Shown here piece after piece: positions 1 to 10,006 of a stretch of DNA of 10,006 nt. The position numbers and the translations under genes were made by a program. The DNA is from Acidobacteriota bacterium (GTDB lineage: Bacteria; Acidobacteriota; Thermoanaerobaculia; Multivoradales; UBA5704). Position 1 is the first letter of the stretch. Every line of letters starts with the position of its first letter. The DNA is taken from contig JBDTZG010000113.1 of NCBI GenBank assembly GCA_040005235.1, forward strand, positions 1-10,006. Direction: 5' to 3'. The notes beneath the pieces are model-generated. The model saw only the letters and a list, made by a program, of their open reading frames with translations. It searched no databases and had not been told where the DNA came from.

Positions 1-57
1 GGGATCTGTCGTCGTGGCCCGGACGGGGGGATTTCGCTCTCTGCCTGAAAGCCTTCC

Positions 58-70
58 ATGAGAAGGCCAA
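58..70. repeat. Right subterminal inverted repeat of the IS (atgagaaggccaa)
   Basis: Exact reverse complement of 1484-1496. Confidence 0.92.
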
Positions 71-74
71 CTTG

Positions 75-80
75 TGTCAA
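75..80 (-). promoter_or_regulatory. Outward-facing -35 box (TTGACA) just inside the IS right end, part of a predicted circle-junction promoter
   Basis: Perfect TTGACA on the minus strand, 17 nt before the outer edge of the IR. This is the position expected for IS1111-type junction promoters. Confidence 0.65.
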
Positions 81-96
81 GCCGCCGCGGCGGCTT
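79..96. terminator. Perfect 18-bp GC-rich palindrome (aagccgccgcggcggctt); possible terminator or 3' boundary of the IS RNA
   Basis: Self-complementary sequence between the guide-containing region and the right IR. It has only short T tails, so terminator function is uncertain. Confidence 0.4.
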
Positions 97-99
97 TCC

Positions 100-290
100 C
101 TACAATCTGTTCTCGGCTGAGAGCGGCTCCCCAAGCTTCCATTCGCACTGTCAGTGGACCGGTTCTGGGTCCCGTGCACGATGGGGTCCACCCCGCTGGG
201 CCCGACAATCTCGCTCTCGACCTTGAAGGCCAGGGGATCTGTCGTCGTGGCCCGGACGGGGGGATTTCGCTCTCTGCCTGAAAGCCTTTC
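100..290 (-). ncRNA. Putative bridge/seek RNA of the IS1111-type element (boundaries approximate)
   Basis: Non-coding region between the transposase stop and the right IR. It contains a match to the left target flank (208-219 = 1500-1511), a match to the right IS end (136-142 = 53-59), the complement of the left IS end (180-185) and the complement of the predicted right target half (233-240). These lie in internal loops of stems folded by hand. Confidence 0.8.
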
Positions 291-310
291 TTCGATCCTT
301 CGGAGCGGGC

Positions 311-1408
311 TTATGCTGCCTGCGCCAGGGGCCTCGCGTGCGCCGTTTTCCTTACCTGCTCCGTTCGTTTCGCTTGGTAGAACGGGTCGTACTCGGCCTG
401 GCCGGACCACAGGCGGTGCAACAGAACCGCAAGCCTGCGGGCCACCGCGATCACCGCCCGTTTCTTCGCCGCCCGCCCGCCGCGTTGCACCAGCGCCAGA
501 CCGTAGCGCCGCAGGTCGCAGTCCTTCCCGAACGGACCCAGGATGTACTGCGCCGATTGCACCAACAGACAGCGCAGCATCTCGTCGCCGCGGTGCGTGA
601 TGCCTTTTTCCTTCGAGGTCGCTCCCGACCGATCGCTGCTCGGCGCCAGCCCCACGTAGCCTCCCACCAGCCGGGAGCGCGCAAAGCGCTGCGGATTCTC
701 GATCGTCGCCACGAAGGCCAGGGAGGTGACAGGACCCACTCCGTTGACCTGCCGCAGCAGCGTCGCCGCAGGCTCCCTGCGGCCCACCTGCTCGACCTGC
801 CGATCGTACCGAGTCACCTCGGTGGCCAAAGTCTCGATGAGCTCCAAGAGCGGCTGCAGGATCGCCTTGAAGTCCTCGGGAACCTCGTCCTGGCAGCGAC
901 GCGCCCAACCGGCGCTCGTGCCCCGGGTCACGGGCTGTCCTCGTTTCTTCATCGTGCTGCGCACGTGATTGACGATCTTGGTGCGTATCTGGACCAGCAA
1001 CCCGCGCGTTTGCAACAGCGCCCGCTGCAGCTCGGCCCCTTCGCCGCGCAGCGTCACCGGCGACAGCAGCTTGGGATCCGCCAAAGCCAGGCGCGCCAAC
1101 AGCTGAGCGTCGACCCGGTCGCTCTTCTTGTGACCGTGCGAGATCAGACGCACCTGCCGGGGATTGGCAACGATCACTTCGTGACCCCAGGCGGAGAGCT
1201 GGCGAGCGATCCAGCTCGACTGCGGCCCGGCCTCCAGCGCGATGCGCACGGGACCCGTCCCGGAGAAGCGATGCTCCAACCCGGCGCGACCCGTCAGGAT
1301 CTTGCCGCTTTCGACCTCCTCGCCCTTGGCATCGAGACCACAGAGATGAATCCATCGATCCCCCAGATCCAGGCCCACCACCACCGGAGTTTTGGTAATC
1401 TTCGCCAT
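311..1408 (-). CDS. IS110-family transposase / RNA-guided bridge recombinase (365 aa)
   Basis: N-terminal RuvC-like DEDD motifs (VGLDLG, ALEAG, KKSDRVDA), VNGVGPVTS helix-hairpin-helix, and C-terminal catalytic Ser motif GLAPSSDRSG followed by GDEMLRCLL and AVIAVARRL. ATG at 1408 is preceded by a GGGAG RBS and is preferred over TTG at 1414. Confidence 0.96.
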   Translation of the reverse strand: MAKITKTPVVVGLDLGDRWIHLCGLDAKGEEVESGKILTGRAGLEHRFSGTGPVRIALEAGPQSSWIARQLSAWGHEVIVANPRQVRLISHGHKKSDRVDAQLLARLALADPKLLSPVTLRGEGAELQRALLQTRGLLVQIRTKIVNHVRSTMKKRGQPVTRGTSAGWARRCQDEVPEDFKAILQPLLELIETLATEVTRYDRQVEQVGRREPAATLLRQVNGVGPVTSLAFVATIENPQRFARSRLVGGYVGLAPSSDRSGATSKEKGITHRGDEMLRCLLVQSAQYILGPFGKDCDLRRYGLALVQRGGRAAKKRAVIAVARRLAVLLHRLWSGQAEYDPFYQAKRTEQVRKTAHARPLAQAA

Positions 1409-1483
1409 GGTCAATCTCCCTTTGGGCCCCGAGCCCGGAAACCAACGGTTGCAGCCCGTAATTTACGGGACTGCGTAGGGAGA

Positions 1484-1496
1484 TTGGCCTTCTCAT
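1484..1496. repeat. Left subterminal inverted repeat of the IS (ttggccttctcat)
   Basis: Exact reverse complement of 58-70, located about 75 nt upstream of the transposase start. Confidence 0.92.
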
Positions 1497-1501
1497 CCCA
1501 T

Positions 1502-1522
1502 CTCGCTCTCGCTCGGGATGAC
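1502..1522 (-). repeat. Left half of a REP-like palindrome (GTCATCCCGAGCGAGAGCGAG) interrupted by the IS
   Basis: Resembles the GTCATCC(C/T)GAGC..GCGA(A/G)GGATCT class of extragenic palindromes, as recalled rather than searched. The ATCCC arm lacks its GGGAT partner because the IS begins exactly there. It is intergenic, downstream of the helicase. Confidence 0.6.
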
Positions 1523-1587
1523 GAGGGGGGAGGACGGCTCGGTTTGTGTGTGTGTGGGGCTTGCCGACGCTGGAGGGGGGAAACGAC

Positions 1588-2793
1588 TTACCGCAACATC
1601 CGCCGTCGGATCGTCGTTTTCGGCTTGAGCTCCACCCACGGTTCCACCCCGGGCAGGGTGCAGCGGGGGATCTCAAAGCCCAGTACGCCTTCTACCTCTT
1701 TGATCGTCGGCTTGTCTTGCCAGGTGACGATCGAAGAGACCAGGCCAAGCATCGCTCCGCGGCCGGTTCGGCCGGCTCGGTGGATGTAGTCGTCGACTTT
1801 CTCGGGCAGGTCGAAGTGGATGACGTGCTCGATTTCCGGGATGTCGATGCCGCGGCCTGCCACTCCGGTGGCGACAAGGATGCGGGTCTTGCCTTCGCGG
1901 AAGCTCTTCAGCTCGAGGACGCGCTGGCCTTGGGTCAGGTCGGCGTGGATTCTTCCGACGCTGAAGCCTTCGCGTTCCAGGACCGAGGTCAGCCATTCGG
2001 CGTCGCTCTTTCGGCGGATGAAGATCAGCGTCCGACCGAGGTTCACGTGGAGCAGCGCGTGGAGGCAGGCTTTCTTGTCCTCGTCCGCCACCATGTAGAG
2101 CCGGTGGGTGAGGCCCGTGGCCGCGCCGCCTTCGGGCAGGATGTCCACCCGCAGCGGATCGGAGAGGAACATCTTGGTCAGGCGCTCGATCGGCGGCGGC
2201 ATGGTGGCCGAGAAGAGCATCGTGTGACGCTCCTTCGGCAGCAGGGAGAGGATCTCCTGCACCTGCGGCAGAAAGCCGAGATCGAGCATGTGGTCGGCTT
2301 CGTCGAGCACCAGCTCTTCGATCGCGTCGAGCTTGAGCGTTCGGCGCTCGATGTGGTCGAGCAGGCGGCCCGGGGTCGCGACCACCACGTCGGGACCGCG
2401 TTTCAGCGCTTCGAACTGCGGTCCCATGCGGACGCCGCCGATCAGGCAGGCGGTGTCGAGGTGCCGGTCCTGGCCGAACAGGTCCATGAACGCCTTGGTC
2501 TGGAGCGCCAGCTCCCGCGTGGGCGAGAGGATCAGACCGCGCAAGCCCTTGCCGTGCGAGAGCCTTTCCGCGAGCGGTAGGCTGAACGCGGCGGTCTTGC
2601 CCGAGCCGGTGGCGGCGAGGCCGATCAGGTCGCGTCCGGCGAGCGCGAGCGGGATCACTTCGGACTGAATCGGGGTCGGATACTGGAATCCGATCTGCTC
2701 GATGATCTTGAGGATCGGAGGGGAGAGCCCCAGGGACGAAAATGGCTTGTCGGTGGTGGCTACGGGATGTTGGGGTATGGCGAAACTCTGCAT
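1588..2793 (-). CDS. DEAD-box ATP-dependent RNA helicase (RhlE-like, minimal core)
   Basis: Q motif (GFQYPTPIQ), AATGSGKT, PTRELA, TPGRL, DEAD, SAT, RGIDI and HRAGRTGR. The start is uncertain (ATG at 2793 chosen; the ORF is open to 2814). Confidence 0.95.
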   Translation of the reverse strand: MQSFAIPQHPVATTDKPFSSLGLSPPILKIIEQIGFQYPTPIQSEVIPLALAGRDLIGLAATGSGKTAAFSLPLAERLSHGKGLRGLILSPTRELALQTKAFMDLFGQDRHLDTACLIGGVRMGPQFEALKRGPDVVVATPGRLLDHIERRTLKLDAIEELVLDEADHMLDLGFLPQVQEILSLLPKERHTMLFSATMPPPIERLTKMFLSDPLRVDILPEGGAATGLTHRLYMVADEDKKACLHALLHVNLGRTLIFIRRKSDAEWLTSVLEREGFSVGRIHADLTQGQRVLELKSFREGKTRILVATGVAGRGIDIPEIEHVIHFDLPEKVDDYIHRAGRTGRGAMLGLVSSIVTWQDKPTIKEVEGVLGFEIPRCTLPGVEPWVELKPKTTIRRRMLR

Positions 2794-2911
2794 TCGAGGC
2801 CATTTATAGAACAAATCGGTCGATCCGACAAGGAACCGGCAGACGCTCCGACAGCCAGCCCCCGGTCCTGTTTTGGGTTCGGTACCGGAGCGTCTCTACC
2901 GTCCCCAGGGC

Positions 2912-2917
2912 TATACT
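2912..2917 (+). promoter_or_regulatory. Candidate -10 element (TATACT) for the GNAT-aminotransferase operon
   Basis: TATACT in a GC-rich divergent intergenic region, 11 nt before ATG 2929. No clear -35 or SD sequence. Confidence 0.4.
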
Positions 2918-2928
2918 CAATGCCTGCC

Positions 2929-3492
2929 ATGAGCCTGATCGCCGCTCCGCCCGGTGTGATCTGGAAGCGCCTGACCGAGCCTTGGGAGCTCGATCAGGTG
3001 TATCGGCTCAACCACCGAACCTTCGCCGAAGAGATCCCGCAACATGCCGAACGGCCCGACCGCCGCCTGGTCGATGCCCGCTTGGCCGACAGCATCGCGT
3101 TCGTCGCTTTGGCGGAAGAGCGGGTGGTGGGGATGGTGGCGGTCTGCTCGAAGCGGCCGTTTTCGCTCGATAGTAAGGTGCCGGATCTCGACTCGTACCT
3201 GCCACACCACGTCCGGGCTTGCGAAGTCCGGCTGCTCTGCGTCGAGCCAGAACGGCGGCAAGGCGCGGTGTTCGGCGGGCTGCTGGGCTGCGTGATCGAG
3301 TACGGCCGGTCCGAGGGGGTCGATCTGGCGGTGATCTCCGGCACCGAGCGGCAGGCGAAGCTGTACCGTCATCTCGGGTTCCAGGCGTTCGGGCCGCCGA
3401 TCGGCACGCCCGAGGCTCCCTATCGGGCCATGTACGTCACTTGGGATGACCTGACGCCTTCGGCCAAGAAGCTCGGAGAAGGGGCGCCGTGA
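2929..3492 (+). CDS. GNAT-fold N-acyltransferase (N-acyl amino acid synthase / FeeM-like)
   Basis: ELDQVYRLNHRTFAEEIPQH N-terminal motif, CEVRLLCVEPERRQG acyl-donor-binding motif A, and LYRHLGF motif B. Start is ATG 2929 or 2920; the ORF-track start at 2767 overlaps the divergent helicase. Confidence 0.85.
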   Translation: MSLIAAPPGVIWKRLTEPWELDQVYRLNHRTFAEEIPQHAERPDRRLVDARLADSIAFVALAEERVVGMVAVCSKRPFSLDSKVPDLDSYLPHHVRACEVRLLCVEPERRQGAVFGGLLGCVIEYGRSEGVDLAVISGTERQAKLYRHLGFQAFGPPIGTPEAPYRAMYVTWDDLTPSAKKLGEGAP

Positions 3493-4586
3493 GCGACGTC
3501 TTGGACGACCGCGTCTCGTTTCTTCCAGGTCCCGTGCCGATGCACCCGGAGGTTTCGCGGGCGTTCGCCGGTCCGGCGATCTCCCATCGTTCCGCCGCGT
3601 TCCACGCGCAGATGGCCGAGGTGAAGAGGCGCCTTTGCGATCTCGTCGGCCTGCCGAACGTGCAGCTGCTGGTGGGTTCCGGCACGCTTGCCAACGATGC
3701 CGTCGGCGCCCAGTTGTCGCTCCTGACCGGGCGCGGCCTGGTGCTTTCGAACGGCGAATTCGGCGAGCGGCTGATCGAGCAGGCCGGCCGGTTCGGTCTC
3801 GCCTTCACCCCCTTGCGCTCCGAGTGGGGCGAGCCGTTGCCGCTCGACGAGGCGTCGCGGACCGTGGAGCCGATCGAATGGATCTGGGCGGTCCATTGCG
3901 AAACTTCGACCGGCGTATTGAACGACCTTTCCCGATTGGCGGATCTCGCTCGCGAGCGGGGGGCGAAACTCTGCGTCGATGCGATCAGCTCGGTGGGAAA
4001 CACCTCCGTCGACCTCTCCAATGCCTGGCTCGCGACCGCCACGTCGGGAAAGGGCCTCGCCGCGTATCCGGGTTTAGGTTTGGTGTTCCATCGAGAGGAG
4101 ATCGCGCCGTCTTCACGGCTGCCGCGCTATCTCGATCTGGGGCTCTGGGCGCGCGAGGACGGGGTGCCGTTTACCGCGTCGTCCAATCTGCTTGCGGCGC
4201 TTGGGTCTGCGCTGGAGATCGGCGGCAGGGAGGACGGACGGCGCGCGCGGCTGGCCGCCGATCTTCGACCGCGGATCGAGCGGATGGGATTTTCTTGCCT
4301 GGCGCCGGTGGAAACCGCGGCGCCCTGGGTTCTCACGCTGATCCCCCCCGACGGGACGAGCGCCTTCGCTCTCGGCGAGCGACTGGAGGCGGAGGGGTTC
4401 CTGCTCTCCTACCGCAGTGGCTACCTGGTGCGGCGCAACTGGCTCCAGATCTGCTGGATGGGGGAGCACGCCCCCGCGGCGCTCGACGCCCTGCTCGACG
4501 CTTTACGCGAGGCTTTGCGCGACGCTTTACGCGATAAACCGACGGCCGCCTTCGAACCGTCGGCCGTGCTTCAGGCGCCCGAATAG
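3489..4586 (+). CDS. PLP-dependent aminotransferase class V (serine-pyruvate / 2-AEP transaminase-like fold)
   Basis: FLPGP, GSGT, NGEFGER, VHCETSTG, VDAISS, and the Schiff-base Lys in SGKGL. GTG start overlaps the GNAT stop (GTGA at 3489-3492). Confidence 0.92.
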   Translation: MSDVLDDRVSFLPGPVPMHPEVSRAFAGPAISHRSAAFHAQMAEVKRRLCDLVGLPNVQLLVGSGTLANDAVGAQLSLLTGRGLVLSNGEFGERLIEQAGRFGLAFTPLRSEWGEPLPLDEASRTVEPIEWIWAVHCETSTGVLNDLSRLADLARERGAKLCVDAISSVGNTSVDLSNAWLATATSGKGLAAYPGLGLVFHREEIAPSSRLPRYLDLGLWAREDGVPFTASSNLLAALGSALEIGGREDGRRARLAADLRPRIERMGFSCLAPVETAAPWVLTLIPPDGTSAFALGERLEAEGFLLSYRSGYLVRRNWLQICWMGEHAPAALDALLDALREALRDALRDKPTAAFEPSAVLQAPE

Positions 4587-4672
4587 CCGGCGGTCGACGC
4601 ACCCCAGGCCGCCGCACTGTCAAACGCGCCGCTGATAGAGTCGCCCGGCCCGTTTTCTCGGAGGTACACCGC

Positions 4673-7255
4673 TTGGTCCGACGCCTTTTTCCGTCCCTCG
4701 CTCCCGCCGCCGTTCTTCTCTCCGTGCTGTGGGGCGGCGCCTGCGCCACCGCGGCGCCTTCGACCCGGCCAGCTCCTCCCGCGACCCCCGCGGCAGTTCC
4801 TCCTGCCTCGCCCGTCGCCGCCAAGATCGCCGGCCTTGATCCTCGCGCGGGCCTGCTCGACCTCTATCTCGACAAGAAGACGGGCAAGGTCTGGCTCGTG
4901 CTGCCCGCTCCCAGCGGTCCGGGAGGCCGGGTCGGCAGCTATCTCTATGTCGAATCGCTCGGCTCGGGGCTCGGCTCGAATCCGGTCGGCCTCGATCGCG
5001 GCCAGGTCTCGGACGCCCAGATTTTGGACATCCGGCGCGTCGGCGGGCGGATCCTGTTCGAGCTGCCGAACTATCAGTTCCGCGCCGGGGCTCGCGTCCC
5101 TTCCGACAACGCGGCGGAACGGCGGGCGGTCGCCGAGTCATTCGCCACTTCGGTGCTCTGGGCCGCGCCGATCGAAGCGGAAGATCCCGACGGCCGGGTG
5201 TTGATCGACCTCACCGGCTTCCTGGTGCGCGACTCGCACGGCGCGGCAGCCTCGATGGCGGCGGCACGGCAAGGCTCCTGGTCGCTCGATGCGGGGCGCA
5301 GCGCGGTCGATCTCGACGGCTGCAAGGCGTTTCCCAAGAACGTCGAGCTGACCGCGCTGCTGACCTTCCAATCGAGTGCGGCGGGCCAGCTCGTGCGCGA
5401 GGTGGCCCCCGGCTCGCCGGGGGATCGCGCCGTCACTCTCACCGCCCACCAGTCTCTGGTCGCCCTTCCGGATGCGGGGTTTCGGCCGCGCAAATTCGAT
5501 CCCCGGATGGGCCATTTCGCGGTCGGCTTCTTCGACTTCGCCGTGCCGCTTGGGAGCCCGCTTGAAGGCAACTTCGCCGCCCGCCACCGGCTGCAGAAGA
5601 TCGACCCGGCCGCGGCGCGCTCGAAGGTGAAAGAGCCGCTCGTCTACTACGTCGACAACGGCGCGCCGGAACCCGTGCGGAGTGCTCTGGTCGAAGGAGC
5701 GAGCTGGTGGAAGGAGGCGTTTGAGGCGGCGGGATTCATCGACGGGTTCCGGGTCGAAGTGCTGCCCGAGGGCATCGATCCGCTCGACGCGCGCTACAAC
5801 GTGGTCCAGTGGGTCCACCGCTCGACCCGCGGCTGGTCGTATGGCGGCGGCGCGATCGACCCGCGCACGGGAGAGATGATCAACGGCCACGTCCTGCTCG
5901 GCTCGCAGCGGGTGCGTCAGGACCGGCTGCTGTTCGAGGGTCTGATCGGCGCCTCGGGCACCGGAAGCGGCGGGGCCGCCGATCCGATCCAGCTGTCGCT
6001 CGCCCGCATCCGCCAGCTCGCGGCGCACGAGGTCGGCCACTCCTTGGGGTTGTCGCACAACTTCGCCGCCTCGACCTACGGCCGGGCTTCGGTGATGGAC
6101 TACCCGGCGCCGCTGGTGAAGGTGACCTCCGGAGGCGATATCGATCTTTCCGAAGCCTACGCGAAGGGGATTGGCGCCTGGGACATTCAGGCGATCAAGT
6201 ACCTCTACTCGGAGTTTACGTCCGAGCAGGAGGACGCGGGGCTTGGGCAAATCGTCGCCGAGACGCTCTCGCGCGGCATGCTCTATCTGTCGGACCAGGA
6301 CGCGCGACCCTTAAGCTCGTCCCACCCGCTCGCGAACCTCTGGGACAACGGCGCCGATCCGATCGCCGGCCTGGAAAATGCGGTGAAGGTGCGGCGGATC
6401 GCTCTCGCGCATTTCGGCCTCGGCAACCTCGGCGCCGACCGGCCGCTCGCCCTGCTCAACGACGTCCTCGCCCCCGTCTACTTCCACCCCCGCTATCAGC
6501 TCGAAGCGGCGGCGAAAAGCGTCGGCGGCGCCACCTACGAATACGTGATGCCGGGCGACGGCCAGGCTCCCGTTCGGCCGGTGCCGGCCGTCGATCAACG
6601 GCGGGCGCTCGCCGCGGTGCTCTCGGCGATCTCGCCCGCCGAGCTCGATCTGCCGGATTCGATCCTCGCCCTGCTGCCGCCGCGCCCGCCGGAAGTGAGG
6701 GCGTCGGTCGAGACCTTCCGCGGCGACTCCTCTCCGATCTTCGATCCGCTCGGCGCCGCGGCCACCGCGGCGGATTTCGCCCTCGGCGACCTGCTCGCGC
6801 CCGAACGGGCCGCGCGCCTGGTCGATCAGCACCGCCGCGATCCGTCGTTGCCGGGTCTCGAAGAGGTGATGGACAAGATCATCGCCGCGAGTTTTTCCGG
6901 GGGTGGCTCGCCGCGCCTCGCCGAGATCCGGCGCACGGTCGAATCGGTGGCCGTGGCGCGCCTGATCGGCCTCGCGGGAAATCCCGCGGCCACCTCCGGG
7001 GTGAGGGCGCGGGTCGAGGCCGCCCTTTCCACCCTGGCGCGCCGGCCGATCTCGGGAGGCGAGCCGGCCGAGGAGCGCGCGTATTTCGGGCATCTGGTGC
7101 GTGAGATCGAACGGTTCTTCCACCGCGCCGAGGCGCTCGACCGGCCGGTCGAATCGGCGCCGGAGATTCCGCCCGGTCAGCCGATCGGCGGCGGCCAGCC
7201 CGGACTTGGAATGCCGGACGATCTCGACGGCTGCTCGCTCGAAGGGAAGCGCTGA
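4673..7255 (+). CDS. Exported zinc-dependent metalloprotease (metzincin; DUF5117/DUF4953-type), probable lipoprotein
   Basis: HEVGHSLGLSH zinc motif, SVMDY Met-turn, DPRMGHF and IDPRTGE family motifs. Signal peptide ending LWGGAC followed by a Pro/Ala linker. TTG start with a GGAGG RBS at 4660-4664. Confidence 0.92.
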   Translation: MVRRLFPSLAPAAVLLSVLWGGACATAAPSTRPAPPATPAAVPPASPVAAKIAGLDPRAGLLDLYLDKKTGKVWLVLPAPSGPGGRVGSYLYVESLGSGLGSNPVGLDRGQVSDAQILDIRRVGGRILFELPNYQFRAGARVPSDNAAERRAVAESFATSVLWAAPIEAEDPDGRVLIDLTGFLVRDSHGAAASMAAARQGSWSLDAGRSAVDLDGCKAFPKNVELTALLTFQSSAAGQLVREVAPGSPGDRAVTLTAHQSLVALPDAGFRPRKFDPRMGHFAVGFFDFAVPLGSPLEGNFAARHRLQKIDPAAARSKVKEPLVYYVDNGAPEPVRSALVEGASWWKEAFEAAGFIDGFRVEVLPEGIDPLDARYNVVQWVHRSTRGWSYGGGAIDPRTGEMINGHVLLGSQRVRQDRLLFEGLIGASGTGSGGAADPIQLSLARIRQLAAHEVGHSLGLSHNFAASTYGRASVMDYPAPLVKVTSGGDIDLSEAYAKGIGAWDIQAIKYLYSEFTSEQEDAGLGQIVAETLSRGMLYLSDQDARPLSSSHPLANLWDNGADPIAGLENAVKVRRIALAHFGLGNLGADRPLALLNDVLAPVYFHPRYQLEAAAKSVGGATYEYVMPGDGQAPVRPVPAVDQRRALAAVLSAISPAELDLPDSILALLPPRPPEVRASVETFRGDSSPIFDPLGAAATAADFALGDLLAPERAARLVDQHRRDPSLPGLEEVMDKIIAASFSGGGSPRLAEIRRTVESVAVARLIGLAGNPAATSGVRARVEAALSTLARRPISGGEPAEERAYFGHLVREIERFFHRAEALDRPVESAPEIPPGQPIGGGQPGLGMPDDLDGCSLEGKR

Positions 7256-7261
7256 TCCCCC

Positions 7262-8125
7262 ATGGCAAGCCCGTTGGCCCTCTCGCTCGTCCGGGCTCTG
7301 CCGCTGCTGATGCTCTCGGGAACCTGCGCGCCGAGCGCTCCCGGTAAGACAGCGCCCGCGAGCGCTGAGCCCCAGCCCGTAGCGGCGGCCCCTCCGGCCC
7401 CTGCTGCGGTACCCGCTCCCCGGCCGATCGAGCACCTCGGGGTCCACGTGCTCGCAACGCACCCGCACGATGCGGCCTCCTACACCCAGGGGCTGCTCTG
7501 GTACCAGGGGAAGCTCTACGAAAGCGCCGGCCAGTACGGCCGTTCGGACCTGCGCGAGGTCGACCCTACGACCGGCAAGGTGCGCCGCAAAGTGGCGCTG
7601 CCGGGCAACATCTTCGGCGAGGGGCTCGCCCTCGCCGGAACGCGGCTGCTCCAGCTCTCCTGGCGCGAGGGCGTCGCGTTCTCGTGGGATCTGGCGACTT
7701 TCGCCAAAGGGCCGGAGTTTCACTACGCGGGCGAAGGGTGGGGCCTCTGCTACGACGGTAAACGCCTGGTCCGGAGCGACGGCACGGACGTGCTGACCTT
7801 CCACGACCCCACGACGTTTTCCGAGACCGGCCGGCTCTCCGTGCGCCGGGCCGGCCAGCCGGTGTTCTATTTGAACGAGCTGGAATGCGTCGGATCGGAG
7901 GTCTACGCCAACGTCTACCAAACCGACGAGATCGTGCGCATCGATGCCGCGACCGGCGAGGTGACCGCCTCGATCGATGCCTCGGGTCTGATCACCCCCC
8001 AGGAGAGCCTGGCGGGCGCCGAGGTCTTGAACGGCATCGCCTGGAACCCCGAGGAGAAGTTCTTCTACGTCACCGGCAAGCTCTGGCCCAAGATCTTCGA
8101 GGCGCGGTTCGAGAAGCCGCATTGA
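7262..8125 (+). CDS. Glutaminyl-peptide cyclotransferase (plant/bacterial beta-propeller type), exported
   Basis: HPHD...YTQGL, FGEGL, GEGWGL, LNELE, VLNGIA and VTGKLWP motifs. N-terminal hydrophobic signal with Cys plus a Pro/Ala linker. Starts 6 nt after the protease stop. Confidence 0.93.
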   Translation: MASPLALSLVRALPLLMLSGTCAPSAPGKTAPASAEPQPVAAAPPAPAAVPAPRPIEHLGVHVLATHPHDAASYTQGLLWYQGKLYESAGQYGRSDLREVDPTTGKVRRKVALPGNIFGEGLALAGTRLLQLSWREGVAFSWDLATFAKGPEFHYAGEGWGLCYDGKRLVRSDGTDVLTFHDPTTFSETGRLSVRRAGQPVFYLNELECVGSEVYANVYQTDEIVRIDAATGEVTASIDASGLITPQESLAGAEVLNGIAWNPEEKFFYVTGKLWPKIFEARFEKPH

Positions 8126-8151
8126 CAAGGCCGCTCGATGCGCTTTAGCGT
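8122..8151 (+). promoter_or_regulatory. Candidate sigma70 promoter for yegP (TTGACA-18 nt-TAGCGT)
   Basis: Perfect -35 overlapping the upstream stop codon, TAnnnT -10 at 8146-8151, and a GAGGAG RBS at 8170-8175. Confidence 0.55.
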
Positions 8152-8184
8152 CGAGCTCCACTTCTTTCCGAGGAGGAGACCGCG

Positions 8185-8517
8185 ATGTCCGGTTGGTTCG
8201 AGCTCAGCAAGAGCAAAGACGGTCAGTTTCGTTTCGTGTTGAAGGCGGGCAACGGAGAGATCATCCTTACCAGCGAGCTGTACCGGTCGCGCTCCTCGGC
8301 GGCCAAGGGCATCGCGTCGGTGCAAAAAAACAGCGGCAACGACAAGCGCTTCGTCCAGAAGACCTCCAGCAACGGCAAGCCCTATTTCAACCTCCGGGCC
8401 GGCAACCATCAGGTGATCGGCACGAGCGAGATGTATTCCTCGCCCGGAGCTTGCGAGAACGGCATCGCCTCGGTCAAGACGAACGGTTCGAGCACGACGG
8501 TCAAGAATCACGCCTGA
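8185..8517 (+). CDS. yegP: YegP family protein (UPF0339, tandem DUF1508)
   Basis: 110 aa with two internal repeats (FRFVLKAGNGEIILTSELY / YFNLRAGNHQVIGTSEMY ... GIASV) and a strong RBS. Confidence 0.93.
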   Translation: MSGWFELSKSKDGQFRFVLKAGNGEIILTSELYRSRSSAAKGIASVQKNSGNDKRFVQKTSSNGKPYFNLRAGNHQVIGTSEMYSSPGACENGIASVKTNGSSTTVKNHA

Positions 8518-8574
8518 GGCGCCGCGCAGAGGAAATCGGCACCAGGATTGGCGCCGGTCGGTCCGTACGGATCG

Positions 8575-9954
8575 CTACATTGCGCCGGCCGGCGCCTTGA
8601 GTTCGTTCGCCCGAATCTCCCGCTTCCACAGCTCGCTGCCCTGGGCGTCGATCGCGCGCAGCGTTAGCACCCGGTCCTCGGGCGGGCCGGTGACGTCGAG
8701 CAGGCCGAAGCTGCGACGGTCGGTGACCCAGGTACCGGGCACGCGCGATGGATTGCTCGTCTCTTTGTCGGTCGAGGAAACCATGCTCGAAGTGAGCGGG
8801 CTCGAAGTGAATTCATAGAAAGGATACAGACCCGGCACGTCGATCTTGAGCAGCTCGGATTCGTGGCGGTCGCCGGTTAAAAAGACCAGCCCGGGGATCT
8901 TCGCCTTGACCAGGAAATCGCGCAGCTCGTTCTGTTCCGCCGGATAGCGGCCGAGCGCCTCGTAGAACGCGAGCGGATTCCACATCTGGTTGCCGGAGGC
9001 AACGATCTTGAACGTGGCGTCGGAGGAGACCAATGCCTCTTCGAGCCAGCGCAGCTGTTCTTTTCCGAACATCCGCTTCGAGGCGTCGTCGGGGAAGTTG
9101 TCCGGCGTCCGGTAGTAACGGTCGTCGAGCAGGAAGAATTCGACGTCGCCCCACATGAATCGGCCGAACACGCCGGGGATCTCGGCGGTGCCGTACTGGG
9201 GGTTCGCCCAATAGTCGCGAAACACGCGCAACGAGGTTTCGCGGCCGGAAAACGAGCGGTCCGAATCGTTCGGGCCAAAGTCGTGGTCGTCCCAGATCGC
9301 GTACTGGTGGACCGAGCCGAACAGCGGCTGAAGCTCCGGAATCGACCGGTCGCGCGCCCAGCGGCGGCGCATTCCTTCTTCGGTGCCCACGTCGGATTCG
9401 CGGTAGTAGATGTCGTCGCCCAGCCAGAGCATCAGGTCGGGCTTCTGGGCCAGGATCGCGTTGAAGATCTCGTAGCCCCCGCCGTACTCAGGCCCCGGTC
9501 GATCCGCCGCGGGATCGTTGATGTAGGCGCACGAGCCGAACGCCGCCCGCAGGTCGGGCGCCGGGGTGCGCCAGCGCCAGATCTCCTGGGTCTTGAACGC
9601 GGTGGCGTAGGGCAGCCCCACCCGCCGGCCGTCGACATAGACCTCGTATTCGTACTTGACCCCCGGAACCAGGTTGACCAAACGGAACCGCGCGATCCGG
9701 TCGCCCTCGTCGGTGGTCGCGATCTCGTGCGACAGCCGGGAAGAGACCTCCGCCCCGGCGAGCCAAAATCGCAGCTGCGCCCGCGCGGGCTGCTTGGTTT
9801 GAAGCCAAAGCTCGACTTCGCCCACGTCGGACAGGCCGACCATCGGACCGCCAAGGATCGGCGACACCGCTCCGTCTTCGTGGGCGAAGAGATGCGAGGG
9901 AACGGCGAGGGCGAGGAGGAGGGCGAACGGAACGACGCGGAACGAGGGGCGCAT
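8575..9954 (-). CDS. phoD: PhoD-family alkaline phosphatase / phosphodiesterase, secreted
   Basis: FGSC, LWLGDDIY, IWDDHDFG, LLDDRYYR and LTGDRH metal-ligand motifs, an N-terminal beta-sandwich domain, and a signal peptide. Confidence 0.9.
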   Translation of the reverse strand: MRPSFRVVPFALLLALAVPSHLFAHEDGAVSPILGGPMVGLSDVGEVELWLQTKQPARAQLRFWLAGAEVSSRLSHEIATTDEGDRIARFRLVNLVPGVKYEYEVYVDGRRVGLPYATAFKTQEIWRWRTPAPDLRAAFGSCAYINDPAADRPGPEYGGGYEIFNAILAQKPDLMLWLGDDIYYRESDVGTEEGMRRRWARDRSIPELQPLFGSVHQYAIWDDHDFGPNDSDRSFSGRETSLRVFRDYWANPQYGTAEIPGVFGRFMWGDVEFFLLDDRYYRTPDNFPDDASKRMFGKEQLRWLEEALVSSDATFKIVASGNQMWNPLAFYEALGRYPAEQNELRDFLVKAKIPGLVFLTGDRHESELLKIDVPGLYPFYEFTSSPLTSSMVSSTDKETSNPSRVPGTWVTDRRSFGLLDVTGPPEDRVLTLRAIDAQGSELWKREIRANELKAPAGAM

Positions 9955-10006
9955 GGTGGGGGAGTTTATCCGAGGCGCCGAATGTCTTTGCGGGCTGTAG
10001 GCCCGC

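Follow-up and report, generated by a model that had tools for sequence, protein, structure and literature searches.

A one-sided right-end junction at an IS1111-type element, possibly a minority recombination product, and no evidence for a guide-RNA array

The window analysed here is a 10,006-nucleotide stretch that makes up an entire contig (C38) of a 140-contig, 6.2-Mb genome bin, and its position 1 is the contig end. A complete IS1111-type IS110 element of 1,449 bp lies on the minus strand (1503-55) in a REP-like target and is the only complete IS110 element in the bin. The intact IS110-family recombinase gene (311-1408, minus strand; 365 aa), present in a single copy in the bin, encodes a protein with profile matches to PF01548 (E 3.6e-17) and PF02371 (E 5.3e-18). 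Motifs in this protein place D14, E59, D97, D100 and S261, which we take to be catalytic from labels carried over from IS621. The right subterminal inverted repeat (13 bp; 58-70, minus strand) is a perfect match to the left one (13 bp; 1484-1496, minus strand), whose sequence occurs solely at 1496-1484. Outside these repeats lie a 3-bp right extension (55-57, minus strand) and a 7-bp left extension (1497-1503, minus strand) that contains the left core AG (1503-1502). Beyond the left end, a host DEAD-box helicase gene (1588-2814, minus strand) served as the left-flank anchor for synteny, and positions 2767-9954 carry what are, by eye, presumably ordinary host genes (acetyltransferase-, aminotransferase-, metalloprotease-, glutamine cyclotransferase- and phosphatase-like). 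In PMC11187229, IS1111 elements are defined by 11-13-bp subterminal inverted repeats that are extended by 7 bp on the left and by 3 bp on the right. The element has the DEDD and Transposase_20 domains, the 13-bp subterminal repeats, both extensions, a long non-coding region 3' of tnp with target-complementary segments, and a specific target with no duplication beyond the core; it is an ordinary IS1111 insertion sequence.

The non-coding region and right end together form a 233-bp unit (54-286, minus strand) that comprises the bridge/seek RNA region, a GC hairpin, a TTGACA hexamer and the right inverted repeat, without the left inverted repeat. A GC-rich palindrome (79-96, minus strand) lies ahead of the outward-facing, -35-like TTGACA (75-80, minus strand). 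Four guide-like segments lie inside the unit, and the first-pass annotation was right about this anatomy, having described an IS1111-type element with four guide segments, a -35 and an inverted repeat. A single-sequence fold of the unit is modestly stable (z = -1.97), and a search of Rfam returned two weak matches, below the gathering score and inside the recombinase gene, and none within the unit.

The guide segments were assigned with differing kinds of support (all minus strand). The putative left-donor (LD) guide with core (136-142) is identical to 59-53, and a G/A change in it tracks the right end in a related genome (G013). The putative right-donor (RD) guide (180-185) is complementary to the core G plus the left-end ATGGG, and the putative left-target (LT) guide with core (210-218) is identical to 1510-1502; these two are proposed from complementarity and identity, respectively. 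The right-target (RT) guide (234-241) is complementary to the host right flank and covaries with that flank over 38 elements, namely those of 51 distinct right ends in which the anchor motif was found. Matches of the right-target segment to its own flank averaged 5.68/7 across these related, non-independent elements, as compared to 3.86 +/- 0.16 when permuted (maximum 4.42 in 2000). Within this clade, the right-target segment lies 5' of the left-target segment and the right-donor 5' of the left-donor (window 53-300, alignment A1). The order in IS621 is the reverse. The host target is a REP-like site cut at AG, and its left half lies at 1504-1531 (minus strand). The empty target site was found in run X4 and genome G003 and the filled site in run X2, and unoccupied copies of the target lie on contigs C87, C118 and C121 of the bin.

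On the minus strand, the right end of the element runs directly into the start of its own 3' non-coding region, as the first-pass annotation had reported, and its observation that positions 1-55 are identical to 234-288 was reproduced, at a spacing of 233. The right core AG (54-53) lies within a 4-nt AAGG microhomology (52-55, minus strand), where run X2 has host REP DNA; the internal acceptor site (285-288, minus strand) has its AG at 287-286. AAGG is common to 55-52 and 288-285 and occurs at 12 sites in the element. An earlier placement of the breakpoint exactly at the core therefore stands in that AG is found at 54-53 and 287-286, and is exact only to within these four nucleotides. The junction retains the full left-donor arm, with AG on both sides.

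The flanks of the internal site match the guides at LT 2/7, LD 3/7, RT 2/7 and RD 0/7. For LT and RD combined this is no better than chance, with 88 of the 94 AG sites in the element scoring as well, and for RD alone all 94 do. The internal site is thus unmatched to the guides and the junction is donor-left-only. Guide-directed use of the internal site as a target or as a left junction was considered and rejected on this chance-level match. The TTGACA had also been described as facing a next unit; no new promoter was found between units: no -10 above 3/6 follows TTGACA at the unit junction, and a promoter scan of 1-1600 gave none. The predicted full-circle junction is also weak for a -10, at 3/6.

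The length of the terminal repeat is informative about its origin. Exactly 55 nt of overlap with another contig's start was seen at 134 of 280 contig ends; none overlap by 21, 77, 99, 127 or 141 nt, and two overlap by 33 nt. Eight of the 280 ends loop back on their own contig, and in seven of these the repeat is exactly 55 nt. As overlaps and self-loops alike are mostly of this length, the 55 bp visible at 1-55 (minus strand) represent the graph node, a single k-mer, on which a 233-bp loop closes; there the assembler broke off the contig. The terminal identity is evidence of a junction, not of a second unit. The claim of a second 233-bp unit was therefore not borne out, position 1 being the end of the contig and the repeat length being the assembly k-mer. 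More generally, a terminal repeat equal in length to the assembler's k-mer demonstrates a junction and leaves copy number unaddressed. Five of the seven other self-looping ends lie in sequence that is visibly repetitive by eye, and random loops are accordingly uncommon here. The other self-loops include two that close on an exact 55-mer, one of 6,142 nt on C25 with transposase-like sequence by eye and one of 1,873 nt on C136.

Sequencing runs were compared at the contig level, where contig depth is a rough measure of copy number. None of the 20 runs listed is an RNA run. Runs X1 and X2 account for 0.99 of the sampled words, and the window may come from either one. The element is not covered in X3 or X4, and of 18 small-share runs only the empty site in X4 was used. 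In X2, a 26,199-nt contig of depth 16.9 has no differences from the window over 52-2000 and carries the right end of the element straight into host DNA. Its 30 loose letters match contig C119 exactly and nowhere else in the bin, with a remaining length of 16,681 versus 16,688, and the loci of five of six congeners likewise link the helicase region to C119 sequence. Together, these observations identify C119 as the right flank and show a single cassette in the X2 strain.

In X1, a 5,148-nt record ends at position 259 and a 263-nt record covers 26-288, which is 233 + 30 and corresponds to a closed k=31 loop. The loop is a single sequence with no other letters over 26-288. Its depth is 9.83, about 1x as compared to 10.4 for the element body. 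Simulations using assumed read lengths and Poisson sampling, narrower than real noise, gave a mean loop depth of 19.5 for a fixed duplication, 9.1-11.7 for 0-25% duplicated and 9.1 for zero extra copies. With a fixed duplication, the simulated probability of a depth at or below 9.83 was 0.005 when reads of 150 nt were assumed and under 0.001 with reads of 100 nt; it was 0.065 at 50% duplicated and 0.25 at 25%. Given that contig depth is a poor copy measure, the loop depth disfavours a fixed copy without excluding it. X1 is possibly the source of the window, so its junction is not independent of this assembly.

Neither X1 nor the bin contains an assembled exit from the loop. The first 47 nt of C119 belong to a different IS1111 right end, 84% identical to that of the window element; this foreign end (L151:1-55) is 45/47 identical to the right end of a separate complete element, L036. 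Despite this foreign end, X2 joins the C119 flank to the window's element. The source population may hold a second element between the window element and the flank, or it may be a strain mixture, or C119 may have been misjoined via 25 shared bases. Beside the foreign end, L151:120-649 carries two small adjacent minus-strand genes (106 and 70 aa), which we take to be a PIN-type toxin-antitoxin-like pair.

Related loci were searched for second cassettes. A set of 150 loci, with duplicates and chance matches among them, contained 147 right-end-like sites, of which the window's alone leads into its own upstream sequence. A second donor-loop motif or right end nearby was seen at 0 of 77 related insertion sites, 44 of which have ample flank on both sides; the 77 are insertion sites with the donor-loop motif after removal of the genome's own loci and duplicates. 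Exact right-end matches in the class number 89 in 47 of 401 genomes, or 87 in 46 of 400 without the own genome, and many of the class genomes are short-read bins, which can collapse repeats. Many named carriers of the right-end motif are labelled Acidobacteriota, and the host is probably one as well. No close same-contig pair of right ends was found, the nearest lying 4.9 kb apart among the matches listed, and viral contigs held no relative. In G006, the closest relative (93% over the region), a single cassette leads into REP DNA. A close relative of the element on contig C276 of that genome (L013/L153) retains the last 73 recombinase codons, an intact single non-coding region and the right end at the same REP type. 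Separately, G098, of the same family, has three recombinase-less modules (L155:1358-1635, L166 and L170), of 277 bp from left to right inverted repeat, that carry a guide-RNA-like region at three sites and resemble MITE-like guide carriers with both ends.

These data leave the diversified guide array that the first-pass annotation had proposed, with at least two cassettes, without evidence: X2 has one cassette, the X1 loop stands at about 1x with one unit sequence and no differences, and none of the 77 related sites has a second cassette. The comparisons it had suggested gave the same result. Between units, the guides do not differ, since X1 holds one unit sequence, and among related copies there is neither a second cassette in the 77 sites nor a close pair among the 87 matches. 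Two or more complete units in one molecule are absent from X2 and disfavoured by depth in X1. No title or abstract returned by the literature searches describes a diversified bridge-RNA array, and the parts of 10.64898/2026.10.21.760802 and PMC13626964 available to us add nothing on arrays.

The explanation we favour, to which we assign about an even chance, is a minority one-sided recombinase product of a single-cassette IS1111 element in a REP site, displayed as an assembly loop. In the X1 population, the recombinase-bridge RNA complex would engage the right end through the left-donor guide alone and join it, at the AG core, to a non-cognate AG that lies 233 bp upstream. This would yield either a guide-region partial circle or, in part of the population, a tandem copy; short-read contigs would show the same loop for both. 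The junction would then close a loop in the assembly graph, which the assembler would walk once before stopping, repeating the 55-nt k-mer. The single cassette joined to the host flank in X2 and the X1 loop depth, which fits 0-25% duplicated, are consistent with a minority form. We agree with the first-pass annotation that a recombinase is the likeliest cause, and infer both this origin and the minority status of the junction. Three observations sit less comfortably with a minority recombinase product: the loop exit is unassembled in X1 and the bin, which is odd for a minority form; the foreign right end of C119 means that the source population differs from X2; and the 4-nt microhomology permits a non-recombinase origin.

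That microhomology, at one of the 12 AAGG sites in the element, is also what a library or PCR chimera would use, through a template switch at AAGG, perhaps hairpin-aided beside the element end, that both assemblers kept from the same reads. The junction is present in one of the two runs holding this strain and the loop depth agrees with no additional copy at all (simulated mean 9.1). In JGI metagenome contigs, neither the junction nor the unit start had an exact match (0 for each), which is a weak test because the element itself is also absent there. However, a chimera would have to break at the recombination core of the one IS110 element that is complete in the whole 6.2-Mb bin, and graph cleaning left the junction in place at k=31 as well as at k=55; we consider this origin unlikely, while according it real weight. 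Nested insertion of an identical copy, which the first-pass annotation had already dismissed, was rejected as improbable, as the 5,148-nt X1 record runs unbroken and unbranched through the left end and a single copy is present in the bin. A clonal junction with a partial second copy, in which at least 55 bp of a second unit lead into other DNA, probably a different IS1111 ending in the right end on C119, would account jointly for the missing exit and the foreign end. It would add little depth (about 11.5-13 expected, as estimated from the depth model, compatible with 9.83), and L036 offers a complete element with the 45/47-identical right end in the same kind of REP target. Yet a strain that does not differ from X2 over 52-2000 would have had to undergo two additional events, the non-coding region of L036 begins unlike that of the window element, and its exit is equally invisible. 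A search of 300 genomes of the order, with no positive control, gave no close match to the end region of L036, no other such end was found in the bin, and we regard this explanation as quite improbable.

A fixed tandem duplication of at least two identical 233-bp units in the X1 strain, LD-initiated in place, would belong to a documented class (468 cases in bioRxiv 10.64898/2026.08.14.744561), and the loop is closed and error-free in X1. The simulated depth for two full copies in all cells and the one copy in X2 nonetheless make it highly unlikely. For an array of at least two complete, diverged guide cassettes served by one recombinase, one could cite the junction at the core, the diverged right end (84% identical) that precedes the true right flank in this bin, and the lack of any assembled sequence beyond position 1. 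Set against the single cassette in X2, the variant-free loop sequence, the 0/77 related sites and the 4.9-kb distance of the nearest listed right-end pair, these leave an array only a very slim chance. A specific version, in which the source strain carries its own cassette and then a hybrid second one whose start resembles the first and whose end is the diverged right end of C119, giving two different guide RNAs and one recombinase, is to our minds just as remote.

If the junction was made by the recombinase, it would be a natural case of one-sided IS1111 recombination copying or circularising a whole guide RNA, and a plausible first step to spare guides that could diverge. It would also illustrate once more that the joining of a true end to an unrelated AG is within the reach of bridge recombinases. 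This class of junction is already reported and one unassembled locus adds little to it. CRISPR and TIGR guide arrays place several guides beside one effector. The likeness of the present locus to them is one of idea only, as no multiple or diverged units were found here.

Among IS110 systems, the element itself is no different from the IS1111 family (ISEc11, ISKpn4 and the REP-targeting ISPa11, as covered in PMC11187229), with which it has the DEDD recombinase, repeats, extensions, non-coding region and REP target in common; the extra junction in one sample is the sole difference. CazIS110-1 yields recombinase-made transient tandem repeats, reported in 3 of 96 colonies and reverting (bioRxiv 10.1101/2025.10.25.684509); those repeats span a whole cargo between cognate ends, whereas the unit here is one-sided and sub-element. 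A further parallel is ISPpu9, for which PMC12288879 describes RNA-only minicircles, tandem ssr9 copies in some strains and, with mutated ends, recombination at unexpected AG sites. Both the ISPpu9 module and the present unit are RNA-only IS110 modules in REP sites recombined at AG. Unlike ssr9 (MITEPpu9), which has copies of both end boxes on its two sides and is dispensable for transposition, the 233-bp unit has the right end only, is not flanked by both element ends and contains the guide region.

The junction also matches the expansions and partial circles of bioRxiv 10.64898/2026.08.14.744561, according to which loci have expanded next to IS110 genes through tandem non-coding units in 468 cases, LD-only matches being kept at the unit boundaries. 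The preprint further describes partial circles in which the reuse of element termini is 138- to 300-fold over chance, the other side being at chance level, and which prefer the RD-side terminus. By that preference, an LD-only junction leans to a tandem copy over a circle. By analogy with these descriptions, the present junction belongs to the LD-only class: one boundary reuses a true terminus with the left-donor arm, and the other, without a guide match, is no closer to the donor arm than chance. As in the preprint, whose available text is silent on guide RNAs among the 468 units, the unit is non-coding and adjoins the recombinase gene; here it spans the entire guide-RNA region of a canonical element of 1.45 kb.

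Follow-up and report, generated by a model that had tools for sequence, protein, structure and literature searches.

An IS1111-type insertion sequence of an uncultured Acidobacteriota bacterium and its probable bridge RNA with four guides and an AG core

Introduction

The bridge RNAs, or seekRNAs, of IS1111 elements were described in publications of 2024 (PMC11187229, PMC11208160), so that the element analysed here belongs to a known kind. In these accounts, covariance models predict a bridge RNA at the right end of 93.0% of the IS1111 elements in ISfinder (PMC11208160), the transposases carry the pattern GL-P----S(T)G (PMC11187229), and the group is characterised by subterminal inverted repeats, 7-17 bp long, and by short extensions beyond them.

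The present element lies in a stretch of 10,006 bp (hereafter the window), which is an entire contig (C38) of a draft genome of 140 contigs. An initial annotation, made from the letters alone, had read four guide segments next to its right end and labelled it a candidate programmable recombinase. The label is reasonable, programmability being a published property of the family that is, for this element, predicted from sequence. The window appears to hold a diverged and apparently intact member of the already known IS1111-type bridge-RNA recombinases, and we consider it very probable that this is an IS1111-type element with a bridge RNA holding four guides and an AG core.

Results

The element, its ends and its setting

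The minus strand of the window holds one full-length insertion sequence of IS1111 type (IS110 family). Its parts and its neighbours, the latter assigned by Pfam, are as follows.

53..1503, minus strand: whole insertion, with the AG core at either end (1503-1502 on the left, 54-53 on the right)
1501->53, minus strand: element proper, 1449 bp
1497..1501, minus strand: left terminal extension ATGGG, the right-donor sequence, from the sequence read and homologous ends
1484..1496, minus strand: left subterminal inverted repeat ATGAGAAGGCCAA, complementary 13/13 to 58-70
311..1408, minus strand: transposase/recombinase gene, 365 aa (ATG at 1408, stop at 313-311)
75..94, minus strand: GC hairpin GCCGCCGCGGCGGC (94-81), then TTGACA (80-75), of which TTGAC is kept in 11 loci
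58..70, minus strand: right subterminal inverted repeat TTGGCCTTCTCAT, a perfect 13-bp pair with 1496-1484
55..57, minus strand: right terminal extension GGA, from homologous ends
2814-1588, minus strand: DEAD-box helicase gene, left neighbour
2767-3492: FeeM/GNAT-like acyltransferase gene
3489-4586: class-V aminotransferase gene
4673-7255: gene for a Met-zincin DUF4953/DUF5117 protein
7262-8125: glutamine cyclotransferase gene
9954-8575, minus strand: PhoD-like phosphatase gene

The ends were set by comparison with 12 homologous loci and with uninterrupted copies of the target. The 12 loci, found via the transposase, have common ends, AG-ATGGG-atgagaagg ... ccttctcat-GGA-AG, so that the crossover can be placed at the AG present at both junctions (1503-1502 and 54-53). 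This AG is found at both junctions in the window and in the 11 loci that have both ends, as a single common dinucleotide with no longer target duplication. Non-coding DNA amounts to 93 nt upstream of the transposase gene (1501-1409) as against 258 nt downstream (310-53), the longer region lying downstream as in the IS1111 group. The element sits at an AG that belongs to a dispersed, REP-like repeat, some 85 nt downstream of the DEAD-box helicase gene. The assembly holds a single copy of the element and, besides it, only a right-end fragment on contig C119; a search of the genome for further copies gave matches in C7, C35 and C56 that lack the remaining motif set.

The transposase matches PF01548 (at 3.6e-17) and PF02371 (at 5.4e-18), and scores 215 bits, for a cut-off of 140, with NF033542 (NCBIfam 'IS110 family RNA-guided transposase'). 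It has the motif residues D14, E59, D97 and D100, and GLAPSSDRSG at residues 253-262 with S261, as in a DEDD/Ser transposase; the 365-aa frame is open and the set of catalytic motifs is complete. Its matches in the PDB, to the ISCro4 and IS621 transposases, are weak, and among named elements there was no close sequence relative, the best annotated plasmid matches being about 32-34% identical.

A GC-rich hairpin and then a conserved TTGAC(A), 4-7 nt ahead of the right inverted repeat, are present also in L004-L020, with TTGAC retained before the right repeat in 11 loci inspected by eye. In a circle, TTGAC(A) would stand about 18 nt from GAAGAT across the junction, and TTGACA (80-75) may be the -35 element of a circle-junction promoter, of the sort reported for IS110/IS1111 family members (PMC12288879). 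A scan of linear positions 1-420 with a simple sigma-70 model found neither promoters nor terminators.

Guide strings

The four guide strings first read on the minus strand are where they had been placed, and none has a second occurrence in the 240 nt that separate the transposase stop codon from the right inverted repeat. They are given here with the strands to which they belong.

240-233, minus strand: AGATCCCC, right target string as initially read
232..242, minus strand: 5' strand of the target-binding loop, ACAGATCCCCT, with family covariation at RT+1..+7
241-234, minus strand: right target guide CAGATCCC, complementary to G+GGATCTG
219-208, minus strand: CGAGAGCGAGAT, identical to 1511-1500
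208..218, minus strand: 3' strand of the target-binding loop, GAGAGCGAGAT, GAGCG + core AG + AT
179..187, minus strand: right donor guide strand ACCCCATCG, containing CCCATC
185-180, minus strand: CCCATC, complementary to G+ATGGG, the left IS tip
133..143, minus strand: left donor guide strand AATGGAAGCTT, containing ATGGAAG
142-136, minus strand: ATGGAAG, identical to the right IS tip AT-GGA-AG

When the 240-nt stretch was put through 20000 mononucleotide shuffles, the 12-mer CGAGAGCGAGAT was found in none (0/20000), the 9-mer GAGCGAGAT in 31/20000, CAGATCCC in 89/20000, CAGATCC in 323/20000, CCCATC in 1130/20000 and ATGGAAG in 264/20000; all four matches (9, 7, 6 and 7 nt) were jointly present in 0/20000.

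Both target guides nonetheless differ in extent or register from the first reading. The right target guide is complementary to the target, but the best register is CAGATCC(C) at 241-234 against the core G plus GGATCTG; opposite the core A it carries a C, the family base there being T, or, read alternatively, it has one surplus C relative to the observed target. In the left guide the exact 12-nt match stands, but the programmed part is LT-5..-1 with AG and AT (216-208): by column covariation the three additional matching bases of the window are no family feature, and the AT that follows the core equals bases 1 and 2 of the left IS tip.

The target site

To the left of the core, the target consists of a repeat found elsewhere in the genome.

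1504..1526, minus strand: left target half, dispersed REP-like repeat TCGTCATCCCGAGCGAGAGCG ahead of the core AG; 8 genomic matches

The repeat occurs at eight places in the genome within 3 mismatches, and four uninterrupted copies read on across the crossover from ..GCGAG into GG(A/G)TC(T/C)G. The form ..GAGAGCGAG followed by GGATCTGG is present twice in C87, with variant forms in C83 and C67; uninterrupted copies in the same genome also read TCGTCATCCCGAGCGAGAGCGAG followed by GGATCTGGGGG. The right target that had been predicted from the RNA, GGATCT, is real, being present in the empty repeat copies, in L022, in a contig of run X2 and in C119. L022, a 5'-truncated relative in another genome that is 90% identical over 495 nt, passes from ..CTCATGGAAG into GGATCTGGGGG, and in run X2, an independent assembly, a 26-kb contig spans window positions 52-1700 and continues into GATCTGGGTGGGCGGGCGGCCTTGAATCCC, which is identical to bases 50-79 of C119. 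The 14-mer GAGCGAGGGATCTG has exactly two further occurrences in the genome, both in the dispersed repeat, for a composition expectation of 0.08; two perfect target sites are unoccupied.

The repeat family that serves as IS target, (T/C)CGTCATCCCGAGCGAGAGCGAGGGATCTGGGGG..GGCCTTGAATCC with an ATCCC/GGGAT palindrome, has sites at C87:44967-45800, C67:7856, C83, C121:15519 and C35:134131, and two of its copies lie about 760 bp apart in C87. In a metagenome contig, L071, positions 1-140 hold an empty target copy (left flank, AG and right flank) some 120 bp upstream of the copy that is occupied, which suggests that the L071 target sits in a tandem repeat.

Covariation of target guides with flanks

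At least 120 loci were retrieved from metagenomes with a search pattern made from the conserved donor-loop motif. Adding the loci collected before gave, among the matches listed, 139 motif matches, the right end being placed in 112 and the left in 69; removal of identical RNAs and of matches close to a contig end left, among the matches listed, 126 RNAs, of which 97 had 12 nt or more of right flank and 62 had 19 nt or more of left flank. The window entered this set with the flank seen in X2/C119, not with its contig's own.

Covariation of homologous right ends with their flanks had been proposed as a check on the guides, and both target guides do follow their own flanks among the matches listed. 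Within that set the left target guide matches its own flank exactly over at least 9 nt in 36/62 cases, as against 42/3782 with foreign flanks, and the right target guide over at least 8 nt in 46/97, as against 306/9312. The covariation of the right guide is moderate, own matches falling below 7 nt in 32/97 (among the matches listed). The distance from the end of the left target guide to the end of the left donor guide is 69-78 nt (10th-90th percentile) and in the window 72 nt.

Column by column, the test was made on a MAFFT alignment, A2, with the 57 rows in which the core is AG and the tip 5 nt long. Identity to the own left flank from LT-1 to LT-5 is 0.96, 0.95, 0.89, 0.86 and 0.70 (n=57), the foreign values being 0.25-0.35; left of LT-5 the same rows (A2, n=57) gave no covariation signal. 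The base after the core tracks base 1 of the IS tip (0.91 vs 0.67), RNAs whose tip begins with G, T or C having AGGT, AGTT or AGCT. For the right guide, complementarity at RT+1..+7 is 0.47-0.61 (n=93-96) vs 0.25-0.34 with foreign flanks, and RT+8 and RT+9 gave no complementarity signal. Of the two target-loop strands, then, one repeats the left target with its core and the other is complementary to the right target, and both covary with the flanks. The pairing of target GAGAGCG-AG-GGATC with donor CATGGA-AG-ATGGG, as originally proposed, is backed by independent sequences as well as by guide/flank covariation in homologues. L084, the nearest relative with different guides, shows only a partial fit to its own flanks.

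Two side observations belong here. At A2 column 289 (window 217), six before the core, identity to the own left flank is 0.16, lower than the foreign value of 0.24, as if a mismatch were favoured at the edge of the left guide. The metagenome contig L038 carries a divergent member of the subfamily, with a divergent scaffold, inserted in an equivalent type of repeat (..GTCATCCCGAGCGTCGAGCGAG followed by GGATCTGGGCGGGG); its guides are AGATCCCT and CAGCGAGAT, the right guide AGATCCCT being a perfect match that includes the core, and by its sequence it is apparently a case of convergent or inherited specificity on another scaffold.

Fold of the RNA

Single-sequence minimum-free-energy folds show the expected shape with z of -1.57 and -0.33, so that fold energy by itself is uninformative. 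RNAalifold on the MAFFT alignment gave 12 pairs only (P1, P4 and a CC/GG pair between the donor strands); a structure of 33 pairs was therefore written by hand from the consensus and then tested on A2, a sequence-only alignment that had not been fitted to it. Its elements in the window are the following.

129..263, minus strand: bridge RNA core, from the P0 5' strand to the P0 3' strand, from the column-to-coordinate map of the tested structure
263-260 / 132-129, minus strand: P0, enclosing the whole RNA; covaries
259-255 / 192-188, minus strand: P0'
253-249 / 202-198, minus strand: P1, GGGCC
247-243 / 207-203, minus strand: P2, CGACG, with A248 bulged
242-232 / 218-208, minus strand: target loop
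231-228 / 222-219, minus strand: P3, hairpin inside the target loop (GGCC / TTCAA / GGTC), spanning 219..231
178-174 / 148-144, minus strand: P4, TGCAC/GTGCG; invariant, and used in the pattern that retrieved the metagenome loci
172-168 / 160-156, minus strand: P5, hairpin distal to P4; covaries

Folding of the region, the other check proposed at the outset, thus yields a conserved fold with the guides in loops: 84.2% of 4098 cells are paired, as against 31-45% when the structure is slid along the alignment, the covariation score is 0.270 as against at most 0.089 in the slid controls, and 0/500 shuffles attain the observed value. Helix 6, the basis for the P1/P2 strands 243..253, is paired in 89% of cells with two-sided changes in 7/10 pairs. 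In P2 the window, L022 and L084 have CGACG/TGTCG instead of CTGCG/TGCAG, and in P0 CCCC/GGGG instead of CGCC/GGCG, the changes in both stems being compensatory.

The stems initially drawn around the target loop are present, in the minimum-free-energy fold also. As for the donor stems, the inner TGCAC/GTGCG appears in that fold, but the outer AGCGG/CCGCT is not a conserved closure: its strands pair in 16/104 own and 819/10712 foreign combinations, although the sequence of the window allows the pairing. The conserved closures are instead 263-260/132-129 (CCCC/GGGG) and 259-255/192-188. An Rfam search of the entire window at E<=1 gave no family match; the one sub-threshold match, to snoZ6 and within the transposase gene, was taken as chance. 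What we observe, in sum, is the anatomy of an element, complementarity of guides to flanks and tips, covariation of these across homologues and a conserved fold.

A proposed mechanism and a possible inactive copy

We propose that the non-coding region downstream of the transposase gene would encode a bridge RNA (seekRNA) of about 135 nt. Its long arm, P0'-P1-P2, would open into the target-binding loop, and a second pair of strands would flank the invariant P4, closed by the long-range P0, with the 5' strand CCCATC pairing with the left IS tip. If the element behaves as IS621 and ISEc11 do, it would leave its site as a circle whose junction reads CATGGA-AG-ATGGG, and the recombinase-RNA complex would exchange strands at the AG core between this circle junction and GAGCG-AG-GGATCTG. 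Transcription and processing of the RNA, its binding by the protein, circle formation and activity of the window copy are what we infer.

It may also be that the anatomy has been read correctly and that the window copy is an inactive relic, fixed at one site, whose RNA no longer directs transposition; we hold this to be unlikely, though a serious contender. A relic would account for the presence of one copy although two perfect target sites are free, albeit repeated copies are often lost from draft metagenome bins; the right target guide with C, not T, opposite the core A, the identical insertion site in the second sample (X2) and the 5' truncation of the related copies L022 and L018 would fit it too. 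Set against these, the open 365-aa frame with every catalytic motif, the intact state of both ends and all stems, and the match of the guides to target and tips across 6-9 nt speak against a relic.

Donor guides

The right donor strand precedes the invariant TGCAC stem, and its guide covaries at 3/5 tip positions. It tracks departures of the tip from ATGGG at base 3 (8/8), base 4 (10/13) and base 1 (9/11), and does not track base 5 (4/15) or base 2 (2/4); at base 1 it is mostly non-complementary (0.30). For the left donor guide, the search pattern itself prescribed ATGGAAG, and no weight can be given to the conservation of this string among the metagenome loci. Among loci found by protein, L017 has the right tip CATAGAAG with the guide ATAGAAG, a left donor guide covariation in one locus; L019 also has ATAGAAG, its right end not being located; and L140 is a counter-example, with the tip CATAGAAG and yet the guide ATGGAAG. 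On these sequences the donor loop appears supported, less firmly than the target loop.

These data bear on a second alternative, that the target arm is the sole functional guide, a short seekRNA, the protein reading the ends via the subterminal repeats and the donor matches being by-products. SeekRNAs of 82-96 nt with target matches only have been described (PMC11187229), and the near-invariance of ATGGAAG and of the IS tips makes the donor covariation thin, as do the mostly non-complementary base 1 and the lack of covariation at base 5. We nevertheless think this quite improbable: the right donor guide does track tip bases 3, 4 and 1, L017 has changed in both tip and left donor guide, the P0 stem around both parts covaries, and Durrant et al. 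report IS1111 donor loops (PMC11208160). That the four matches arose by chance or are leftovers of target sequence inside the element, with guide RNA absent, is scarcely credible, for while the matches are short (6-8 nt), Rfam is without a match and fold energy is unremarkable, the four matches are jointly absent from all 20000 shuffles, the guides covary with differing flanks at fixed positions in about 100 loci (among the matches listed), and the fold covaries.

The right flank and possible tandem modules

At its right end the contig departs from the predicted flank.

1..55: first 55 nt of the contig, an exact copy of 234-288 in place of the expected GGATCT flank

The right IS end of the contig (..CTCATGGAAG, 62-53) is followed by GCTTTCAGG.., not GGATCT, the tip being joined at AG to internal sequence (285 onward) by the 55-nt repeat. 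In run X1, possibly the source sample, a 263-nt contig spans 26-288 with its first and last 30 nt identical; this 233-bp loop has a depth of 9.8, the main contig one of 10.4 (single-copy depth), and no exit from the loop was seen in the X1 contigs. In run X2 the element passes directly into the GGATCT flank, and C119 (L003) 1-80 opens with a right end that is a variant of the window's (84% identity across 44 nt) and then has the true flank. Runs X3 and X4, which gave short, diverged pieces of transposase gene only, were left out. Likeliest, the 55-nt repeat is an assembly loop, or else a second, diverged RNA module between element and flank in the source strain. A guide-directed origin of the repeat is not supported for the window, the internal junction GAAGAA-AG-GCTTTCA fitting the target at 1/5 positions on the left and 2/7 on the right.

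The right flank recurs inside the element in 3/104 loci. L071, considered as a duplicated module, resembles a duplicated target region instead. L018, on an 8.07 Mb record titled 'chromosome: 1', has at 2531-2900 a tandem repeat of 183 bp that comprises the right end together with the donor half of the bridge RNA; at its junction GGA-AG is fused to the base directly after the left target guide and AG of its own RNA gene. This copy is 5'-truncated at L018:1500, with unrelated DNA upstream, so that a nested full-length insertion is not supported. Since the DNA that encodes the guide is by definition a copy of the left target half, the recombinase may sometimes take it as a pseudo-target. We raise, as a speculation with rather poor prospects, that two elements of the subfamily have right ends with a tandem extra bridge-RNA region joined at AG, and that the window may be one of them; if true, guide modules would be duplicated in tandem, with spare copies free to diverge toward new targets.

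Discussion

The existing picture of how bridge-RNA systems work is unchanged by this locus. It illustrates that the guide code of an IS1111-type element is legible in raw sequence and open to checking: the site that the RNA alone predicts as target was found empty in this genome and occupied in other genomes. The locus further points to a subfamily, large and mostly environmental, with at least 120 metagenome loci, in which the donor junction CATGGA-AG-ATGGG and the scaffold are conserved and the target guides highly variable, a set useful for learning which positions of the scaffold tolerate reprogramming.

Among described systems, the window shares with ISEc11, ISPa11, ISKpn4 and ISPst6 (Siddiquee et al. 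2024, PMC11187229) the DEDD and PF02371 domains and the GL-P----SG motif. As that account describes for IS1111 seekRNA elements, it has subterminal inverted repeats, a long non-coding region downstream of tnp and site-specific insertion, and its RNA has the top-strand match 5' of the bottom-strand match, with overlap at the crossover. Its transposase, at 365 aa, is longer than the 330-350 aa given there for the family, and its target, unlike those of the named IS1111 seekRNA elements, is a repeat of an uncultured soil/root bacterium. The transposase of the ISAzs32 family on a plasmid of Azospirillum sp. B510, likewise of the IS110 family, is 32.9% identical over 80% of the protein; ISAzs32 is among the six elements with a bridge RNA inspected by Durrant et al. 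(PMC11208160), with whose guide definitions those used for the window agree.

ISPpu9 of Pseudomonas putida (PMC12288879) resembles the window in recombining AG with AG, in a target inside a REP element, and in a small-RNA gene downstream of tnp with module-wise arrangements. It belongs, however, to the IS110 group without subterminal repeats, which the window has, and its modules are bounded by A/B boxes, whereas the repeated block of the window is not preceded by such a box.

With IS621, as described by Durrant et al. 2024 (PMC11208160) and Hiraizumi et al. 2024 (PMC11208158), the window has in common a 2-nt core present in both target and donor and the catalytic D, E, D, D and Ser. The core itself is AG in the window and CT in IS621; the RNA lies 3' of the gene in the window and 5' in IS621, and the order of guides within the loop is reversed. 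The donor strands of IS621 are in a separate stem-loop, whereas those of the window would lie in a junction closed by the long-range P0; and the bases that would reach the partner DNA adjoin the left target guide in the window, where AT equals the IS tip, while the handshake guides of IS621 adjoin RTG and RDG.
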